Source: a virus (Duplodnaviria; Heunggongvirae; Uroviricota; Caudoviricetes). From it: a stretch of DNA of 16,353 nucleotides. The translations under genes were made by a program, and so were the position numbers. The stretch lies in the IMG/VR virus record IMGVR_UViG_2718218139_000006. One strand, 5' to 3'. Of the stretch, positions 1-16,353 are shown in pieces. How positions within the stretch are numbered: the stretch's first letter is position 1; every line of letters starts with the position of its first letter. The notes under the pieces were generated by a model. It did no database searches and was not told the origin of the DNA. It saw only the letters and a program-made list of their open reading frames with translations.

Positions 1-940
1 CTATGCTGTTTTGATATCTACGATAATCCAGTCTTTACCACGATCATCATTGTATCGGTCGGTCATTTTTCTGGATTTATGACCTAACAACTTTTGCGTA
101 TCCAGATCCTGTTCCCGATATAACCGTTCTGACAGAGATCGCTGCTCATGAAATGTGGGCGCAGTTCCTTGCTCCCATTTTATGCCACATTTTTCCCTGG
201 CCTTTTTAAAAGCCGTTGTAAGAGTATTTGCAGACACCTGGTCTCCTCTGTTTGCTTGAGAGGTAGTGTGACGGTAATGGACCAGATATTTACTAACAAC
301 AGCATCCCTGCACTGAGATATAACTTCACGAAGGGTAATATTCAGAGCATCGCATTTCAGGTTAAGCGGAATAGCAAGTTTTGAACCGGTTTTTTCCTGA
401 GTAATGTGCAACATGTCGTCCCAGATATCAGAGAATTTCAAATTGCAGATATCGCCTAAACGTTGTCCAGTGACAAGAGCAAGTAGCATCCCGCATTTTA
501 AATAGGGCTGCCGTCTGCTTACGCTGTCAAATATTGCCTGCCATTCGGACAGTGATAATCTTTGGCGGTTTACTCGATTTCGCGGTTGTTTTGTTGCCTG
601 CGCTGGGTTAAATCCTGGCGGAACATGTCCTGCGTGTTGTGCTTCTTTGAAGACGTCGATCAACACCATTCTCACGACTTGCGCCATCCTGTTATGACCT
701 TCAGCCTTTACAGCATCAATTATTTCGGCAATATCAAGTGCGGTAATATCCTTGTGGTGTTGCATTCCACAATGCTCACGGAAGAGACGAATGGGTTTGC
801 CTTTTTGCCGATAGGAGTTGGGTCTTAGTTCATTATGTTGCAGCCTGTCCTCCTGGATAGAAATATATTTATCAAGCCATTCTGTCACCGTAATGTCTGA
901 GCGCCTGCCTTTCATTCTTTCCAGACGCTCATTGACGCTT
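1..940 (-). pseudogene. int: Phage tyrosine integrase, 3' portion (312 codons plus stop), cut off from its 5' end by an IS insertion
   Basis: Translation ends ...LGHKSRKMTDRYNDDRGKDWIIVDIKTA, resembling the lambda Int C-terminus (HxxR...Y catalytic region). Stop codon at 1-3 (cta = TAG on minus). The frame continues into the IS end at 941; the Met at 970-972 in the ORF track lies inside the IS and is not the native start. Confidence 0.85.
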
Positions 941-983
941 TGAGGTGTACTGGCAATAGCGGACACTACCATTTGTTCTTTTT

Positions 984-1802
984 TTAAGCAGCCATCTGAT
1001 GATATTTTTCCCTGAAGGCTGCCGGGGAGATATTCCCCAGACGAGAGTGACGACGCTGACGATTGTAGAAAATCTCAATGTATTCCCGTATTACTGAGAT
1101 GGCTTCATCCCGGTTATTAAAACGATAGTGGCTCAGGCTCTCATTTTTCAGCGTTCCCCAGAAGCTTTCCATCGGAGCGTTGTCGTAACAGTTACCTTTA
1201 CGCGACATTGATGTTTTCAGACCAAACTGCTCCTGTATGACCCGGTAATCGTATGCGCAGTACTGTGAACCTCGATCAGAGTGGTGGATTAGCCCGGCAG
1301 GTGGGCGCTGGCTCCTGAGCGCCATAAACAGGGCTTTACCTGTCAGCTCTTTTGTCATGCGCTCTCCCATGGCGTAGCCGACAATTTCGCACGTATAAAC
1401 ATCTTTGATGCCAGCGAGGTACAACCATCCCTCCTGTGTGGCAACATACGTCAGGTCCGCCACCCAGACCTGATTTGGTGCTGTAGGAGCGAACGTCTGG
1501 TTCAGCAGATTTGGCGCAACTGGCAGATTGTGGTTCGAGTTCGTAGTCGCTCTGAACTTGCGTTTCTGCTTACAGCGTAGCCTTAGCTCCTTACGAAGAC
1601 GTGCCAGTCGGTCACGACCAACGATGATGCCATTCTCTGCCAGCTCCGTCTGGAGCCGCCGGGTTCCATATGTTTCGCGAGTGCGGATATGTGCCACCTT
1701 AATCTCCAGTTTTAGCCGCTCATCACTTTGTTTTCTGTCTGAGGGTTCATGCTGTACCCAGTTGTAATAACCGCTCCTGGATACACCAAATACCTGACAC
1801 AT
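984..1802 (-). CDS. IS3-family transposase OrfB (DDE/integrase catalytic domain), normally made as an OrfAB frameshift fusion
   Basis: 272-aa ORF with conserved IS3 OrfB motifs (WVADLTYV, HHSDRGSQY, CYDNAPMESFWGTLK). Lies in the -1 frame relative to orfA. Confidence 0.85.
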   Translation of the reverse strand: MCQVFGVSRSGYYNWVQHEPSDRKQSDERLKLEIKVAHIRTRETYGTRRLQTELAENGIIVGRDRLARLRKELRLRCKQKRKFRATTNSNHNLPVAPNLLNQTFAPTAPNQVWVADLTYVATQEGWLYLAGIKDVYTCEIVGYAMGERMTKELTGKALFMALRSQRPPAGLIHHSDRGSQYCAYDYRVIQEQFGLKTSMSRKGNCYDNAPMESFWGTLKNESLSHYRFNNRDEAISVIREYIEIFYNRQRRHSRLGNISPAAFREKYHQMAA

Positions 1803-1837
1803 CGCTTCAATGGGAAATTGTTGTCGCCATTGTTCGA

Positions 1838-2140
1838 TTAACGCGTATTTTTCAGCGACTCCTGTGCAAAATACGCTGTTGCTTTTTTTAATATATCTCG
1901 CTCAAGGCGAGCTTCATTTAACGCCTTACGCAGTTGCAGAATTTCAGATTCCAGTTCAGCCACCGTGCGGGAACCAGGAGTACCGAGCCCTTTTCTGGCG
2001 GCGGTAACCCATTGTCCTAAAGTGCCTTCAGGAAGAGATAATCGGGAAGCGCCTTCACTGATCGAAAGTTGATTTTCAAGAACCGTTCTGACAGCTTCGG
2101 CTTTGAACTCTTTAGAGTAACGTTGGGTTTTTCTGCTCAT
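1838..2140 (-). CDS. IS3-family transposase OrfA (HTH DNA-binding, leucine-zipper-like C-terminus)
   Basis: 100-aa ORF (MSRKTQRYSKEFKAEAVR...) typical of IS3-family OrfA. The slippery A-run sits near its 3' end. Start codon is about 60 bp inside the IS end. Confidence 0.85.
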   Translation of the reverse strand: MSRKTQRYSKEFKAEAVRTVLENQLSISEGASRLSLPEGTLGQWVTAARKGLGTPGSRTVAELESEILQLRKALNEARLERDILKKATAYFAQESLKNTR

Positions 2141-2207
2141 TATTAGCTCCTTCTGATGCCATTCTATTTCAGGAAGGAGTGTCCGTTAAACTCAGGCTAC
2201 CTCACTT

Positions 2208-2410
2208 AATATTTGTCGGGTACGTTGTTCAGCAATAATGGTATTTGCTTCAGTAGCAACCTGTTTTGCTTCATTCTCATCAGTTCCTAAACTATGAAAA
2301 CGACCGGATAGTGGATGTTTGTATTGCCAATATACCTTTCCGGTTCGCTTATCTAATTTGCAATATAAATTGGGTATAGAGATTTTGTGAGATCGGGGTC
2401 TAGCAGCCAT
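2208..2410 (-). pseudogene. int: Integrase 5' portion (N-terminal arm-type DNA-binding domain, 68 codons), separated from the rest by the IS
   Basis: MAARPRSHKISIPNLYCKLDKRTGKVYWQYKHPLSGRFHSLGTDENEAKQ... resembles lambda-type Int N-termini. The reading frame is continuous with the 1-940 fragment once 941-2207 (IS plus one CTT copy) is removed, giving a predicted 380-aa integrase. The int start overlaps the xis stop. Confidence 0.8.
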
Positions 2411-2636
2411 CAGCGATTATCCGTTGGAGTTTTGGGTTTGCGTTGATTGGGAGTTGCGGTTCTGCAAGCGTTCCTACAAAACGGGAATTTCGGTCAATCA
2501 TCCAGTAGCGACCAACTTTTATAGCGGGTGGGGCCATCATTTTCCCTTGCGCGTATTTTTTCAGAACTCGCTCACTTGGTGCTAAGTCCCCAAATTCTTC
2601 TTTAGCCCAGTCCTGTAAAGTGATTAGTCGAGACAT
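2400..2636 (-). CDS. xis: Excisionase (lambda Xis-like winged-helix)
   Basis: 78 aa; MSRLITLQDWAKEE...MMAPPAIKVGRYWMID aligns to lambda Xis motifs (LTLQEW, IFPPPVKDGREYLF). The 3' end overlaps the int start by 11 nt, the classic xis-int arrangement. Confidence 0.75.
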   Translation of the reverse strand: MSRLITLQDWAKEEFGDLAPSERVLKKYAQGKMMAPPAIKVGRYWMIDRNSRFVGTLAEPQLPINANPKLQRIIADGC

Positions 2637-2775
2637 TTGTCCTCCTCTTAGCTGCTGAGGGAGTTTGTGACCGATATATCTGACATGATATTAAGCTTAT
2701 GGCAGGTACATCTCTTGACTGGTCATAGAGATAAATTTAATGCTGAGAAATGCAGTATTGAATTTATCAATTTTT

Positions 2776-3015
2776 CTATTTCCTGCGTATGGCACGTAAC
2801 TTCTTAATGTGTTCTGCCGTTTCGATCTCTTCTGCTATCCGATCTGCATCAGCTTTATTCACAGGTTCAAAGTCATGATTAAAGCGGAACATGCTGGCGA
2901 TACATGTTCTGCCTTTTCGGATGTAGTGAACTTTGTTGTGGGTAGAACGCAGGATTTTGCAGGGAGTGCCGTGGTGATCGACGTACCAGGTGTTAGGAAA
3001 AATGATTCTGAACAT
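2776..3015 (-). CDS. Hypothetical small protein (79 aa) in the early-left operon position
   Basis: ATG ORF with a good Shine-Dalgarno (GAGGTG, 4-nt spacer before the ATG at 3015), co-oriented with xis/int. No family recognised. Confidence 0.5.
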   Translation of the reverse strand: MFRIIFPNTWYVDHHGTPCKILRSTHNKVHYIRKGRTCIASMFRFNHDFEPVNKADADRIAEEIETAEHIKKLRAIRRK

Positions 3016-3062
3016 TTTTACACCTCAATTGGACGATGTTGAAATTTGCTGCTTTGAGGCCA

Positions 3063-3281
3063 TCACAGTCCCCATTGTTTGTTCTTAAGTTCGATCTCCT
3101 CCTGGCAACTTGCACAAGTCCGACAACCCTGAACGGCCAGGCGTCTTCGTTCATCTATCGGATCGCCACACTCACAACAATGAGTGGCAGATATAGCCTG
3201 GTGGTTCAGGCGGCGCATTTTTATTGCTGTGTTGCGCTGTAATTCTTCAATTTCTGATGCTGAATCAATGATGTCTGCCAT
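3063..3281 (-). CDS. DksA/TraR-family C4 zinc-finger protein (phage TraR-like)
   Basis: 72 aa with CxxC-(17 aa)-CxxC (CECGDPIDERRRLAVQGCRTCASCQ) and size like TraR/lambda Orf73-type proteins. Same orientation as the xis/int operon. Confidence 0.65.
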   Translation of the reverse strand: MADIIDSASEIEELQRNTAIKMRRLNHQAISATHCCECGDPIDERRRLAVQGCRTCASCQEEIELKNKQWGL

Positions 3282-3330
3282 CTTTCATTAATCCCTGAAT
3301 TGTTGGTTAATACGCTTGAGGGTGAATGCG

Positions 3331-3356
3331 AATAATAAAAAAGGAGCCTGTAGCTC
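3331..3356 (-). terminator. Candidate intrinsic terminator on the minus strand
   Basis: Minus-strand hairpin GGAGC-TACAG-GCTCC followed by TTTTTTATTATT, just downstream of the 3380 stop. The stem is only 5 bp, so it is weak. Confidence 0.35.
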
Positions 3357-3379
3357 CATGATGATTTTGTTTTTCATGT

Positions 3380-3595
3380 TCACCGTTCCTTAAAGACGCC
3401 GTTTAACATGCCGATCGCCAGGCTTAAATGAGTCGGTGTGAATCCCATCAGCGTTACCGTTTCGCGGTGCTTCTTCAGTACGCTACGGCAAATGTCATCG
3501 ACGTTTTTATCCGGAAACTGCTGTCTGGCTTTTTTGATTTCATAATTAGCCTGACGGGCAATACTGCGAAGGGCGTTTTCTTGCTGAGGTGTCAT
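3380..3595 (-). CDS. Hypothetical small protein (71 aa from the ATG at 3595; an alternative upstream start at 3727 would give 115 aa)
   Basis: ORF MTPQQENALRSIARQANYEIKKARQQ... in early-left orientation, followed by the candidate terminator. Its 5' region overlaps the plus-strand Q-like ORF, so one of the two starts is probably wrong. Confidence 0.35.
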   Translation of the reverse strand: MTPQQENALRSIARQANYEIKKARQQFPDKNVDDICRSVLKKHRETVTLMGFTPTHLSLAIGMLNGVFKER

Positions 3596-4191
3596 TGAAC
3601 AAGTCCCATGTCGGCAAGCATACATACAAACGAAAGAAACCGCGCATTCTGGATGAAGTGACCGGCAGGTTAATAACGCTGGATAATCCGCCGATACCCG
3701 GTAAGCAGTCACGGGCGAAAGGCTCATCCATTGCCCTGGTCAGTCCGATCGAGTTCTCAACATCATCATGGCGCCGCGCGGTTCTGTCTCTCGAAGAACA
3801 TCAGAAAGCGTGGTTGCTGTGGAGTTACAGCGAAAGTGTTCGCTGGGAACATCAGGTCACCATAACGCAGTGGGCATGGAGCGAGTTTAAGACTCTGTTG
3901 GGTACCAGGAAAATTGCAGGTAAGACACTGGAACGTTTGAAGAAGTTGATCTGGCTGGCGGCACAGGATGTGAAGAACGAGCTGGCAGGGCGTAAGACCT
4001 ATGAATACCAGGAGTTGGCATCACTGGTGGGAGTGACATCAAAAAACTGGTCTGAGACATTTACTGAACGCTGGGTTGCAATGAAGCACATTTTTCTACA
4101 GCTTGATAGCCAAGCTTTATTGCTTTTAACGAAAACACGTTCAAAACAAAAGACCACATTTTCACAGCAAGATATTGCAAAACTGGATTAA
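3589..4191 (+). CDS. Putative late-gene regulator (Q-antiterminator-like by position), HTH-like segment near the C-terminus; start uncertain, possibly 5'-truncated
   Basis: 200-codon ORF immediately upstream of a terminator-rich leader and the lysis cassette, the canonical Q position. Contains an HTH-like stretch (YQELASLVGVTSKNWSETF). There is no in-frame ATG near the 5' end (only GTG/TTG candidates) and no recognised similarity to lambda Q. Confidence 0.35.
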   Translation: MSLNKSHVGKHTYKRKKPRILDEVTGRLITLDNPPIPGKQSRAKGSSIALVSPIEFSTSSWRRAVLSLEEHQKAWLLWSYSESVRWEHQVTITQWAWSEFKTLLGTRKIAGKTLERLKKLIWLAAQDVKNELAGRKTYEYQELASLVGVTSKNWSETFTERWVAMKHIFLQLDSQALLLLTKTRSKQKTTFSQQDIAKLD

Positions 4192-4260
4192 AAATCATAT
4201 ATTTTATGTAAATCTGATATTTTGCCAATGTTGTACGCACTGGCCGTAATCCAAATTCAA

Positions 4261-4296
4261 GCCCGAGGTTTAAAGCCTTGGGCTTTTCTGTTTCTG
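4261..4296 (+). terminator. Candidate intrinsic terminator / structured late-leader element
   Basis: Hairpin GCCCGAGG-tttaaag-CCTTGGGC (8 bp with one G-U pair) followed by a U-rich tract (ttttctgtttctg). Confidence 0.45.
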
Positions 4297-4372
4297 GGCG
4301 GTGAGTATCCTTCCAACGTACCCCAGCCAGGGTGTCTTCAGCTGTTGAGTTGATATTGCTTAACCCTCTGTT

Positions 4373-4398
4373 GCCAGCTACATGCTGGCTTTTTTATT
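4373..4398 (+). terminator. Candidate tR'-like intrinsic terminator between the Q-like gene and the lysis genes
   Basis: Hairpin GCCAGC-tacat-GCTGGC followed by TTTTTTATT. Confidence 0.55.
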
Positions 4399-4512
4399 CC
4401 AGGCTTGCGGGGAGCATCAACTCCGTGCTTTGTCGTTAAATTACCCCGTGAGCCTGATTTCTGACATTTAACGTCCCGGCCTTTTGTCGGCGGCGAAACA
4501 TTGGCTATTCAT

Positions 4513-4818
4513 ATGCACGAAAAAGAGAGCCTTGCCGGAGCGTTCTGGCTCGTTTTGCTGATCATCGCAGGTTGGGGCGGTCTGGTCCGCTACCTGATAG
4601 ATGTGAAGCAGAGTAAAGCAACGTGGAGCTGGATAAATGCTTTGGCTCAGATAGTGGTGTCGGGATTCACCGGTGTTATTGGTGGCCTGATCAGTATCGA
4701 AAGTGGATTCAGTATTTACATGATTCTCGCGACAGCGGGGATTAGTGGTGCGATGGGTTCGGTTGCACTGACATACTTCTGGGAACGACTGACAGGGGTG
4801 AAAAATGCAAAATCTTAA
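4513..4818 (+). CDS. Holin (not lambda S-like), about 101 aa from ATG 4513; the ORF track begins at TTG 4501
   Basis: Small protein with several hydrophobic transmembrane-like segments and a charged C-terminus, directly upstream of and overlapping the endolysin gene. Confidence 0.7.
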   Translation: MHEKESLAGAFWLVLLIIAGWGGLVRYLIDVKQSKATWSWINALAQIVVSGFTGVIGGLISIESGFSIYMILATAGISGAMGSVALTYFWERLTGVKNAKS

Positions 4819-5281
4819 TCCTCAGCGTAAAGCTTTCCTCGATATGGTGGCATGGTCAGAAGGAACGGATAACGGACGGCAGAAAACCAGAAATCATGGT
4901 TATGACGTCATTGTAGGCGGAGAGCTATTTACTGATTACTCCGATCACCCTCGCAAACTTGTCACGCTAAACCCCAAACTCAAATCAACAGCAGCCGGAC
5001 GTTATCAGCTTCTTTCACGCTGGTGGGATGCTTACCGTAAGCAGCTTGGCCTGAAAGACTTCTCCCCCAAAAGCCAGGACGCAGTGGCATTGCAGCAGAT
5101 TAAAGAACGTGGCGCTTTACCGATGATTGATCGCGGTGATATTCGTCAGGCAATTGACCGTTGCAGCAATATCTGGGCTTCACTGCCGGGCGCTGGTTAT
5201 GGTCAGTTCGAGCATAAGGCTGACAGCCTGATTGCAAAATTCAAAGAAGCTGGCGGAACGGTCAGAGAGATTGAGGTATGA
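4805..5281 (+). CDS. R: Endolysin R (lytic transglycosylase), lambda R homolog
   Basis: 158 aa; from residue 8 (QRKAFLDM...) onward matches lambda R as I recall it, while the first 7 residues differ. Confidence 0.9.
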
Positions 5282-5739
5282 GCAGAGTAACCGCGATTAT
5301 CTCCGCTCTGGTTATTTGCATCATCGTCTGCCTGTCTTGGGCTGTTAATCATTACCGTGATAACGCCATTACCTACAAGGCCCAGCGCGACAAAAATGCC
5401 AGAGAACTGAAGCTGGCGAACGCGGCAATTACTGACATGCAGATGCGTCAGCGTGATGTTGCTGCGCTCGATGCAAAATACACGAAGGAGTTAGCTGATG
5501 CTAAAGCTGAAAATGATGCTCTGCGTGATGATGTTGCCGCTGGTCGTCGTCGGTTGCACATCAAAGCAGTCTGTCAGTCAGTGCGTGAAGCCACCACCGC
5601 CTCCGGCGTGGATAATGCAGCCTCCCCCCGACTGGCAGACACCGCTGAACGGGATTATTTCACCCTCAGAGAGAGGCTGATCACTATGCAAAAACAACTG
5701 GAAGGAACCCAGAAGTATATTAATGAGCAGTGCAGATAG
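5278..5739 (+). CDS. Rz: Spanin inner-membrane subunit Rz
   Basis: 153 aa, [58 protein letters not shown]..., matching lambda Rz. ATGA start/stop overlap with R. Confidence 0.9.
5498..5680 (+). CDS. Rz1: Spanin outer-membrane lipoprotein subunit Rz1, embedded in the +1 frame of Rz
   Basis: 60 aa, [24 protein letters not shown]... with a lipobox (VVGC) and a proline-rich stretch, matching lambda Rz1. Confidence 0.85.
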
Positions 5740-5740
5740 A

Positions 5741-5762
5741 GTTGCCCATATCGATGGGCAAC
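5741..5762. terminator. Candidate bidirectional terminator hairpin between convergent Rz and bor
   Basis: Perfect 9-bp stem GTTGCCCAT-atcg-ATGGGCAAC lying exactly between the Rz stop (5739) and the bor stop (5771). Confidence 0.5.
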
Positions 5763-5770
5763 TCATGCAA

Positions 5771-6064
5771 TTATTGTGAGCAATACACACGCGCTTCCAG
5801 CGGAGTATAAATGCCTAAAGTAATAAAACCGAGCAATCCATTTACGAATGTTTGCTGGGTTTCTGTTTTAACAACATTTTCTGCGCCGCCACAAATTTTG
5901 GCTGCATCGACAGTTTTCTTCTGCCCAATTCCAGAGACGAAGAAATGGTGGGTGATGGTTTCCTTTGGTGTTACTGCTGCCGGTTTGTTTTGAACAGTAA
6001 ACGTCTGTTGGGCACATCCTGTAATAAGCAGGGCCAGCGCAGTAGCGAGTAGCATTTTTTTCAT
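5771..6064 (-). CDS. bor: Bor lipoprotein (serum-resistance-associated lysogenic conversion protein)
   Basis: 97 aa, MKKMLLATALALLITGCAQQ... with signal peptide and lipobox (LITGC); matches lambda Bor. Confidence 0.9.
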   Translation of the reverse strand: MKKMLLATALALLITGCAQQTFTVQNKPAAVTPKETITHHFFVSGIGQKKTVDAAKICGGAENVVKTETQQTFVNGLLGFITLGIYTPLEARVYCSQ

Positions 6065-6208
6065 GGTGTTATTCCCGATGCTTTTTAAAGTTCGCAGAAT
6101 CGTATGTGTAGAAAATTAAACAAACCCTAAACAAACCCTAAACAATGAGTTGAAATCTCATATTGTTAATATTTATTAATGTATGTCAGATGCGAAGGAT
6201 CGTCACTG

Positions 6209-6274
6209 TATTCCCGGATTAACTATGTCCGCAGCCCTGACAGGGAAACTCCTCTGCGGGAGTGTCCGGGAATA
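6209..6274. repeat. Nested dyad-symmetry element in the bor-downstream intergenic region
   Basis: Perfect 10-bp inverted repeat TATTCCCGGA (6209-6218) / TCCGGGAATA (6265-6274) enclosing an inner inverted repeat CCGCAG (6229-6234) / CTGCGG (6254-6259) and a central CCCTG-a-CAGGG. Confidence 0.6.
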
Positions 6275-6366
6275 ATTAATAACGATGCACACAGGGTTTA
6301 GCGCGTACACGTATTGCATTATGCCAACGCCCCGGTGCTGACACGGAAGAAACCGGACGTTATGAT

Positions 6367-6900
6367 TTAGCGTGGAAAGATTTGTGTAGTGTTCTGAATG
6401 CTCTCAGTAAATAGTAATGAATTATCAAAGGCATAGTAATATCTTTTATGTTCGTGGATATTTGTAACCCATCGGAAAACTCCTGCTTTAGCAAGATTTT
6501 CCCTGTATTGCTGAAATGTGATTTCTCTTGATTTCAACCTATCATAGGACGTTTCTATAAGATGCGTATTTCTTGAGAATTTAACATTTACAACCTTTTT
6601 AAGTCCTTTTATTAACACAGTGTTATCGTTTTCTAACACAATGTGAATATTATCTGTGGCTAGATAGTAAATATAATGTGAGACATTGTGACGTTTTAGT
6701 TCAGAATAAAACAATTCACAGTTTAAATCTTTTCGCACTTGATCGAATATTTCTTTAAAAATGGCAACCTGAGCCATTGGTAAAACCTTCCATGTGATAC
6801 GAGGGCGCGTAGTTTGCATTATCGTTTTTATTGTTTCAATCTGGTCTGACCTCTTTGTGTTTTGTTGATGATTTATGTCAAATATTAGGAATGTTTTCAA
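6367..6900 (-). CDS. Conserved lambdoid late-region hypothetical protein (at the position of the lambda ORF downstream of bor)
   Basis: 177-aa ORF co-oriented with bor. Its position relative to Rz/bor/cos matches an unnamed lambda ORF. Confidence 0.55.
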
Positions 6901-7062
6901 TTAATAGTATTGGTTGCGTAACAAAGTGCGGTCCTGCTGGCATTCTGGAGGGAAATACAACCGACAGATGTATGTAAGGCCAACGTGCTCAAATCTTCAT
7001 ACAGAAAGATTTGAAGTAATATTTTAACCGCTAGATGAAGAGCAAGCGCATGGAGCGACAAA

Positions 7063-7269
7063 ATGAATAAAGAACAATCTGCTGATGATCCCTCCGTGGA
7101 TCTGATTCGTGTAAAAAATATGCTTAATAGCACCATTTCTATGAGTTACCCTGATGTTGTAATTGCATGTATAGAACATAAGGTGTCTCTGGAAGCATTC
7201 AGGGTAATTGAGGCAGCGTTGGTGAAGCACGATAATAATATGAAGGATTATTCCCTGGTGGTTGACTGA
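7063..7269 (+). CDS. Small conserved lambdoid hypothetical protein (68 aa)
   Basis: ATG ORF at the position of a small lambda right-end ORF. Confidence 0.45.
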
Positions 7270-7433
7270 TCACCATAACTGCTAATCATTCAAACTACTT
7301 AACCTGTGACAGAGCCAACACGCAGTCTGTCACTGTCAGGAAAGTGGTAAAACTGCAACTCAATTACTGCAATGCCCTCGTAATTAAGTGAATTTACAAT
7401 ATCGTCCTGTTCGGAGGGAAGAACGCGGGATGT

Positions 7434-7628
7434 TCATTCTTCATCACTTTTAATTGATGTATATGCTCTCTTTTCTGACGTTAGCCTCCGACGGCAGGCT
7501 TCAATGACCCAGGCTGAGAAATTTCCGGACCCTTTTTGATCAAGAGCGATGTTAATTTGTTCAATCATTTGGTTAGGAAAGCGGATGTTGCGGGTTGTTG
7601 TTCTGCGGGTTCTGTTCTTCGTTGACAT
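7434..7628 (-). CDS. Small basic protein, YlcI/DUF3950-like, possible ribbon-helix-helix fold
   Basis: 64 aa, MSTKNRTRRTTTRNIRFPNQMIEQINIALDQKGSGNFSAWVIEACRRRL...; Arg-rich N-terminus followed by a beta-alpha-alpha-like pattern. Resembles the small protein found next to cos/nohD in DLP12-type prophages (from memory). Confidence 0.5.
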   Translation of the reverse strand: MSTKNRTRRTTTRNIRFPNQMIEQINIALDQKGSGNFSAWVIEACRRRLTSEKRAYTSIKSDEE

Positions 7629-7827
7629 GAGGTTGCCCCGTATTCAGTGTCGCTGATTTGTATTGTCTGAAGTTGTTTTTACGTTAAGTTGATGCGGATC
7701 AATTAATACGATACCTGCGTCATAATTGATTATTTGACGTGGTTTGATGGCGTAGATGCACGTTGTGACATGTAGATGATAATTATTATCATTTTGCGGG
7801 TCCTTTCCGGCGATCCGACAGGTTACG

Positions 7828-7839
7828 GGGCGGCGACCT
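7828..7839. other. cosN: the 12-nt lambda cohesive-end sequence GGGCGGCGACCT (terminase nicking site)
   Basis: Exact 12-mer, preceded by lambda right-end sequence (...TCCGACAGGTTACG) and followed by lambda left-end sequence (CGCGGGTTTTCGCTATTTATGAAAATTTTCCGG). Confidence 0.9.
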
Positions 7840-7875
7840 CGCGGGTTTTCGCTATTTATGAAAATTTTCCGGTTT

Positions 7876-7993
7876 AAGGTGTTTCCGTTCTTCTTCGTCG
7901 TAACTTAATGTTTTTATTTAAAATACCCCCTAAAAAGAAAGGAAACGACAGGTGCTGAAAGCGAGCTTTTTGGCCTCTGTCGTTTCCTTTCTC
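7876..7993 (+). promoter_or_regulatory. cosB: terminase small-subunit binding sites R3, R2, R1 with an intervening AT-rich IHF-type site (I1)
   Basis: Three copies of the CGTTTCC core: R3 about 7880-7895, R2 inverted about 7937-7952, R1 about 7975-7993, with an AT-rich segment at 7898-7927. Lies between cosN and nu1 as in lambda. Confidence 0.8.
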
Positions 7994-8016
7994 TGTTTTT
8001 GTCCGTGGAATGAACA

Positions 8017-8536
8017 ATGGAAGTCAACAAAAAGCAGCTGGCTGACATTTTCGGTTCGAGTATCCGTACCATTCAGAACTGGCAGGAACAGGGAATGCCC
8101 GTTCTGCGAGGCGGTGGCAAGGGTAATGAGGTGCTTTATGACTCTGCCGCCGTCATAAAATGGTATGCCGAAAGGGATGCTGAAATTGAGAACGAAAAGC
8201 TGCGCCGGGAGGTTGAAGAACTGCGGCAGGCCAGCGAGACAGATCTCCAGCCAGGGACTATTGAGTACGAACGCCATCGACTTACGCGTGCGCAGGCCGA
8301 CGCACAGGAGCTGAAAAATGCCAGAGACTCCGCTGAAGTGGTGGAAACCGCATTCTGTACTTTCGTGCTGTCGCGGATCGCAGGTGAAATTGCCAGTATT
8401 CTCGACGGGATCCCCCTGTCGGTGCAGCGGCGTTTTCCGGAACTGGAAAACCGACATGTTGATTTCCTGAAACGGGATATCATCAAAGCCATGAACAAAG
8501 CAGCCGCGCTGGATGAACTGATACCGGGGTTGCTGA

Positions 8537-8562
<26 letters not shown>
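8017..8562 (+). CDS. nu1: Terminase small subunit Nu1
   Basis: 181 aa, MEVNKKQLADIFGSSIRTIQNWQEQGMPVLRGGGKGNEVLYD..., matching lambda Nu1 (N-terminal winged HTH). Confidence 0.95.
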
Positions 8563-12056
<3,494 letters not shown>

Positions 12057-12060
12057 CGTC

Positions 12061-12636
12061 ATGTCAGAGCAGAAAAAGACCTGGGCGGCTGAAGACCAGC
12101 TTCGCGGGAGCTGGATGGCAGGCCTGAAGTCCGGCTGGAGTGAGTGGGAAGAGAGCGCCACGGACTGTATGTTGCAGGTAAAAAGTGCAGCCACGCAGAC
12201 CTTTGATGGTATTGCACAGAATATGGCGGCGATGCTGACCGGCAGTGAACAGAACTGGCGTAGCTTCACCCGTTCCGTGCTGTCCATGATGACAGAAATT
12301 CTGCTTAAGCAGGCAATGGTGGGGATTGTCGGGAGTATCGGCAGCGCCATTGGCGGGGCTGTTGGTGGCGGCGCATCCGCGTCAGGCGGTATGGCTTACA
12401 GCCGTGTGTCGACTTTCTCCGGGGATTATCTCCGCGTAACTGACAACAAGGGGAAAACGCACGACGTGCTGACCGGAAGTGATGACGGTCGCCACAGCAA
12501 CACGTCTCTGGCGTGGGGAGCTGGCGTGCAGTTTAACCCGACCGAATCCGTGGCCATTGATATTGCTTATGAAGGCTCCGGCAGTGGCGACTGGCGCACT
12601 GACGGTTTCATCGTGGGTGTCGGTTATAAGTTCTGA
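12061..12636 (+). pseudogene. Chimeric ORF: internal C-terminal segment of tail tape-measure H fused in frame to the C-terminal about 80 residues of outer-membrane protein Lom
   Basis: First 110 residues (MSEQKKTWAAEDQLRG...GGAVGGGASASGG) match the C-terminal region of lambda gpH; the remainder (...SLAWGAGVQFNPTESVAIDIAYEGSGSGDWRTDGFIVGVGYKF) is the Lom/Ail-family C-terminus. Junction near 12388-12393. Confidence 0.8.
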
Positions 12637-12663
12637 TTAGCCAGGTAACACAGTGTTATGACA

Positions 12664-12689
12664 GCCCGCCGGTTCAGGCGGGCTTTTTT
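12664..12689 (+). terminator. Intrinsic terminator downstream of the lom remnant
   Basis: 7-bp GC-rich stem GCCCGCC-ggttca-GGCGGGC followed by TTTTTT. Confidence 0.7.
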
Positions 12690-12700
12690 GTGGGGTGAAT

Positions 12701-15700
12701 ATGGCAGTAAAGATTTCAGGTGTACTGAAAGACGGCACAGGAAAACCGGTAGAGAACTGCACCATTCAACTGAAAGCCAGACGGACCAGCAGCACGGTGG
12801 TGGTGAACACGGTGGCCTCTGAAAATCCGGATGAAGCCGGTCGTTACAGCATGGACGTTGAGTACGGTCAGTACAGCGTCATTCTGTTGGTGGAAGGATT
12901 CCCGCCGTCACATGCCGGGACCATCACCGTGTATGAAGACTCACAACCGGGTACGCTGAATGATTTTCTTGGTGCCATGACGGAGGATGATGCCCGTCCG
13001 GAGGCACTGCGCCGTTTTGAGCTGATGGTGGAAGAGGTGGCGCGTAACGCGTCCGCGGTGGCACAAAACACGGCAGCCGCGAAGAAGTCAGCCGGCGATG
13101 CCAGCACATCTGCCAGTGAGGCGGCAACCCATGCGACTGATGCTGCAGGCTCAGCACGCGCAGCCAGCACGTCAGCCGGACAGGCCGCGTCGTCGGCTCA
13201 GTCAGCGTCTTCCAGCGCAGGAACGGCATCAACAAAGGCCACTGAAGCGGAAAAAAGTGCTGCCGCTGCAGAGTCCTCAAAAAGCGCGGCGGCCACCAGT
13301 GCCGGTGCGGCGAAAACGTCAGAAACGAATGCCGCAGCGTCACAACAATCAGCAGCCACTTCTGCATCCACCGCGACCACGAAAGCGTCAGAAGCTGCCA
13401 CCTCAGCCAGGGATGCGGCGGCCTCAAAAGAGGCAGCGAAATCATCAGAAACGAACGCATCCTCGAGCGCCAGTAGCGCAGCTTCCTCGGCAACGGCGGC
13501 AGGAAATTCCGCGAAGGCGGCAAAAACGTCCGAGACGAACGCTAAGTCTTCTGAGACGGCAGCGGAACAGAGTGCCTCCGCAGCAGCAGACTCAAAAACA
13601 GCGGCTGCATCATCTGCCAGCGCCGCGTCAACAAGTGCCGGGCAGGCCTCAGCCAGTGCCACCGCTGCCGGAAAGTCGGCAGAAAGTGCCGCATCGTCTG
13701 CTTCAACAGCCACAACGAAGGCTGGCGAAGCCACTGAACAGGCCAGCGCAGCAGCGAGTTCTGCTTCCGCAGCGAAGACATCCGAAACGAACGCGAAAGC
13801 GTCGGAAACCAGCGCAGAATCCTCAAAAACGGCTGCCGCATCGTCAGCCAGTTCGGCGGCGTCATCGGCATCATCTGCGTCTGCTTCAAAAGATGAGGCG
13901 ACCAGACAAGCGTCAGCAGCGAAGAGCAGCGCCACGACGGCATCCACGAAGGCGACAGAGGCAGCTGGCAGTGCGACGGCGGCAGCTCAGAGCAAAAGTA
14001 CGGCGGAATCCGCGGCAACGCGCGCCGAGACAGCAGCTAAACGGGCAGAGGATATTGCATCCGCCGTGGCGCTTGAGGATGCGAGCACGACGAAAAAGGG
14101 GATAGTACAGCTCAGCAGTGCGACCAACAGCACTTCCGAGTCACAGGCGGCAACGCCAAAAGCCGTTAAGGCCGCGTATGACCTGGCTAACGGGAAATAC
14201 ACCGCACAGGATGCAACGACAGCACAGAAAGGGATAATCCAGCTAAGCAGCGCGACCAACAGCACATCTGAAACGCTTGCCGCGACACCAAAGGCAGTAA
14301 AAACAGCCTATGACAATGCTGAGAAACGTCTGCAGAAAGATCAGAACGGTGCGGATATCCCTGGCAAAGACACCTTTACGAAAAATATTGGTGCCTGCCG
14401 TGCCTTCGGTGGGTCAGTAAGCACAATAACAGGAAACTGGACGACTGCACAGTTTATCGAGTGGCTGGATTCTCAGGGAGCATTTAACCATCCCTACTGG
14501 ATGTGCAAGGGTTCCTGGTCTTATGGCAATAATAAAATCATTACTGATACTGACTGCGGTAATATTCATCTCGCCGGAGCTGTCATTGAAGTAATGGGGA
14601 TAAAGTCAGCGATGACGATCCGCATTACCACACCGACCACCTCCACTGGTGGTGGAACAACTAACGCCCAGTTTACCTATATTAATCACGGAACAGATTA
14701 TTCACCTGGCTGGCGAAGGGACTATAACTCCAGAAATAAGCCAACGGCATCAGAGATCGGGGCGTTACCGTCAGGTGGAACAGCAGTATCATCAGTTAAT
14801 CTGGCTTCAAAAGGTCGGGTAACCGCGCTGACAGACAATACGCAGGGGGCAACAGGTCTTGAGTTATACGAGGTGTATAACAACGGATATCCAACAGCGT
14901 ATGGAAATATCATTCACCTGAAAGGGATGACAGCCGTTGGCGAAGGTGAGTTACTCATCGGCTGGAGTGGTACAAGCGGTGCTCATGCTCCGGCATTTAT
15001 TCGTTCACGACGGGATACGACCGACGCAAACTGGTCGCCGTGGGCGCAGCTTTACACCTCGGCTCATCCTCCTGCAGAGTTTTATCCAGTCGGTGCACCA
15101 ATCCCGTGGCCATCAGATACCGTTCCGTCTGGTTATGCCCTGATGCAGGGGCAGACTTTTGACAAATCTGCCTACCCGAAACTTGCAGCGGCTTATCCGT
15201 CAGGCGTGATCCCTGATATGCGTGGCTGGACGATTAAGGGCAAACCTGCCAGTGGTCGGGCCGTATTGTCTCAGGAACAGGACGGCATTAAATCGCATAC
15301 CCACAGCGCCAGCGCATCCAGTACGGATTTGGGGACGAAAACCACATCGTCGTTTGATTACGGCACTAAATCCACGAATAACACTGGTGCGCATACCCAT
15401 AGTTTAAGTGGCAGCACGAATGCAGCTGGTAATCACAGCCATAGAGATGGCCGTCGATTTAACCCCAGTGTTTTTAAAGATACTTATCAATATGGTTATA
15501 CAAGCTCAGGTCAAAATACCTGGGGTGTACAAGGCTCAGTAGGTATGTCTACGGGGTGGTTAGCTAATACCAGTACAGATGGTAATCATAGCCACTCACT
15601 GTCCGGCACAGCAGCATCTGCAGGTGCACACGCGCATACTGTCGGTATTGGTGCTCATACGCACTCCGTTGCGATTGGTTCACATGGACACACCATCACC

Positions 15701-15772
15701 GTTAACGCTGCTGGTAACGCGGAAAACACCGTCAAAAACATCGCATTTAACTATATTGTGAGGCTTGCATAA
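12701..15772 (+). CDS. stf: Side tail fibre protein Stf (about 1023 aa from ATG 12701), apparently full length
   Basis: N-terminus [17 protein letters not shown]...; long Ala/Ser/Thr-rich repetitive shaft; two copies of the tail-fibre repeat (G-I-[VI][11 protein letters not shown]...ATPKAVK); His-rich C-terminal tip with repeated HxH motifs ([46 protein letters not shown]), ending ...[11 protein letters not shown] as in lambda Stf / T4 gp37-type fibres. Confidence 0.9.
13080..14060 (+). repeat. Low-complexity GC-rich coding repeat region inside stf (Ala/Ser/Thr-rich shaft)
   Basis: Reiterated motifs such as AKTSETNA, SSASxASTxAxxA; this region generates long artefactual ORFs in the other five frames. 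Confidence 0.8.
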
Positions 15773-16353
15773 TGGCATTCAGAATGAGTGAACAACCACG
15801 GACCATAAAAATTTATAATCTGCTGGCCGGAACTAATGAATTTATTGGTGAAGGTGACGCATATATTCCGCCTCATACAGGTCTGCCAGCAAACAGTACC
15901 GATATTGCACCACCAGATATTCCTGCTGGCTTTGTGGCTGTTTTCAACAGTGATGAGGCATCGTGGCATCTCGTTGAAGACCATCGGGGTAAAACGGTTT
16001 ATGACGTAGCGTCAGGGGACGCGTTATTTATTTCTGAACTCGGTCCGTTACCGGAAAATGTTACCTGGTTATCGCCGGAAGGGGAGTTTCAGAAGTGGAA
16101 CGGCACAGCCTGGGTGAAAGATGCAGAAGCAGAAAAACTGTTCCGGATCCGGGAGGCGGAAGAAACAAAAAACAGCCTGATGCAGGTAGCCAGTGAGCAT
16201 ATTGCGCCACTTCAGGATGCTGTAGATCTGGAGATCGCAACGGAGGAAGAAAACTCGTTGCTGGAAGCCTGGAAGAAGTATCGGGTGTTGCTGAACCGTG
16301 TTGATACATCAACTGCACCTGATATTGAGTGGCCTGTAATACCAGAAGTTTAA
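15772..16353 (+). CDS. tfa: Tail fibre assembly protein Tfa (chaperone)
   Basis: 193 aa, [79 protein letters not shown]..., matching lambda Tfa. TAATG overlap with the stf stop. Confidence 0.9.

Follow-up and report, generated by a model that had tools for sequence, protein, structure and literature searches.

In a lambdoid prophage remnant beside icd, most probably of Escherichia coli, the integrase gene is interrupted by a complete copy of IS600, which is flanked by a duplicated CTT triplet and which separates the arm-binding domain of the protein from everything that follows it. The window, i.e. the whole stretch of 16,353 nucleotides that was analysed, thus carries int in two pieces. The explanation that we consider very probable is that of a single IS600 insertion which split int in an already defective remnant at icd and which was a neutral event. 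One transposition, catalysed by the DDE transposase that is made via a -1 frameshift, would have put 1264 bp between codons 68 and 69 of int and duplicated CTT in a lambdoid prophage remnant at icd, from which the immunity, replication, capsid and tail genes would already have gone. The cut in the integrase would lie exactly where the arm-binding domain at the N-terminus gives way to the core-binding and catalytic part, a split that should abolish recombination at the natural att sites. The insertion would be neutral and fairly recent, would have struck prophage DNA in the course of decay in a lineage of E. coli with active IS600, and would take away the last means of self-excision from an element already unable to make phage.

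The inserted element and its target site

Over its full length the insert is 100% identical (1264/1264 bp) to copies in at least 10 RefSeq E. coli genomes, which bear the annotation 'IS3-like element IS600 family transposase'. The initial annotation had called the element IS600-like; because of this full-length identity to annotated IS600 copies it can be named IS600 itself, the name being here the one given by the RefSeq/PGAP annotation of the identical copies. IS600 belongs to the IS3 group of the IS3 family and was first described in Shigella sonnei; matches to it occur in 3,486 of the 5,426 complete E. coli genomes.

The element has the anatomy of an IS3-family member in each of the respects considered, namely identity, a pair of reading frames with a frameshift, a DDE core, TG...CA repeats and a 3-bp duplication (Table 1). 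The consecutive orfA and orfB are arranged as in IS3 and joined by a -1 frameshift: a simulated -1 shift at the A7G run gives a 385-aa OrfAB fusion, and the corresponding CDS (984-2140, 1157 nt) equals in span the RefSeq IS600 CDS marked 'programmed frameshift'. The transposase matches Pfam rve (E = 3.2e-26) and NCBIfam NF033516, transpos_IS3 (334.7 bits against a cut-off of 160). The ends read TGAGGT...CGGACACT and form the imperfect TG...CA inverted repeats that had been described initially, with 24 of the 45 outermost positions matching between them; the right end as written, ...GTGTCCGTTAAACTCAGGCTACCTCA, is an imperfect inverted copy of the left end, TGAGGTGTACTGGCAATAGCGGACAC. A promoter-like TTAACG-17-TAGAAT is located at 2189-2161 on the minus strand, just within the orfA-proximal inverted repeat. 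When compared with the IS600 reference system, the length, the ends, the A7G frameshift, the rve domain and the 3-bp duplication are all the same and only the insertion site differs. Among the other IS600 copies inspected, three are 1264 bp long with 3-bp duplications (GCT, CAT and CTC), and the fourth, which lies at a deletion joint, is without target duplication.

Table 1. Coordinates, in the window, of the interrupted integrase gene, the inserted IS600 and the scarred prophage genes
Feature	Position	Strand	Remarks
int 3' fragment, codons 69-380 and stop	1..940	-	Core-binding and catalytic domains
323-aa hybrid ORF	1..972	-	ATG at 970-972, within the IS600 end and in frame with the int catalytic fragment
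Target-site duplication, copy 1	938..940		CTT
Complete IS600, 1264 bp	941..2204	-	Transposase direction = int direction; assigned from full-length 100% identity and the ends
IS600 terminal inverted repeat, orfB-distal end	941..966		TGAGGTGTACTGGCAATAGCGGACAC
IS600 orfB frame, 272 aa from first ATG	984..1802	-	HTH_21 and rve DDE core
IS600 orfA, 100 aa	1838..2140	-	HTH_Tnp_1
Slippery run A7G, -1 programmed frameshift site	1882..1889	-	AAAAAAAG
IS600 terminal inverted repeat, orfA-proximal end	2179..2204		Reverse complement TGAGGTAGCCTGAGTTTAACGGACAC
ORF of int 5' fragment running into IS600	2192-2410	-	72-aa product
Target-site duplication, copy 2	2205..2207		CTT
int 5' fragment, codons 1-68	2208..2410	-	Arm-binding domain
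xis, 78 aa, intact	2400..2636	-	Pfam Exc; 11-nt overlap with int start
Q antiterminator without N-terminus	3589..4191	+	Pfam match from profile position 34 of 220
Portal gene, broken into two ORFs	10662..12056	+	ORFs 10662-11600 and 11649-12056
Chimeric 191-aa ORF, C-terminus of tape-measure protein H and C-terminus of Lom	12061..12636	+	Pfam Tape_meas_lam_C and Ail_Lom

The identical CTT triplets on either side of the element, which had been read as a target duplication from the beginning, are a 3-bp match that chance alone would give once in 64 cases, and it is the comparison with empty sites that settles the matter. In E. coli 2014C-3011 and 2013C-4974 the flanks are continuous, with CATTGACGCTT followed directly by AATATTTGTCGG and with a single CTT, the uninterrupted site of these two strains reading ...CATTGACGCTTAATATTTGTCGG...; phage PhiR57_1 has the same empty site, again with continuous flanks. 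The triplets thus represent a true target duplication. The rebuilt int-xis DNA (1433 nt) finds a one-piece match, with identity up to 99.9%, in 1,591 of the 5,426 complete E. coli genomes and also in 27 phage records, including ev017, PhiR57_1 and Lambda_4C10, to which the DNA identity of the int-xis stretch is 99.0-99.4%.

Since IS600 is multicopy and short-read contigs break within it (one of the contigs compared ends inside the element), a copy might have been misplaced into int by repeat collapse during assembly. The 3-bp duplication at the junctions is nevertheless perfect, the flanks rejoin exactly, and the 72-aa and 323-aa products specific to the junctions are present in several independent assemblies, including megabase contigs. 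In total, these products were found in at least three NCBI assemblies and in seven independently assembled read sets; the 72-aa product has an exact match in 8 other contigs, and the 323-aa ORF was predicted by gene callers in two NCBI assemblies. This recurrence in independent assemblies and read sets rules out an assembly artefact for all practical purposes, and we accord it next to no probability.

An integrase split at its domain boundary

The removal of 941-2207 in silico joins 2208-2410 to 1-940 on the minus strand and yields a frame of 1143 nt (380 codons plus stop), with no internal stop and with integrase domains on both sides of the junction, as had been anticipated. The rebuilt protein matches Pfam Arm-DNA-bind_1 (PF09003) over aa 1-71 (E = 1.6e-28; 99 bits against a cut-off of 22) and Phage_integrase (PF00589) over aa 195-367 (E = 1.3e-24), and it aligns end to end with the lambda Int structure 1z1b (E = 3.9e-55, residues 4-356). 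The catalytic R-K-H-R-H-Y positions are conserved relative to lambda Int, the 1z1b alignment showing TGQR, KTG, HEQR, LLGH and RY. Both Pfam and the structural alignment support the division initially proposed, with 68 codons for arm binding and 312 codons for catalysis, the longer piece containing the core-binding part as well. The break falls between L68 and S69, which align with L64 and T65 of lambda Int, the boundary of its arm-binding domain.

The rebuilt Int shares the layout of lambda Int, with arm-binding, core-binding and catalytic parts, but here the gene is split and carries two private missense changes, L130H and G346D, which are found in none of the seven intact comparators. The claim of a cleanly reconstructable int is therefore to be qualified: the frame of 380 aa is restored as stated, whereas the restored protein differs from its intact relatives at these two residues. 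The int pieces are separated from the closest intact allele by just 2 nt, both of them missense, and one of the residues affected, L130, is a leucine conserved in lambda and in all seven relatives. The two changes would fit relaxed constraint, on small numbers; with only 2 nt differences, they could also precede the insertion or be ordinary polymorphism. The neighbouring xis had been regarded as intact, and indeed the window from 2205 to 2680 is 100% identical to a sibling locus in which xis is annotated as excisionase WP_000088653.1.

As the locus stands, 1267 bp interrupt the int ORF at codon 68/69 and no continuous polypeptide leads from arm binding to catalysis. The same boundary has been used in the engineering of a split lambda Int (Williams et al. 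2022, PMC9791396). When N64 and C65 were supplied as separate polypeptides, recombination was 0%, both for attP/attB and for core sites (PMC9791396); for attP/attB it remained at 0% even with the E174K substitution, and for activity the peptide 57-64 was needed on the C-terminal part (PMC9791396). In comparison with these engineered halves, the natural N piece gains three residues (EVA) at its C-terminus and the natural C piece up to 11 aa at its N-terminus, all from IS600. Because the ORF is split and the separated lambda halves give no recombination, we consider int in this window to be a pseudogene of the lambda-type integrase family. The split integrase is expected to be non-functional, in which case the remnant could not excise itself.

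Some activity might be imagined to persist, either through the 72-aa peptide and the 323-aa protein acting together or through the C-terminal part acting alone on core sites. The catalytic residues are intact, the ATG of the in-frame 323-aa ORF lies 11 nt past the orfB stop, and R190 aligns with lambda E174; in lambda, a basic residue at that position (E174K) enables C65 to recombine core sites without arms at about 0.2% (PMC9791396). Since this type of integrase naturally has an arginine at the lambda int-h position, the C-terminal part might recombine core sites weakly. Such residual activity nonetheless appears most unlikely to us, for the lambda C65 and N64 pair is inactive on attP/attB even with E174K (PMC9791396), the sequence ahead of the 323-aa ORF offers no convincing ribosome-binding site, and L130H replaces the conserved leucine mentioned above. 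Moreover, a promoter scan gave no outward promoter-like site at the orfB-distal IS600 end, the overall counts in that scan being at the level of shuffled sequence. We likewise see very little chance that the locus encodes a natural 'binary' integrase, which would consist of a free arm-binding peptide and a 323-aa protein translated after orfB, and whose weak, arm- and Xis-independent recombination of core sites would be tied to the expression of the IS600 transposase.

A decayed prophage at icd and the order of its losses

The prophage is a remnant of roughly 16 kb. Rightward from xis come a DUF4222 gene, a TraR-like gene and a Q gene without its N-terminus, then holin, endolysin, Rz, bor, ybcV, Nu1, terminase A and W, and finally a split portal gene, a tape-measure/Lom chimera, a side tail fibre gene and tfa. 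The exo-to-nin region (N, cI, cro, cII, O, P) is absent, as are the genes from C/Nu3 to J, which leaves the remnant devoid of capsid genes and with hardly any tail genes. The early-region deletion has left its scar at the truncated Q, with a junction near 3622 in the block map against PhiR57_1 (PGAP annotates this Q as 'missing N-terminus' in the siblings), and the tape-measure/Lom chimera is the scar of the tail-gene deletion. In 2014C-3011 the portal gene is annotated by PGAP as 'internal stop; incomplete'. PhiR57_1, an intact 49.5-kb phage with the same int/xis, gives the measure of what has been lost. Beyond the genes of the remnant it has, in its early region, exo, bet, gam, kil, cIII, N, cI, cro, cII, O, P, ren, the nin genes and a whole Q, and, in its late region, C/Nu3, D, E, FI, FII, Z, U, V, G, T, H, M, L, K, I and J. 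By this comparison, the remnant does not possess the complete immunity, replication, head and tail modules of an inducible lambdoid prophage. The regulators of the usual lambda routes of int/xis expression (pL with N, pI with cII) are also gone, and int and xis are presumably silent in the remnant.

In 2014C-3011 and 2013C-4974, about 114 bp separate the 380-aa int from the 3' end of icd. The interrupted allele is present in contig PVZZ01000002.1 of GCA_003015365.1, which matches the window over 10,973 nt with 0 mismatches and one single-base gap (in the C-run at 5629); there, int' runs directly into icd, which is followed by rluE, nudJ, mnmA, hflD and purB. Interrupted and uninterrupted int occupy the same attachment site, icd; the initial annotation, without naming the site, had suggested that an uninterrupted int be looked for at the attachment site of the interrupted one. 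By its position, the integrase would appear tied to icd, and in this it resembles the e14 and phage 21 type integrases, the location beside icd being the same as for e14 (PMC6379469). The remnant is however distinct from e14 of K-12, since its int and xis are of the type found in lambda-like phages, for instance PhiR57_1. No far att site, in the form of a repeat of the icd 3' end, was found in a 25-kb sibling locus. The assignment to E. coli follows from the siblings, which are 99.4-99.9% identical, and from the neighbouring genes. A Shigella origin, which the abundance of IS600 in that genus might suggest, finds no support, as the nearest relatives are E. coli of STEC or bovine type and one contig with the interrupted allele measures 5.2 Mb.

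The siblings with an intact int also order the events. The locus of 2014C-3011 is colinear with window 3414-16353 (99.7%, one gap) and has both large deletions in common with it; the int-intact sibling locus L015 is colinear with window 2205-9413 and shares the early-region deletion, but its tail-region scars are different. The early-region deletion is common to 2014C-3011 and 2013C-4974/L015, and the tail-region deletion is shared by 2014C-3011, which also has a further 733-bp deletion of its own (window 2681-3413). Being common to int-intact siblings, the early and tail deletions are older than the IS600 insertion. Parsimony over three or four genomes suggests that decay at icd in one E. coli lineage went from the early-region deletion to the tail deletion and then to IS600. 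The insertion itself looks young, because the IS is identical to other copies and int is 2 nt from its closest intact allele, in agreement with the recent origin suggested at the outset.

These observations bear on the proposal, made in the initial annotation, that the insertion locks the prophage in place. The element had by then lost its early region, the N-terminal end of Q and the C/Nu3-to-J genes, and its portal gene was broken; the idea of a lock is not supported and is largely moot. As the remnant lacks a repressor, N, cII and the replication, capsid and tail genes, the insertion trapped no live phage. The lock would possibly also be reversible: the IS-excision enhancer IEE can excise IS600 in STEC (PMC9397093), and in a strain with iee the knock-out of int would not have to be permanent.

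A selective variant of this proposal is that the IS600 insertion was favoured as it fixes a useful remnant by blocking its Int/Xis-mediated loss. The remnant does carry possible cargo (bor, a lom fragment, lysis genes and a side tail fibre), int is the sole recombination gene struck while xis is intact, excision-defective prophages have been suggested to be favoured (PMC6379469), and other E. coli integrases are also interrupted by IS600. We nevertheless judge such selection improbable. Neither the left nor the right IS600/int junction was detected in any of the 5,426 complete E. coli genomes (400-nt probes, at least 80% coverage), against about 1,590 of these genomes with an intact int, and the left junction had 0 exact matches in a scan of the GTDB representative genomes. 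The interrupted allele is rare, since the junction-specific 72-aa and 323-aa products occur in only a handful of assemblies and read sets. Furthermore, int-intact sibling remnants persist at icd, which means that the stability of the remnant needs no insertion, and the regulators of int/xis expression are deleted. The other int::IS600 cases surfaced from probes bearing an int flank, which biased the ranking. They comprise three events at different positions, and owing to this bias we draw no conclusion on a preference of IS600 for int genes.

Significance for prophage decay

A neutral insertion into decaying DNA, as preferred here, places the remnant among the 'grounded' or cryptic prophages of E. 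coli (e14, DLP12, Rac and Qin), with which it shares large deletions, the disabling of excision and the retention of lysis, bor and tail-fibre genes. The event is also similar to the insertion of IS600 in lacZ of STEC O121:H19 (PMC9397093), where a simple insertion of the same IS inactivates the gene, reversibly so where iee is present; in contrast to lacZ::IS600, there is here no apparent selection for the restoration of int.

It is only by coincidence that the finding has a wider interest, in that the natural break sits at the exact domain boundary chosen in split-Int engineering. Past annotation it has little meaning, being a textbook case of IS-mediated pseudogenisation for which both filled and empty sites are to hand, and the proper annotation of the locus is int::IS600 in a cryptic prophage, not two separate integrase-like genes. 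For the biology of these prophages, IS600 in int is an ordinary step of decay, of a kind already known and involving no new mechanism.

IS600 in integrase genes

Three further, unrelated integrase genes of E. coli are split by IS600: those of a prophage adjoining torS, of an island and of an O26 prophage. The insertion positions vary among these three cases, with 3-bp duplications of GCT, CAT and CTC, and GC lies within or just before the duplicated target in all four IS600 cases when that of the window is counted. Because the probes behind the other interrupted genes contained int flank, no enrichment of IS600 in integrase genes can be claimed. At the locus L007, IS600 bridges exo' and int' and lacks a target duplication; the absence of a duplication and the joining of these two truncated genes indicate an IS-mediated deletion.

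Coordinates of the features discussed; L004-L007 are E. coli loci with other copies of IS600
Feature	Coordinates	Strand	Remarks
Hybrid ORF, 323 aa	window 1-972	-	ATG within the IS600 end, continuing into the int catalytic fragment
Int R190	window 371-373	-	
Segment absent from E. coli 2014C-3011	window 2681-3413		DUF4222 and TraR-like genes
Early-region deletion joint	window 3380-4191		joint near 3622; orf61-like gene against N-terminally incomplete Q
C-run length difference	window 5629		inside Rz
Lambda-family portal gene	window 10662-12056	+	broken into two ORFs (312 + 135 aa)
Chimeric ORF, 191 aa	window 12061-12636	+	in frame; Tape_meas_lam_C + Ail_Lom
IS009 (RF02111)	window 16115-16313	+	full-length Rfam match
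IS600 copy	L004 2513-3776		
IS600 copy	L005 2509-3772		
IS600 copy	L006 1437-2700		
IS600 copy	L007 1437-2700		

The hybrid reading frame and sequence variation

The hybrid ORF begins 11 nt 3' of the orfB stop, and two NCBI assemblies list it among the proteins predicted by gene callers. Within its integrase part, R190 aligns with E174 of lambda Int, the residue replaced by the activating int-h substitution E174K (PMC9791396); integrases of this type have arginine here. When the window was compared with PVZZ01000002.1, a contig carrying the same interrupted allele, a single difference was found in 10,973 nt, namely the length of a C-run, which shifts the called length of Rz from 153 to 133 aa and is probably a homopolymer sequencing difference. 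We also observed that the tail-fibre assembly gene contains a match to the sRNA family IS009, scoring 227.9 bits (gathering score, 117).

Gene scars and deletions

The chimeric ORF fuses the C-terminus of the lambda H tape-measure protein with the beta-barrel portion at the C-terminal end of Lom, and is the scar left by the deletion of M, L, K, I and J. For the portal gene, an internal stop is also annotated by PGAP in a sibling remnant. The span from exo to nin, including N, cI, cro, cII, O and P, is missing from the window, and the siblings with an intact int have the same early-region joint. One of these siblings, in E. coli 2014C-3011, additionally lacks 733 bp, and PGAP has called a 'ZapA' ORF over the resulting joint; this loss is a separate, additional deletion of that lineage.

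Follow-up and report, generated by a model that had tools for sequence, protein, structure and literature searches.

The window analysed here is a stretch of 16,353 nucleotides that comprises a defective lambdoid (phage-21/lambda-like) prophage adjoining icd. Positions 1-6973 of the window are 99.986% identical to NCBI assembly GCA_003015365.1, in which icd flanks the integrase gene, and its early region shares 99.9% identity with E. coli 2013C-4974 and OkiPb01713. The int/xis module is of the phage 21 type, and phage 21 likewise uses icd. The integrase gene is interrupted by a copy of the insertion sequence IS600 (Table 1). Homology to int extends from position 1 to 940 and resumes at 2205, and a 3-bp overlap in a related locus (L001) implies a target duplication. 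The presence of IS600 in int stops excision of the prophage.

Four open reading frames had been listed between xis and the lysis genes: three small ones on the minus strand (2776-3015, 3063-3281, and 3380-3727, the last with forms of 71 and 115 aa) and one on the plus strand (3589-4191). These coordinates agree exactly with the ORF list, and Pfam and PHROG E-values of 1e-8 to 8e-80 show that the listed ORFs are not chance occurrences. The inventory stands for the ORFs that it named but is short by one, a conserved 29-codon ORF on the minus strand that was missing from the list. The original prediction also held that none of the ORFs could be identified. This proved incorrect, as all four match known families: DUF4222/phrog_285, Orf73/phrog_54, Orf61/phrog_303, and the Q82-family Q/PF06323. 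The matches are largely to characterised lambdoid early or nin-region proteins. NCBIfam contains no match for the DUF4222, Orf61, Q, or xis proteins, and PDB sequence searches with the DUF4222, Orf61, and Q-remnant proteins likewise found nothing. The defence-protein models of PADLOC-DB gave no real match: they returned zero matches for DUF4222, Orf61, and the Q remnant, and only a marginal zinc-ribbon match (E=0.005), which is not counted as real, for the TraR-like protein. A search for tRNA and tmRNA genes found none. No Rfam family is present in positions 2400-4600; over the whole window, Rfam matches only IS009 (16115-16313).

Table 1. Features of the locus and its flanks, in window coordinates.
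Feature	Position	Strand	Evidence or remark
int fragments	1-972 and 2192-2410		Split by IS600
IS600 (IS3-like element), 1264 bp	941-2204	minus	Within phage-21-type integrase gene; 99.4-99.7% match
xis, excisionase	2400-2636	minus	PF07825, phrog_629; RefSeq "excisionase" in locus L001; left boundary of the locus
DUF4222 protein, 79 aa	2776-3015	minus	PF13973 E=1.4e-19; phrog_285 E=8e-37
TraR/DksA-family zinc-finger protein, lambda Orf73 orthologue, 72 aa	3063-3281	minus	PF01258, phrog_54
Conserved 29-codon ORF between orf61 and orf73	3288-3377	minus	Equals phage 21 CPT_21_39; 31-codon ORF annotated in PhiR47_2
Terminator-like hairpin t2 with T-run	3333-3357	minus	Between orf61 and orf73; predicted promoter p1 overlaps
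Orf61 homologue, 71-aa form	3380-3595	minus	phrog_303 E=2.8e-39; residues 23-93 of the 93-aa Phi24B/PhiR47_2-type Orf61
Artefactual 5' part of 200-codon ORF, 11 codons	3589-3620	plus	Antisense of orf61 and its leader; alignment to intact 229-aa Q
Deletion joint, 2-bp TA microhomology	3621-3622	none	Homology breakpoints and three-way alignment
5'-truncated Q antiterminator, phage 82 family, pseudogene	3621-4191	plus	Codons 41-229 and stop
Artefactual 5' part of 115-codon ORF, 35 codons	3623-3727	minus	Antisense of Q remnant
Promoter-like TTGCAA-17-TATATT, candidate late promoter pR'	4175-4203	plus	Just after Q; proposed from position only
Two strong intrinsic-terminator-like hairpins, candidate tR'	4259-4285, 4373-4389	plus	Between candidate pR' and holin gene

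The ORF closest to xis encodes a DUF4222 protein in which 71 of the 79 residues (90%) are identical to phage 21 gp36. Its homologues, 154 in number, are distributed across Escherichia, Salmonella, Citrobacter, and Enterobacter. The confidently predicted structure (pLDDT 87.3) consists of a five-stranded SH3/Tudor-like beta-barrel and a long C-terminal helix. The only characterised member of the DUF4222 family is RgdR (ECs1581) of EHEC, which itself matches PF13973 (E=2.1e-23). RgdR is an activator of LEE1/type III secretion and a repressor of motility, and its DNA binding is non-specific (PMC3378721, PMC10877973). The published definition of an RgdR orthologue (Flockhart et al., PMC3378721) asks for more than 77% similarity over 99 aa and for the RGD motif at residues 20-22. 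The window protein was rejected as an RgdR orthologue; the two are 30% identical over 47 residues, and the RGD tripeptide is absent from the 79-aa sequence.

The second ORF was originally assigned to the TraR/DksA type of zinc-finger protein, and this assignment is well founded. The PF01258 match (E=1.2e-8) is above the gathering score, 65 of the 72 residues (90%) are identical to lambda Orf73, and the TraR structures 5w1s and 6n57 are matched at an E-value of about 3e-5. The zinc finger has the form CxxC-17-CxxC, with 17 residues between C35/C38 and C56/C59, and corresponds to the cysteine motif of lambda Orf73 (PMC9239242). Two extra cysteines, C36 and C53, also match lambda Orf73 and complete the six-cysteine pattern that is typical of it. 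In the HMMER alignment to 5w1s_M, ERRRL of the window protein aligns with EARRK of TraR, which places an arginine pair at the positions that would be equivalent to TraR R48/R49. These two arginines of TraR make contacts with the rim helices and beta' Si3. The N-terminal sequence MADIIDSA contains the DxxDxA motif (D3-I-I-D6-S-A8), with which the N-terminal helix contacts the active-site region of RNA polymerase (RNAP) (PMC9239242). Lambda Orf73, which is expressed from pL, binds RNAP, inhibits rRNA and r-protein promoters, slows host growth, and raises burst size (PMC9239242). [quoted passage not shown]

The 71-aa form of the third minus-strand ORF is identical to phage 21 gp40 at 71 of 71 residues. 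The AF2 model of Orf61 is a three-helix bundle (pLDDT 89.5) whose folded domain lies wholly within the 71-aa form; a homeodomain-like three-helix DNA-binding fold has been proposed for Orf61 (PMC8614690). The orf61 gene of lambda itself is a frameshifted version, as found by alignment and also described previously (PMC8614690). The name "cell division protein ZapA," which some Orf61 homologues carry at NCBI, received no support from Pfam or NCBIfam. At this locus orf61 has kept its orf73 neighbour, and its orf63 side is replaced by the deletion joint. The 29-codon ORF that separates orf61 from orf73 is called as a 29-aa gene in GCA_003015365.1. The core of the t2 hairpin (3357-3343) in the same interval is kept in lambda, phage 21, PhiR47_2, and loci L001 and L002. 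Upstream of orf73 in lambda and Phi24B, t2 has been described and p1 predicted (PMC4195576); the window sequence has one mismatch to the published lambda t2 and retains the predicted p1 sequence (about 3340-3375, minus strand). The exo-xis genes are transcribed from pL (PMC8614690, PMC9239242).

Most of the plus-strand ORF is the remnant of a Q antiterminator gene. The profile PF06323, which represents the Q82 family (PMC9388147), is matched with an E-value of 8.1e-80 over only positions 34-217 of 220, and phrog_304 is matched with an E-value of 6.8e-87. Alignment to intact Q shows that residues 1-40 of the 229-aa protein are missing, and RefSeq annotates the remnant as a pseudogene, "incomplete; missing N-terminus." The region after Q is collinear with an O157 prophage that carries an intact Q. 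The holin gene begins at about 4501, and the holin, lysozyme, and Rz genes are intact. A sigma-70 promoter scan returned 5 sites, compared with 3.5 +/- 2.2 in shuffled sequence, which is not above chance; the scan is therefore used neither for nor against expression. A promoter-like site on the minus strand at 4228-4201, which might have driven transcription of antisense Q and orf61, was set aside as likewise indistinguishable from chance.

The minus-strand genes and the Q remnant meet at a sharply defined boundary. On the left, window positions 2640-3622 align collinearly and without a break, at 99.5% identity, to the xis-proximal exo-xis region of the intact phages 4A7, Lambda_4C10, 1W, and 3W, and exo-xis homology ends at 3622 in 183 matching phage records. 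On the right, Q homology begins at 3621, with 95.9% identity to PhiR47_2 and 94.6% to the phage 82 Q gene (X92588). In a three-way alignment that includes PhiR47_2, homology switches cleanly at 3621/3622, where the 2 bp TA are common to both parents. In PhiR47_2, which is an intact phage, the same two flanks are separated by 13,605 bp that contain orf63, orf60a, exo, bet, gam, kil, a toxin-antitoxin pair, cI, cro, cII, O, P, ren, ninB, ninE, ybcO, rusA, ylcG, and Q codons 1-40. The comparison bears out two elements of the original prediction, namely that roughly 15 kb of early genes are missing and that the locus occupies the place of the recombination, immunity, and replication genes. The further suggestion of an accessory ("moron") slot has to be given up, as the locus is a deletion joint at which the conserved exo-xis region meets a Q gene without its 5' end.

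The clean switch at a shared TA, together with the 13,605-bp gap relative to PhiR47_2, leads to the conclusion that the locus is almost certainly the scar of a single illegitimate-recombination deletion of about 13.6 kb in an icd-site phage-21/lambda-like prophage. One end of such a deletion would lie just upstream of the start of the 71-aa form of orf61, 13 codons inside the 93-aa form, and the other at codon 40 of the Q82-family Q gene. It would have removed orf63, orf60a, exo, bet, gam, kil, the immunity region with pL and pR, O, P, the nin genes, rusA, ylcG, and the start of Q. The left side retains the part of the exo-xis region nearest xis (DUF4222, the TraR-like Orf73, the 29-codon ORF, and Orf61), whose genes are undamaged and differ very little from those of viable phages; the right side retains a Q gene that lacks its promoter, ribosome-binding site, start codon, and first 40 residues. 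RefSeq genomes already contain this joint in annotated form, and all of its components belong to known lambdoid families.

The overlapping ORF pair, which was rightly described as being of uncertain identity, is created by this joint. The 200-codon ORF has a GTG start and no in-frame ATG near its 5' end, and by direct alignment it consists of Q codons 41-229 preceded by 11 antisense orf61 codons. The 115-codon ORF contains an internal methionine at 3595, from which the 71-aa form is read. It aligns with the 93-aa Orf61 only from its own residue 36 (Tyr36 of YACRHG) and corresponds to Orf61 residues 14-93. The long overlapping ORFs are a by-product of the joint and exist only because the frame of each truncated gene happens to meet no stop codon for a few dozen codons beyond it, where the antisense strand of the other gene is read.

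The loss of promoters and regulators would affect both arms of the locus. As pL and N are gone, the leftward genes are expected to be without their normal transcription. The orf73 and DUF4222 genes are probably either silent or weakly expressed, and residual expression would depend on the predicted p1, whose sequence is still present. Since Q lacks a promoter, ribosome-binding site, start, and N-terminus, late transcripts from the candidate pR' should end at the hairpins in 4259-4389, which would leave the lysis and late genes silent.

The identical orf61-to-Q joint is present in 7 of 5,426 complete E. coli genomes. Five of the seven genomes carry a second deletion of 733 bp (window positions 2681-3413), to which they have lost DUF4222, the TraR-like gene, and the last part of orf61 (its 3' end). 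Other prophages at icd have independent deletions in their central part. The prophage of O157 PV15-279 has a deletion from the middle of DUF4222 to ylcG, that of strain A10 contains fragments of orf63, rusA, and Q, and in Sakai Sp8 xis leads directly to O and the whole DUF4222/TraR/Orf61 set is absent. Strain 2013C-4974 shares the early joint and has a different late deletion. The late region of the window is broken as well: the portal gene is interrupted, a second joint at about 12037/12038 marks the loss of about 8.1 kb, and the ORF at 12061-12636 is a chimera of the C-termini of the tape-measure and Lom proteins. The locus is a case of ordinary prophage decay that is already annotated. Counting against this reading, the three leftward genes are intact, with neither frameshifts nor stop codons, a state that fits a recent deletion or some degree of retention.

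Two alternatives would assign a continuing role to these leftward genes. According to one, which we consider very improbable, the exo-xis remnant still makes the Orf73-like and DUF4222 proteins from the predicted p1, and DUF4222 is a second RNAP-targeting factor that acts beside Orf73. The Tudor/SH3-like barrel in the structural model of DUF4222 appears to resemble the RNAP-binding domains of UvrD, PcrA, and CarD, and this reading, if true, would give the DUF4222/RgdR family its first mechanism. According to the other, the DUF4222, Orf73/TraR-like, and Orf61 proteins have been kept by selection as modulators of host transcription, with expression from an internal promoter independent of pL. 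There is a parallel in RgdR, a prophage-borne DUF4222 protein that regulates type III secretion and motility in EHEC, but the resemblance between RgdR and the window protein is confined to the short alignment described above, and the RGD motif is not shared. Selection for these genes is also difficult to reconcile with their fate in relatives, as DUF4222, TraR, and a portion of orf61 are gone from five of the seven genomes that share the joint, O157 relatives truncate DUF4222, and Sakai Sp8 lacks the entire set. Moreover, p1 is a software prediction, and constitutive expression would be costly because expression of lambda Orf73 slows host growth (PMC9239242). Retention by selection is accordingly very improbable.

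The remaining alternatives concern the overlapping ORFs. The 115-codon minus-strand ORF could be a real new fusion of Orf61 with a novel 35-residue N-terminus, as its frame runs uninterrupted from an ATG at 3727, and the PHROG profile alignment nominally reaches residue 29. Direct alignment shows, however, that these 7 residues beyond the joint are an over-extension of the profile. The first 35 residues are antisense Q and are without a homologue, two independent annotations (RefSeq and GCA_003015365.1) both call the 71-aa form, this form holds the entire folded domain, and a promoter upstream was not identified, all of which makes the fusion very unlikely. A functional, N-terminally shortened Q, translated from the 200-codon ORF with a start at GTG 3589 or internally, is extremely unlikely: although no stop codon interrupts the 200 codons, intact Q proteins share about 95-97% identity with the 189 residues derived from Q, and the candidate pR', terminators, and lysis genes downstream are all intact, the first 40 residues, native start, ribosome-binding site, and every upstream promoter are deleted, the sole Shine-Dalgarno-like GAGG overlaps the GTG itself, the first in-frame ATG does not occur before residue 164, RefSeq lists a pseudogene, and a recent deletion would leave an open frame in any case.

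The locus matters little beyond its correct annotation. It illustrates that one prophage deletion can yield long overlapping ORFs that resemble novel genes, and that the icd-site prophage family repeatedly loses its central block of immunity, replication, and recombination genes. DUF4222 and Orf61 are common in intact phages and are not special to this locus; their relevance is generic to lambdoid phages.

The components of the locus can each be compared to a known system. The Q remnant has 94.6% nucleotide identity to the phage 82 Q gene over 3621-4191 and is positioned as in phage 82, followed downstream by a promoter-like site, two terminators, and the holin/lysozyme/Rz genes. In contrast to phage 82 Q, the window copy has neither a ribosome-binding site nor a start codon and is missing codons 1-40. 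The 72-aa protein has the same PF01258 finger, DxxDxA motif, and globular-domain arginine pair as lambda Orf73 and the TraR protein of the F plasmid; it differs from lambda Orf73 in its last 12 residues (the C-terminal helix) and by a V49A change, and the native promoter context is gone in the window. RgdR, from the cryptic prophage CP-933C/Sp7 of EHEC O157:H7, is like the window DUF4222 protein a small prophage-encoded PF13973 protein. However, RgdR is 99 aa long and belongs to a P4-like element, whereas the window protein is 79 aa long and belongs to a lambdoid exo-xis region, and the two are not orthologues.

The gene order orf61, small ORF/t2, orf73 and its place adjoining xis are those of the lambdoid exo-xis region, and from residue 14 on Orf61 agrees with the 93-aa Phi24B-type protein. 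Compared with the full lambdoid exo-xis region, only the xis-proximal half is found here, and everything from orf63 and orf60a through to Q is gone. DUF4222 stands where lambda has ea22/ea8.5, as it does in phage 21 and phage 4A7. Among the closest parallels are also the defective icd prophages of Sakai (Sp8), O157 PV15-279, A10, 2013C-4974, and 2014C-3011, which share the phage-21-type int/xis at icd and the same lysis, bor, ybcV, and ybcW genes, and which have likewise lost the immunity and replication region to central deletions. Each of these lineages has its own breakpoints, and, unlike the window, none of them carries IS600 in int.

The orf61-to-Q joint, the scar of the early deletion, is common to the window and E. 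coli 2013C-4974, whose late-region deletion, running from mid-terminase to the tail genes, differs from that of the window (compared region, window 9413-12385). Because the early joint is shared and the late deletions are different, the early deletion is older than the divergent late-region losses. Five genomes of a sister lineage, one of them E. coli 2014C-3011, carry a secondary 733-bp deletion, corresponding to window 2681-3413, that joins the xis-proximal spacer to orf61 and creates an 85-aa ORF. The RefSeq name of this ORF, “cell division protein ZapA,” is unsupported by Pfam and NCBIfam searches. In the Sakai prophage Sp8 at icd (L009 38293-45001), replication genes come straight after xis; the whole leftward early operon was lost independently in this member of the same prophage family.

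Positions of individual features in the window
Feature	Window	Strand	Remark
IS600, 1264 bp	941-2204		interrupts phage-21-type integrase gene
int fragments	1-972 and 2192-2410		remains of the interrupted integrase gene
Conserved 29-codon ORF	3288-3377	-	MKNKIIMELQAPFLLFAFTLKRINQQFRD
Portal gene	10662-11600 and 11649-12056		broken into two frames

Downstream of the joint, amino-acid differences between the Q remnant, a truncated antiterminator gene, and intact Q proteins are clustered at residues ~50-85 (window 3650-3760), with about six changes inside a 30-residue stretch that closely follows the joint; the other 140 residues are nearly free of them. This clustering could result from either mosaic recombination or relaxed constraint.

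The late region of the window is decayed as well (10662-12636). About 8.1 kb is missing relative to the O157 prophage at a deletion joint near 12037/12038, and the ORF at 12061-12636 is a chimera of a tape-measure C-terminus (PF09718) and a Lom C-terminus (PF06316), the window's second case of a junction-made ORF. Within the tail-fibre-assembly gene lies a full-length match to Rfam IS009 (RF02111; 227.9 bits; window 16115-16313, plus strand).

For the IS600 insertion in int, we infer that 3 bp of the target were duplicated. A search of 5,426 complete E. coli genomes found no other IS600 copy at this position; the element is present there in the assembly GCA_003015365.1.

The 29-codon ORF overlaps both the terminator-like t2 hairpin and the predicted promoter p1, and its phage 21 annotation is “putative secreted protein.” Lambda encodes a 31-aa peptide, orf2313, that was detected by ribosome profiling, and the 29-codon ORF may be its counterpart. 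In lambda (L005 3013-3325), the annotated orf61 (61 aa) is a frameshifted form of the 93-aa Orf61 of other lambdoid phages, and the C-terminal two-thirds of the longer protein is kept there as a separate 60-codon frame.

Follow-up and report, generated by a model that had tools for sequence, protein, structure and literature searches.

The gap between the Q-like open reading frame and the holin gene of this prophage remnant is very likely a late switch of the phage 82 type that has kept a truncated Q gene, and it also holds a separate holin-proximal module composed of an intrinsic terminator, T2, and a long helix, P1. The window referred to below is the whole 16,353-nucleotide stretch that was analysed (IMG/VR record IMGVR_UViG_2718218139_000006). 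The core of the feature is already-known, textbook biology: it reproduces, in a prophage, the Q-dependent late switch of phage 82, a system that helped to establish how sigma-dependent pausing and Q antitermination work. Only the T2 and P1 cassette and the link to the small RNA IsrJ carry some novelty, and the cassette may be new. The features are as follows.

Left part of the window, - strand: int, xis and a few early-left genes
Rightward part of the window: Q fragment, gap, holin, endolysin, Rz, bor, ybcV, ybcW, ylcI, nohD and terminase
Right end of the window: truncated portal gene, truncated tape-measure gene and tail-fibre genes
3619-4191, + strand: 5′-truncated Q gene of the phage 82 family, equivalent to residues 41-229 of 82 Q; a RefSeq pseudogene
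4175-4203, + strand: predicted pR′-type sigma-70 late promoter, -35 TTGCAA at 4175-4180, 17-bp spacer at 4181-4197, -10 TATATT at 4198-4203
A4210, + strand: probable transcription start, 7 bases past the -10, with the initial AAA at 4210-4212
4210-4235, + strand: putative sigma-70-dependent pause module, TG-a-TATTTT at 4215-4223 (+6 to +14), GCC at 4224-4226 (+15 to +17) and T4234/A4235 (+25/+26)
4210-4292, + strand: predicted terminated leader RNA of ~80 nt, related to IsrJ
4259-4295, + strand: T1, tR′-type intrinsic terminator with a 12-bp stem, a 3-nt loop and the tract UUUUCUGUUUCU
4320-4372, + strand: structured stretch before T2, with hairpins H1 (4320-4333) and H2 (4338-4353), then single-stranded TATTGCTTAACCCTCTGTT
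4373-4398, + strand: T2, intrinsic terminator of the lysis-cassette module, stem GCCAGC/GCTGGC at 4373-4378 and 4384-4389, loop TACAT
4400-4456, + strand: P1 element, a 13-bp helix (4400-4412 with 4444-4456) around the unpaired core GCTTTGTCGTTAAAT at 4427-4441
4472-4495, + strand: hairpin just before the holin start codons, -11.8 kcal/mol, z = -0.55, not significant alone
4501-4818, + strand: holin gene, first of the lysis cassette, ORF from TTG 4501, RefSeq start ATG 4513, PF16083 at 8e-22

Promoter and terminator prediction and folding, proposed as checks with the original prediction, were both run, and the two hairpins that it had placed in the gap were confirmed. Between 3000 and 6000, 11 terminator-like sites were found against 3.6 ± 2.1 in shuffled sequence, with T1 and T2 ranking first. 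Folded alone, T1 reached -18.4 kcal/mol (z = -4.4; 0 of 200 shuffles as good) and T2 -11.9 kcal/mol (z = -3.6; 2 of 200 shuffles as good). What had been described as an 8-bp stem with a U-tract at 4261-4296 corresponds to the G+C core of T1, GCCCGAGG/CCTTGGGC at 4261-4268 and 4276-4283; the full stem extends to 12 pairs, 4259-4270 with 4274-4285, closed by the loop TAA and followed up to 4295 by TTTTCTGTTTCT, a U-tract that is interrupted. The tract of T2, TTTTTTATT at 4390-4398, contains T6.

Among 81 distinct upstream contexts, the first terminator lies 63-88 nt past the stop codon of Q82-type ORFs (229-265 aa), with stems of 8-12 bp and varied sequence, including GCCCGAGG/CCTTGGGC, GCCACTGG/CCGGTGGC, GCCTCGC/GCGGGGC and GCCTCGGC/GCCGGGGC. 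Klebsiella-type and Salmonella relatives carry other stems at the same offset as T1, and within E. coli there is a compensatory variant of T1 itself, in which GAGG/CCTT becomes GAAG/CTTT. Consensus folding of 82-type leaders aligned with MAFFT gave little formal covariation for T1 owing to misalignment, so the evidence for this terminator is the recurrence of different stems at one position. By analogy, T1 would be the terminator known in the laboratory as 't82'.

The RNA that would end at T1 resembles a known small RNA. A search of Rfam 15 over 4100-4600, up to E = 10, returned isrJ and chance-level hits elsewhere, and nothing for 4297-4500. In a permissive scan the full isrJ model (RF01393) matched window 4207-4286 with 27.8 bits (E ~0.002-0.004), which is below the gathering score of 37. 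Matches above the gathering score were found right after full-length Q82-type genes in four loci (L123, L128, L092 and L087; 52-70 bits), and isrJ of Gifsy-1 scored 100 bits in the same scan. From these matches, the isrJ family seems to consist of terminated leaders transcribed from Q82-type late promoters, and we conclude that the window leader RNA is, by prediction, a diverged member of this family of ~80 nt. Its 5′ hairpin (4224-4244) is not significant alone (z = -1.0). In lysogens, IsrJ is reported to be highly transcribed under all tested conditions (PMC7067206), which fits a constitutive pR′. IsrJ as the terminated leader of a Q82-type promoter would explain this constitutive expression, and it would have an E. 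coli homologue in hundreds of genomes.

The two hairpins had also been read as one tandem device, and this part of the original prediction was not supported, as T2 accompanies the holin even where a phage has a Q of another type or none next to it. By BLAST, window 4333-4520 or 4387-4457 recurs before the holins of E. coli C41, mEp237 and the P22-like Salmonella phage UPF_BP1, and the phages sharing the T2 region use other late regulators. The upstream neighbours of T2 include Q82-type genes (PF06323), Qlambda-family genes (PF03589), HNH endonuclease or unknown ORFs, and also tRNA genes or morons. With a Q82-type gene upstream, T1 is found at its fixed offset and T2 from 184 to ~950 nt away. 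In the BLAST alignment of T2 loci the stem sequence varies while GGCTTTTTTATT is invariant, and likewise GCTTTTTTATT at T2 is invariant among relatives and the stem is not; within the next 60 nt, an invariant GCTTTGT.G.TAAAT lies between complementary arms. These comparisons indicate that T1 travels with the Q82/pR′ module and T2 with the holin and the element downstream of it. In relatives, 0-4 tRNA genes or morons separate T1 from T2. The window has the minimal version of this slot, in which ARAGORN found neither a tRNA gene nor a remnant of one. The most plausible role of T2 is that of an insulator, protecting the lysis genes against unmodified transcription leaving the cargo slot.

The stretch directly before T2 (4320-4372) is conserved in a subset of T2 loci, in which H2 covaries, and its homologues in relatives start 1-2 bases past the CCA end of a tRNA gene. 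Its single-stranded part, ATTGC..ACCCUC..UUGCC, runs into T2, and from this layout 4320-4398 is a putative terminator-ended small RNA. The leader might persist mainly as a source of useful trans-acting small RNAs, either the ~80-nt IsrJ-like RNA, the T2-ended RNA or both, an explanation that we consider possible but doubtful. It draws on the homology to IsrJ, an Hfq-binding small RNA with a virulence phenotype, on the documented action of terminated pR′ RNAs as small RNAs (PMC7547250), on the hairpins, single-stranded ACCCUC stretch and terminator of 4320-4398, and on the PasA and PasC RNAs, which directly precede holin genes in other prophages (PMC13192938). The leader is also well conserved, with the 371-nt interval present at ≥95% identity in ~790 of 5,426 complete E. 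coli genomes, but the recent spread of one phage module explains this conservation equally well. A role in trans is, moreover, compatible with the antitermination role and not exclusive of it.

The helix downstream of T2 was followed through a collection of related loci. P1 folds in the window with -26.1 kcal/mol (z = -4.8). An exact pattern scan of IMG/VR, whose pattern specified 24 positions, all in the U-run and the core, and left the helix free, collected at least 120 contigs with 43 distinct versions of T2 and P1, and each version folds to the same 12-13-bp helix. A covariance model of P1 (R1), built from 11 diverged members, scored window 4386-4459 at 62 bits and matched PhiR47_2, E. coli C41, mEp237 and UPF_BP1; it gave no match in lambda, P22, 434, Gifsy-1, 2B8 or K-12 DLP12. 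Across 33 distinct sequences, 93.8% of cells were paired and 8 of the 12 pairs changed on both sides, as counted on the model-fitted alignment, a level reached by 0 of 500 shuffles and lost when the 3′ partner was slid (23-51% paired). The helix was also recovered independently by RNAalifold. The cassette consists of a terminator ending in GCTTTTTTATT, a 12-13-bp helix around GCTTTGTNGNTAAAT and a holin start 45-57 nt further on, a distance measured at three loci, and the window fits this arrangement. For 121 of the 127 instances, the P1 core is followed, at a distance of 31-72 nt, by the start of an ORF of ≥50 aa. Representative ORFs belong to the holin families PF16931, PF04971, PF16080 and PF05106, and the PF16083 holin of the window makes five families. 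The phages with this element have named hosts in Klebsiella, Enterobacter, Salmonella and Escherichia, and the stretch covering T2 and P1 is almost never annotated and has no match in Rfam 15.

The position of P1, at a mosaic junction of unrelated upstream and downstream modules and with HNH endonuclease genes adjoining some loci, would also be that of an element acting as DNA, such as a protein-binding inverted repeat, a recombination linker or a homing-endonuclease target. We regard this as improbable given the pairs themselves, as several helix positions form G-U or U-G pairs on the + strand (12 UG at pair 22-69, 10 GU at pair 24-68), whose counterparts in a cruciform or on the opposite strand would be A-C mismatches; this argues for RNA and not DNA. 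The pairing, furthermore, survives register shifts and bulges, and the orientation and distance of the element relative to the holin start are constant.

As an RNA, P1 would most plausibly affect the read-through late mRNA through its processing, its stability or the translation of holin, a working hypothesis for the function of P1. Two other candidate signals were rejected. A promoter in the P1 core was dismissed as the -10-like TAAATT of the window is TAAATC in most variants and there is no usable -35, and the partial matches to the consensus sequences of ops (RfaH) or boxA are not conserved across the variants. RNase E prefers RN|WUU, and the invariant GC|UUU of P1, which lies in a single-stranded internal loop, is a putative fit to this preference. 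The hairpin at 4472-4495 has a possible role; in relatives, analogous hairpins were seen by eye over the Shine-Dalgarno sequence.

The broader reading of the module is tentative, and we would place it somewhat below even odds. T2 and P1 together may be an undescribed, portable cis-regulatory RNA cassette of enterobacterial temperate phages that couples or uncouples the cargo slot and the lysis genes, often preceded by a small RNA-like RNA starting after tRNA genes, with P1 presenting an invariant single-stranded GCUUUGUYGNUAAAU. If this is true, the cassette could be, for example, an RNase E processing or stability site or a factor-binding site that sets holin expression and lysis timing whichever Q family drives the operon. 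Found before five holin families and in four genera, T2 and P1 are a concrete candidate for a new layer of control over phage lysis genes.

The gene upstream of the leader was found to belong to the Q82 family and to be incomplete, so that the original reading of ORF 3589-4191 as Q-like was borne out as to kinship and not as to function, codons 1-40 being absent. Against Pfam the ORF matches PF06323 (Phage_antiter_Q) at 8e-80, the profile of the Q82 family; Q proteins fall into three families that are unrelated to one another (PMC9388147). The match begins at profile position 34 of 220, compared with position 1 for a full-length relative. The protein is 91% identical to the 229-residue 82 Q over residues 41-229 (32/41-229), and at the DNA level identity with the phage 82 Q gene, 94.6%, is confined to the part rightward of window position ~3621 (codon 41). 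The ORF starts with 11 codons, from a GTG, that are unrelated to 82 Q, and RefSeq labels the identical sequence a Q pseudogene, 'incomplete; missing N-terminus'. The missing N-terminus is conserved in full-length E. coli and Klebsiella-type relatives, with the motif MNTQYLQYVR.QLIVATADLSGATKGQL.

The DNA around the truncation indicates what was lost. The remnant is a lambdoid E. coli prophage in an advanced state of decay, and in the closest genomes it lies beside icd. The best database matches to the window are STEC and bovine isolates at 99.7% identity; E. coli 2014C-3011 and SMN152SH1 match it at this level, the leader of an O157:H7 strain is 97.8% identical, and that of the intact phage PhiR47_2 is 98.4% identical. 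Immediately left of the Q fragment lies a divergent early-left gene (3380-3595), followed by xis and int, and window 3400-3622 is identical to the early-left DNA of lambda-like phages. This junction, with early-left DNA on its left side, indicates that the immunity, replication and nin region and the first 40 Q codons were deleted. The junction is identical in at least seven complete genomes. In the other listed leader-carrying genomes the match starts at the junction (query position 222), so the Q fragment and the DNA rightward of it are common and the early-left DNA is absent from the sharing. PhiR47_2 and the IMG/VR loci, whose upstream DNA was looked at, have a full-length Q.

The 40 residues that Q has lost are conserved, and on this ground the resident protein is very probably dead; the late switch here probably needs Q supplied in trans. 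That the truncated ORF still yields an active antiterminator, making the switch autonomous, is very improbable. It keeps 189 of 229 residues at 91% identity and has an in-frame GTG, and a promoter-like site is present at 3658-3687, though downstream of that GTG; against this, the 40 lost residues (Pfam positions 1-33) are conserved family-wide, the pR operon that normally drives Q is deleted, and RefSeq treats the gene as a pseudogene. With Q truncated, the leader is no argument for ORF 3589-4191 being functional.

Inspection by eye had not identified a -10/-35 pair with confidence. The scan returned TTGCAA-17-TATATT at 4175-4203, overlapping the Q stop codon (4189-4191, within the spacer); this match of 9/12 is not significant alone, with 5 such sites against 3.5 ± 1.8 expected. 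The promoter is validated, as a prediction, by homology. In phage 82 the pR′ transcript begins with AAA and carries a -10-like pause element with an extended -10 motif, GCC at +15-17 and main pauses at +25 (U) and +26 (PMC5001585). With +1 at 4210, the window letters match all four of these landmarks in one register. The comparison with the phage 82 leader was made through the landmarks in PMC5001585, since X92588 stops at the Q stop codon, and a search for a published t82/pR′82 sequence with exact strings of six window segments gave no match. Together with the terminator that recurs in diverged Q82-type loci, this register bears out the original proposal that the gap is a pR′-type late leader.

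The same hexamers and spacing are found in phage 434 (Q82-like), at isrJ of Gifsy-1 and in the Q82-type loci of IMG/VR. In Gifsy-1 the promoter-pause block follows an inserted isrK-orf45-anrP and not Q, with the last Q-like bases, GATTGCAAAACTGGATTAAAA, still preceding it, and the spacer AACTGGATTAAAA is conserved there also, without an adjacent Q. In Q-dependent late promoters in general, as opposed to a mapping specific to 82, the Q-binding element is described between the -35 and the -10 (PMC4914094), and by analogy the spacer at 4181-4197 is where it would be expected. More distant Q82-type loci of E. coli are 79-86% identical to the window, and this homology ends at ~4237, just past the pause site, as would follow from the evolution of Q, the Q-binding site and the pause element as a unit. 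The best promoter-like site of the region, 10/12 on the minus strand from 4228 to 4201, is absent from the 434 and Klebsiella-type leaders and was taken as chance. It is hardly credible that the gap has no promoter and that its hairpins are 3′ terminators of the early-right (Q) operon, as, for all that the promoter-like match is statistically weak and T1 would also stop transcripts from upstream, the -35, -10, start and pause are kept as a block with Q82-type genes in Escherichia, Klebsiella-type and Salmonella loci, Gifsy-1 isrJ keeps the block with an antirepressor gene and not Q directly upstream, a 74-nt primary small RNA begins at the Gifsy-1 block, and the published 82 pR′ landmarks fit base for base.

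For the phage-82-type switch, the mechanism adopted for 4175-4295 is that of phage 82, comprising Q82 loading, NusA and terminator-resistant elongation (PMC4914094, PMC5001585). By homology to this experimentally defined system, sigma-70 RNA polymerase would start constitutively at A4210 from TTGCAA-17-TATATT, sigma-70 would re-bind TGaTATTTT (+6 to +14), and the complex would pause at +25/+26. Without Q, transcription would terminate at T1 to give the IsrJ-like RNA of ~80 nt, and polymerases leaking past T1 would stop at T2 to give an RNA of ~187 nt. A full-length Q82-family protein, bound between the -35 and the -10, would engage the paused complex and, with NusA, render it terminator-resistant, as established for phage 82, and the modified polymerase would read past T1 and T2 into the holin, endolysin, Rz and structural genes. 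The switch of this remnant is most likely locked off unless another prophage supplies a Q82-type protein, as its resident Q lacks codons 1-40 and the upstream operon. T2, lying between cargo slot and holin, would serve as the insulator that stops unmodified polymerases coming from the slot.

With the resident Q very probably dead, the remnants of the lysis and morphogenesis genes would be silent unless Q82 is provided in trans, and activation of the lysis and packaging genes would probably come only from a Q82-type protein of another prophage. The truncation is relevant to cross-activation among the many lambdoid prophages of STEC strains.

Several known systems share parts of this arrangement. 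The 6S RNA of lambda is 194 nt long. Both it and StxS likewise come from a constitutive pR′ with an immediate terminator, a short RNA in the lysogen and Q-dependent read-through, and they differ from the window RNA in their unrelated sequence, other Q family and other lengths. For StxS, the terminated pR′ RNA was shown to be able to regulate and is processed from 258 nt to 74 nt (PMC7547250). PasA and PasC are, like the RNA predicted at 4320-4398, terminator-ended small RNAs right before the holin gene of lambdoid prophages (PMC13192938). No sequence similarity was detected in this comparison, which was made through phage 2B8; 2B8, said to carry pasC, has a different pre-holin terminator and no P1. 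In phages L and Sf6 the late operon begins, at its 5′ end, with transfer RNA genes (PMC8022706), and the cargo slot from tR′ to the lysis genes, which holds these tRNAs and, in Stx phages, tRNAs and stx, is occupied in some relatives and empty in the window. The accessible papers on the lambdoid cargo slot make no mention of a boundary element composed of T2 and P1.

The closest likenesses are to IsrJ and to phage 82 itself. IsrJ of Gifsy-1 has the same promoter block, an identical stretch of the first 14 nt, UGUAAAUCUGAUAU, the conserved linker CAAAUUCAAGCC and the same two-hairpin layout ending in a terminator, whereas the sequences of the 5′ hairpin and the terminator stem have diverged in the window and isrK-orf45-anrP parts the Gifsy-1 Q from the promoter. 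The late region of phage 82 differs from the window, where Q lacks its first 40 codons and its upstream operon, and is like it in having a Q of the same family (PF06323, 91% amino acid identity), a promoter placed over the Q stop codon, the four pR′ landmarks and an intrinsic terminator within ~80 nt.

A helix, P1, that directly follows T2, the terminator of the holin-proximal module (4373-4398), was present in at least 120 IMG/VR contigs, with carriers including phages of Klebsiella, Enterobacter, Salmonella, and Escherichia, in which it is almost always unannotated. P1 had no match in Rfam. Its distance to the holin start was measured in the window, mEp237, and UPF_BP1, and is 45-57 nt in these three loci.

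Features of the window and of the compared loci
Window 3596-3621: deletion junction, early-left DNA joined to codon 41 of the Q82-type antiterminator gene
Window 4167-4180, minus strand: CII-type box, a perfect TTGC-N6-TTGC, TTGCAATATCTTGC
Window 4228-4201, minus strand: promoter-like TTGGCA-16-TAAAAT, 10/12, the best match of the region
Window 4320-4398: conserved, sRNA-like structured RNA, two hairpins followed by a single-stranded, ACCCUC-containing stretch and then T2
Window 4400-4456 (match to the covariance model built here, 4386-4459): P1, a covarying 13-bp helix around the invariant GCTTTGTNGNTAAAT, directly 3' of T2
Window 4472-4513: hairpin just ahead of two in-frame holin start codons
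Window ~10660-12700 (annotation of L005, a compared locus): truncated portal gene with an internal stop and C-terminal fragment of the tape-measure gene
Gifsy-1 (L009) 2501-2608: isrJ, a Salmonella sRNA gene, directly behind an 82-type pR' block
L014 3040-3359, L092 9848-10167, L087 5260-5335, L083 9014-9089, and others: tRNA genes in the T1-T2 interval
Phage 2B8 (L133) 5782-5815: strong terminator GCCGTCAGTG...CACTGGCGGC plus T6, differing from T2

In relatives, the interval between the T1-type terminator (T1, the terminator of the phage 82-type pR' module) and the T2-type terminator holds one to four tRNA genes (Asn, Phe, Thr, Arg, Met); that of the window holds none. The counterpart of the structured RNA at 4320-4398 begins, in relatives, directly after the CCA end of tRNA genes. 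In Gifsy-1, the pR' block consists of TTGCAA-17-TATATT, an AAA start, and a TGATAT pause element, and since it stands directly ahead of isrJ, the sRNA IsrJ looks, by its sequence context, like the terminated late-leader RNA, a statement not found in the literature searched. The Gifsy-1 Q82-like gene lies ~850 nt upstream of isrJ, with isrK-orf45-anrP in between. For two Rfam families of P1/P7-type antirepressor control, C4 antisense RNA and c4-a1b1, the isrK region (L009 1685-1883) likewise gives matches that exceed the gathering scores.

The deletion at 3596-3621, a junction common to at least seven complete E. coli genomes, removed the immunity, replication, and nin regions, and the early-left DNA at 3400-3622 matches lambda-like phages at 100% identity. 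The element is a remnant unable to form particles, because its portal and tape-measure genes are truncated and it lacks the intervening head and tail genes.

On the minus strand, the CII-type box overlaps the palindromic pR' -35 hexamer TTGCAA, and its motif occurs once in the whole window versus 1.3 matches expected by chance. The remnant contains no cII gene; in phage 434, the annotation names the homologous site as the CII site of paQ. The promoter-like site at 4228-4201 would point antisense into Q, and is probably a chance match, as neither 434 nor Klebsiella-type leaders preserve it.

The terminator of phage 2B8 lies ~50 nt before a P21-type holin, at the position reported for pasC (PMC13192938), and is not followed by P1. 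A terminator directly ahead of the holin may be a general theme. The window hairpin before the holin starts, TTG 4501 and ATG 4513, which give M-A-I-H-M, is not significant alone (z = -0.55); together, hairpin and starts resemble the dual-start/sdi arrangement of lambda S.

Follow-up and report, generated by a model that had tools for sequence, protein, structure and literature searches.

A predicted LydA-type holin gene joined to lambda-type R, Rz and Rz1 genes in a decayed lambda-like prophage

The lysis genes of phage lambda are arranged in the order S-R-Rz/Rz1, followed by bor, downstream of the late-gene antiterminator gene Q and a terminator-rich leader. The S holin, of 105-107 aa, has three hydrophobic segments, a basic C-terminal tail and a Met-Lys-Met dual start, and the ATG of the endolysin gene lies inside the 3' end of S with an overlap of 17 nt. 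A different holin, LydA of phage P1, is a member of Pfam family PF16083, for which the Pfam description is 'LydA holin phage, holin superfamily III'. LydA is controlled by LydB, a separate antiholin, and its gene is not linked to that of the P1 endolysin. LydA acts as a canonical holin able to release lambda R, since lysis requires it when lambda R takes the place of the P1 enzyme (PMC9025707); thus, a PF16083 holin can release R. Gene 13 of the Salmonella phages L, ST64T, ST160 and PS3, P22-like phages carrying a non-P22 holin, belongs to the same protein family as the holin described here, and in phage L the lysis mutation 13-am43 changes Gln50 of this homologous gene to an amber codon (PMC8022706).

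We have compared these systems with the lysis cassette of a decayed prophage that adjoins icd and is contained in a stretch of 16,353 nucleotides (IMG/VR record IMGVR_UViG_2718218139_000006), referred to throughout as the window. A preliminary description of this DNA had presented the cassette as a mosaic, and relative to lambda this is the case, as a holin of another family (PF16083) is joined to lambda-type R and Rz/Rz1, with all elements found where they had been placed (Table 1). The gene order through bor, downstream of Q and a terminator-rich leader, is that of lambda. The window holin, of 101-105 aa, resembles lambda S in having three hydrophobic segments and a basic C-terminal tail, and the endolysin ATG likewise lies inside the holin 3' end, although the overlap is 14 rather than 17 nt and the Met-Lys-Met dual start is absent. 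In contrast to Salmonella gene 13, which precedes a 132-aa peptidase-type endolysin, the window holin precedes R.

Close relatives are E. coli prophages encoding the RefSeq protein WP_000544528.1 and phage PhiR47_2 (PV340567), which have an identical holin protein and the same holin-R junction and share with the window the neighbouring genes Q, R, rzpD, bor, ybcV and ybcW. They differ from the window in that Q is full-length and in that the R allele diverges in a patch at 4876-4927. The cassette is very probably an ordinary lysis set of E. coli lambda-like prophages, already known and annotated, and its significance beyond correct annotation is small.

Table 1. Coordinates of the lysis genes and associated features in the window
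Feature	Positions	Strand	Basis or remark
Q late-gene antiterminator remnant	3621-4191	+	PF06323; ~40 N-terminal codons missing
Late-operon leader with terminator-like hairpins (4259-4285 and 4373-4389)	4259-4389	+	Terminator scan
Hairpin over the weakened ribosome-binding site	4472-4495	+	RNA fold; position as lambda sdi stem-loop
Optional 4-codon N-terminal extension, TTG GCT ATT CAT (M-A-I-H)	4501-4512	+	Degenerate form of the family upstream start
Holin gene, LydA / phage L gp13 type	4513-4818	+	101 aa from ATG; three predicted membrane helices
Endolysin R, lambda-type lytic transglycosylase, 158 aa	4805-5281	+	PDB 1am7; Glu19 present
Boundary of holin and R modules	4812-4821	+	Centred on stop codon 4816-4818, R codons 3-6
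R patch identical to lambda, 95 nt	4880-4974	+	Mismatch maps
Rz, inner-membrane spanin subunit	5278-5739	+	PF03245, E 2.6e-54
Rz1, outer-membrane lipoprotein spanin subunit	5498-5680	+	PF06085, E 2.9e-20
bor, serum-resistance lipoprotein gene	5771-6064	-	PF06291; placed as in lambda

Family and membrane character of the holin

TTG 4501 and ATG 4513 lie in the same frame and belong to a single ORF ending at the stop codon 4816-4818. The product matches PF16083 (Phage_holin_3_3) at 77.6 bits against a cut-off of 28.4 (E 8.2e-22), the match spanning 77 of the 78 profile positions, and PHROG 785 (phrog_785, 'holin') with an E value of 5.5e-40. Uncharged hydrophobic stretches are observed at residues 10-29, 40-66 and 68-94, in the numbering of the 105-aa form, with a basic loop after the first stretch and a basic C-terminal tail (E95, R96, K101, K104). 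Three helices are also present in a single-sequence AlphaFold model, which is of low confidence (pLDDT 66). The gene adjoins the endolysin gene in the late lysis cluster, downstream of Q and the leader. Public databases contain both the 101-aa and the 105-aa form, each on at least 1000 contigs, with names such as 'holin', 'gp13' and 'phage holin family protein'; WP_000544528.1 corresponds to the 101-aa form, the only one that RefSeq annotates. By profile, size, membrane segments and position in the lysis cluster, the window holin is thus assigned to the LydA-type family, and we infer its topology and hole formation.

Salmonella gene 13 specifies a protein of the same length with 73-74% amino-acid and ~76% nucleotide identity to the window holin, the phage L product being 74% identical, and shares the same 14-nt overlap containing ATGCAAA. 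A tblastn comparison of the window holin with a phage collection did not reach P1 LydA at E<=1e-3, and the link between the window and P1 is therefore made solely through the Pfam profile. An NCBIfam search returned no match for the holin, R, Rz or Rz1.

The holin had initially been described as bearing no resemblance to lambda S, and this view is upheld at each level of comparison. The window holin matched neither the lambda S family PF05106 in the Pfam search nor the NCBIfam model TIGR01594 (holin_lambda), which lambda S itself matches at 127 bits, and BLASTP against lambda S gave E=8.6. Megablast detected no nucleotide match to lambda upstream of 4822, a position corresponding to lambda 45510, the base that immediately follows the stop codon of S. 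Alignment of LydA-type and lambda-S-type holins by hhalign gave a probability of 2.8%, with profiles of six and two sequences, respectively, which are too shallow to decide whether the two belong together in a 'holin superfamily III', as the Pfam names imply. Combined with the PF16083 match and the three hydrophobic stretches, these results indicate that the window holin belongs to a family other than that of lambda S, with no detectable similarity between them.

The holin-endolysin junction and the patchwork of R

The position at which the holin module ends was mapped by anchoring loci on the endolysin ATG and comparing them base by base in 15-nt bins. The loci compared were those of Salmonella ST160, Klebsiella RAH1, Enterobacter L097, Yersinia L100 and Hafnia Meifeng. 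The endolysins behind holins of this family are of several kinds, peptidase M15-like in ST160, PF00959 lysozyme in RAH1 and L097, and GH19 in Meifeng. Holin genes preceding these other endolysins are identical to the window at 10-14 of 15 positions up to the bin ending at 4819, past which (from ~4819) the loci fall to random levels (0-8 of 15). The sequence AARAATGCAAA is common to the window and all LydA-type loci compared, and the endolysins accordingly begin with Met-Gln (MQTNKF, MQISNN, MQTSDK, MQTTNF, MQISDF). A GH108 enzyme is also found behind this holin type, but with a different overlap of 4 nt. From the other side, similarity to lambda R is observed from about 4817 and is solid from 4822, and in Enterobacter L098 and L102, as in lambda, R-family similarity begins within a few bases of the holin stop. 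With the holins alike to ~4819 and lambda R solid from 4822, the boundary is therefore placed at 4812-4821. The simplest position within this interval is the stop codon of the holin, which falls in R codon 5, close to the position of about 4815-4825 in the holin/endolysin overlap originally proposed.

By this comparison the holin and endolysin are exchangeable modules with a boundary at the holin stop codon, and the R start codon and the first two or three codons (ATG CAA A..) belong to the holin module and travel with its 3' end. The window R begins MQNLN, and not MVEIN as in lambda, because its first codons lie in the conserved 3' end of the holin gene. That lambda-like phages swap lysis genes as modules is a textbook point which this result illustrates; the detail added is that, for LydA-type holins, the unit of exchange ends at the holin stop codon. 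Endolysins of the R type, as well as those of three families unrelated to one another (PF00959 lysozyme, peptidase M15-like and GH19), therefore owe their Met-Gln start to the holin gene. In E. coli OkiPb01690 an R allele beginning MQTLNSQ, and thus sharing the MQxLNxQ pattern of the window R, lies behind a holin of the lambda family (PF05106) with no overlap, and its DNA resembles the window from the R ATG onward; this R looks as if it had kept a LydA-type holin tail after the upstream holin was replaced.

Another locus, from Erwinia tracheiphila (L103, 1470-2000), has a LydA-type holin followed by a 161-aa ORF (VSNLGRVRSK...NHINGVKDDNRAENLEW...) and no endolysin. By eye, this ORF resembles an HNH-type homing endonuclease that has entered the junction of holin and endolysin.

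The R protein matches PDB 1am7, lambda lysozyme, over residues 2-158 with an E value of 3.2e-102 and shares 151 of its 158 residues (96%) with lambda R, with S-E19-G conserved; Pfam has no family for R. The seven differences are at residues 2, 3, 4, 6, 15, 63 and 157. The preliminary description was therefore correct in calling R lambda-type, while the match that it had begun at residue 8 begins at residue 7, residues 1 and 5 matching as well. At the nucleotide level, where 439 of 477 positions are identical, the differences are unevenly distributed. Identity to lambda is ~77% in 4805-4879, with 17 mismatches in 4808-4879, and ~90% in 4975-5155, with 18 mismatches; thus, from 4805 to 5155 R is about 77-90% identical to lambda outside the lambda-identical patch. 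From ~5156 mismatches are rare and identity is ~99%. The first 75 nt of the window R match a common E. coli prophage allele. The O157-type allele has 15 differences from the window within the patch at 4880-4974, and its pattern of mismatches to lambda is reversed around 4876-4927. The 5' two-thirds of the gene represents an R allele other than that of lambda. The alternation of mismatch density along the gene argues that R is a patchwork produced by exchange among R alleles, and indicates several points of homologous exchange within this one gene.

The genes downstream of R are closer to lambda, and the earlier statement that Rz and Rz1 match those of lambda is confirmed, both proteins being identical to their lambda counterparts. 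Rz is identical at 458 of 462 nt, and Rz1, located wholly inside Rz in the +1 frame, at 183 of 183 nt; the PF03245 and PF06085 matches and the nesting are those of a two-component spanin of embedded architecture. bor is identical to lambda at 290 of 294 nt, with one residue altered in the Bor protein.

The pairing of this holin with R is widespread. Of 5426 complete E. coli genomes, 1004 cover at least 80% of the junction segment 4440-5000, O157:H7 strains among them, and in E. coli strain 2014C-3011 the segment is 100% identical. The holin is present on at least 588 IMG/VR contigs; of the 80 contigs examined, 78 encode the identical holin protein, and in all 80 the next gene is an R that begins MQNLN(P/L)Q (77 MQNLNPQ, 3 MQNLNLQ). 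The IMG/VR scan returned only near-identical copies, and diversity was drawn from 14 loci in species-representative genomes. The same pairing with both genes diverged was observed in Enterobacter intestinihominis (L098) and in L102, which has a 166-aa R-like enzyme. Phage PhiR47_2 carries the whole arrangement. In that phage (L001, 4606-5081) R is annotated as two CDS, with a 1-nt gap in a C run (GACTTCT-CCCCAAAAG) which may reflect either an error of sequencing or a true frameshift in the phage isolate.

These observations bear on whether the cassette arose recently, by illegitimate recombination between lambda itself and a foreign phage joined at 4815-4825. The near-identity of Rz, Rz1 and bor to lambda (~99-100%) and the abrupt onset of megablast similarity at 4822 are what such an event would leave, but the 17 mismatches in the first 75 nt of R and the return of near-identity to lambda only near 5156 are not. 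A recent hybrid would also place 4822-5155 inside the lambda clade and confine the junction to close relatives, both of which are already contradicted. The junction occurs in 1004 E. coli genomes with several R alleles, and L098 and L102 have it with co-diverged holin and R genes. We consider a recent origin from lambda highly improbable, and the earlier reading of the joint as a particular recombination with lambda is not sustained, given the prevalence of the junction, its diverged forms and the non-lambda 5' part of R. Judged from these comparisons, the holin-R pairing is old and common, and after it was established R was patched by homologous exchange with other R alleles. A caution follows for the placing of recombination joints, as lambda should not be taken as the implied parent.

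Start region and class of the holin

The upstream start of the holin family is ATG GCT AAA CGT (M-A-K-R), immediately before a second ATG, and Salmonella gene 13 keeps this ATG-Ala-Lys-Arg-ATG together with a GGAGG ribosome-binding site, neither of which is retained in the window, where the equivalent is TTG-Ala-Ile-His-ATG. The dual-start motifs of relatives are MAKRM, MAKHM, MKRM, MKMPKND and MRMPNKD, of which MKMPKND is nearly the MKMPEKHD of lambda, and a 'possible dual start motif' is already annotated in the GenBank entry for Serratia phage Eta. The window start region, TTG GCT ATT CAT ATG, is present in 79 of 80 IMG/VR copies, with GTG in the remaining copy. Ribosome-binding sites in relatives are of the GGAGG type, with predicted duplex energies of -9.5 to -12.2 kcal/mol, whereas the GGCGGCG of the window gives only -5.0 kcal/mol. 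ATG 4513 has no recognisable ribosome-binding site (-1.9 kcal/mol), and the true start of the holin is therefore uncertain.

A stem-loop over the ribosome-binding site is predicted in the window, in four relatives and in lambda, the fold being ambiguous in Yersinia L100. Leaders upstream of the holin align poorly among relatives, and the hairpin energies did not differ significantly from those of shuffled sequences (z -0.2 to -1.3; window z -0.17).

The lambda antiholin mechanism, from the work of Blasi and Young, depends on the extra positive charge of Lys2. The extension in the window contains neither Lys nor Arg, and a form initiated at TTG would therefore not act as an antiholin by that mechanism. 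Taken as two in-frame starts with one to three codons between them, Lys or Arg included, a lambda-type dual start is absent from the window. The preliminary description had raised, as speculation, a dual-start holin/antiholin pair; the idea fits the holin family, but not the window allele, with its TTG, its lack of a basic residue and its weak ribosome-binding site.

Two functional questions were weighed in this light. That the TTG 4501 and ATG 4513 starts yield a holin/antiholin pair working like lambda S107/S105 is unlikely. Relatives with a basic residue between the two Met codons and a strong ribosome-binding site inside a hairpin, including the Eta motif noted by its annotators, speak for such a pair, and in the window TTG is an allowed start codon in frame, the one diverged copy has undergone a start-to-start change to GTG and the hairpin is retained. 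However, the Met-Ala-Ile-His extension lacks both Lys and Arg, TTG replaces the first ATG, GGCGG replaces GGAGG (-5.0 versus about -10 kcal/mol) and RefSeq annotates the 101-aa form alone. A lambda-style pair in the window allele is thus not supported by its sequence. The E. coli allele has lost the features giving relatives a lambda-like dual start, and most likely a single functional holin species is made, at a low rate of translation. As conservation of the allele is extreme and a phage isolate, PhiR47_2, carries it, the unusual start region evidently works somehow. It is likewise improbable that the 105-aa product from TTG 4501 and the 101-aa product from ATG 4513 form a holin/antiholin or timing pair independent of the added positive charge of lambda S107, or, more modestly, that the gene is a natural, weakly translated, antiholin-less derivative of a dual-start holin in which timing is set by poor initiation alone. 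A degenerate dual start in a holin very common in E. coli and O157 prophages could interest those working on lysis timing.

The second question concerns the class of the holin. A pinholin-like or two-helix (class II) protein would only depolarise the membrane, opening no large holes, and in favour of this P1 LydA has been described with class II features, including two predicted membrane helices (PMC9025707). The window holin has three hydrophobic stretches and not two, however, and R, by inspection, has no hydrophobic N-terminal segment and neither a signal nor a membrane segment. R is 96% identical to the cytoplasmic lambda R and has neither a signal-anchor-release segment nor a signal peptide; lacking a secretion signal, it needs large holes to reach the cell wall. 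P1 LydA, moreover, supports lysis by lambda R (PMC9025707). A pinholin-like action is consequently very doubtful. In the mechanism we propose, the window holin, a small three-helix protein of the LydA / Salmonella phage L gp13 family, would build up in the inner membrane and form holes there at a set time, the soluble lambda-type transglycosylase R would pass through these holes to the cell wall, and the Rz/Rz1 spanin would then disrupt the outer membrane.

Prophage context and expression

The lysis genes themselves are intact, while the prophage that carries them is decayed. The Pfam match of Q covers profile positions 34-217 of 220, and homology to full-length O157 Q begins at 3621, equivalent to Q nucleotide 120. 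The same Q gene is marked as a pseudogene by RefSeq in strain 2014C-3011, in which the portal gene is also a pseudogene. The terminator scan detected 9 sites compared with 2.1 in shuffled sequences, and the two leader hairpins are strong, each having a G+C-rich stem with a T run behind it; the analogy to lambda pR'-tR' makes the leader at 4259-4389 the expected target of Q antitermination. As the prophage is decayed and its Q activator truncated, the cassette is probably silent in the window prophage unless a resident phage supplies a matching Q.

Around Q, a deletion joint at 3550-3621 removes the ~40 N-terminal codons, although a chimeric Q product of 200 aa could still be made from an in-frame GTG at 3589. 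A 115-aa ORF on the minus strand (3380-3727) had no Pfam match. The leader between Q and the holin contains a tRNA Gly gene in Klebsiella RAH1 (L003, 2352-2426) and tRNA Arg and Thr genes in Hafnia Meifeng (L008, 1100-1255); that of the window has terminator-like hairpins only, with no tRNA genes of this kind.

Elsewhere in the window, an IS3-family element at 941-2204, with transposase ORFs on the minus strand (1838-2140 and 984-1802) carrying HTH_Tnp_1 and rve domains, interrupts the prophage integrase gene. E. coli 2014C-3011, in which the prophage is otherwise 99.7% identical, lacks this element, and it also lacks a second segment, 2681-3413, which in the window contains small minus-strand ORFs matching DUF4222 (2776-3015) and a DksA/TraR zinc finger (3063-3281). 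Rfam returned nothing in or near the lysis cassette, its sole match being a full-length RF02111 (IS009) element far downstream (16115-16313, 227.9 bits), inside a tail-fibre-assembly ORF at 15772-16353. The ORF at 12061-12636 fuses the C-terminal domain of the lambda tape-measure protein to the C-terminal half of an Ail/Lom outer-membrane protein, which points to a large deletion of tail genes.

Follow-up and report, generated by a model that had tools for sequence, protein, structure and literature searches.

A tandem 11-bp repeat upstream of the prophage gene bor reads as a predicted PhoP box extended by a third half-site

The tandem 11-bp direct repeat upstream of bor, located in a 16,353-nt stretch of phage-derived DNA (hereafter the window, meaning the whole stretch that was analysed), is very probably the promoter-proximal PhoP box of bor and, judged from its sequence, a predicted target of the host response regulator PhoP. 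PhoP is a regulator of the OmpR/PhoB family that is activated by PhoQ at low Mg2+, acid pH, antimicrobial peptides and osmotic upshift, and its receiver domains pair up as dimers. Elements of this class are well described, and borD already provides an example of the two-hexamer form. The three-hexamer allele carried by the window appears to be undescribed and to be the sole new item.

The repeat and the predicted bor promoter

The features of bor and its upstream region are as follows.

5771-6064, minus strand: bor, an intact gene for a 97-aa outer-membrane lipoprotein with the lipobox LITGC (Pfam PF06291 Lambda_Bor, E = 1e-30)
6092, minus strand: predicted transcription start, placed about 7 nt downstream of the -10 hexamer and 25 nt downstream of the box
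6099-6104, minus strand: TACGAT, -10 hexamer predicted from sequence for the PhoP-dependent bor promoter (TAGGAT in iss, E. albertii and MAG homologues)
6117-6145, minus strand: three PhoP half-sites with an 11-bp period, TGTTTA gggtt TGTTTA gggtt TGTTTA (Tandem Repeats Finder and pattern match)
6117-6122, minus strand: half-site H3 (proximal), TGTTTA, which pairs with H2 as the canonical box, 12 nt upstream of the -10 hexamer
6128-6133, minus strand: half-site H2 (middle), TGTTTA, which pairs with H1 as a box located 23 nt upstream of the -10 hexamer
6139-6144, minus strand: half-site H1 (distal), TGTTTA, without a counterpart in the two-hexamer box of relatives

Two exact abutting copies of CAAACCCTAAA were found again at 6121-6131 and 6132-6142, where an earlier note on this DNA had placed a tandem 11-bp direct repeat. 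The periodic tract reported by Tandem Repeats Finder was longer than first described, extending from 6117 to 6145 (period 11, 2.6 copies, 100% matches). An exact 11+11 tandem appeared in 2 of 300 dinucleotide-preserving shuffles of the window, and about 0.004 were expected analytically; because both make such a tandem rare, the repeat is real and not a product of chance. The tract lies in the non-coding gap between bor (5771-6064, minus strand) and a DUF1398/ybcV-like ORF (6367-6900, minus strand), 53-81 nt ahead of the start codon of bor and on the strand opposite to that gene. Its intergenic, non-coding placement next to bor, also described earlier, was confirmed by the ORF and Pfam context. 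No RNA element was found at the repeat in Rfam at E <= 1.

The PhoP box consensus is (T/G)GTTTA-N5-(T/G)GTTTA, and the box is bound by a head-to-tail dimer of phosphorylated PhoP (PMC5775216, PMC3335776). The pattern KGTTTANNNNNKGTTTA matched the minus strand of the window with 0 mismatches at 6128-6144 and at 6117-6133, giving two overlapping perfect PhoP boxes, while the chance expectation was 0.17 matches in the whole window with one mismatch allowed. The hexamer direct repeat that defines a PhoP box is therefore present twice, in overlapping form, and the search for a cognate regulator motif that the earlier note had proposed ended in two perfect consensus matches. Read on the bor strand, the region is ...ctcaT TGTTTA gggtt TGTTTA gggtt TGTTTA attttctacaca TACGAT tctgcgaactttaaaaagcatcgggaataacacc ATG.

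H3 ends at 6117 and is followed by a 12-nt spacer, by TACGAT at 6104-6099 and, 34 nt further on, by the bor ATG. The position of a -35 element (17-nt spacing) is occupied by GGGTTT, which is not usable. The sigma-70 scan found no complete promoter at the repeat, as expected because the promoter would be activator-dependent. Architecture I promoters have a single direct-orientation PhoP box 12 nt upstream of the -10 (PMC3335776), and bor has the direct orientation, the distance of about 12 nt to the -10 and no usable -35. The -10 hexamer and the start near 6092 are predictions.

A promoter-like site at a greater distance from bor, CTGACA-16-AACAAT at 6189-6162, was also reported by the sigma-70 scan, and a promoter that the HK630 record annotates maps to positions 6205-6231 of the window (minus strand), about 60 nt upstream of the repeat. 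This annotated promoter reads TGGACA...TACAAT in lambda, HK630 and K-12 and CGGACA...TACAGT in the window, with one substitution in each hexamer. It was considered as an explanation of the repeat and rejected, both hexamers being substituted in the window. If the upstream promoter-like sites drive bor, the repeat would sit in the 5' UTR.

Known PhoP promoters and conservation of the box

In their upstream regions, lambda bor and borD (vboR/ybcU) of the cryptic K-12 prophage DLP12 have identical sequences. Between the box and the ATG both show the arrangement of the window (TGTTTAgggttTGTTTA, 12 nt, TACGAT, and the ATG 34 nt on), and the gene neighbours Rz, bor and the ybcV-like gene are also the same. 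In contrast to both, the window has one more 11-bp unit, with three hexamers rather than two, and a single SNP within the predicted 5' UTR, at 6087, separates it from lambda (C in lambda, T in the window).

The primary paper on borD/vboR and PhoP is reportedly that of Minagawa in 2003 (J Bacteriol 185:3696). In later work borD (= vboR) is treated as a PhoP-activated gene (PMC5740661, PMC11495068, PMC2789325) and is grouped with mgtA, rstA, slyB and yrbL (PMC2789325). The borD transcript was upregulated together with mgtA, mgrB, phoP and slyB on PhoQ stimulation, and the BorD protein increased in the wild type, with little or no rise in a phoQ deletion (PMC5740661). By analogy with this K-12 borD literature, the near-identical promoter of the window would be PhoP/PhoQ dependent and induced at low Mg2+. 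No paper linking lambda bor explicitly to PhoP was found in the literature searched.

The architecture I promoters of mgtA, phoP, yrbL and slyB (Zwir et al. 2012, PMC3335776) carry the same single box 12 nt upstream of the -10, replacing the -35, and the experimentally supported yrbL box, tTGTTTAggtttTGTTTAa, has almost the same sequence as the box of the window. These promoters have exactly two hexamers, whereas the array of the window is extended upstream by a third. In architecture III (rstA, ompX; PMC3335776), the rstA box is located 23 nt from the -10, like the H1-H2 register of the window. However, the rstA box stands alone and needs the alpha-CTD of RNA polymerase, whereas H1-H2 overlaps the architecture I box by one hexamer. 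The gene iss (increased serum survival), found on ColV-type plasmids, is a bor homologue with the same layout (CATTTAgctatCGTTTA, 12 nt, TAGGAT), but its box consists of two degenerate hexamers and its upstream sequence is unrelated.

For the footprint, bor homologues were gathered by protein and not by DNA pattern. The number of hexamers was exactly two in all lambda-type loci, and their positions relative to the ATG were -69 and -58. Four homologues had unrelated upstream sequence, namely that of E. albertii (about 90% identical), two on other contigs (L217 and L232) and plasmid iss, and these diverged homologues keep CATTTA-N5-(C/T)GTTTA, the 12-nt spacer, TAGGAT and TCTGC. They can be aligned with the lambda type only as far as the distal hexamer. 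Upstream of the iss, E. albertii and MAG homologues, box, spacing and -10 were kept where the flanks diverge. The box was absent upstream of the Salmonella arizonae and diarizonae homologues (69-72% identical), which have a TATAAT-type promoter instead.

Loci L188-L229 came from non-Escherichia 'genomes' (Cohnella, Pedobacter, Flavobacterium, Shewanella, Pseudomonas, MAGs and others) on contigs of about 3.5 kb or about 48 kb, with a Bor 99% identical to that of the window and the lambda-type bor upstream region. These bor contigs are almost certainly contamination of the assemblies by lambda control DNA.

Gene content of the surrounding prophage

The genes surrounding bor are those of the lambda late region.

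3589-4191: Q-like ORF
4501-4818: holin
4805-5281: endolysin
5278-5739: Rz
6367-6900, minus strand: DUF1398/ybcV-like ORF

Beyond the DUF1398 ORF, a ybcW-like ORF, a DUF3950 ORF, Nu1 and terminase A were found. The Q antiterminator ORF (3589-4191) lacks its N-terminus, with the Pfam profile matching from position 34 and the copy of a relative annotated as partial; this truncation is further evidence of a defective prophage. The portal gene is split into ORFs of 312 aa and 135 aa (10662-12636 of the window). Directly after the broken portal gene lies a tape-measure C-terminal / Lom-like fragment, followed by a 1023-aa tail-fibre gene. Head and tail genes have been deleted, and the decayed prophage adjoins icd, with bor still intact.

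An IS3-family element (941-2204) is inserted in the prophage integrase gene, and the closest relative is without this insertion. The element encodes orfA (1838-2140) and orfB (984-1802), both on the minus strand (Pfam HTH_Tnp_1 and rve), and a 3-bp overlap of the BLAST segments at the insertion suggests a target-site duplication. A 733-bp segment of the window (2681-3413) with a DUF4222 ORF (2776-3015) has no counterpart in the closest complete genome.

A second short tandem repeat, TGCGGGTTGCTGTTC (period 15, 2.1 copies), is located at 7589-7618, inside the DUF3950/ylcI-like ORF and upstream of Nu1. Between the convergent genes Rz and bor there is a perfect 10-bp inverted repeat with a 4-nt loop at 5741-5764, AGTTGCCCAT atcg ATGGGCAACT. 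This hairpin is likely a bidirectional terminator, as its position and symmetry would suggest; it has no T-run, and the terminator scan did not call a terminator at 5741-5764.

Distribution, origin and effect of the extra unit

Compared with the window, lambda, HK630 and K-12 each lack one 11-bp unit. With a variable-gap pattern, the extra unit was absent in 96 of 96 IMG/VR loci, all with a gap of 0, and the two-unit pattern gave 0 matches in IMG/VR and 0 in the GTDB species representatives. It was also absent in 158 phage records, all of which align with an 11-nt gap, and at about 1,320 loci in 5,426 complete E. coli genomes, where the best alignments were gapped or ended exactly 11 nt short with the query anchored on either flank. 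No one-hexamer allele was found among the loci surveyed. The Bor of the window is 100% identical to that of 14 IMG/VR loci, and the 14 loci that combine this identical Bor with the SNPs of the window over 200 nt upstream of bor have two hexamers.

Eight metagenome contigs that matched the two-unit pattern (L100-L107) were rejected as unrelated satellite-like arrays without bor flanks. They carry long arrays of CAAACCCTAAA, a unit that includes the telomere-like heptamer CCCTAAA; the match is a coincidence with no link to bor.

The closest complete genome is that of strain 2014C-3011, to which positions 3414-16353 of the window are 99.72% identical (25 mismatches), and the extra unit is the sole indel in the 12,940 aligned bases. 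The three-hexamer allele was found in GCA_003015325.1, 100% identical to the window over 11.7 kb, and also in GCA_003015365.1, which is set apart by a 1-nt indel in Rz and a downstream IS insertion. Because two assemblies that differ elsewhere both carry the extra unit, it is not an artefact. The comparison of copy number across relatives, which the earlier note had suggested, revealed a single state elsewhere, with the lineage of the window alone differing. A hypervariable repeat (VNTR or contingency locus) was rejected, as one state was found across the surveyed loci and only the lineage of the window (two assemblies) departed from it. From the distribution and the form of the tract, the likeliest origin of the extra unit is a recent, lineage-private, slippage-type duplication. 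Any of the repeated units may be the 'new' one; H1 is the half-site that lies beyond the box of the relatives.

In the mechanism that we propose, a dimer of phosphorylated PhoP would bind head-to-tail on two TGTTTA hexamers 11 bp apart, in place of a -35 element, and the bound PhoP would recruit RNA polymerase to TACGAT, with bor transcribed leftward on the minus strand. The two-hexamer box would have gained its third hexamer by an 11-bp duplication in this lineage, presumably through slipped-strand mispairing between the 7-bp direct repeats of the box itself (TAAACAA...TAAACAA on the plus strand, 11 bp apart). H2-H3 would keep the 12-nt distance to the -10 because exactly one period of the periodic tract was duplicated. 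The new H1-H2 register would share H2 and have 23 nt between it and the -10; the additional helical turn would leave it on the same face. PhoP dimers could sit in either register, or a third DNA-binding domain could lengthen the head-to-tail array, as in family members with 2 to 6 11-nt units (PMC3479208). Since the duplication leaves the canonical activating register intact, its effect on expression is expected to be small or nil. The expectation from this layout is that bor would stay PhoP-dependent, with PhoP occupancy unchanged or modestly raised.

The pho boxes of E. coli PhoB are further tandem 11-nt arrays of the OmpR/PhoB family. The DRus of Streptomyces PhoP form tandem arrays of 2 to 6 11-nt units (PMC3479208). 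Both kinds of array share the head-to-tail 11-bp period and the variable number of units with the window, but the regulators and the consensus differ. We know of no description of an odd unit number for enterobacterial PhoP, and a literature search gave no enterobacterial precedent for a three-half-site PhoP box.

One alternative accepts the identity of the PhoP box and disputes the near-neutrality of the extra half-site. It holds that the half-site is adaptive and that three hexamers materially raise or lower the PhoP-dependent expression of bor in this lineage, for instance because dimers can take either of two registers or because the PhoP array is extended. We regard this as possible but unlikely. 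The 23-nt distance of the H1-H2 register from the -10 is the spacing of the functional rstA box (PMC3335776), related regulators use two to six 11-nt units (Streptomyces PhoP, PMC3479208), and the allele is kept in two distinct isolates, in a decayed prophage with bor intact. However, it was found only in a single narrow lineage and did not recur among more than 1,500 other loci, and both registers use one common hexamer and therefore compete.

A neutral slippage duplication in a functionless AT-rich spacer, with no protein bound, would agree with the lack of the second unit in all relatives outside one lineage. This explanation is nevertheless highly improbable: the PhoP consensus is perfect and stands at the canonical distance from the -10, the tract has the promoter sequence of borD, a member of the PhoP regulon, and stays conserved while its flanks do not, and no relative has gained or lost a unit. 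The slippage duplication offered by the earlier note fits the extra unit, every relative examined having one fewer, but not the underlying two-hexamer repeat, which is universal among relatives. In the same way, its rule that absence from relatives would indicate neutrality holds for the extra unit only and fails for the two-hexamer repeat, which is universal in relatives and presumably functional.

Iterons are several direct repeats of about 17-22 bp beside an initiator gene, an AT-rich unwinding element and DnaA boxes. CpxR has the consensus GTAAA-N5-GTAAA, with a period of 10, and PmrA has CTTAAT-N5-CTTAAT. That the tract is an iteron, or an operator of a phage protein or another DNA-binding protein (a replication initiator, CpxR, PmrA or RstA), is very hard to credit. 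Direct repeats in an AT-rich gap are in its favour, but the units are 11 bp and not 17-22 bp, and no rep, origin or regulator gene is near, the neighbours being bor, DUF1398, Rz and terminase genes. The tract was rejected as an iteron on its 11-bp unit, its 2.6 copies and a window without a rep gene, and CpxR and PmrA were rejected on a hexamer or period that does not fit their consensus. The earlier suggestion of an iteron-like binding site survives as a direct-repeat protein-binding site, the predicted PhoP box, and not as an iteron, given the 11-bp units and no replication gene or origin near. A sequencing or assembly artefact, although the extra unit was found in none of the complete genomes or phage records searched, is scarcely believable against the lack of any other indel relative to a 99.7% identical genome and the same allele in GCA_003015325.1 and GCA_003015365.1, which differ from each other.

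With the repeat read as the PhoP box of bor, an anonymous-looking repeat would be explained as a textbook regulatory element. A doubtful further step is to regard the three-hexamer array as a natural gain-of-sensitivity allele through which a domesticated prophage remnant would express more of its serum-resistance lipoprotein. If this is true, one slippage event would have added a second same-face PhoP register, with architectures I and III superimposed, and the locus would be a clean natural case, from an E. coli lineage associated with cattle and humans, of a regulon tuned by half-site expansion. The three-hexamer allele may at most be a handy natural construct for the effect of an in-phase extra half-site on activation by OmpR/PhoB-family regulators, and direct-repeat regulator sites would be substrates for slippage themselves. 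Through a perfect PhoP box, conserved in lambda, DLP12 and plasmid iss, the prophage "moron" bor (serum resistance) would be wired into the PhoP/PhoQ virulence and stress regulon of the host.

Follow-up and report, generated by a model that had tools for sequence, protein, structure and literature searches.

Results

A perfect inverted repeat within a larger putative RNA unit

The non-coding gap between bor and the lambdap78-like gene of this lambda-like DNA appears, judging from its sequence and those of its relatives, to harbour a structured RNA motif, so far undescribed, that belongs to the lambdoid phages of enterobacteria, lambda included. The window (the whole stretch of 16,353 nucleotides analysed here) had drawn attention in an initial annotation by a perfect 10-bp inverted repeat with nested symmetry, placed in a non-coding gap of about 300 bp, and each of these observations is borne out: TATTCCCGGA (6209–6218) is the reverse complement of TCCGGGAATA (6265–6274) with 46 nt between the two, the dyads CCGCAG (6229–6234)/CTGCGG (6254–6259) and CCCTG-a-CAGGG (6235–6245) are nested inside, and the gap measures 302 bp. 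The palindrome is, however, not a self-standing element, since the helix alignment makes it only one stem of something larger; it corresponds to a predicted stem, P2, one of about nine helices in a putative folded RNA unit of 170–185 nt (Table 1). Coordinates 6209–6274 are exact for the repeat itself, whereas the conserved feature extends over about 6190–6357 and fills most of the 302-bp gap, the part occupied by the bor promoter excepted.

Such a dyad had been called unlikely by chance, which holds only in part. In shuffled 16.4-kb windows, 1.07 perfect 10-nt inverted repeats with a gap of 3–60 nt are expected and 53% of these windows contain at least one, and the window itself has two further examples (5739–5764, and the cosB R2/R1 repeat at 7936–7992); for a shuffled 302-nt gap the expectation is 0.021. 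The significance of the repeat therefore lies in its being conserved and covarying and not in the raw repeat statistic. Folding of both strands, proposed as a check, showed that the 66-nt segment surpasses its dinucleotide shuffles on either one (z = −4.4 for the + strand, −3.3 for the − strand).

Table 1 Features of the putative RNA unit and of its surroundings in the window
Feature	Position	Strand	Remarks
R	4805–5281	+	lambda-like window
Rz	5278–5739	+	lambda-like window
bor	5771–6064	−	lambda-like window
Non-coding gap			302 bp, between bor and the lambdap78-like gene
Whole conserved unit	6190–6357	+	from alignments; lambda 46,866–47,032
P1 5′ arm, GGATCGT	6197–6203	+	pairs with 6282–6288; helix 98.7% paired
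P2 5′ arm, TATTCCCGGA + U6219	6209–6219	+	U6219 wobbles with G6264
ATTAAC	6218–6223	+	5′ side of the P2/P3 internal loop; columns invariant or at least 90% conserved
P3 5′ arm, CGCAG	6230–6234	+	helix 98.5% paired
P4 tip hairpin, CCCU-GAC-AGGG	6235–6245	+	from predicted fold and alignments; variable length
P3 3′ arm, CUGCG	6254–6258	+	
GAGUGU	6260–6265	+	3′ side of the internal loop; invariant in 79 of 79 sequences, partly by construction because GAGTGT belonged to the collection pattern
P2 3′ arm, G + TCCGGGAATA	6264–6274	+	
Unpaired AUUAAUA	6275–6281	+	3′ side of the asymmetric P2/P1 internal loop; conserved
P1 3′ arm, ACGAUGC	6282–6288	+	
Linker ACACA and middle domain	6289–6331	+	
Terminal hairpin S2	6332–6356	+	CCGGU (6332–6336), 15-nt loop GCUGACACGGAAGAA, ACCGG (6352–6356)
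lambdap78-like gene	6367–6900	−	stop codon 6367–6369
cosQ	7798–7804		
cosN	7828–7839		
Nu1	8017–8562		

Conservation and distribution

When compared by blastn with 50,697 phage records, the 302-bp gap matches 371 records, but only 34 over its whole length; in several hundred the match is limited to a core of some 110–180 nt at 72–82% identity, with unrelated sequence on both sides, and among these core matches are Stx1, Stx2, ES18, and SPN3UB phages. The ES18 version, in turn, has matches in E. coli phages that cover 86–94% of it. The initial annotation had held that a lack of conservation among related phages would speak against the element; the opposite was found, several hundred lambdoid records carrying it despite their unrelated flanks. 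In the alignments, conservation sets in sharply at (A/G)TGCG and stops at GAAGAAACCGGA, with flanks that differ among phage groups, and full-length nhmmer and covariance-model matches to the unit amount to more than 200 loci.

Comparison with the equivalent lambda interval, likewise proposed, revealed a copy at 46,866–47,032 in which the 10-bp repeat recurs at 46,886–46,895 and 46,941–46,950, and E. coli K-12 has a copy at about 579,007–579,178, between borD and ybcV of DLP12; neither the lambda records NC_001416 and J02459 nor the K-12 record NC_000913 carries an annotation over the unit. With a 131-nt query spanning the first domain, related sequence was detected in 4,561 of 5,426 complete E. 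coli genomes (84%; median 2 copies, maximum 10) and at 691 places on plasmids; the ColV plasmids contain only a fragment of the unit, beside the bor homologue iss. The phage BLAST matches are confined to phages of Escherichia, Shigella, and Salmonella.

Among 63 contigs with a lambda-type Nu1, 50 have the unit in the same syntenic position and orientation and 13 lack it, eight of the latter retaining just the 3′ hairpin; a covariance-model search of the Nu1-type loci without a BLAST-level copy detected no divergent full copy, only this 3′-hairpin remnant. Some prophages can do without the unit. In one contig (L016), two copies flank an inserted gene; truncated copies are present in L042, in L087, in the L284 type, and on the ColV plasmids, and mosaic joints coincide with both borders of the unit. 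A loose gapped pattern run over genome contigs returned 120 loci that are mostly chance matches, the real ones being L188, L206, and L211. Of these, L188 has lambda genes and the element of L206 is identical, both bearing improbable organism labels, while L211 has a lambda-type copy minus its first ~20 nt.

Predicted fold

The unit is composed of three parts, namely a long hairpin (P1–P4), a variable middle hairpin, and a 3′ H-type pseudoknot. In the long hairpin, P1 has one G–G mismatch in the window (6198/6287), at which most relatives have U–G, U–A, or C–G, its pair types in the alignment being UG/UA/CG at columns 19–108 and GC/AU at columns 18–109. P2 is 98.3% paired, with three pairs changed on both sides (UA/UG/CG; CG/UA/AU; CG/GC/UG). 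Between P2 and P3, A6222 and C6223 pair with G6262 and U6263, and the proposed helices include a 2-bp P2b. P3 has a sixth pair in the window (C6229–G6259), and at columns 53–77 it shows C–G in 41 sequences versus U–G in 36; P4 is deleted in one Stx2-phage group (rows L006 and L058). The unpaired stretch at 6275–6281 reads AUCAAAA in most relatives.

In the majority of relatives, the middle domain is formed by GGG...CCC (P5) around a hairpin P6 that differs by phage group (CCGCG/CGCGG, CAGC/GCUG, CUGUG/CGCAG, and CGCGU/ACGCG), whereas in the lambda-type copy of the window this domain is replaced or degenerate, with P6 missing and the pseudoknot stem S1 lost through mispairing; it is the lambda-type rows that supply the unpaired cells of helix 8. 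At the 3′ end, most relatives show an H-type pseudoknot made of S1 (GUCGC/GCGAU) and S2 (UCCGGU/ACCGGA), in which the A-rich GGUGGAAGAA is loop 3. Both marks of such a pseudoknot, the order S1a–S2a–S1b–S2b and covariation in the two stems, are found in these relatives (S1 93.6–94.8% paired with three double-changed pairs, S2 96.5–97.0% paired with one to four), but not in the lambda-type copy with its mispaired S1. In the alignment where it is 97.0% paired, S2 has four double-changed pairs (among them GC/UA/GU at columns 173–195), and in ES18 this stem is rewritten throughout. The role of the 3′ half is apparently relaxed in the lambda-type copy of the window.

Several unpaired stretches of the unit, AUUAAC, GAGUGU, AUAAUCAAAAACGAU, and GAAGAA, are strictly conserved. 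Being conserved so strictly although unpaired, these bases suggest sequence-specific recognition, either by a protein or by a tertiary fold, beyond what a merely stable hairpin would need.

Covariation and the folding strand

Sequences for the covariation analysis were collected from 120 IMG/VR contigs by a pattern made from the conserved unpaired bases and, together with annotated phage loci, gave 79 distinct full-length sequences. Standard pairs occupy 96.9% of the 3,638 cells and compensatory changes on both sides occur at 14 pairs (86 cells), figures that overstate independence because the sequences are all close enterobacterial-phage relatives (79–82% mean column identity) and many of the events are inherited. 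None of 500 shuffles reached any of five pairing and covariation measures, and pairing fell to 34–63% when the 3′ partners were moved by 1–3 columns; the first domain alone is 98.5% paired. A second sample of 41 distinct sequences, 20 of them new, which was collected with a covariance model without S1, is 97.6% paired with 11 double-change pairs, and S1, lacking from that model, is 94.8% paired in it with three double-change pairs. In the covariation analysis proposed for lambdoid relatives, base pairing in the stems is seen to be upheld by compensatory and G–U substitutions.

Read on the + strand, the helices contain 383 G–U cells versus 28 A–C cells, and pairing is 96.9% on this strand whereas it would be 87.2% on the − strand. 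Because G–U far outnumbers A–C, the + strand, which has the sense of the late transcript, is assigned as the folding strand, and a cruciform or a protein site on duplex DNA is disfavoured because no such asymmetry is expected there. Of the three natures considered in the initial annotation, a structured RNA is supported by the conservation, the covariation, and the strand bias of G–U over A–C. A protein-binding operator does not agree with a pattern that preserves pairing and is strand-asymmetric, neither being fitting for a double-stranded site, and a recombination site, for which the mosaic joints at both borders leave room as a side effect, would leave the covariation unexplained.

The same data weigh on the notion that the unit is a functionless shared linker, folding by accident and reused by lambdoid recombination as a crossover point between lysis and packaging genes. 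The mosaic joints lying exactly at both borders, the double copy flanking an inserted gene in L016, the existence of truncated copies, and the absence from about one-fifth of the lambda-type contigs are all in keeping with such a linker. It is nevertheless quite unlikely, since neutral DNA would not hold 97% pairing through 14 double changes and would not be expected to show a one-strand G–U bias of 383:28; the single orientation in 120 of 120 loci also argues against it, though synteny alone could account for the orientation.

An operator for a dimeric protein on duplex DNA, to which the perfect dyad of the window might point, was rejected, as the arms vary with their complementarity kept and the G–U and A–C counts are strand-specific. 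Open reading frames have also been annotated over the element, namely one of 53 aa on the minus strand of PhiR49_1 and, in Stx2 phages, one of 81 aa on the + strand, the latter being the basis of PHROG 6954 (‘Rz-like spanin’), to which only the Stx2-phage ORF matches in full length. A conserved ORF was rejected as well: every frame is broken across the variant classes by stops and 1-nt indels (for example, TGA where alignment column 80 is T), the candidate minus-strand frame does not concentrate its variability at third codon positions, the fitting + strand frame has an invariant internal stop, and no Pfam match was obtained with the ORFs over the unit. With the arms of the dyad separated by 46 bp, changes that preserve complementarity and not sequence, and no frame open in all variant classes, either of these two explanations, an operator or a small-protein gene, is extremely improbable. 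The ORFs called over the unit, including the PHROG ‘Rz-like spanin’ and several ‘hypothetical proteins’, probably do not represent genuine genes and merit review.

Position and transcription in the late operon

The unit occupies a constant place in the 120 viral loci. All 463 lysis-gene matches are situated upstream of it and all 139 terminase matches downstream, both on the same strand, while bor (24 matches) lies upstream, and p78 and ybcV (23 matches each) downstream, on the opposite strand. Between the end of the unit and the terS start there are 222 to 2,281 nt; in the most compact arrangements (222–248 nt) the unit ends only about 25–60 nt before cosQ/cosN, and in lambda and the window 1.4 kb separates it from cosQ, accessory genes being inserted between. 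In VT1-Sakai the order is Rz, unit, and terS, with no minus-strand gene on either side. The unit is also present, after rha, in ES18, a phage with headful (pac) packaging, and is therefore bound to neither one terminase type nor one lysis-gene type.

The unit is situated in an untranslated stretch of the Q-dependent late polycistronic transcript, after the lysis cassette and before cos and terminase. For K-12, Term-seq lists a Rho-dependent 3′ end at 579,345 and no 3′ end within 579,007–579,178 (supplement of PMC7815308); the + strand RNA of K-12 continues through the DLP12 copy and stops about 170 nt beyond it.

Since G–T is the most stable DNA mismatch, the wobble asymmetry alone cannot tell RNA from single-stranded DNA, and the + strand might fold as DNA, serving as a signal for lagging-strand priming, for recombination in the course of rolling-circle replication, or near cos, in line with the compact arrangements described above. 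This is very unlikely, considering that the unit also occurs in the headful phage ES18 and lies 1.4 kb from cosQ in lambda and the window, and that cos fragments of about 200 bp suffice for packaging. Furthermore, an abundant transcript corresponds in sense to the + strand, which offers the simpler reading, and pseudoknots with covarying stems are not known in DNA priming signals.

A role on the − strand, as terminator or 3′ untranslated region of p78/ybcV or as upstream regulatory region of bor, has in its favour the position of the element between the p78-like gene and the bor promoter in the window, the good folding of the − strand (z = −3.3 to −4.1; −2.55 for the whole unit), and weak terminator-like sites at 6310–6285. 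It is highly improbable, however, since many phages, such as VT1-Sakai, have no minus-strand gene on either side and the wobbles become A–C mismatches on this strand, reducing the pairing to 87.2%. Nor does the bor mRNA contain the element, because the bor promoter, with its PhoP boxes at 6117–6144, lies between the element and bor.

The tandem repeat of the gap

The 11-bp tandem direct repeat noticed in the same gap is present as two units of TAAACAAACCC at 6117–6138. Followed on the minus strand from 6144 to 6117, the sequence is TGTTTA-GGGTT-TGTTTA-GGGTT-TGTTTA, and it precedes the bor ATG by 53 nt. The borD gene is reportedly PhoP-regulated, as described by Minagawa et al. in 2003. The PhoP box is a direct repeat of the form (T/G)GTTTA-N5-(T/G)GTTTA (PMC5775216), and the tandem repeat agrees with it, three such hexamers lying upstream of bor in the window versus two in lambda. 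It is thus a putative triple PhoP box for bor, separate from the palindrome.

Searches for known RNAs and transcription signals

With Rfam 15 at the gathering threshold, the whole window gave only IS009 at 16115–16313. At E-values up to 10, the local region gave only a chance miRNA match outside the element, and the VT1-Sakai copy only sub-threshold chance matches downstream of it. ARAGORN detected no tRNA or tmRNA. An intrinsic terminator on the + strand was found neither in the window (5700–6500) nor in L002 (2500–3500), and this identity was rejected, the + strand having no G+C-rich hairpin followed by a U run: P2 is followed by AUUAAUA, S2 by CGUUAUG, and P6 of the relatives by 2–4 U. Promoter scans of the + strand yielded no convincing or conserved candidate, either within the unit or immediately before it, and no promoter is shared because the upstream sequences are unrelated among the phage groups.

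A gene for an Hfq-dependent sRNA was likewise rejected in view of the unrelated upstream flanks, the lack of a U-tail terminator, and the lack of an Hfq-bound peak in the late region of Sp5 (1,268,542–1,292,386) in the cross-linking table of uninduced EHEC cultures (PMC4104026). In the K-12 RNase III data, in which the prophage was uninduced, nothing is listed at the site. The element is not described in the examined passages and tables of the EHEC Hfq-CRAC sRNA work, the Pas sRNA preprint, the StxS paper, the Salmonella prophage transcriptome paper, and the N15 cos paper.

These results bear on the possibility of a trans-acting or protein-binding non-coding RNA that would be processed from the late transcript or from read-through in the lysogen, and that would titrate or guide a factor of host or phage (a nuclease, a defence sensor, or a protein that binds RNA, for instance) or pair with a target through its conserved single-stranded segments. 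Nucleotides that are unpaired and yet nearly invariant commonly mark seed regions and recognition surfaces, the multi-domain pseudoknotted architecture exceeds the needs of a nuclease barrier, and the unit stays whole while both of its flanks are swapped. A non-coding RNA of this kind is still rather unlikely, having no conserved promoter, no U-tailed terminator, and no Hfq peak in the late region of Sp5 under the uninduced conditions mentioned above.

Discussion

We tentatively consider the unit as a possible cis-acting element for the processing or stability of the late mRNA. It would then serve as a kind of cis-acting ‘punctuation mark’ on that mRNA, where the lysis module gives way to the packaging module. 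The interrupted helix P1–P2–P3 around the asymmetric loop may be targeted by a double-strand-specific endonuclease, by analogy to the RNase III sites of T7; alternatively, the long hairpin and the 3′ pseudoknot may form a barrier to 3′ exonucleases. By either route, the message of the lysis genes and that of the packaging and head genes would become independent of each other in decay and dosage. The unit is compatible in shape with an RNase III site, for which some two turns of double-stranded RNA, often with an internal loop, are expected, although this is a weak criterion: P1 (7 bp) and P2 (11 bp) flank a loop of 5 × 7 nt, with P3/P4 stacked beyond. Loop sequences conserved so strictly are not needed by a stability element, which is a difficulty for this proposal, and the degenerate 3′ half of the lambda-type copy and the absence of the element from 13 of 63 Nu1 contigs also count against it.

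The features of the unit are worth comparing with those of the RNase III sites in T7 (the intergenic sites such as R1.1) and lambda (sib and the N-leader), with which it shares an irregular two-segment hairpin with an asymmetric internal loop as well as the location between gene modules, in a spacer of a long polycistronic phage mRNA that is not translated. Cleavage by RNase III at such phage sites leaves a 3′ hairpin that stabilizes the upstream message. In contrast to these sites, the unit is much larger, with P3/P4, the middle hairpin, and the pseudoknot in addition, and its loops are conserved far beyond the needs of RNase III. RNase III sites in the lambda late transcript were reported by Daniels et al. 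1988, as cited in PMC7547250, and their positions are not given in the papers that we found.

Among other RNAs of phage origin, the orphan families in Rfam (for example c4 antisense, Mu-gpT-DE, IS009, and STnc100) resemble the unit in being conserved non-coding prophage blocks defined by covariation; the unit, however, matches no model and is sense-oriented within the late operon without forming a separate gene. The prophage small RNAs of pathogenic E. coli, namely the anti-sRNAs AgvB/AsxR as well as StxS and PasA-D, are similar to it in being encoded by lambdoid prophages at fixed late-region positions and in several copies per genome. They are located near PR′/Q, stx, or the holin gene, have a promoter or terminator of their own, and bind Hfq, whereas the unit follows Rz/bor, has neither signal, and is not among the Sp5 Hfq peaks; its identity with any Pas, AgvB/AsxR, or StxS RNA was rejected since those RNAs lie elsewhere. 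With the REP, ERIC, and MITE repeats the unit shares an imperfect palindrome, several copies per E. coli genome, and a location in transcribed intergenic DNA, and palindromes of that type can stabilize upstream mRNA. Unlike such repeats, every copy examined is in one place of the lambdoid late operon, and the copy number (median 2, maximum 10) is of the order expected for the number of prophages; a dispersed repeat was rejected, as all 120 viral loci and 50 of the 63 Nu1 loci share one place and orientation.

The covarying stems around invariant junction nucleotides, together with an H-type pseudoknot having an A-rich loop 3, are also reminiscent of an RNA switch or a self-cleaving ribozyme, here of a new class, in which a ligand-, protein-, or metal-dependent pocket would control or cut the late transcript before it reaches the packaging genes; known bacterial self-cleaving ribozymes often occur in prophages. 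We regard this as decidedly improbable, because there is no Rfam match at E-values up to 10 and no recognizable expression platform, P6 being followed by just 2–4 U and terminators being ignored by Q-modified polymerase, and because S1 and P6 are missing from the lambda-type copy. It is likewise doubtful, though somewhat less so, that the fold of about 180 nt with its pseudoknot represents an undescribed class of functional RNA within the late transcript that sets the balance between lysis and virion production, either as a cutting point (self-cleaving or dependent on a factor) or as a sensor or decoy for a host factor, be it a nuclease, an RNA chaperone, or a defence system.

Lambda is among the best-annotated genomes, yet its interval 46,866–47,032 is unannotated in both lambda records, as is the corresponding place in DLP12, and the same unit is carried by the toxin-converting Stx1 and Stx2 phages. 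If the proposed function in mRNA processing or stability is true, the unit would help to explain how lysis and structural proteins are obtained in unequal yields from one 26-kb mRNA, and, in the Shiga-toxin phages, it may offer a point of access to the timing at which cells lyse and toxin is released.

Features flanking bor and at the window end

The initial annotation had noted a tandem 11-bp direct repeat in the 302-bp gap next to bor, and, read on the minus (bor) strand, this repeat (window 6117-6144) has the form TGTTTA-N5-TGTTTA-N5-TGTTTA. It is a triple PhoP box that precedes the bor ATG by 53 nt, with one additional 11-bp unit in the window phage, since lambda has only two of the hexamers at this site. 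On the same side of the gap, a stretch of 9 nt (TTATTCCCG, window 6069-6077), overlapping the bor ribosome-binding region, is complementary to the 3' arm (6267-6275) of P2, the stem of the conserved folded-RNA element that holds the 10-bp inverted repeat. Because of this complementarity, the element could pair with the bor ribosome-binding site in a minus-strand read-through RNA; the match may also be due to chance, roughly 0.2 being expected per 302 nt.

Where Rz and bor converge, a perfect inverted repeat (table) lies between the two genes, and there is no U-run beside it on either strand. The bor-strand 3' end mapped in K-12 by Term-seq lies farther along, within rzpD, at 578,444.

The window also spans cos (7798-7992), in which the longer inverted repeat is presumably the counterpart of the lambda cosB R2/R1 terminase-binding sites. 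Near the window end, Rfam IS009 (RF02111) gives a full-length match at 16115-16313 (+), scoring 227.9 bits (gathering score, 117). A 2026 preprint counts IS009 among the structured RNAs near the prophage sRNA PasB.

Positions of repeats, cos sites and ORF calls (L003 and L004 are compared loci)
Feature	Position	Remarks
11-nt perfect inverted repeat, AGTTGCCCAT-ATCG-ATGGGCAACT	window 5739-5764	between converging Rz and bor ends
cosQ, GGGTCCT	window 7798-7804	
cosN, GGGCGGCGACCT	window 7828-7839	
16-nt perfect inverted repeat	window 7936-7992	
database ORF calls covering the element	L003 2608-2853 (+), L004 2468-2629 (-)	named 'Rz-like spanin' (PHROG 6954) and 'hypothetical protein'

Atypical copies of the element

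Frame conservation gives no support for the two ORFs over the element as genes, and both calls are probably annotation artefacts. The identical lambda-type element, with AATTAAAACGAT the same as in lambda, occurs in contigs labeled 'Pseudomonas sp. 30_B' (L188) and 'Chromatiales bacterium MAG' (L206), the former additionally encoding lambda R, Rz, bor, and p78; both look like contamination of the assemblies by lambda (control DNA).

At locus L016, two copies (5054-5238 and 6004-6188), ~950 bp apart, lie on either side of an inserted plus-strand gene. The recurrence at the insert borders of a hairpin, GTGCGACCGTGGTCGCAC, present also in L042 and L037, is suggestive of a small cassette, either mobile or recombining, for which the element may serve as a landing zone. 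In some lambda-Nu1 prophages, namely at L284 (1700-2905) and seven similar loci, most of the element has given way to an AT-rich segment together with a cspA-like cold-shock gene, the 3' hairpin (UCCGG...CCGGA), adjoining the ybcV-like gene, being its sole remainder. Finally, on ColV plasmids (ColV-type NZ_CP066841; L008, 3227-4083), the serum-survival gene iss is still accompanied by a truncated element copy and by what is left of Rz/Rz1 as pseudogenes, in a stretch adjoining an IS3 transposase. The arrangement is a fossil late region of lambdoid origin.

Follow-up and report, generated by a model that had tools for sequence, protein, structure and literature searches.

The DUF3950 gene ylcI beside cos in a defective lambdoid prophage: a conserved phage gene that may encode an FNR-controlled regulator

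Gene Organization of the ylcI–cos Region

The window, i.e., the entire 16,353-nt stretch of DNA analyzed here (IMG/VR record IMGVR_UViG_2718218139_000006), is a defective lambdoid prophage. Its left part carries an integrase fragment, an IS3-type transposase gene, Q, S, R, and Rz, in this order. The middle part continues with bor and ybcV (both on the minus strand), ybcW (plus strand), ylcI (minus strand), cos, nu1, A, and W; the right part contains a split portal gene, a tape-measure/lom fusion, stf, and tfa. The genes and cos elements around ylcI are as follows:

7063–7269, plus strand: ybcW, convergent with ylcI
7434–7628, minus strand: ylcI coding sequence, 64 aa, DUF3950 (YlcI/YnfO family)
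7636–7639, minus strand: GGGG, a putative Shine-Dalgarno-like run 8–11 nt 5′ of the ylcI ATG, read from the sequence
7798–7804, plus strand: GGGTCCT, cosQ, aligned to lambda 48,473–48,479
7828–7839, plus strand: cosN with its 12-nt cohesive end GGGCGGCGACCT, 200 bp from the ylcI ATG
8017–8562, plus strand: nu1, small terminase subunit (Phage_Nu1, E = 7.5e-101), divergent from ylcI
8537–10462, strand opposite to ylcI: A

Lambda positions 48,473–48,479 are the cosQ of that phage. On the 3′ side of ylcI, 164 bp of non-coding DNA lead to the convergent ybcW; in K-12, this gene pair was listed as an overlapping-transcript "excludon" on the basis of RNA-seq (PMC12288877). The gene is also antisense to the late operon.

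The same order, namely the lysis/bor region, ylcI on the opposite strand, and a nu1 homologue, is found in the DLP12 prophage of K-12 and in annotated RefSeq genomes. The distance between ylcI and cosN is fixed at 200 bp in every lambdoid locus that was fetched with upstream sequence. Together, ylcI, the 200-bp spacer, cosQ, and cosN constitute one conserved lambdoid block (95–99% conserved), and the flanks of this block are variable (cosB and nu1 on the right, ybcW and ybcV on the left). The original prediction, made from the DNA alone, had described a small basic 64-aa ORF beside cos and divergent from nu1, and had proposed conservation of this adjacency in other prophages as a test. The coordinates and strand are exact, nu1 and A lie on the opposite strand, and the ylcI–cos layout is kept in all of the lambdoid loci mentioned above.

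Coding Status and Family Membership of ylcI

The ylcI ORF in the window is intact, with an ATG start and 64 codons. Its product (MSTKNRTRRTTTRNIRFPNQMIEQINIALDQKGSGNFSAWVIEACRRRLTSEKRAYTSIKSDEE) contains nine Arg and four Lys residues, and six of the 16 residues at the N-terminus are basic. It is 100% identical to UniProt YLCI_ECO57, and the exact sequence occurs on at least 1,000 contigs. Scores for the Pfam family DUF3950 (PF13132; 71.4 bits, E = 5e-20, cut-off 25) and for the NCBIfam model YlcI_YnfO_N (NF041551; 36.6 bits, cut-off 30) are both above the respective cut-offs, and a match at E = 4e-35 was obtained for PHROG 949, a group lacking a functional assignment. These scores, together with the same position in DLP12 and Qin, bear out the resemblance, put forward in the original prediction, to a DUF3950/YlcI-type protein located as in DLP12-type prophages. 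The ORF is an already known family member that has no function in the literature, and the present work leaves its classification unchanged. The family is listed as being of unknown function (PMC11551758), and in the literature searched, mentions of ylcI are limited to lists of uncharacterized genes and to a list in which the ybcW–ylcI pair figures among convergent genes with overlapping transcripts, with no function given for YlcI.

A 631-bp region containing ylcI was matched in 4,679 of the 5,426 complete E. coli genomes, in which RefSeq names the ORF ylcI. K-12 has two copies: ylcI in DLP12 beside nohD and the paralogue ynfO in Qin beside nohA. An intact ylcI is also present in phage lambda (48,109–48,303, minus strand), differing from the window by a single conservative change (D30E), and the lambda RefSeq record NC_001416 carries no annotation on this ORF.

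Over the first 150 nt, 18 distinct ylcI alleles differ at 38 sites, 29 of which are third codon positions. For the most divergent pair of alleles, pS is 26/34.5 and pN is 6/115.5 over the first 50 codons, giving a pN/pS of ~0.07. These patterns demonstrate that ylcI is a real protein-coding gene under purifying selection.

Sequence Conservation and Predicted Fold of YlcI

The first ~50 residues of YlcI show almost no variation, whereas subtypes of 64, 66, and 77 aa have exchanged C-terminal tails. Only 141 cluster representatives match at E < 1e-3. Error-ridden contigs of ~3.5 kb, presumably nanopore lambda control DNA, had flooded the first homologue search, which was not used to gauge diversity. 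Across 49 diverse members, R16, F17, I25, F37, S38, W40, V41, A44, and C45 are invariant, and the length of the inter-helix loop differs by up to eight residues. The window protein is a single domain with the family core IRF...NFS-x-WV-xx-AC, including I15, and falls within the family size of 50–80 aa.

An AlphaFold2 monomer model (21 homologues, pLDDT 70.6) has an extended segment at residues 12–18, a helix at 19–32, a GSGN turn, and a second helix at 37–63. The predicted layout is a basic N-terminal arm (1–12), an extended RNIRF segment (13–17), a helix (19–32), the GSGN loop, and a helix from residue 37. This predicted order of elements is that of a ribbon-helix-helix (RHH) monomer, in which the strand pairs only in the dimer. 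When the model was compared with PDB and BFVD by Foldseek, the top matches were mostly RHH proteins (Arc, NikR, CopG, MazE6/9, ParD2, and HicB), and mycobacteriophage proteins labeled "RHH DNA binding" (viral models) were also among them. The RHH matches had TM scores of 0.45–0.63 and an rmsd of ~2 Å over ~40 residues, and every E-value was 0.38 or higher, i.e., none was significant. In a profile alignment (hhalign, probability 10%), the RNIRFP segment of YlcI falls in register on FNLRWP of Arc, such that the base-contacting Asn11 and Arg13 of Arc correspond to N14 and R16 of YlcI. The best PDB profile match was also an RHH protein in register (CdbA, hmmsearch E = 0.49). Profiles built from 21 and 49 members gave no significant PDB sequence match. 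The Pfam RHH models did not match the window YlcI, and 22 members searched at E-values up to 10 gave a single RHH_6 match (E = 0.09).

The RHH-like character proposed in the original prediction is consistent with the predicted topology, with the folds that rank highest, and with the weak in-register alignments with Arc and CdbA, but none of these matches is significant. The HMM search recovered DUF3950 and no Pfam RHH family for the window protein, and the structure prediction returned a monomer in RHH order, with no more than moderate confidence. Judging from these models, an RHH fold for YlcI is probable, and DNA binding would follow from that fold.

FNR and Fur Sites in the ylcI–cos Spacer

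The spacer between ylcI and cos contains the following regulatory features:

7662–7667, minus strand: GACAAT, a putative −10-like hexamer (4/6 to TATAAT, including A2 and T6) that starts 21 nt past the FNR box, read from the sequence
7689–7702, no strand assigned: perfect FNR box TTGATGCGGATCAA, centered 67.5 nt 5′ of the ylcI ATG
7765–7792, plus strand: sigma-70-like promoter GTGACA-16-TATCAT (10/12 match, consensus scan), facing cosQ, cosN, and nu1
7776–7796, no strand assigned: Fur box, consisting of the palindrome ATGATAAT-A-ATTATCAT (7776–7792) and a three-mismatch match to GATAATGATAATCATTATC (7778–7796)

The FNR box is the only perfect one in the window, where 0.03 would be expected. 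In DLP12 of K-12, it is found at the same place and at the same 67.5-nt distance from the ylcI ATG. FNR binding there has been demonstrated by Grainger et al., who reported ChIP-chip peaks and gel shifts at "nohB" and "nohA/ydfO" with the site TTAAGTTGATGCAGATCAATTAAT (PMC1802558), which corresponds to positions 7685–7708 of the window. That paper attributes the sites to nohB and nohA/ydfO and mentions neither ylcI nor ynfO. The lacZ fusions made there covered the noh direction only, with the upstream primer placed inside ylcI, and showed low activity with little effect of FNR (PMC1802558). In the passages of Myers et al. covered here (PMC3688515), FNR ChIP-seq peaks at "ylcI/nohB" and "nohA/ynfO" are given for all of their datasets, with a motif score of 16.68 that is the highest among the sites in those passages, and ylcI is listed as the estimated target of the DLP12 peak. 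According to Table S9 of the same source, both loci are among the FNR peaks that have no FNR-dependent expression change in glucose minimal medium, and nohA is named among the operons in which Fur repression may mask the action of FNR (PMC3688515, same passages). The expression test used one growth condition only, and reads from near-identical paralogues such as these may be hard to assign.

A consensus scan found no minus-strand sigma-70 promoter upstream of ylcI. The FNR-type promoter proposed here was read by hand, following the literature lead. With the hexamer GACAAT as a −10 element, transcription of ylcI would start at approximately 7654–7655 and produce a 27-nt leader that includes the GGGG run. 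The FNR box would then be centered near −40.5 to −41.5, as in class II FNR promoters.

The FNR box is present at the fixed distance in 100 of the 103 lambdoid upstream regions, with variation only in the N4 spacer. Because the lambdoid block is 95–99% conserved as a whole, this retention says little by itself. Stronger evidence for the relevance of the box to ylcI comes from two orphan family members, namely L185 (Salmonella enterica subsp. diarizonae; between genes for a sopB/IpgD-like protein and a C69 peptidase) and L218 (Citrobacter amalonaticus), in which perfect FNR boxes are centered 69 nt 5′ of the ATG. In both cases a −10-like hexamer (TAAAGT or GAAAGT) follows the box after 21–23 nt, and the remaining upstream DNA does not align to the window. 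As a background, none of 5,000 random 150-nt windows from the same loci contained a perfect box. Upstream of the satellite members and most orphan members, FNR boxes occur only at the background level. The ylcI gene of the HNH/Terminase_2-type phage has a different upstream region with neither the FNR box nor the palindrome. From these sequence patterns, FNR probably drives ylcI in the lambdoid lineage and in some orphan lineages.

The Fur box overlaps the sigma-70-like promoter that faces cos. It lies 88.5 bp to the right of the FNR center, the same spacing as for the published sites, and is the counterpart of the Fur sites reported at nohB (25.3 bits) and nohA (22.3 bits; gel shift and in vivo titration) (PMC2189734). 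The promoter at 7765–7792 probably corresponds to the Fur-regulated nohA/nohB promoter region. Two palindromes in the spacer, ATCAATTA-N17-TAATTGAT (7698–7730) and the ATGATAAT-A-ATTATCAT repeat, were considered as YlcI operators and rejected, as neither is present near the near-identical ylcI of the HNH-type phage. Moreover, the former overlaps the FNR box and the latter is the Fur box itself, so neither can be assigned to YlcI, and our search of the ylcI–cos spacer identified no YlcI operator. The FNR and Fur sites, which were absent from the original prediction, are the best clue to the function of this gene.

Genomic Contexts of DUF3950 Genes

All genome loci fetched are from Enterobacterales or a Pasteurellaceae-like taxon, once the lambda-control contamination is set aside. 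The DUF3950 genes were found in lambdoid late regions, phage satellites, chromosomal orphan positions and one conjugative-element-like site, and next to a defense gene. In an HK97-like prophage, a near-identical ylcI is located 41 bp from an HNH gene, upstream of the HNH-TerS-TerL module. The commonest home outside E. coli lambdoid prophages is a phage satellite: 68 of the 92 divergent loci are satellite-like, with a primase gene upstream on the other strand and/or an integrase gene downstream. In an annotated satellite, int and an AlpA-like gene are followed by a pair of DUF3950 genes on the opposite strand, and next comes a repressor-family gene at the head of the primase-TerS-capsid operon. 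The DUF3950 gene is divergent from this repressor-family gene. One satellite with two DUF3950 genes lies inside a prophage carrying a ylcI of its own. One Enterobacter DUF3950 gene, which diverges from a gene for a SymE toxin, overlaps the start of a defense dGTPase gene.

The phage and satellite subfamilies share 35–45% identity, and they differ around the invariant Arg (RNIRFPN in phages; KGIRFPH or KNIRFED in satellite members), such that a shared DNA specificity is not evident. DUF3950 is also found fused to the N-terminal ~50 residues of a small terminase of the Terminase_2 type, a segment that is presumably a helix-turn-helix (HTH). This architecture was seen in two satellite proteins with 44% mutual identity, and the TerS segment is 64% identical to the TerS of the helper. 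The fusion occurs on at least 280 contigs and was seen in five of the 99 loci inspected, a count that includes loci fetched because they carry the fusion.

Possible Functions of YlcI

The positions in which DUF3950 genes recur are regulator-like: the genes head an operon, diverge from a repressor gene, or run antisense within a long operon. In the model that we favor, ylcI would be an accessory gene of lambdoid phages, including lambda itself, that is transcribed independently and antisense to the late operon. Its product would most likely fold as an RHH dimer of the Arc/CopG type, would bind DNA through the N-terminal basic arm and the β-ribbon residues T12, N14, and R16 (of which R16 is invariant), and would act as a transcription regulator, most likely a repressor. 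The promoter of ylcI appears to be a class II FNR-dependent promoter; if so, YlcI would be made from the prophage at low oxygen. For the target, our guess is the divergent ylcI–cos control region, where YlcI may autoregulate its own gene and/or silence transcription into the terminase genes, since the spacer also holds the Fur-repressed promoter pointing across cos into nu1-A. This target cannot be general, because the orphan and satellite members have neither a lambda-type cosN nor a lambda Nu1 homologue alongside. Taken as a whole, with an independently transcribed accessory gene, an RHH regulator, an FNR promoter, and the spacer as the target, we regard the model as having somewhat better than even prospects.

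The position of ylcI could instead point to a role in packaging, with YlcI binding DNA by cosQ/cosN or binding Nu1 and thereby modulating terminase action or the choice of cos. The conserved ylcI-spacer-cosQ-cosN block amid variable flanks and its fixed distance to cosN would fit such a role, as would the near-identical ylcI just upstream of the HNH-TerS-TerL module and the rare fusions to a small-terminase segment that resembles the helper TerS. However, most family members are not near a lambda-type cosN (by exact match of the 12 nt) or a lambda Nu1 homologue, and besides the satellite-like loci there are others that lie among housekeeping or defense genes. Furthermore, ylcI is antisense to the very transcript that expresses the packaging genes, and minimal cos fragments package without the ylcI region. 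The TerS fusions were seen at only five of the 99 loci, including those chosen for carrying one. The cos/terminase role put forward in the original prediction is not supported as a family property, as relatives reside in satellites, at chromosomal sites, and by a defense gene with no lambda-type cosN nearby. The tight block and the TerS-HTH fusions keep a packaging link alive at a low probability, and we consider this role unlikely. A similarly small likelihood applies to cross-talk between helpers and satellites. Because related RHH proteins sit in PICI-like control regions, the phage YlcI could act on satellite operators, either repressing the parasite or serving as a signal that it senses, or the reverse could hold. 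The prominence of satellites among the non-lambdoid homes, the antisense placement of DUF3950 genes, with int/alpA on one side and a repressor-family gene and then the primase operon on the other, and the satellite residing within a ylcI-bearing prophage speak for this, but the low identity between the two subfamilies and the differences beside the invariant Arg speak against it. No experimental hint was found either, and the satellite literature searched contains no mention of DUF3950.

An antitoxin-like role was also suggested in the original prediction. A small, prophage-borne protein with an RHH-like fold would suit a role as an RHH antitoxin or as a regulator of a toxin-antitoxin or defense module, as would the Enterobacter homologue beside the dGTPase and SymE genes. 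This idea fails for want of a partner gene: here, as in all lambdoid loci, ylcI is monocistronic, solitary, and convergent with ybcW, with no conserved partner in 80 lambdoid loci and no toxin partner in any context. In addition, the C-terminal tail of YlcI is short and variable rather than a toxin-binding domain, and a PADLOC search gave no defense-system match for YlcI. We hold such a role to be very improbable. It is still harder to credit that the ORF has no function as a protein and that its sequence is kept for cos-proximal DNA functions or as an antisense RNA against the late transcript. The overlapping convergent transcription with ybcW in K-12 (PMC12288877) and the 95–99% conservation throughout the ylcI-to-cosN block are in line with this possibility, and such block-wide conservation makes constraint at the DNA level hard to separate from constraint at the protein level within the lambdoid clade. 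Nevertheless, the substitutions are overwhelmingly synonymous (pN/pS ~0.07), and the invariant residues are retained in homologues of 35–57% identity whose DNA surroundings are unrelated. The 3′ region of ylcI matched no Rfam family and showed no unusual RNA fold. Finally, YlcI may be an oxygen/iron-linked prophage regulator whose production in the anaerobic gut is controlled by FNR. It would then bind the spacer and gate the Fur-repressed promoter there, or act on the control regions or cos sites of PICI-type satellites that have DUF3950 genes, the TerS-HTH fusions among them; we see only a slim chance for this more elaborate picture. If true, lambda would gain an unrecognized regulatory gene that couples host physiology to the expression of packaging genes or to helper–satellite conflict.

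Significance of the Proposed FNR Site Re-assignment

The ylcI gene is one of the few conserved lambda genes still without a function, and the lambda RefSeq record leaves it unannotated. Most complete E. coli genomes carry this gene, frequently as several copies. Upstream of it is an FNR site with a very high score and in vivo binding, and next to it is one of the strongest predicted clusters of Fur sites in K-12. Prior work gave both sites mainly to the defective terminase genes nohA/nohB, where no regulatory effect was found. Re-assigning the FNR site to ylcI would provide a simple and testable account of a "silent" site of a global regulator. It also suggests that lambdoid prophages may use the cos-proximal end of their genome to read the oxygen and iron status. 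The satellite homologues and TerS fusions raise a possible link to helper–satellite biology. What this work adds to the known family is threefold: a published FNR site is re-read as probably belonging to the ylcI promoter, the gene is shown to lack an annotation in lambda, and its homologues are placed in satellites.

Comparison With Known Systems

YLCI_ECO57/YlcI and the gene in the window are the same gene, found here in another, defective lambdoid prophage. Compared with YlcI of K-12 and lambda, the window protein differs by one residue and has the same length, the same position between ybcW and nohD/nu1, and the same FNR and Fur sites. YnfO of Qin (77 aa) differs solely by a longer, unrelated C-terminal tail.

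Like class II FNR promoters, the putative ylcI promoter has a perfect TTGAT-N4-ATCAA box, a suitably spaced −10-like hexamer, no −35 element, and in vivo occupancy by FNR. The box of such promoters is located near −41.5; in the case of ylcI, the only genome-wide test (PMC3688515) lists the site without FNR-dependent expression.

Among phage regulators, the closest parallels are Arc and Mnt of P22 (RHH proteins of immI), which resemble YlcI in being small phage proteins of the RHH type (predicted in the case of YlcI) that are encoded inside the late region. With Arc, YlcI would share a strand motif in register, Asn and Arg at the base-contacting positions, and two helices with a G-x-S/N turn. 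Unlike these proteins, YlcI has no adjacent ant-like gene, and the sequence similarity to either is not significant. The invariant Cys and the "NFSxWV" motif in helix 2 of YlcI are missing from both Arc and Mnt.

Among the regulators of Gram-negative PICIs and cf-PICIs (AlpA and Rpp), AlpA has no homology to DUF3950 proteins. The DUF3950 genes share the int-alpA-primase control zone of these elements, and their possible role in satellites is suggested by position only. The fusions of DUF3950 to the DNA-binding domain of TerS recall the interference proteins that mimic TerS, and Rpp proteins redirect packaging.

State of the prophage and copies of ylcI

The prophage in the window is defective. 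An IS3-type transposase gene (984-2140) adjoins an integrase fragment (region 1-2140), and the early region is absent. Within 10662-12636, the portal gene is present as two pieces (312 and 135 aa), and a 191-aa ORF joins the C-terminus of the tape-measure protein to that of Lom, which indicates that most head and tail genes have been deleted. Despite this state, the DUF3950 gene ylcI is intact.

The ylcI ORF is also intact in lambda, at 48,109-48,303 (-), corresponding to 2710-2904 in the fetched lambda locus L002 (NC_001416). The reference records for lambda in RefSeq and GenBank do not annotate it, and newer lambda entries label it as hypothetical. In the homolog search (P0001-P0120) and the fetched loci (L143-L171 and L180), lambda right-end sequence was found in "genomes" of unrelated taxa, namely, Kitasatospora, Cohnella, Brevibacillus, and Pedobacter, often as contigs of ~3.5 kb; the Arcanobacterium "plasmid" CP136411.1 (3,566 bp) is also lambda right-end sequence. 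These sequences look like contamination, either by lambda spike-in or by control DNA from nanopore sequencing. Such error-ridden lambda copies make YlcI diversity in protein databases look larger than it is.

A ybcV homolog is located near ylcI:

6367-6900, minus strand: ybcV homolog (DUF1398), 177-aa ORF with a TTG start

The E. coli ybcV in RefSeq is annotated as only 136 aa. This family is labeled "head protein" in PHROGs, which looks like a mis-annotation because ybcV lies on the strand opposite to the late operon.

Orphan homologs, Cys45, and a defense locus

Orphan DUF3950 genes of Salmonella diarizonae (locus L185) and Citrobacter amalonaticus (locus L218) are preceded by perfect FNR boxes at a distance of 69 nt (~7925-7938 in both loci); this spacing is the same as that at ylcI in the window. 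The Salmonella gene is flanked by a sopB/IpgD-like gene and a C69 peptidase gene. Both loci have short GTAAC/GTTAC inverted repeats after a -10-like hexamer. Codon 45 of ylcI (7494-7496), in the predicted second helix, encodes a Cys that is invariant across 49 diverse DUF3950 members; in another set, one protein carries Val instead. A redox-sensitive or interface role of Cys45 is conceivable in YlcI, which appears to be under FNR control.

In Enterobacter hormaechei (locus L223, 9001-10690), the beginning of a dGTPase defense gene detected by PADLOC (E = 7e-67) is overlapped by a DUF3950 gene. An AEP-like gene follows the dGTPase gene, and a SymE toxin gene is divergent from the DUF3950 gene. 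This homolog may be the regulator of a defense operon.

Satellites and a predicted promoter facing cos

PICI-like satellites are inserted in the late genes of lambdoid prophages (L005, 3,900-11,900; L135; L113; L124), in agreement with the published "helper-embedded PICI" class (PMC10111431). One of them disrupts TerL, of which 93 aa remain as an N-terminal fragment, and others lie directly after a gpD-like gene. In satellite proteins (L005, 10001-10363; L004, 4714-5103), a DUF3950 domain is joined to the ~50 N-terminal residues of a small terminase of the Terminase_2 family. This terminase segment is taken to be the HTH, and the oligomerization and TerL-binding part is missing. The two proteins retain this architecture at 44% identity, and their TerS part shares 64% identity with the TerS of the helper. 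These fusions could act as cos/pac-binding decoys or regulators.

Two features overlap in the ylcI-cos spacer of the window:

within 7765-7796, reading towards cosQ, cosN, and nu1: predicted sigma-70-like promoter (GTGACA-16-TATCAT)
within 7765-7796, overlapping this promoter: near-consensus Fur box

The same site is found in lambda. Based on this overlap, and on the published Fur sites of K-12 nohA and nohB being its counterparts (PMC2189734), the terminase genes of lambdoid prophages would be transcribed across cos from a Fur-controlled promoter.

Follow-up and report, generated by a model that had tools for sequence, protein, structure and literature searches.

An apparently competent lambda-type cos site in a decayed lambda-like prophage at icd of Escherichia coli

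Can a chromosomal cos site that stands beside full-length terminase genes, in a prophage without capsid genes, still serve a terminase, and would its use launch packaging of the host DNA next to it? We addressed this question for a stretch of viral DNA of 16,353 nucleotides (IMG/VR record IMGVR_UViG_2718218139_000006), which we call the window and whose two ends coincide exactly with stop codons, that of an integrase gene and that of a tail-fibre assembly gene. An exact match to the hybrid int ORF placed the window on the source contig, PVZZ01000002.1 (GCA_003015365.1), and positions 5772-16353 were matched there at 100%. The top complete genome was that of E. coli 2014C-3011 (NZ_CP027591.1; 88% coverage, 99.7% identity), where what we refer to as the sister copy lies directly after icd.

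The window holds a lambda-like remnant with the order int'-xis ... Q'-lysis-bor-cos-nu1-A-W-B'-H'::lom'-stf-tfa (Table 1). In a BLAST map, positions 4810-7827 corresponded to lambda 45500-48502 and positions 7828-12038 to lambda 1-4212, the latter at 98.3% identity; beyond lambda 4212, the homology jumped to lambda 12351-12705 and then to ~19458 onward. On the xis side, the window exceeds the sister copy by 733 bp (2681-3413), and an 11-bp indel (TAAACAAACCC) separates the two elements in the bor-DUF1398 intergenic region (6117-6127). The sole Rfam match, IS009 (RF02111; 16115-16313, + strand, 227.9 bits, full model), falls within the tfa coding region and is unrelated to cos.

Table 1. Features of the remnant prophage in window coordinates
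Feature	Position	Strand	Remarks
int'	1-940 and 2205-2410		Split by IS600
IS600 in int	941-2204 (1264 bp)	-	100% identical to annotated IS600 copies; 3-bp target duplication
xis	2400-2636		
DUF4222, TraR-like, ea22-side remnant	up to ~3622		
Q (antiterminator)	3589-4191	+	Lacks ~33 N-terminal residues; Pfam Phage_antiter_Q profile positions 34-217 of 220
Late-promoter-like site, then terminator-like hairpin with 12-bp stem	4175-4203, then 4259-4285	+	Consensus scan only
Holin, endolysin, Rz	4501-5739		
bor	5771-6064		
DUF1398 and small ORFs	~6367-7628		
cos	7798-7992		
cosQ (GGGTCCT), packaging-termination subsite	7798-7804 (lambda 48473-48479)	+	Exact match
cosN, cohesive-end 12-mer GGGCGGCGACCT	7828-7839	+	Exact
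cosB R3, critical TerS binding site	7877-7892 (lambda 50-65)	+	One change, C53T at 7880
I1, IHF-binding core (consensus-like) with A/T tract	7901-7918	-	WATCAANNNNTTR at 1-2 mismatches; same as lambda
cosB R2, inverted	7936-7951 (lambda 109-124)	-	16-mer CTGTCGTTTCCTTTCT identical to lambda
cosB R1	7977-7992 (lambda 151-166)	+	16-mer CTGTCGTTTCCTTTCT identical to lambda
nu1 (TerS)	8017-8562	+	181 aa; Pfam Phage_Nu1 at 7.5e-101
A (TerL)	8537-10462	+	641 aa; Pfam GpA_ATPase and GpA_nuclease
W	10459-10665	+	68 aa; Pfam gpW; protein identical to lambda
Portal B pseudogene	10662-12038	+	E313* (GAA>TAA, 11598-11600); homology ends at lambda 4212
Deletion scar, H C terminus fused to lom C terminus	12061-12636	+	Tape_meas_lam_C and Ail_Lom; BLAST map
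stf (side tail fibre) and tfa (tail-fibre assembly)	12695-16353	+	

Both the position of the element and its losses identify it as a cryptic lambdoid prophage. Its integrase gene abuts icd, host genes flank the element, and in the sister genome a duplicate of the icd 3′ part (icdC) marks the far end. The essential modules are gone: head genes, tail shaft and tip genes and the immunity and replication region were all missing. By the BLAST map, one deletion joins lambda 4212 to 12351 and another joins ~12705 to 19458; together they remove C, nu3, D, E, FI, FII, Z, U, V, G and T, as well as M, L, K, I and J, the greater part of H and the 5′ end of lom. The preliminary description of this DNA had stated that every capsid gene is deleted and that the portal is a pseudogene, and both statements were borne out by the gap between lambda 4212 and 12351 and by the state of B, which in addition to its premature stop codon is truncated at the 3′ end, with the last ~75 codons gone. 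RefSeq likewise annotates B of the sister copy as a pseudogene. The two deletions have also made an open chimeric ORF of 191 aa (12061-12636), in which the C-terminal domain of the tape-measure protein is joined to the C-terminal half of the Lom beta-barrel.

On the xis side, phage homology stops at 3622. The whole early, immunity and replication region is missing there, with the junction to Q at ~3622, and in the sister copy RefSeq annotates Q as "missing N-terminus." The IS600 insertion was mapped against the uninterrupted int of the sister copy (L001). With int split, the early and replication region gone and Q lacking its N terminus, the element is unable to move alone. We note that the source genome carries two identical IS600 copies in the island, the second of which splits an Mn-catalase gene just downstream of tfa (L018 11102-12365). 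Both insertions were absent from five sister genomes, and a scan of species-representative genomes gave no exact match to the IS600/int junction.

The late-promoter-like site and the hairpin behind it (4175-4285) form a predicted pR'/tR'-like layout upstream of the lysis and terminase genes. Between 3400 and 4560, we counted 7 terminator-like hairpins against 1.0 expected, the 4259-4285 stem among them. In the sister genome, the island continues for ~15 kb past tfa to icdC (L014 38674-38841, 46111-46323) and carries stress genes, Mn catalase, ferritin-like genes, ompT, ISEc8 and a second tfa fragment, and this second fragment together with the cargo suggests remnants of more than one element.

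We then compared cos with that of lambda, setting window position 7828 equal to lambda bp 1 and using the subsite definitions of Feiss and colleagues (PMC9026076, PMC4669245). According to these, cosQ is a highly conserved 7-mer, the spacing between cosN and cosB is critical, R2 and R1 share a 16-mer, and R3 occupies bp 50-65, of which 55-63 make contacts seen by NMR and 56, 58 and 59 are functional base pairs (PMC9026076, PMC4669245). cosQ lies 23 bp before cosN, which is the lambda spacing. The 12-mer of cosN, reported previously as exact, proved so and was the single match in the window at ≤1 mismatch; it stands in a segment (7812-7879, lambda 48487 to 52) that is 100% identical to lambda, conserved flanks included. 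The gap between cosN and R3 is 37 bp, as in lambda, and R3 is identical to lambda over bp 54-65. Behind it, the sites follow in the order R3-I1-R2-R1, with R2 inverted and with lambda-type R sequences. The cosB sites named in the preliminary description are thus all present: R2 and R1 are identical to those of lambda and the I1 core is unchanged, and R3 carries a single change. Compared with lambda cos (PMC9026076), the site of the window is the same in order, orientation and spacing and identical in cosQ, cosN, R2, R1 and the R3 contact segment; it differs in nine small ways, all outside known critical positions.

Five of the nine differences from the lambda reference lie in cosB and four on the cosQ side. 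To judge them against wild phages, we aligned nine lambda-like phage records (PhiR68_2, Kati, Turner, 2H10, PhiR11_1, ev099, 2E9, PhiR29_1 and Stx1_112808). The cosQ-side differences are 48459 C>T, 48467 C>T, 48471 A>G and 48486 T>C, and all four alleles were present in each of the phages aligned over that part (5/5). The differences in cosB are C53T at the fourth base of R3, A73G (7900), T102C (7929), G105A (7932) and a deletion of G138. T53 was found in ev099, 2E9, 2H10, PhiR29_1 and Stx1_112808, and it co-occurred with G73 and C102 in ev099, 2E9, PhiR29_1 and Stx1_112808; it touches neither the segment of NMR contacts (55-63) nor the functional bp 56, 58 and 59. A73G, T102C and G105A flank the I1 core and lie outside it. 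In all, eight of the nine differences are common alleles of wild lambda-like phages, with G105A as the exception, and none of the nine falls on a base pair known to matter. A by-product of these alignments is a base-by-base map of the positions in the lambda-reference cos that vary among wild phages. One record, LR597635.1 (phage ev099, L009 1-33), begins with 33 nt of a Nextera transposase adapter (TCGTCGGCAGCGTCAGATGTGTATAAGAGACAG), which replaces the left cohesive end and ~40 bp of cos and is an assembly artefact in the deposited genome.

The G138 deletion, located after window position 7964, makes the R2-R1 spacer 1 bp shorter than in lambda. It corresponds to the single-base difference in the R2-R1 hairpin that had been noted earlier: the difference exists, as a 1-bp deletion, but it is one of nine and not the sole one. 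The deletion weakens the 6-bp hairpin between R2 and R1 from -5.4 kcal/mol in lambda to -1.2 kcal/mol, and it was seen in all nine non-reference phages aligned. The stem is therefore a peculiarity of the lambda reference and not a conserved element, and we ruled out the hairpin as a functional element.

Might cos be intact in appearance only? If G105A, possibly together with C53T, impaired the IHF- or Nu1-dependent assembly, the site would be a dead relic. G105A was absent from all 80 matching phage records and occurred, among 5426 complete E. coli genomes, in only the five that carry the same element; the exact cosB sequence was found in no phage record, the best matches being 1-2 mismatches off, and C53T alters the C of the CGTTTCC core common to R1, R2 and R3 in lambda. 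Against these points, bp 105 belongs neither to R2 (109-124), from which it is 4 bp away, nor to the IHF-like core, and no known defect maps there; the known defects are at bp 56, 58 and 59 or in the cosN-cosB spacing (PMC9026076). T53 is carried by at least five phage records. Moreover, R1 and I1 are accessory, and even a bp 58 mutant is merely IHF dependent (PMC4669245). Among prophages with a full set of head genes, the nearest cos differs from that of the window at 2 of 271 positions, 7932 and 8056, the latter corresponding to Nu1 A14S. We consider a dead site unlikely. As judged from its sequence, cos is of lambda specificity and competent, and it comprises both the site at which packaging begins (cosN plus cosB) and the termination subsite (cosQ). 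Since it has this specificity and no known inactivating change, it should be a substrate for binding and nicking by a lambda-specificity terminase provided in trans (7798-7992).

The terminase genes were examined in the same way. nu1, A and W had been described as full length, and we found them so, each with its Pfam match. Nu1 differs from lambda by A14S, A75T and L132I. At positions 75 and 132, the residues of the window (T75, I132) are those in the majority among 120 cluster representatives. At position 14, the 116 of the 120 representatives with an aligned residue carried alanine (80), valine (30) or cysteine (6), and none carried serine. This residue is in the turn of the helix-turn-helix, just before the recognition helix 17-24 (PMC9026076), and since S14 occupies a position otherwise held by A, V or C, the resident TerS may be impaired. 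S14 is common to the sister copy and a differently deleted sibling (L019) and is probably older than the deletions. The sister copy's nu1 bears the RefSeq name "nohD." gpA differs from lambda by 27 nucleotides and one amino acid, T151S, which is also carried by the prophage with full head genes, so that gpA of the window has no private amino acid change. A of the sister copy has 7 differences, 3 nonsynonymous (G49E, S192L, A622V) and 4 synonymous, which hints at relaxed constraint in numbers too small to decide. Private substitutions across the window, the sister copy, the intact prophage and lambda (3 versus 6 private sites) were likewise too few events to separate drift from constraint.

Taken together, the anatomy of the element, the sequence identity of cos to lambda, the alleles that cos shares with isolated phages and the lack of a downstream cos (see below) support a reading to which we give a probability of roughly 80%: the element is a decayed lambda-like prophage at icd whose sequence-competent cos survives by virtue of where the deletions fell and leads at most to abortive packaging. 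From the established lambda pathway (PMC4669245), we infer cleavage, recombination and abortive packaging at this site. In the presence of a lambda-specificity terminase, assembly of Nu1 and IHF would take place on R3-I1-R2, with gpA introducing nicks into cosN at 7827/7828 and 7839/7840. The enzyme could be that of an infecting or co-resident phage; it could also be made from the resident nu1 and A, provided that the late promoter is activated in trans by a compatible Q; since the element's Q is truncated, expression of the resident genes would presumably depend on such a Q. Lambda-type cos with the start of nu1 was found in 3995 of the 5426 complete E. coli genomes (median 2 copies, maximum 8), and because the closest complete genome, that of the sister copy, has three lambda-type cos places, co-resident sources of terminase are plausible. 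After nicking, terminase would remain on the nu1 side of cosN as Complex I. The resulting double-strand break in the chromosome would stimulate recombination with homologous phage DNA, giving marker rescue and mosaicism, for which DLP12 of K-12 offers a precedent (see below). At most, DNA would be translocated rightward from the break into helper proheads, taking in nu1-A-W, the tail-fibre genes and the island cargo and continuing into host genes beyond icdC.

Whether such translocation could yield transducing particles depends on a second cos. Release of the filled head and termination of packaging need a cosQ and a cosN downstream, in a second cos one head length away (PMC4669245; PMC6687093). 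At ≤1 mismatch, no second cosN was found in the rest of the window, and none was found 8.5-58.5 kb downstream of cosN in NZ_CP027591.1, a 99.7%-identical relative and not the source genome; in the source contig, the 10 kb beyond tfa held no further exact cosN. Since no second cos was found within head-length distance in these stretches, the head could not be cut free, and mature transducing particles are not expected. The expected outcomes are a double-strand break at cos and unfinished heads.

The preliminary description had gone further, proposing that the chromosomal cos is a substrate from which terminase could launch packaging of host DNA, to be seen in the transduction of flanking markers. 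The idea is not new and goes back to Sternberg and Weisberg in 1975 (Nature 256:97, cited in PMC8008629). In their system, packaging of an unexcised prophage, a single chromosomal cos is said to have been used in situ, with heads filled rightward by prophage and then host DNA. There, a full, replicating prophage reportedly supplied both heads and terminase, whereas the element in the window would need a helper for everything except possibly terminase. For infectious transducing particles to arise here by a cos-driven lateral transduction, in which helper terminase packs the adjacent host DNA, the competent sequence of cos, its rightward orientation toward tfa, the island cargo and host genes, and the three cos places of the sister genome are favorable circumstances. 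However, the terminal cut by cos terminases needs a second cos, and protruding uncut DNA blocks tail joining (PMC6687093); no cosN was present in the downstream interval searched in the closest complete genome. Furthermore, the element is without a replication module to amplify the template, and lateral transduction is not done by cos phages according to the literature (PMC12829572); reviews exclude generalized as well as lateral transduction by cos phages, as two cos sites are required (PMC6687093, PMC12829572). As a platform for lateral transduction, which works by a headful pac terminase with no requirement for a second site and by in situ replication before excision, the element was rejected: its terminase is of the cos type (GpA/Nu1) and it has no replication module. 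Hence, the site is a plausible terminase substrate on sequence, but productive packaging and the transduction of flanking markers find no support, and we think it quite improbable that such particles form.

Why, then, is the cos-terminase block still there? Sibling elements at the same icd locus bear on this point and form a decay series of one element, a by-product of the comparison. One of them (L017) has a complete tail module, with full H-M-L-K-I-J-lom. Two others (L019 and L020, at ~3540-5200) retain cos, nu1 and the 5′ portion of A, whereas the remainder of A, along with W and B, is gone; their homology ends at window position 9413 and is followed by K-I-stf-tfa. L020 has small indels in the I1 region, and cos alleles are mosaic between copies. 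In the protein database, we also observed many ORFs in which the N-terminal ~170 residues of Nu1 are fused to Lom, FI, gpU, integrase, major capsid or portal domains (P0012-P0069); such ORFs are scars of deletions that have recurred in E. coli prophages and left cos and the beginning of nu1 in place.

Our preferred reading, a decayed prophage, is that the deletions chanced to begin downstream of the block and so spared it, and not that it is maintained. It had been described earlier as kept, and retention by selection, whether as a helper-dependent satellite or as a decoy cos or resident terminase against invading lambda-like phages, would be in keeping with a gpA free of private changes, with a late-operon regulatory layout that seems preserved in its consensus matches and with the wide recurrence of cos-nu1 remnants. 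Opposed to it are the lack of a replication module, an int split by IS600, the lack of an rpp-like gene, because nu1 itself follows cos, the loss of the region from the 3′ part of A through B in L019 and L020, and the nonsynonymous changes in A of the sister copy (3 of 7). In addition, the sister island from icd to icdC measures ~25.6 kb, and the packaging range of lambda is roughly 36-51 kb, so that the island falls below it. Selection for the block is thus very improbable. We give equally little credence to its more specific form, in which the intact cos and nu1-A-W behind a Q-dependent late promoter make up a selected, helper-activated module for a decoy cos, abortive-infection-like cleavage or cargo capture; if it were true, Q from a co-resident or invading lambda-like phage would switch on terminase and expose the decoy cos, and the invader's packaging would be titrated or misdirected, the chromosome would be cleaved in an abortive-infection-like way or, alternatively, island cargo would be captured into the invading phage by recombination.

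Known systems place the element more closely. Gram-negative cos-type PICIs (EcCICFT073-like, Rpp dependent) are also chromosomal, have a lambda-like cosN and exploit helper capsids (PMC9026076, PMC6739421). They have int, replication and rpp genes of their own and a cosB that is not of the lambda type, and they lack terminase genes, whereas the element in the window has a lambda cosB, nu1 and A, a broken int and neither rpp nor a replication module; primase, replication and rpp genes were absent among the ORFs and Pfam matches of the window. Membership in the PICIs or other satellites was therefore rejected on gene content, with nu1 and A following cos and int disrupted. The closer likeness is to DLP12 (qsr') of K-12 with its nohD/A' remnant, likewise a capsid-less lambdoid remnant with lysis genes, bor, a lambda-type cos and a Nu1 homologue, and Qin with nohA is similar to DLP12. 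Unlike DLP12, the element is located at icd and not at the DLP12 site, keeps full-length A and W beside nu1, differs in its Q and holin module, and has an int that IS600 has split. DLP12 of K-12 shares R-Rz-cos-nu1-A with lambda, its nu1, R and Rz are functional in lambda, and half of the lambda-DLP12 recombination junctions adjoin cos (PMC3945230).

The situation is thus already known from DLP12 and Qin, and the element is an ordinary decayed prophage of that type. By itself the finding matters little, as it adds one more cryptic prophage to those that serve as reservoirs of packaging signals and genes in working order. Recombination of incoming lambda-like phages with such reservoirs is an accepted route to phage mosaicism.

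Follow-up and report, generated by a model that had tools for sequence, protein, structure and literature searches.

The open reading frame at 12061-12636 of the analysed stretch (below, the window, 16,353 nucleotides; the frame and its neighbouring parts lie on the + strand) is very probably a pseudogene formed at a deletion junction in a lambda-like prophage beside icd. It joins an internal piece of the tape-measure gene H to the 3' end of the outer membrane protein gene lom. The frame itself appears to be of little importance, one more scar of prophage decay, and its sequence is already public, in some entries under the name "phage tail tape measure protein" and in others flagged as a pseudogene. 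What could matter more widely is a single point, namely that the lom breakpoint recurs, with nucleotide precision, in many other prophages.

Structure of the chimeric frame

The frame was delimited using the list of open reading frames, the translation, and Pfam and phmmer searches. It consists of 191 codons from an ATG to a TGA stop. The first 110 codons are derived from H (M612-G721), so that the start codon is the internal Met612 of that gene, and the following 81 are derived from lom (M119-F199). This agrees with the original prediction, in which the frame started at an internal methionine of gpH, ran through 110 tape-measure residues and continued into about 80 terminal residues of Lom. 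The translation ends in ...GFIVGVGYKF, with the aromatic last residue of a beta-signal.

Both halves have domain matches far above chance. Residues 16-90 match the Pfam family Tape_meas_lam_C (PF09718, E 6.4e-22), and residues 105-191 match positions 113-199 of the 199-position profile of Ail_Lom (PF06316, E 2.5e-43). In phmmer searches against PDB, residues 1-115 correspond to residues 612-726 of the lambda tape-measure protein (8iyk_H, E 2.3e-61), and residues 104-191 to residues 119-206 of Lom (9wso_C, E 2.3e-24). Thus each part has the relatives originally assigned to it, tape-measure proteins on one side and Lom/Ail-family barrels on the other. The tryptic peptide spanning the junction is QAMVGIVGSIGSAIGGAVGGGASASGGMAYSR.

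The remnant of H occupies 12037-12391 and corresponds to lambda nucleotides 12351-12705; its codons 612-721 lie inside the chimeric frame. It is 98.6% identical to H of lambda and of the prophage of E. coli SLK172, and 99.2% identical to the closest intact allele, from strain N32. A full-length gpH has about 850 residues and spans the tail tube; only codons 612-721 are left here, in a frame that is closed by a TGA at 12034 and exits H at 12391. The neighbourhood is not that of a tape-measure gene either, as a portal fragment is found upstream in place of the G/T chaperone genes, and the lom remnant downstream in place of M-L-K-I-J. No other tail genes of this cluster were found by Pfam in the window or in the annotation of related loci.

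The 3' remnant of lom (12392-12636) comprises codons 119-199 and the stop codon, that is, the last 44% of the Ail/Lom barrel domain. The complete eight-strand domain is not present, since codons 1-117 have been deleted. The remnant is of the Rac type. It is 99.5% identical to intact lom genes, and its identity to lomR of the K-12 Rac prophage is 100% over window positions 12388-12452 and 95% through stf.

The H-lom junction

The breakpoint was mapped on an intact lambdoid prophage, L003 of E. coli SLK172, to which the window was aligned. Its genes follow the usual order H, M, L, K, I, J, lom, stf, with H at 3228-5789 and lom at 11654-12253. Window positions 12037-12391 align to SLK172 H with 98.6% identity, and positions 12388-13122 align to SLK172 lom and the 5' end of stf with 94.6% identity. 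The three-way alignment places the crossover within a 4-bp microhomology GGTA common to H and lom, at 12388-12391, inside the interval 12388-12393 that had been predicted. With a caret marking the breakpoint, the sequences are GGCGGTA^CAGCC in H, GCGGGTA^TGGCT in lom and GGCGGTATGGCT in the window. As both genes are in codon phase 0 at 12388, Gly721 of gpH coincides with Gly118 of Lom.

Relative to SLK172, a segment of 6617 bp is absent, containing the last 132 codons of H, the genes M, L, K, I and J, and codons 1-117 of lom. The predicted loss of M through J together with the 5' part of lom is thereby borne out. The two halves are collinear with the intact prophage and the intervening genes are gone; the joint carries the 4-bp microhomology and no mobile-element sequence. 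This is the pattern expected of a deletion-junction pseudogene. Illegitimate recombination mediated by the microhomology joined H codon 721 to lom codon 118/119 within GGTA, deleting approximately 6.6 kb of tail genes, and the two reading frames coincided by chance.

A different origin of the same joint is illegitimate recombination between two resident lambdoid prophages, one contributing a lambda-type H and the other a Rac-type lom-stf-tfa arm, by rearrangement or patchwork replacement. The H piece is indeed as close to lambda itself as stated above, whereas the lom piece is identical over 65 nt to K-12 lomR and does not align to lambda lom until position 12509. Moreover, E. coli genomes carry a median of four places matching this region, and the Stf'-'Lom and Lom'-'Stf chimeras described below demonstrate rearrangements that are not simple deletions. 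However, the intact prophages SLK172 L003 and N32 L017 carry this very combination of H and lom types in cis, in the standard order and 6.6 kb apart. Since such prophages exist, and the gene order is collinear on both sides of the junction, a simple deletion is sufficient, and we consider an origin from two prophages improbable.

The surrounding prophage

The host element is a thoroughly gutted lambdoid prophage at icd of E. coli. Alignment to lambda shows that window positions 7828-12038 correspond to lambda nucleotides 1 to approximately 4212, covering cos, nu1, A, W and the beginning of B. Here the portal gene is joined to H by another junction (12034-12038), with a microhomology AA at 12037-12038. 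It reflects a separate deletion of about 8.1 kb, from portal to H. The TGA at 12034-12036, which closes the H frame, lies 24 nt upstream of the first in-frame ATG, that of Met612. Because this deletion left a TGA and the next start is an internal methionine of H, the frame of 191 codons is open.

Other genes of the element are damaged as well. The portal gene (10662-12056) is broken into two frames, 10662-11600 and 11649-12056, both matching Phage_portal_2, and its C-terminus is absent; its stop codon sits 4 nt before the ATG of the chimeric frame. The PGAP note on it reads "internal stop; incomplete". The integrase gene int is interrupted by an IS3-family element at 941-2204. The match to the antiterminator Q begins at position 34 of the 220-position Pfam profile, so its N-terminus is gone. 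The immunity and replication region is absent by comparison with lambda. The side tail fibre gene stf (12695-15772; Pfam phage_tail_N, Phage_fiber_2, Collar) is retained directly downstream of the chimera, and so is the tail fibre assembly gene tfa (15772-16353; Pfam Caudo_TAP).

In related complete genomes the element is located between icd and the manganese catalase/ompT region. PGAP marks as pseudogenes in these relatives Q, the portal gene and the H remnant, the latter as [quoted passage not shown].

Expression signals and the likely product

No match to a sigma-70-like promoter was found in 10400-12900. The energy of the anti-Shine-Dalgarno duplex at the ATG at 12061 is -1.5 kcal/mol, as compared with -3.3 to -6.6 kcal/mol for the real genes of the window. 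Among the in-frame starts, Met19 (the codon 19 ATG) alone has a good Shine-Dalgarno match, GGGAG with a 4-nt spacer (12106-12117; -6.6 kcal/mol). An intrinsic terminator inherited from lom follows the frame at 12663-12692; it has an 8-bp stem with seven GC pairs and a subsequent T run, and the same sequence is found after lambda lom.

The N-terminus of the chimera, MSEQKKTWAAEDQLRGSW, is polar and does not resemble a Sec signal peptide, whereas that of intact Lom is MRKVCAAILSAAICLAVSGASAWA. The sole hydrophobic stretch is the glycine-rich segment at residues 73-103, with a Kyte-Doolittle mean of 1.5 over 19 residues. The original opinion that the product lacks a signal peptide and is most likely non-functional is therefore upheld. 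The Ail/Lom/OmpX fold requires all eight strands, and in barrels of the OmpX/Ail type a chain that has no signal peptide and less than half of the barrel neither reaches the outer membrane nor closes. As profile positions 113-199 of 199 are all that is present, the chimeric chain alone could not form a closed barrel.

The absent promoter match, the weak Shine-Dalgarno pairing at the ATG and the truncated Q are indirect signs that the chimera may be neither transcribed nor translated. We infer that the frame is not a functional gene: it belongs to a late operon with a truncated Q, lacks its own promoter and ribosome-binding site, and would encode a product with no signal peptide and with more than half of the barrel missing.

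The opposite reading is that the chimera is an expressed, domesticated small protein, starting at the ATG at 12061 or, more plausibly, at Met19. Its function might then reside in the H segment at residues 73-103, in the C-terminal domain of Lom, or in both, and it could be a cytoplasmic or inner-membrane factor like the 3' fragment of LomR. Several observations point in this direction: the frame is open on at least 138 contigs, counting the versions of 191 and 173 residues together; Met19 has the strong GGGAG signal; and the product has its hydrophobic stretch. In addition, a preprint on K-12 describes the 3' fragment of Rac lomR, which has no signal peptide, as transcribed and its product as soluble and bioactive (bioRxiv 10.1101/2021.11.15.468771).

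On the other hand, no promoter-like site was found in the 1.6 kb upstream, and the operon has a truncated antiterminator Q. The GGGAG signal cannot be considered an adaptation, because its completing G is a polymorphic base found in intact H genes too, as in strain N32. The lineage-specific coding changes, considered below, mostly alter the protein, one of them being a stop, and PGAP treats the region as a pseudogene. Thus an expressed protein has only a slim chance of being the correct explanation. The stable product originally thought possible likewise loses ground, given the lack of a Shine-Dalgarno sequence at the ATG and of a promoter match, the nonsense codon 4 of the sister lineage, and the PGAP annotation.

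Distribution, haplotypes and drift

The junction was found in only five of 5426 complete E. coli genomes, and both junctions are the same in all five. Protein searches extend this distribution. The exact 191-residue protein was read on 23 contigs (28 index blocks), where each place shown had identical neighbouring genes, and the cluster at 90% protein identity has 42 members, all from E. coli, on at least 138 contigs. Recurrence of the fusion in other genomes, which had been suggested as a check, is thus observed. Many cluster members are proteins cut at contig ends. One carrier, L005 (GCA_003015365.1), hardly differs from the window and even has the IS insertion. The divergence between carriers and the window is 0-0.3% over 6-14 kb, and both junctions are common to all carriers, which shows a single inherited event. 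The pseudogene arose once and has been inherited since, and the remnant is drifting.

Since the lom-stf region is multi-copy in these genomes, and given the many cluster members ending at contig ends, one could suspect an assembly artefact produced by repeated prophage sequence. However, the five complete genomes with this junction come from independent projects in the USA and Japan, and the junction is also seen on chromosome-length contigs of other assemblies. A collapse of repeats is unlikely because the joint shares only 4 bp, which is too little. We regard an artefact as scarcely credible.

Two haplotypes of the remnant can be distinguished. At 12070 the window has C (CAG, Gln4), while the sister haplotype has T, creating a TAG stop; at 12271 the sister haplotype has a second difference, replacing Arg71 by Gly. 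The sister haplotype includes five complete genomes; all three that were read have the TAG codon. Strain SMN152SH1 is one of its carriers. Because of the stop at codon 4, gene callers start the sister frame at Met19, yielding a product of 173 residues (P0002). In practical terms, the two junctions together with the Q4stop and R71G haplotypes are a lineage marker of one inherited cryptic prophage at icd.

Compared with the closest intact H allele among the 5426 genomes, that of N32, the remnant has two non-synonymous substitutions (S36C and S38L) and one synonymous substitution. Overall, four of five lineage-specific coding changes alter the protein, one of them being the stop, although these counts are small. 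Such few changes fit neutral drift, with no sign of purifying selection, within the limits of the small numbers.

Some observations point against a pseudogene. The 191-codon frame is intact and identical in all carriers of haplotype A that were read, although at a divergence of 0.1-0.3% no more than about one change would be expected. The GGGAG at codon 19 is of the same kind, and the frame of 173 codons starting at codon 19 is still open in the TAG haplotype, so that translation from this start is conceivable.

Other chimeras with the Lom C-terminus

A search of the chimera against 5.8 billion proteins yielded many E. coli frames in which the N-terminal part of a phage protein is followed, in frame, by the C-terminus of Lom. 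Among the partners are Nu1, terminase A, W, portal B, Z, U, V, H, K, L, I and J, and further a ParB-like protein, a holin-region protein and Stf. When 1.84 billion representatives were searched with intact Lom by HMMER, without filters, 51 of the best 150 hits were chimeras of this kind. Both Stf'-'Lom and Lom'-'Stf chimeras exist, so that rearrangements beyond simple deletions have occurred in this region. Out-of-frame Lom junctions are present in the databases as well. One apparent chimera, a protein with Lom residues 1-120 plus foreign sequence (P0148), was rejected, as it looks like sequencing-adapter junk at a contig end.

The in-frame fusion was originally considered unusual for a random deletion. 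This does not hold, as one deletion in three is in frame by chance and dozens of other in-frame Lom chimeras exist, alongside the out-of-frame ones. Thus the in-frame state of the window junction carries no weight.

A recurrent breakpoint in lom

The other half of that description, that the deletion was random, has to be revised too. The lom end of the deletion is not random, but is a hot spot common to many independent prophage deletions in E. coli. In 21 of the 72 distinct chimeras that were mapped, the Lom homology starts at codons 116-119. Ten of these have the form ...[L/V]^AG[V/M]AYS, two ^MAGV, and nine, including the window, ^(G)MAYS. In the unbiased representative sample, 12 of 51 chimeras begin Lom at codons 116-119. 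Uniform breakpoints over codons 17-161 would give approximately 1.4 (P = 1.1e-8), and the local density in codons 100-135 would give approximately 3.4 (P = 6.5e-5). Such a protein-based sample under-represents short or clustered proteins.

Ten independent junctions, from different prophage types and chromosomal sites, were read at the DNA level, and all of them fall at two exact sites. Five have ...TA^TGGCTTAC, with the partners H (the window), A, K, a ParB-like gene and J. The other five have ...N^TGGCGGGT[A/G]TGGCT, with the partners HK97 gp10-like gene, U, Nu1, Z-like gene and W. The hot-spot stretch of 12 nt is thus GCGA^TGGCGGGTA^TGGCT, at Lom codons 116-119. Where the intact sequence of the partner is available (H, A, K, U, J), the microhomology is 2-4 nt. 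Which position is used varies with the allele. If codon 119 is ATG, the break is nearly always at the second ATGGC, and if it is GTG, at the first. A third ATGGC, at codon 100, was used as a breakpoint twice.

Selection for in-frame products can be ruled out as the cause of this clustering. Four partner junctions at the same two sites are out of frame (P0271-P0274), a fifth looks alike (P0276), and an internal lom deletion (P0278) belongs here as well. Therefore the clustering stems from mutation, not from selection for a fusion protein. Since some junctions at this lom site in other prophages are out of frame, it is not the reading frame that is conserved, which is a further argument against an expressed chimera.

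Other candidate causes were considered. Processing by RecBCD guided by Chi was rejected, as the only Chi site of the window is at 5019 and none is near lom. The possibility of an IS insertion with a 9-bp duplication followed by loss of the IS was checked for IS1, alone among the IS families, using synthetic lom/IS1 junction queries in both IS1 orientations; no IS1 was found at the site in 5426 complete genomes, and the two genomes with an IS1 in the vicinity of lom have it at a distance of 150-360 nt. Self-targeting by a type I-E CRISPR system with an ATG PAM was also rejected, because the ATG and the presumed protospacer are kept in the junctions. This system came into question because Cas3 makes deletions in one direction, but type I-E targeting would not leave the PAM and protospacer intact.

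The lom gene contains two pairs of direct repeats, TGGTTCAGCG, occurring twice 42 nt apart, and GATGGCGGG, occurring twice 48 nt apart. These explain the recurrent in-frame deletions and duplications of 16 residues within lom alleles. There is also a 12-nt inverted repeat, noticed post hoc, with arms at codons 83-86 and 117-120, each coinciding with a cluster of breakpoints, and a predicted long-range stem ends exactly at the junction base. The predicted single strands of the lom region have unremarkable fold energies (z from -1.1 to -1.5), and the structure is not preserved in a V-type allele, which folds differently. A hairpin or cruciform may thus be viewed as a weak lead to the cause of the hot spot.

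One tentative possibility, to which we assign somewhat less than an even chance, is that lom codons 116-119 are a sequence-specific fragile site at which a nuclease, a topoisomerase or a replication pause starts leftward deletions of head and tail genes again and again, in many unrelated lambdoid prophages of E. coli, sparing stf and tfa. Under this interpretation the position used would be set by ATG versus GTG at codon 119. The lom stretch might be prone to breakage or polymerase pausing, and the free or nascent lom end could then be joined to variable upstream sites at 2-4 nt of microhomology, or the template could be switched there; both steps are suggested with low confidence. The loss of prophage function is commonly seen as a matter of random deletions on which selection then acts. 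A nucleotide-precise, allele-dependent hot spot in lom would point instead to a specific mechanism of DNA breakage or template switching. If the fragile site is real, it would be a preferred, mechanistically specific path by which lambdoid prophages turn cryptic.

Comparison with known systems

RecA-independent illegitimate recombination in E. coli, as described by Ikeda et al. (cited via PMC11784200), includes short-homology-dependent deletion, alternative end-joining and gyrase-mediated events. The window junction and the other lom junctions are similar in that unrelated genes several kilobases apart are joined at 2-4 nt of microhomology. They differ in that the lom end takes only two positions, about 8 nt from each other, and the opposite end is variable, which the general mechanisms do not predict. 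Neither a Chi site, nor an IS1 element, nor an exceptional hairpin accounts for the confined end.

Residues 1-110 of the chimera are 97% identical to residues 612-721 of lambda gpH (853 residues), including the glycine-rich hydrophobic segment. The window keeps 13% of gpH, as the N-terminal 611 and the C-terminal 132 residues are missing. The genes of its partners in lambda tail assembly, G, T, V, U, Z, M, L, K, I and J, are all absent from this prophage. With the eight-stranded outer-membrane barrels of the Lom/Ail/OmpX family the chimera shares the last 81 residues, with the terminal ...GVGYKF, but it has no signal peptide. We take Lom (PDB 9wso), Ail (3qra) and OmpX (1qj8) to be the structures representing this family.

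A case that bears on a possible product is LomR-B3, a signal-less 3' fragment of lomR from the K-12 Rac prophage. A preprint reports that it is transcribed, soluble and diffuse in the cytoplasm (bioRxiv 10.1101/2021.11.15.468771), and that it is bioactive in a heterologous assay, where it triggers a vibriophage reporter (Sun, Mashruwala, Fei, Bassler, bioRxiv 10.1101/2021.11.15.468771). Its residues 8-9 are required for this activity (bioRxiv 10.1101/2021.11.15.468771). Like the window, LomR-B3 derives from a 5'-truncated lom of the same allele, in its own case downstream of IS5, and it lies wholly inside the Lom part of the chimeric frame. Unlike the chimera, it begins further downstream and has another N-terminal extension, and residues 8-9 are probably not derived from Lom. 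Its expression plausibly comes from IS5, whereas no comparable source of a promoter adjoins the window frame. Since LomR-B3 is reported to be transcribed, soluble and active, truncated Lom remnants are not necessarily inert and can persist as proteins, but this is no proof that the chimera of the window is produced.

The closest analogue is the ynaA (tmpR)-lomR region of the same K-12 prophage (b1368/b4570). There too a fragment of a tape-measure gene abuts a 5'-truncated lom of the same allele type, followed by stf and tfa (stfR and tfaR) and the remainder of the right arm, all other tail genes are deleted, and parts of the region are annotated as remnants or pseudogenes. However, the Rac tape-measure fragment is an N-terminal piece of a non-lambda protein and shows no similarity to lambda H at the DNA level. 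In Rac, lom is broken at codon 69, as opposed to codon 118 in the window. YnaA runs 94 nt into lom out of frame, whereas the window fusion is in frame, and lomR is interrupted by IS5. The two fusions are thus independent events. The chimeric frame of the window is best read as an ordinary pseudogene, the scar of a deletion in a cryptic prophage, for which K-12 provides a known precedent.

Deletion breakpoint and length variation in lom

Codons 116-119 of lom, corresponding to 12379-12393 of the window, form a recurrent breakpoint, observed also in loci L018, L019, L021 and L023-L028. Numerous deletions that arose independently, in E. coli prophages unrelated to one another, end at one or the other of two positions approximately 8 nt apart, GCGA|TGGCGGGTA|TGGCT. 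The upstream partners of these deletions are variable, and the microhomology at the junctions is 2-4 nt. The choice between the two positions tracks codon 119, which is either ATG or GTG.

Intact lom also contains two pairs of direct repeats, TGGTTCAGCG with copies 42 nt apart and GATGGCGGG with copies 48 nt apart. Both lie at 11936-12013 of L003, the intact prophage of E. coli SLK172, in the region that is deleted in the window. In many database Lom alleles, 14 or 16 residues have been deleted in frame, or 16 residues duplicated, exactly between these repeats. The resulting length forms (183, 185 and 215 aa) occur on several different N-terminal allele backgrounds. In GCA_001572345.1 (L029 4360-4485), a contig end resembling a transposase sequencing adapter (CTGTCTCTTAC...) is fused to lom codon 120. 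The database 'Lom' protein P0148 (161 aa) is a spurious product of this adapter-like end.

Portal gene, H remnant and tail fibre genes

The portal gene is broken at 11600-11649 and survives as two separate ORFs (10662-11600 and 11649-12056); PGAP annotates an internal stop, and the alignment to the portal gene B of lambda contains one gap. Immediately downstream, in the H part of the chimeric H'-'lom ORF (12061-12636, plus strand), an A-to-G polymorphism at 12110 replaces Asn17 by Ser and changes GGGAA at 12106-12110 into GGGAG, which gives the H remnant an internal Shine-Dalgarno match of good quality, four bases 5' of the in-frame Met19. The same G is present in an intact H gene of strain N32.

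After its N-terminal domain and before the fibre repeats, Stf has a very long repetitive stretch rich in alanine, serine and threonine (residues ~130-480; window 13100-14150). A 335-aa ORF that overlaps it (13098-14105), read in another frame than stf, is probably a by-product of the Stf repeats. A plus-strand match to the Rfam family IS009 (RF02111) lies at 16115-16313, within the 3' portion of the gene for tail fibre assembly, scoring 227.9 bits against the gathering score of 117.

Stepwise decay and composition of the prophage

The prophage integrase is interrupted by an IS3-family element of 1264 bp (941-2204) with two minus-strand ORFs, one encoding 100 aa (HTH_Tnp_1) and the other 272 aa (rve). 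The element is absent from the five complete-genome relatives. The virtually identical locus L005 (GCA_003015365.1) carries a second copy, 100% identical, inside the downstream manganese catalase gene.

The immunity/replication region is wholly absent from the window, which constitutes a third deletion joint, and the antiterminator Q (3589-4191) lacks ~33 N-terminal residues. In the sister haplotype, with TAG at codon 4 of the chimeric ORF and R71G, an additional 733 bp are gone, corresponding to window 2681-3413 with the genes for DUF4222 and DksA/TraR-type zinc-finger proteins; therefore the element is decaying stepwise across different lineages.

Across window 4501-7700 and L001 5700-10700 and 18500-25200, the genes for lysis and those near cos carry DLP12 names in PGAP, namely rzpD, bor, ybcV, ybcW, ylcI and nohD, and a few kb past the prophage lies an ompT island that includes a stray fragment of a tail fibre assembly gene. 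More than one decayed element may have contributed to this locus.

Follow-up and report, generated by a model that had tools for sequence, protein, structure and literature searches.

An orphan stf–tfa pair in a tail-less prophage is an ordinary, well-documented and already known situation. In the Rac prophage of E. coli K-12, an intact stfR and tfaR follow a tape-measure fragment (ynaA) and lomR', with no tail genes, and stfR has been shown experimentally to recombine with lambda (PMC3945230). Published surveys found tail-fibre genes to be enriched in incomplete prophages (PMC7744054). In Ur-lambda, the StfN domain docks the fibre onto the tail proteins gpV and gpM, not J, and the lambda homologue of the shaft was modelled as a coiled coil (PMC12617516). 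The architecture of the phage T4 tip, including its seven HxH motifs, has also been described (PMC12609058). Here we analysed a stretch of DNA of 16,353 nucleotides (hereafter, the window) that has the same orphan layout as Rac.

A tail-less lambdoid remnant at icd

Located at icd, the window is a lambdoid remnant of the DLP12/PhiR26_1 kind from an E. coli lineage of Shiga-toxin type, and is 100% identical to assembly GCA_003015325.1. As the first-pass annotation had proposed, stf is a single intact reading frame of 1023 codons, with zero internal stops between the ATG at 12701 (alternative GTG at 12695) and the stop codon at 15770–15772. The tfa ATG lies inside the stf TAA (gca TAATGgca), i.e., the TAATG overlap noted earlier, via which tfa translation is predicted to be coupled to that of stf. 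Tfa is encoded directly 3' of the fibre gene and carries a Caudo_TAP domain, as expected of a fibre chaperone. The gene order lom remnant, terminator, stf, tfa matches that of lambda, PhiR26_1 and the icd prophage of O157:H7 strain F3113, which has kept its tail, apart from the loss of J in the window. We reject a sequencing or assembly artefact, because 8 assemblies encode the identical Stf protein of 1023 aa, and the five places for which details were shown all (5/5) have the same tail-less layout; the H'–'Lom scar (Table 1) is present in roughly 30 assemblies.

Alignment to the F3113 prophage mapped two deletions. The first (8.1 kb) begins at 12038 and joins the portal gene to the tape-measure gene H, and the second (6.6 kb) joins H to lom, with the loss of M, L, K, I and J. 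The C-to-H and H-to-lom segments are thus absent and every tail gene is lost, as had been claimed. The second junction lies at the microhomology GGCGGTA (12385–12391), where an internal part of H (Tape_meas_lam_C, aa 16–90) is fused in frame to the 3' part of lom (Ail_Lom, aa 105–191). The insertion sequence splits the integrase gene into 1–972 and 2192–2410, so the prophage is immobilised; this insertion is missing from the F3113 prophage, from a sister clade with the same deletions (L001) and from another locus lacking J (L002). With int split, the early region deleted, Q truncated, the portal gene both truncated and interrupted by a nonsense codon, and the head–tail deletions, the window is a cryptic prophage.

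Q lacks about 40 N-terminal codons (its alignment to the F3113 prophage starts at 3621), and a pR'-like late promoter was detected 3' of it at 4175–4203. The terminator in the gap before stf was the top-ranked terminator-like site in the scan, and no sigma-70-like promoter was found between it and 12701, so that the Q-linked pR'-like promoter would be the only plausible route for stf transcription. Given that the module lacks a tail to attach to, an intact Q and its own promoter, it would be idle in cis.

We propose that the window represents the end of the late operon in a DLP12/PhiR26_1-type lambdoid prophage that integrated at icd. This prophage would first have been immobilised by the loss of its early region, the truncation of Q and the insertion into int, and would then have lost its head and tail genes by two microhomology-type deletions. 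The survival of stf and tfa is probably due only to the second deletion having ended inside lom, just 5' of them, and to the short time available for point mutations.

Table 1 Positions of the annotated features in the window (Stf residues in brackets).
Feature	Position	Strand	Basis or detail
IS3-family insertion sequence	941..2204	-	HTH_Tnp_1 and rve on ORFs 1838-2140 and 984-1802
Antiterminator gene Q, truncated	3589..4203 (with promoter)	+	PF06323 matched from profile position 34
Portal pseudogene	10662..12038	+	GAA>TAA nonsense at 11598-11600; cut at 12038
Deletion scar, H'-'Lom in-frame fusion ORF	12061..12636	+	Pfam and junction alignment to the F3113 prophage
Intrinsic terminator, gap between lom remnant and stf	12663..12692	+	8-bp stem, 7 G-C pairs, T run
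stf, side tail fibre gene, 1023 aa, intact	12701..15772	+	ORF list, translation, Pfam and PDB matches
StfN collar domain	12701..12982 (aa 1-94)	+	PDB 9e7m, E 3.5e-51
Ala/Ser/Thr-rich shaft	13031..14170 (aa 111-490)	+	Composition, repeat spacing
Two Phage_fiber_2 repeats	14076..14314 (14076-14182, 14208-14314)	+	PF03406 twice, 132 nt apart
Central Cys-containing domain, Mu S' (gp52)/P1 Sv' type	14312..14785 (aa 538-695)	+	PDB 8ju3
T4 gp37-type receptor-binding tip	15080..15772 (aa 794-1023)	+	PDB 2xgf, E 3e-84
Head domain of tip	15449..15574 (~aa 917-958)	+	Poorly aligned stretch vs 2xgf
tfa, tail fibre assembly chaperone, 193 aa	15772..16353	+	PF02413 (Caudo_TAP), E 1.1e-44

Domain architecture of Stf

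Stf is a mosaic of a lambda StfN collar, an Ala/Ser/Thr shaft, two fibre repeats, a Mu S'-like domain and a T4 gp37-type tip. The protein thus combines pieces of lambda, Mu and T4, with exchange boundaries at domain boundaries, and exemplifies the modularity of enterobacterial fibres. Domain searches recovered each element that the first-pass annotation had read from the letters, i.e., the repetitive Ala/Ser/Thr-rich shaft, the duplicated fibre repeats, the Cys-containing central domain and the His-rich HxH tip of metal-binding type.

At the N-terminus, Pfam (phage_tail_N, PF08400, aa 1–134, E 2.6e-72) and the PDB match to the collar both identify a side tail fibre of lambda type. Ala, Ser and Thr make up 72% of the shaft at aa 111–490, and its degenerate direct repeats are spaced by multiples of 21 nt, i.e., 7 codons or one heptad, so the shaft is probably a coiled coil. 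Tandem Repeats Finder reported no tandem arrays in 12600–16353, because the repeats of the shaft have diverged too far; only find_repeats picked them up. Several long ORFs in alternative frames or antisense to the shaft (13098–14105 on the plus strand; 13198–13947 and 12924–13523 on the minus strand) were rejected as genes, since GCN-rich coding produces them, as for lambda orf206b. The two Phage_fiber_2 matches correspond to family D4 of the repeat search and contain a motif beginning KG[IV][IV] at aa 466 and 510.

The central domain matches 8ju3 (Mu gp52) with a domain E of 3e-68 and about 80% identity, and has Cys at aa 566, 602 and 619; tblastn also matched it to P1 Sv', P7 S and P2-like H. 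No counterpart of aa 566–706 was found in the Stf of lambda, Rac, Qin or e14. The tip consists of a collar (PF07484, aa 798–845), a six-stranded needle with seven HxH motifs (aa 866, 898, 912, 963, 977, 986 and 995) and a head; the order of collar then seven-HxH needle is that of gp37, and iron binding is predicted. The chain doubles back between HxH motifs 3 and 4, which is where the head is located. The head also falls within 15404–15603, a segment without alignment to the O157 allele, and is likely the determinant of receptor specificity. The literature searched for PhiR26, mEp460, Kati and Chlobot held nothing usable on the receptor of this stf allele, and a host-range review held nothing relevant on the fibres of cryptic prophages.

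By homology to solved structures, three Stf chains would dock via the StfN collar on gpV and gpM of a lambda-like tail and then form the shaft, a heptad coiled coil, followed by an intermediate domain resembling Mu S'. [quoted passage not shown]

Recency of decay and persistence of stf–tfa

The intactness of stf–tfa very probably reflects recent decay, with neutral evolution since the tail was lost. The window has the ancestral state at every stf–tfa site that differs from the sister clade, and therefore carries zero derived changes in the module. The sister clade accumulated six nonsynonymous and no synonymous changes in stf and one nonsynonymous change in tfa; the functional phage copies have a dN/dS of 0.12–0.13. 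This excess, a signal of 7 substitutions in one sister clade, indicates relaxed constraint after tail loss. The neighbouring late genes, about 5.9 kb in all, contain a single point lesion, the portal nonsense codon, and at that rate about 0.6 hits are predicted in stf–tfa, with a probability of about 0.54 of none. The module would thus be intact because too little time has passed since tail loss, and the absence of derived changes together with the one nearby lesion supports the recent decay suggested earlier.

No systematic sparing of stf was observed. The F3113 prophage has kept its whole tail, yet its stf contains an internal stop, and stf was interrupted in 4 of 32 tail-bearing loci in an IMG/VR sample. 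Most lambdoid tail-less remnants in that sample were cut into stf (about 8, with 2 intact), and only the C-terminal third of stf is left in K-12 Qin. The counter-evidence comes from deletion endpoints: J was lost separately in two closely related lineages, the window and L002, through deletions whose ends lie inside lom about 30 bp from each other, and the Rac deletion also ends in lom, about 140 bp away. Such repeated endpoints could hint at protection of the downstream genes.

One explanation for these three independent endpoints is that stf–tfa is kept passively beside host-beneficial cargo, i.e., a yciGFE–katN-like stress operon and ompT, further deletions having been purged. The genes directly 3' of tfa (a Mn catalase, two DUF892 genes, a KGG stress protein, ybcY and ompT) fit this, as does the published enrichment of fibre genes in incomplete prophages. 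However, any point in the 3.7 kb of stf–tfa could serve as a deletion endpoint and leave the cargo untouched, as Qin-type remnants show, and the clustering in lom is mostly ascertainment, because the loci were found via stf and J was required to be absent, limiting the right endpoint to about 730 bp. We therefore regard such passive retention as unlikely, though it deserves more weight than the readings below.

We judge it quite improbable that selection maintains the module as a reservoir of host range, either as a recombination donor for lambdoid phages that infect the cell or already reside in it, or as a source of fibres in trans. Recombination of lambda with stfR/tfaR and tfaQ, which lie in defective prophages of K-12, does occur, with a frequency of about 2e-6 per phage (PMC3945230). 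Relative to the O157 allele, its variable cassettes (14315–15077 and 15404–15603) are surrounded by flanks of 95–96% identity; a 130-bp gene-conversion patch at 12752–12910 shows that this copy exchanged sequence with another stf; and E. coli genomes contain a median of 6 places homologous to the stf–tfa region. Supply in trans would be aided by two further Q–pR'-related regions in the closest complete genomes and by the docking of StfN on gpV/gpM, not J (PMC12617516). Usability as a donor differs from maintenance for that purpose, however. The sister clade gained amino-acid changes exclusively (7 nonsynonymous vs 0 synonymous), stf is truncated in many remnants, and what helps phages does not thereby help the host carrying the remnant. 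The donor role proposed by the first-pass annotation is plausible, and experiments have already demonstrated it for the corresponding modules of K-12 Rac and Qin; nothing shows maintenance for it.

In the trans variant, the Q of a resident phage drives read-through from the pR' of the remnant, and the fibres join the tails of that phage. A broader version, in which tail-less remnants are selected as trans-acting host-range modules (through the Q of a co-resident lambdoid or Stx phage, StfN docking and a second receptor) or as a standing library of stf-exchange cassettes, with the lom endpoints as the mark of protection, seems to us very improbable.

Domestication of the fibre for a bacterial function, e.g., as an adhesin or a tailocin fibre, is hardly credible. 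Defective prophages can in general be domesticated, but the tail tube, sheath and baseplate genes are all missing here, stf has a terminator just 5' and lacks its own promoter, no trace of purifying selection follows the loss of the tail, and the module is still 97% identical to that of working phages.

We see no sign that the host retains stf–tfa on purpose. Under recent decay, the module would be evolving neutrally and would be usable incidentally as a homologous-recombination substrate for other stf genes. The locus itself matters little beyond its correct annotation, but it offers a clean, datable case of early prophage decay, in which big deletions and an insertion sequence came first and point mutations have barely begun. 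Idle stf copies in lambdoid-rich Shiga-toxin-producing strains are realistic raw material for host-range shuffling, the principle of which has already been demonstrated in K-12 (PMC3945230).

Comparison with known fibre systems

The closest relatives are the Stf–Tfa modules of PhiR26_1 (PV340555) and mEp460_ev081 (LR597641), which have the same Stf length of 1023 aa from the ATG and the same domain order. The module is 97% identical in DNA and about 97.6% in protein to those of these viable phages over its whole length, with 99.6% identity in the central domain, and the tip is 100% identical to that of phage Kati (PP925833). The first-pass annotation had named a match to lambda Stf throughout the central region as a refutation, and the region shows no such match; a novel receptor-binding variant is nevertheless rejected, because near-identical copies exist in these isolated phages and the region is about 80% identical to the solved Mu S' fibre. 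PhiR26_1 also shares the arm of ybcY, tfa fragment, hydrolase and ompT with the remnant. Both PhiR26_1 and mEp460 have J, lom and a complete tail 5' of stf, which are deleted in the window, whereas the remnant adds the stress-operon insertion 3' of tfa.

The likeness to Mu S' (gp52, 8JU3) covers aa 538–695, including the Cys motif, at about 80% identity, and P1 Sv' reaches 72%. Unlike in Mu and P1, the S'-like domain of the window is internal and outside any invertible segment, and the distal tip is of gp37 type, not that of Mu S'. An invertible fibre switch of the Mu G, P1 C or e14 P type was rejected: no Gin/Cin/Pin recombinase gene is adjacent or within 10 kb downstream, there are no long inverted repeats in 12000–16353, and only the S'-like sequence is shared.

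With the T4 gp37 tip (2XGF) the window shares the collar, the seven-HxH needle and the C-terminal strand, at 67% identity overall. Its head is divergent and about 15 residues longer, aligning too poorly to be the T4-like head that would imply the same receptor, and its N-terminus is of siphovirus type, not gp36.

Ur-lambda Stf (orf-401 + orf-314) and Tfa have the same StfN, shaft, gp37-like tip, Tfa and position after lom. Identity to the window is 73% in the N-terminal part of Stf, 71% in the tip and 95% in Tfa, but lambda has no S'-like central domain, and its OmpC specificity should not be assumed for the window because the head domain differs.

The cryptic Rac module differs in its lom junction, in having pinR 3' and in the length of StfR (1120 aa), which is without the Mu S'-like domain (aa 566–765 of the window are unmatched). 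Its Stf is otherwise 88% identical to the window over aa 1–565 and 76% over aa 766–1023, its Tfa is 95% identical, and intact stf and tfa stand behind a lom remnant in both.

Gene content and tail loss of the remnant

The window represents the remains of an E. coli lambdoid prophage with the DLP12 gene set (see table). Contig PVMG01000001.1 (assembly GCA_003015325.1) matches it at 100% identity over positions 2701-16353. Complete genomes of Shiga-toxin-type strains from cattle and humans (e.g., 2014C-3011), in which the element adjoins icd, the e14 attachment site, match the window at 99.7-99.8% identity. Its functional counterpart is the viable lambdoid phage PhiR26_1 (PV340555), which was propagated on MG1655 and has the same right arm: tfa, then ybcY, a tfa fragment, an alpha/beta hydrolase gene and ompT (9775-13613 in the phage). 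PhiR26_1 also resembles a live version of the DLP12 remnant in K-12, and is an example of ompT as phage cargo.

Features of the remnant, from left to right, in window coordinates unless a phage or prophage is named
Feature	Position	Remarks
Integrase gene		Split by IS3-family element at 941-2204
xis, then three small early genes		Right of split integrase gene
Q antiterminator gene		Right of small early genes; ~40 N-terminal codons missing
pR'-like promoter	4175-4203	Right of truncated Q gene
holin, lysozyme, Rz, then bor, ybcV, ybcW, ylcI		Right of pR'-like promoter
nohD, large terminase gene, W		Right of ylcI
Portal pseudogene		Right of W; nonsense codon at 11598-11600 and 3' truncation
H'-'Lom fusion ORF	12061-12636	191 aa; Pfam Tape_meas_lam_C and Ail_Lom
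Strong terminator	12663-12684 plus T run	Between lom remnant and stf
stf	12701-15772	Uninterrupted, 1023 codons
Long ORFs inside stf shaft	13098-14105 (+), 13198-13947 (-), 12924-13523 (-)	Other frames or strand
tfa	15772-16353	Start inside TAATG overlap with stf
IS009 match in tfa	16115-16313 (+)	Also lambda 7317-7515, Rac 8755-8953, Qin 3345-3543, PhiR26_1 9479-9677

Two deletions became apparent when the window was aligned to an icd prophage that still has its tail, that of O157:H7 strain F3113 (L003). The first (8.1 kb) extends from the portal gene (L003 16257) to the tape-measure gene H (L003 24396), and the second (6.6 kb) from H (L003 ~24719) to lom (L003 ~31348), with the microhomology GGCGGTA at window 12385-12391, leaving the in-frame fusion of H and lom pieces (H'-'Lom). 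Together they removed C, D, E, FI, FII, Z, U, V, G, T, most of H, M, L, K, I, J and the 5' half of lom. In the source genome, the region past tfa has no tail genes, in line with the first-pass annotation, which had J and the tail genes lost. The portal nonsense codon (GAA>TAA) is the sole inactivating point mutation in the retained late genes. A close relative in strain 2013C-4974 (L002) has the early-region deletion in common with the window and lost its tail by other deletions, one running from terminase to K and one from J codon 2 to lom, illustrating the same mode of decay.

Three independent tail-removing deletions (window lineage, 2013C-4974 and K-12 Rac) end within 142 bp of each other in mid-lom (window 12385-12391, L002 ~19965 and Rac 3388, i.e., L003 ~31348, ~31315 and ~31206). 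The way in which the loci were found would be expected to produce much of this clustering, and mid-lom could also be a deletion-prone spot. The 1264-bp IS3-family element has a 100% identical copy in a sister assembly (L010 14173-15436), where it breaks the Mn-catalase gene downstream of tfa, indicating recent IS activity in the lineage. An 11-bp indel (TAAACAAACCC) at 6117-6127, between bor and ybcV, distinguishes the window from the sister clade. Just past the right end of the window, a yciGFE-katN-like stress operon (a KGG protein, two DUF892 ferritin-like proteins and Mn catalase) lies between tfa and ybcY (sister-clade locus L001 20473-22686; L013 13773-15986), whereas in PhiR26_1 ybcY directly follows tfa. 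The operon looks like a cargo insertion in a prophage arm that also carries ompT.

Architecture of Stf and Tfa

The first-pass annotation described an uninterrupted stf overlapped by tfa, with a repetitive shaft, duplicated repeats, a Cys-containing centre and an HxH tip, all of which were recovered. Searches against solved structures divided Stf into domains with sharp boundaries. Residues 1-94 are the Ur-lambda N-terminal collar domain, StfN (PDB 9e7m, E 3.5e-51), whose partners in the virion are gpV and gpM (PMC12617516). The shaft is 72% Ala/Ser/Thr over aa 111-490, and its degenerate repeats recur at intervals of 21 nt or multiples thereof, a heptad period that would be compatible with the modelled coiled coil of the lambda fibre. 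Two Phage_fiber_2 repeats of 44 residues each (aa ~459-538) are followed by the Cys-containing domain (aa 538-695), which has ~80% identity to the Mu S' fibre (gp52, PDB 8ju3) and 72% to P1 Sv'. Residues 794-1023 are the T4 gp37 receptor-binding tip (PDB 2xgf, E 3e-84), including collar PF07484. The T4 needle has seven iron-coordinating HxH motifs; the Stf tip likewise has seven by sequence and would by homology bind iron. In T4 the chain doubles back between motifs 3 and 4 to form a small receptor-contacting head, and the Stf counterpart (aa ~917-958) aligns poorly and is ~15 residues longer. Two segments of stf do not align to the O157 allele, 14315-15077 (central domain) and 15404-15603 (including aa ~917-958), thus exchange boundaries match domain boundaries. 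Tfa shares 95% identity with its counterparts in lambda (Tfa) and K-12 (TfaR).

The long ORFs inside the shaft are by-products of GCN-rich Ala/Ser/Thr coding, and the annotated lambda orf206b is of the same kind. Rfam IS009 (RF02111) has full-length matches (218-228 bits, coding strand) in the 3' third of all five tfa genes examined (window, lambda tfa, tfaR, tfaQ and PhiR26_1), which may represent either an sRNA from the tfa 3' end or merely conserved coding sequence.

Recency and constraint

On three lines of evidence, the intact stf is best explained by recency rather than by selection. Both tail deletions are also present in the sister clade, which comprises L001 and four further genomes. 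At the seven differing sites in stf-tfa the window has the ancestral base in every case, based on outgroups; its copy is unchanged since tail loss. All seven sister-clade changes alter amino acids (six in stf, one in tfa; none synonymous). Functional phage copies have dN/dS of 0.12-0.13, at which ~28% of changes are expected to be nonsynonymous (calculated P ~1e-4 for 7/7), whereas the neutral expectation is ~66-75%, and thus the sister-clade pattern fits relaxed constraint. Across the remnant (L001 versus window 3414-16353), the sister clade has 13 nonsynonymous changes and one nonsense change, in H'-'Lom, versus one synonymous. The other late genes (~5.9 kb) contain one nonsense codon, so ~0.6 would be expected in the 3.65 kb of stf-tfa, with P ~0.54 for an untouched module. 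Decay has been mainly by deletions and IS hits, with point lesions rare. The remnant is a recently gutted DLP12/PhiR26_1-type prophage, as the earlier suggestion of recent decay had it, and the intact stf-tfa is a passenger that decay has yet to reach.

The derived sister-clade changes across the remnant are mostly G:C>A:T transitions. Their nonsynonymous skew is slightly above plain neutrality (~P=0.035), and the excess could be mutational bias or chance.

Nor is stf systematically spared. In the F3113 icd prophage the head and tail gene sets are complete and Q is intact, but stf (L003 31668-34583) is interrupted by a stop at codon 656, the reverse of the window. Among 79 IMG/VR loci found with the window Stf, a sample biased by this ascertainment, tail-bearing contexts had 28 intact versus 4 interrupted stf, and lambdoid tail-less contexts had 2 intact versus ~8 with a deletion running into stf (Qin type, aa 706 onward left). 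Incomplete prophages are reported to be enriched in tail-fibre genes (PMC7744054), making the window a member of a known pattern.

Expression, recombination and known fibres

No sigma-70-like site was found between the terminator and stf. By analogy with lambda, stf transcription should depend on Q-antiterminated read from pR'. The cis copy of Q is truncated; the closest complete genomes have two further Q-pR'-related regions, so activation in trans by a Q elsewhere in the genome is conceivable.

The proposal that the module donates host-range determinants by recombination is mechanistically sound: variable stf cassettes are bracketed by conserved flanks relative to the O157 allele, and the principle is already established experimentally in K-12, where lambda picks up stfR/tfaR (Rac) and tfaQ (Qin) markers at ~2e-6, mainly via Red-beta (PMC3945230). 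Within the StfN region, the window and L001 carry a 130-bp patch (12752-12910) with 16 sites unlike all other alleles; it is partly lambda-like and is a gene-conversion tract from another stf copy. Consistently, 16 of the 18 stf differences between the window and L002 fall within 160 bp of the StfN domain, with only two outside the patch. Retention of stf-tfa by selection for such a donor role, or for a trans-acting one, is very improbable.

Stf aa 566-706 had no counterpart in lambda Stf or the K-12 Rac, Qin and e14 fibres. Rac StfR matches aa 1-565 at 88% and aa 766-1023 at 76%, Qin StfQ matches aa 707-1023 at 84%, and lambda matches aa 1-404 at 73% and aa 795-1023 at 71%; the central region is thus not lambda-like throughout. 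We nevertheless rejected it as a new variant, given near-identical copies in viable phages and its frequency in E. coli genomes. The central domain is 99.6% identical in PhiR26_1 and mEp460_ev081 (97% DNA identity for the whole module) and phage Kati has an identical tip (100%); at least 80% of 12001-16353 is present in 633 of 5426 complete E. coli genomes, and the 90%-identity Stf protein cluster has 4246 members. The first-pass observation is confirmed and its interpretation was essentially right. A remnant with intact stf-tfa is ordinary and already known, as K-12 Rac has the same orphan layout of a tape-measure fragment, a lom fragment and intact stfR and tfaR.
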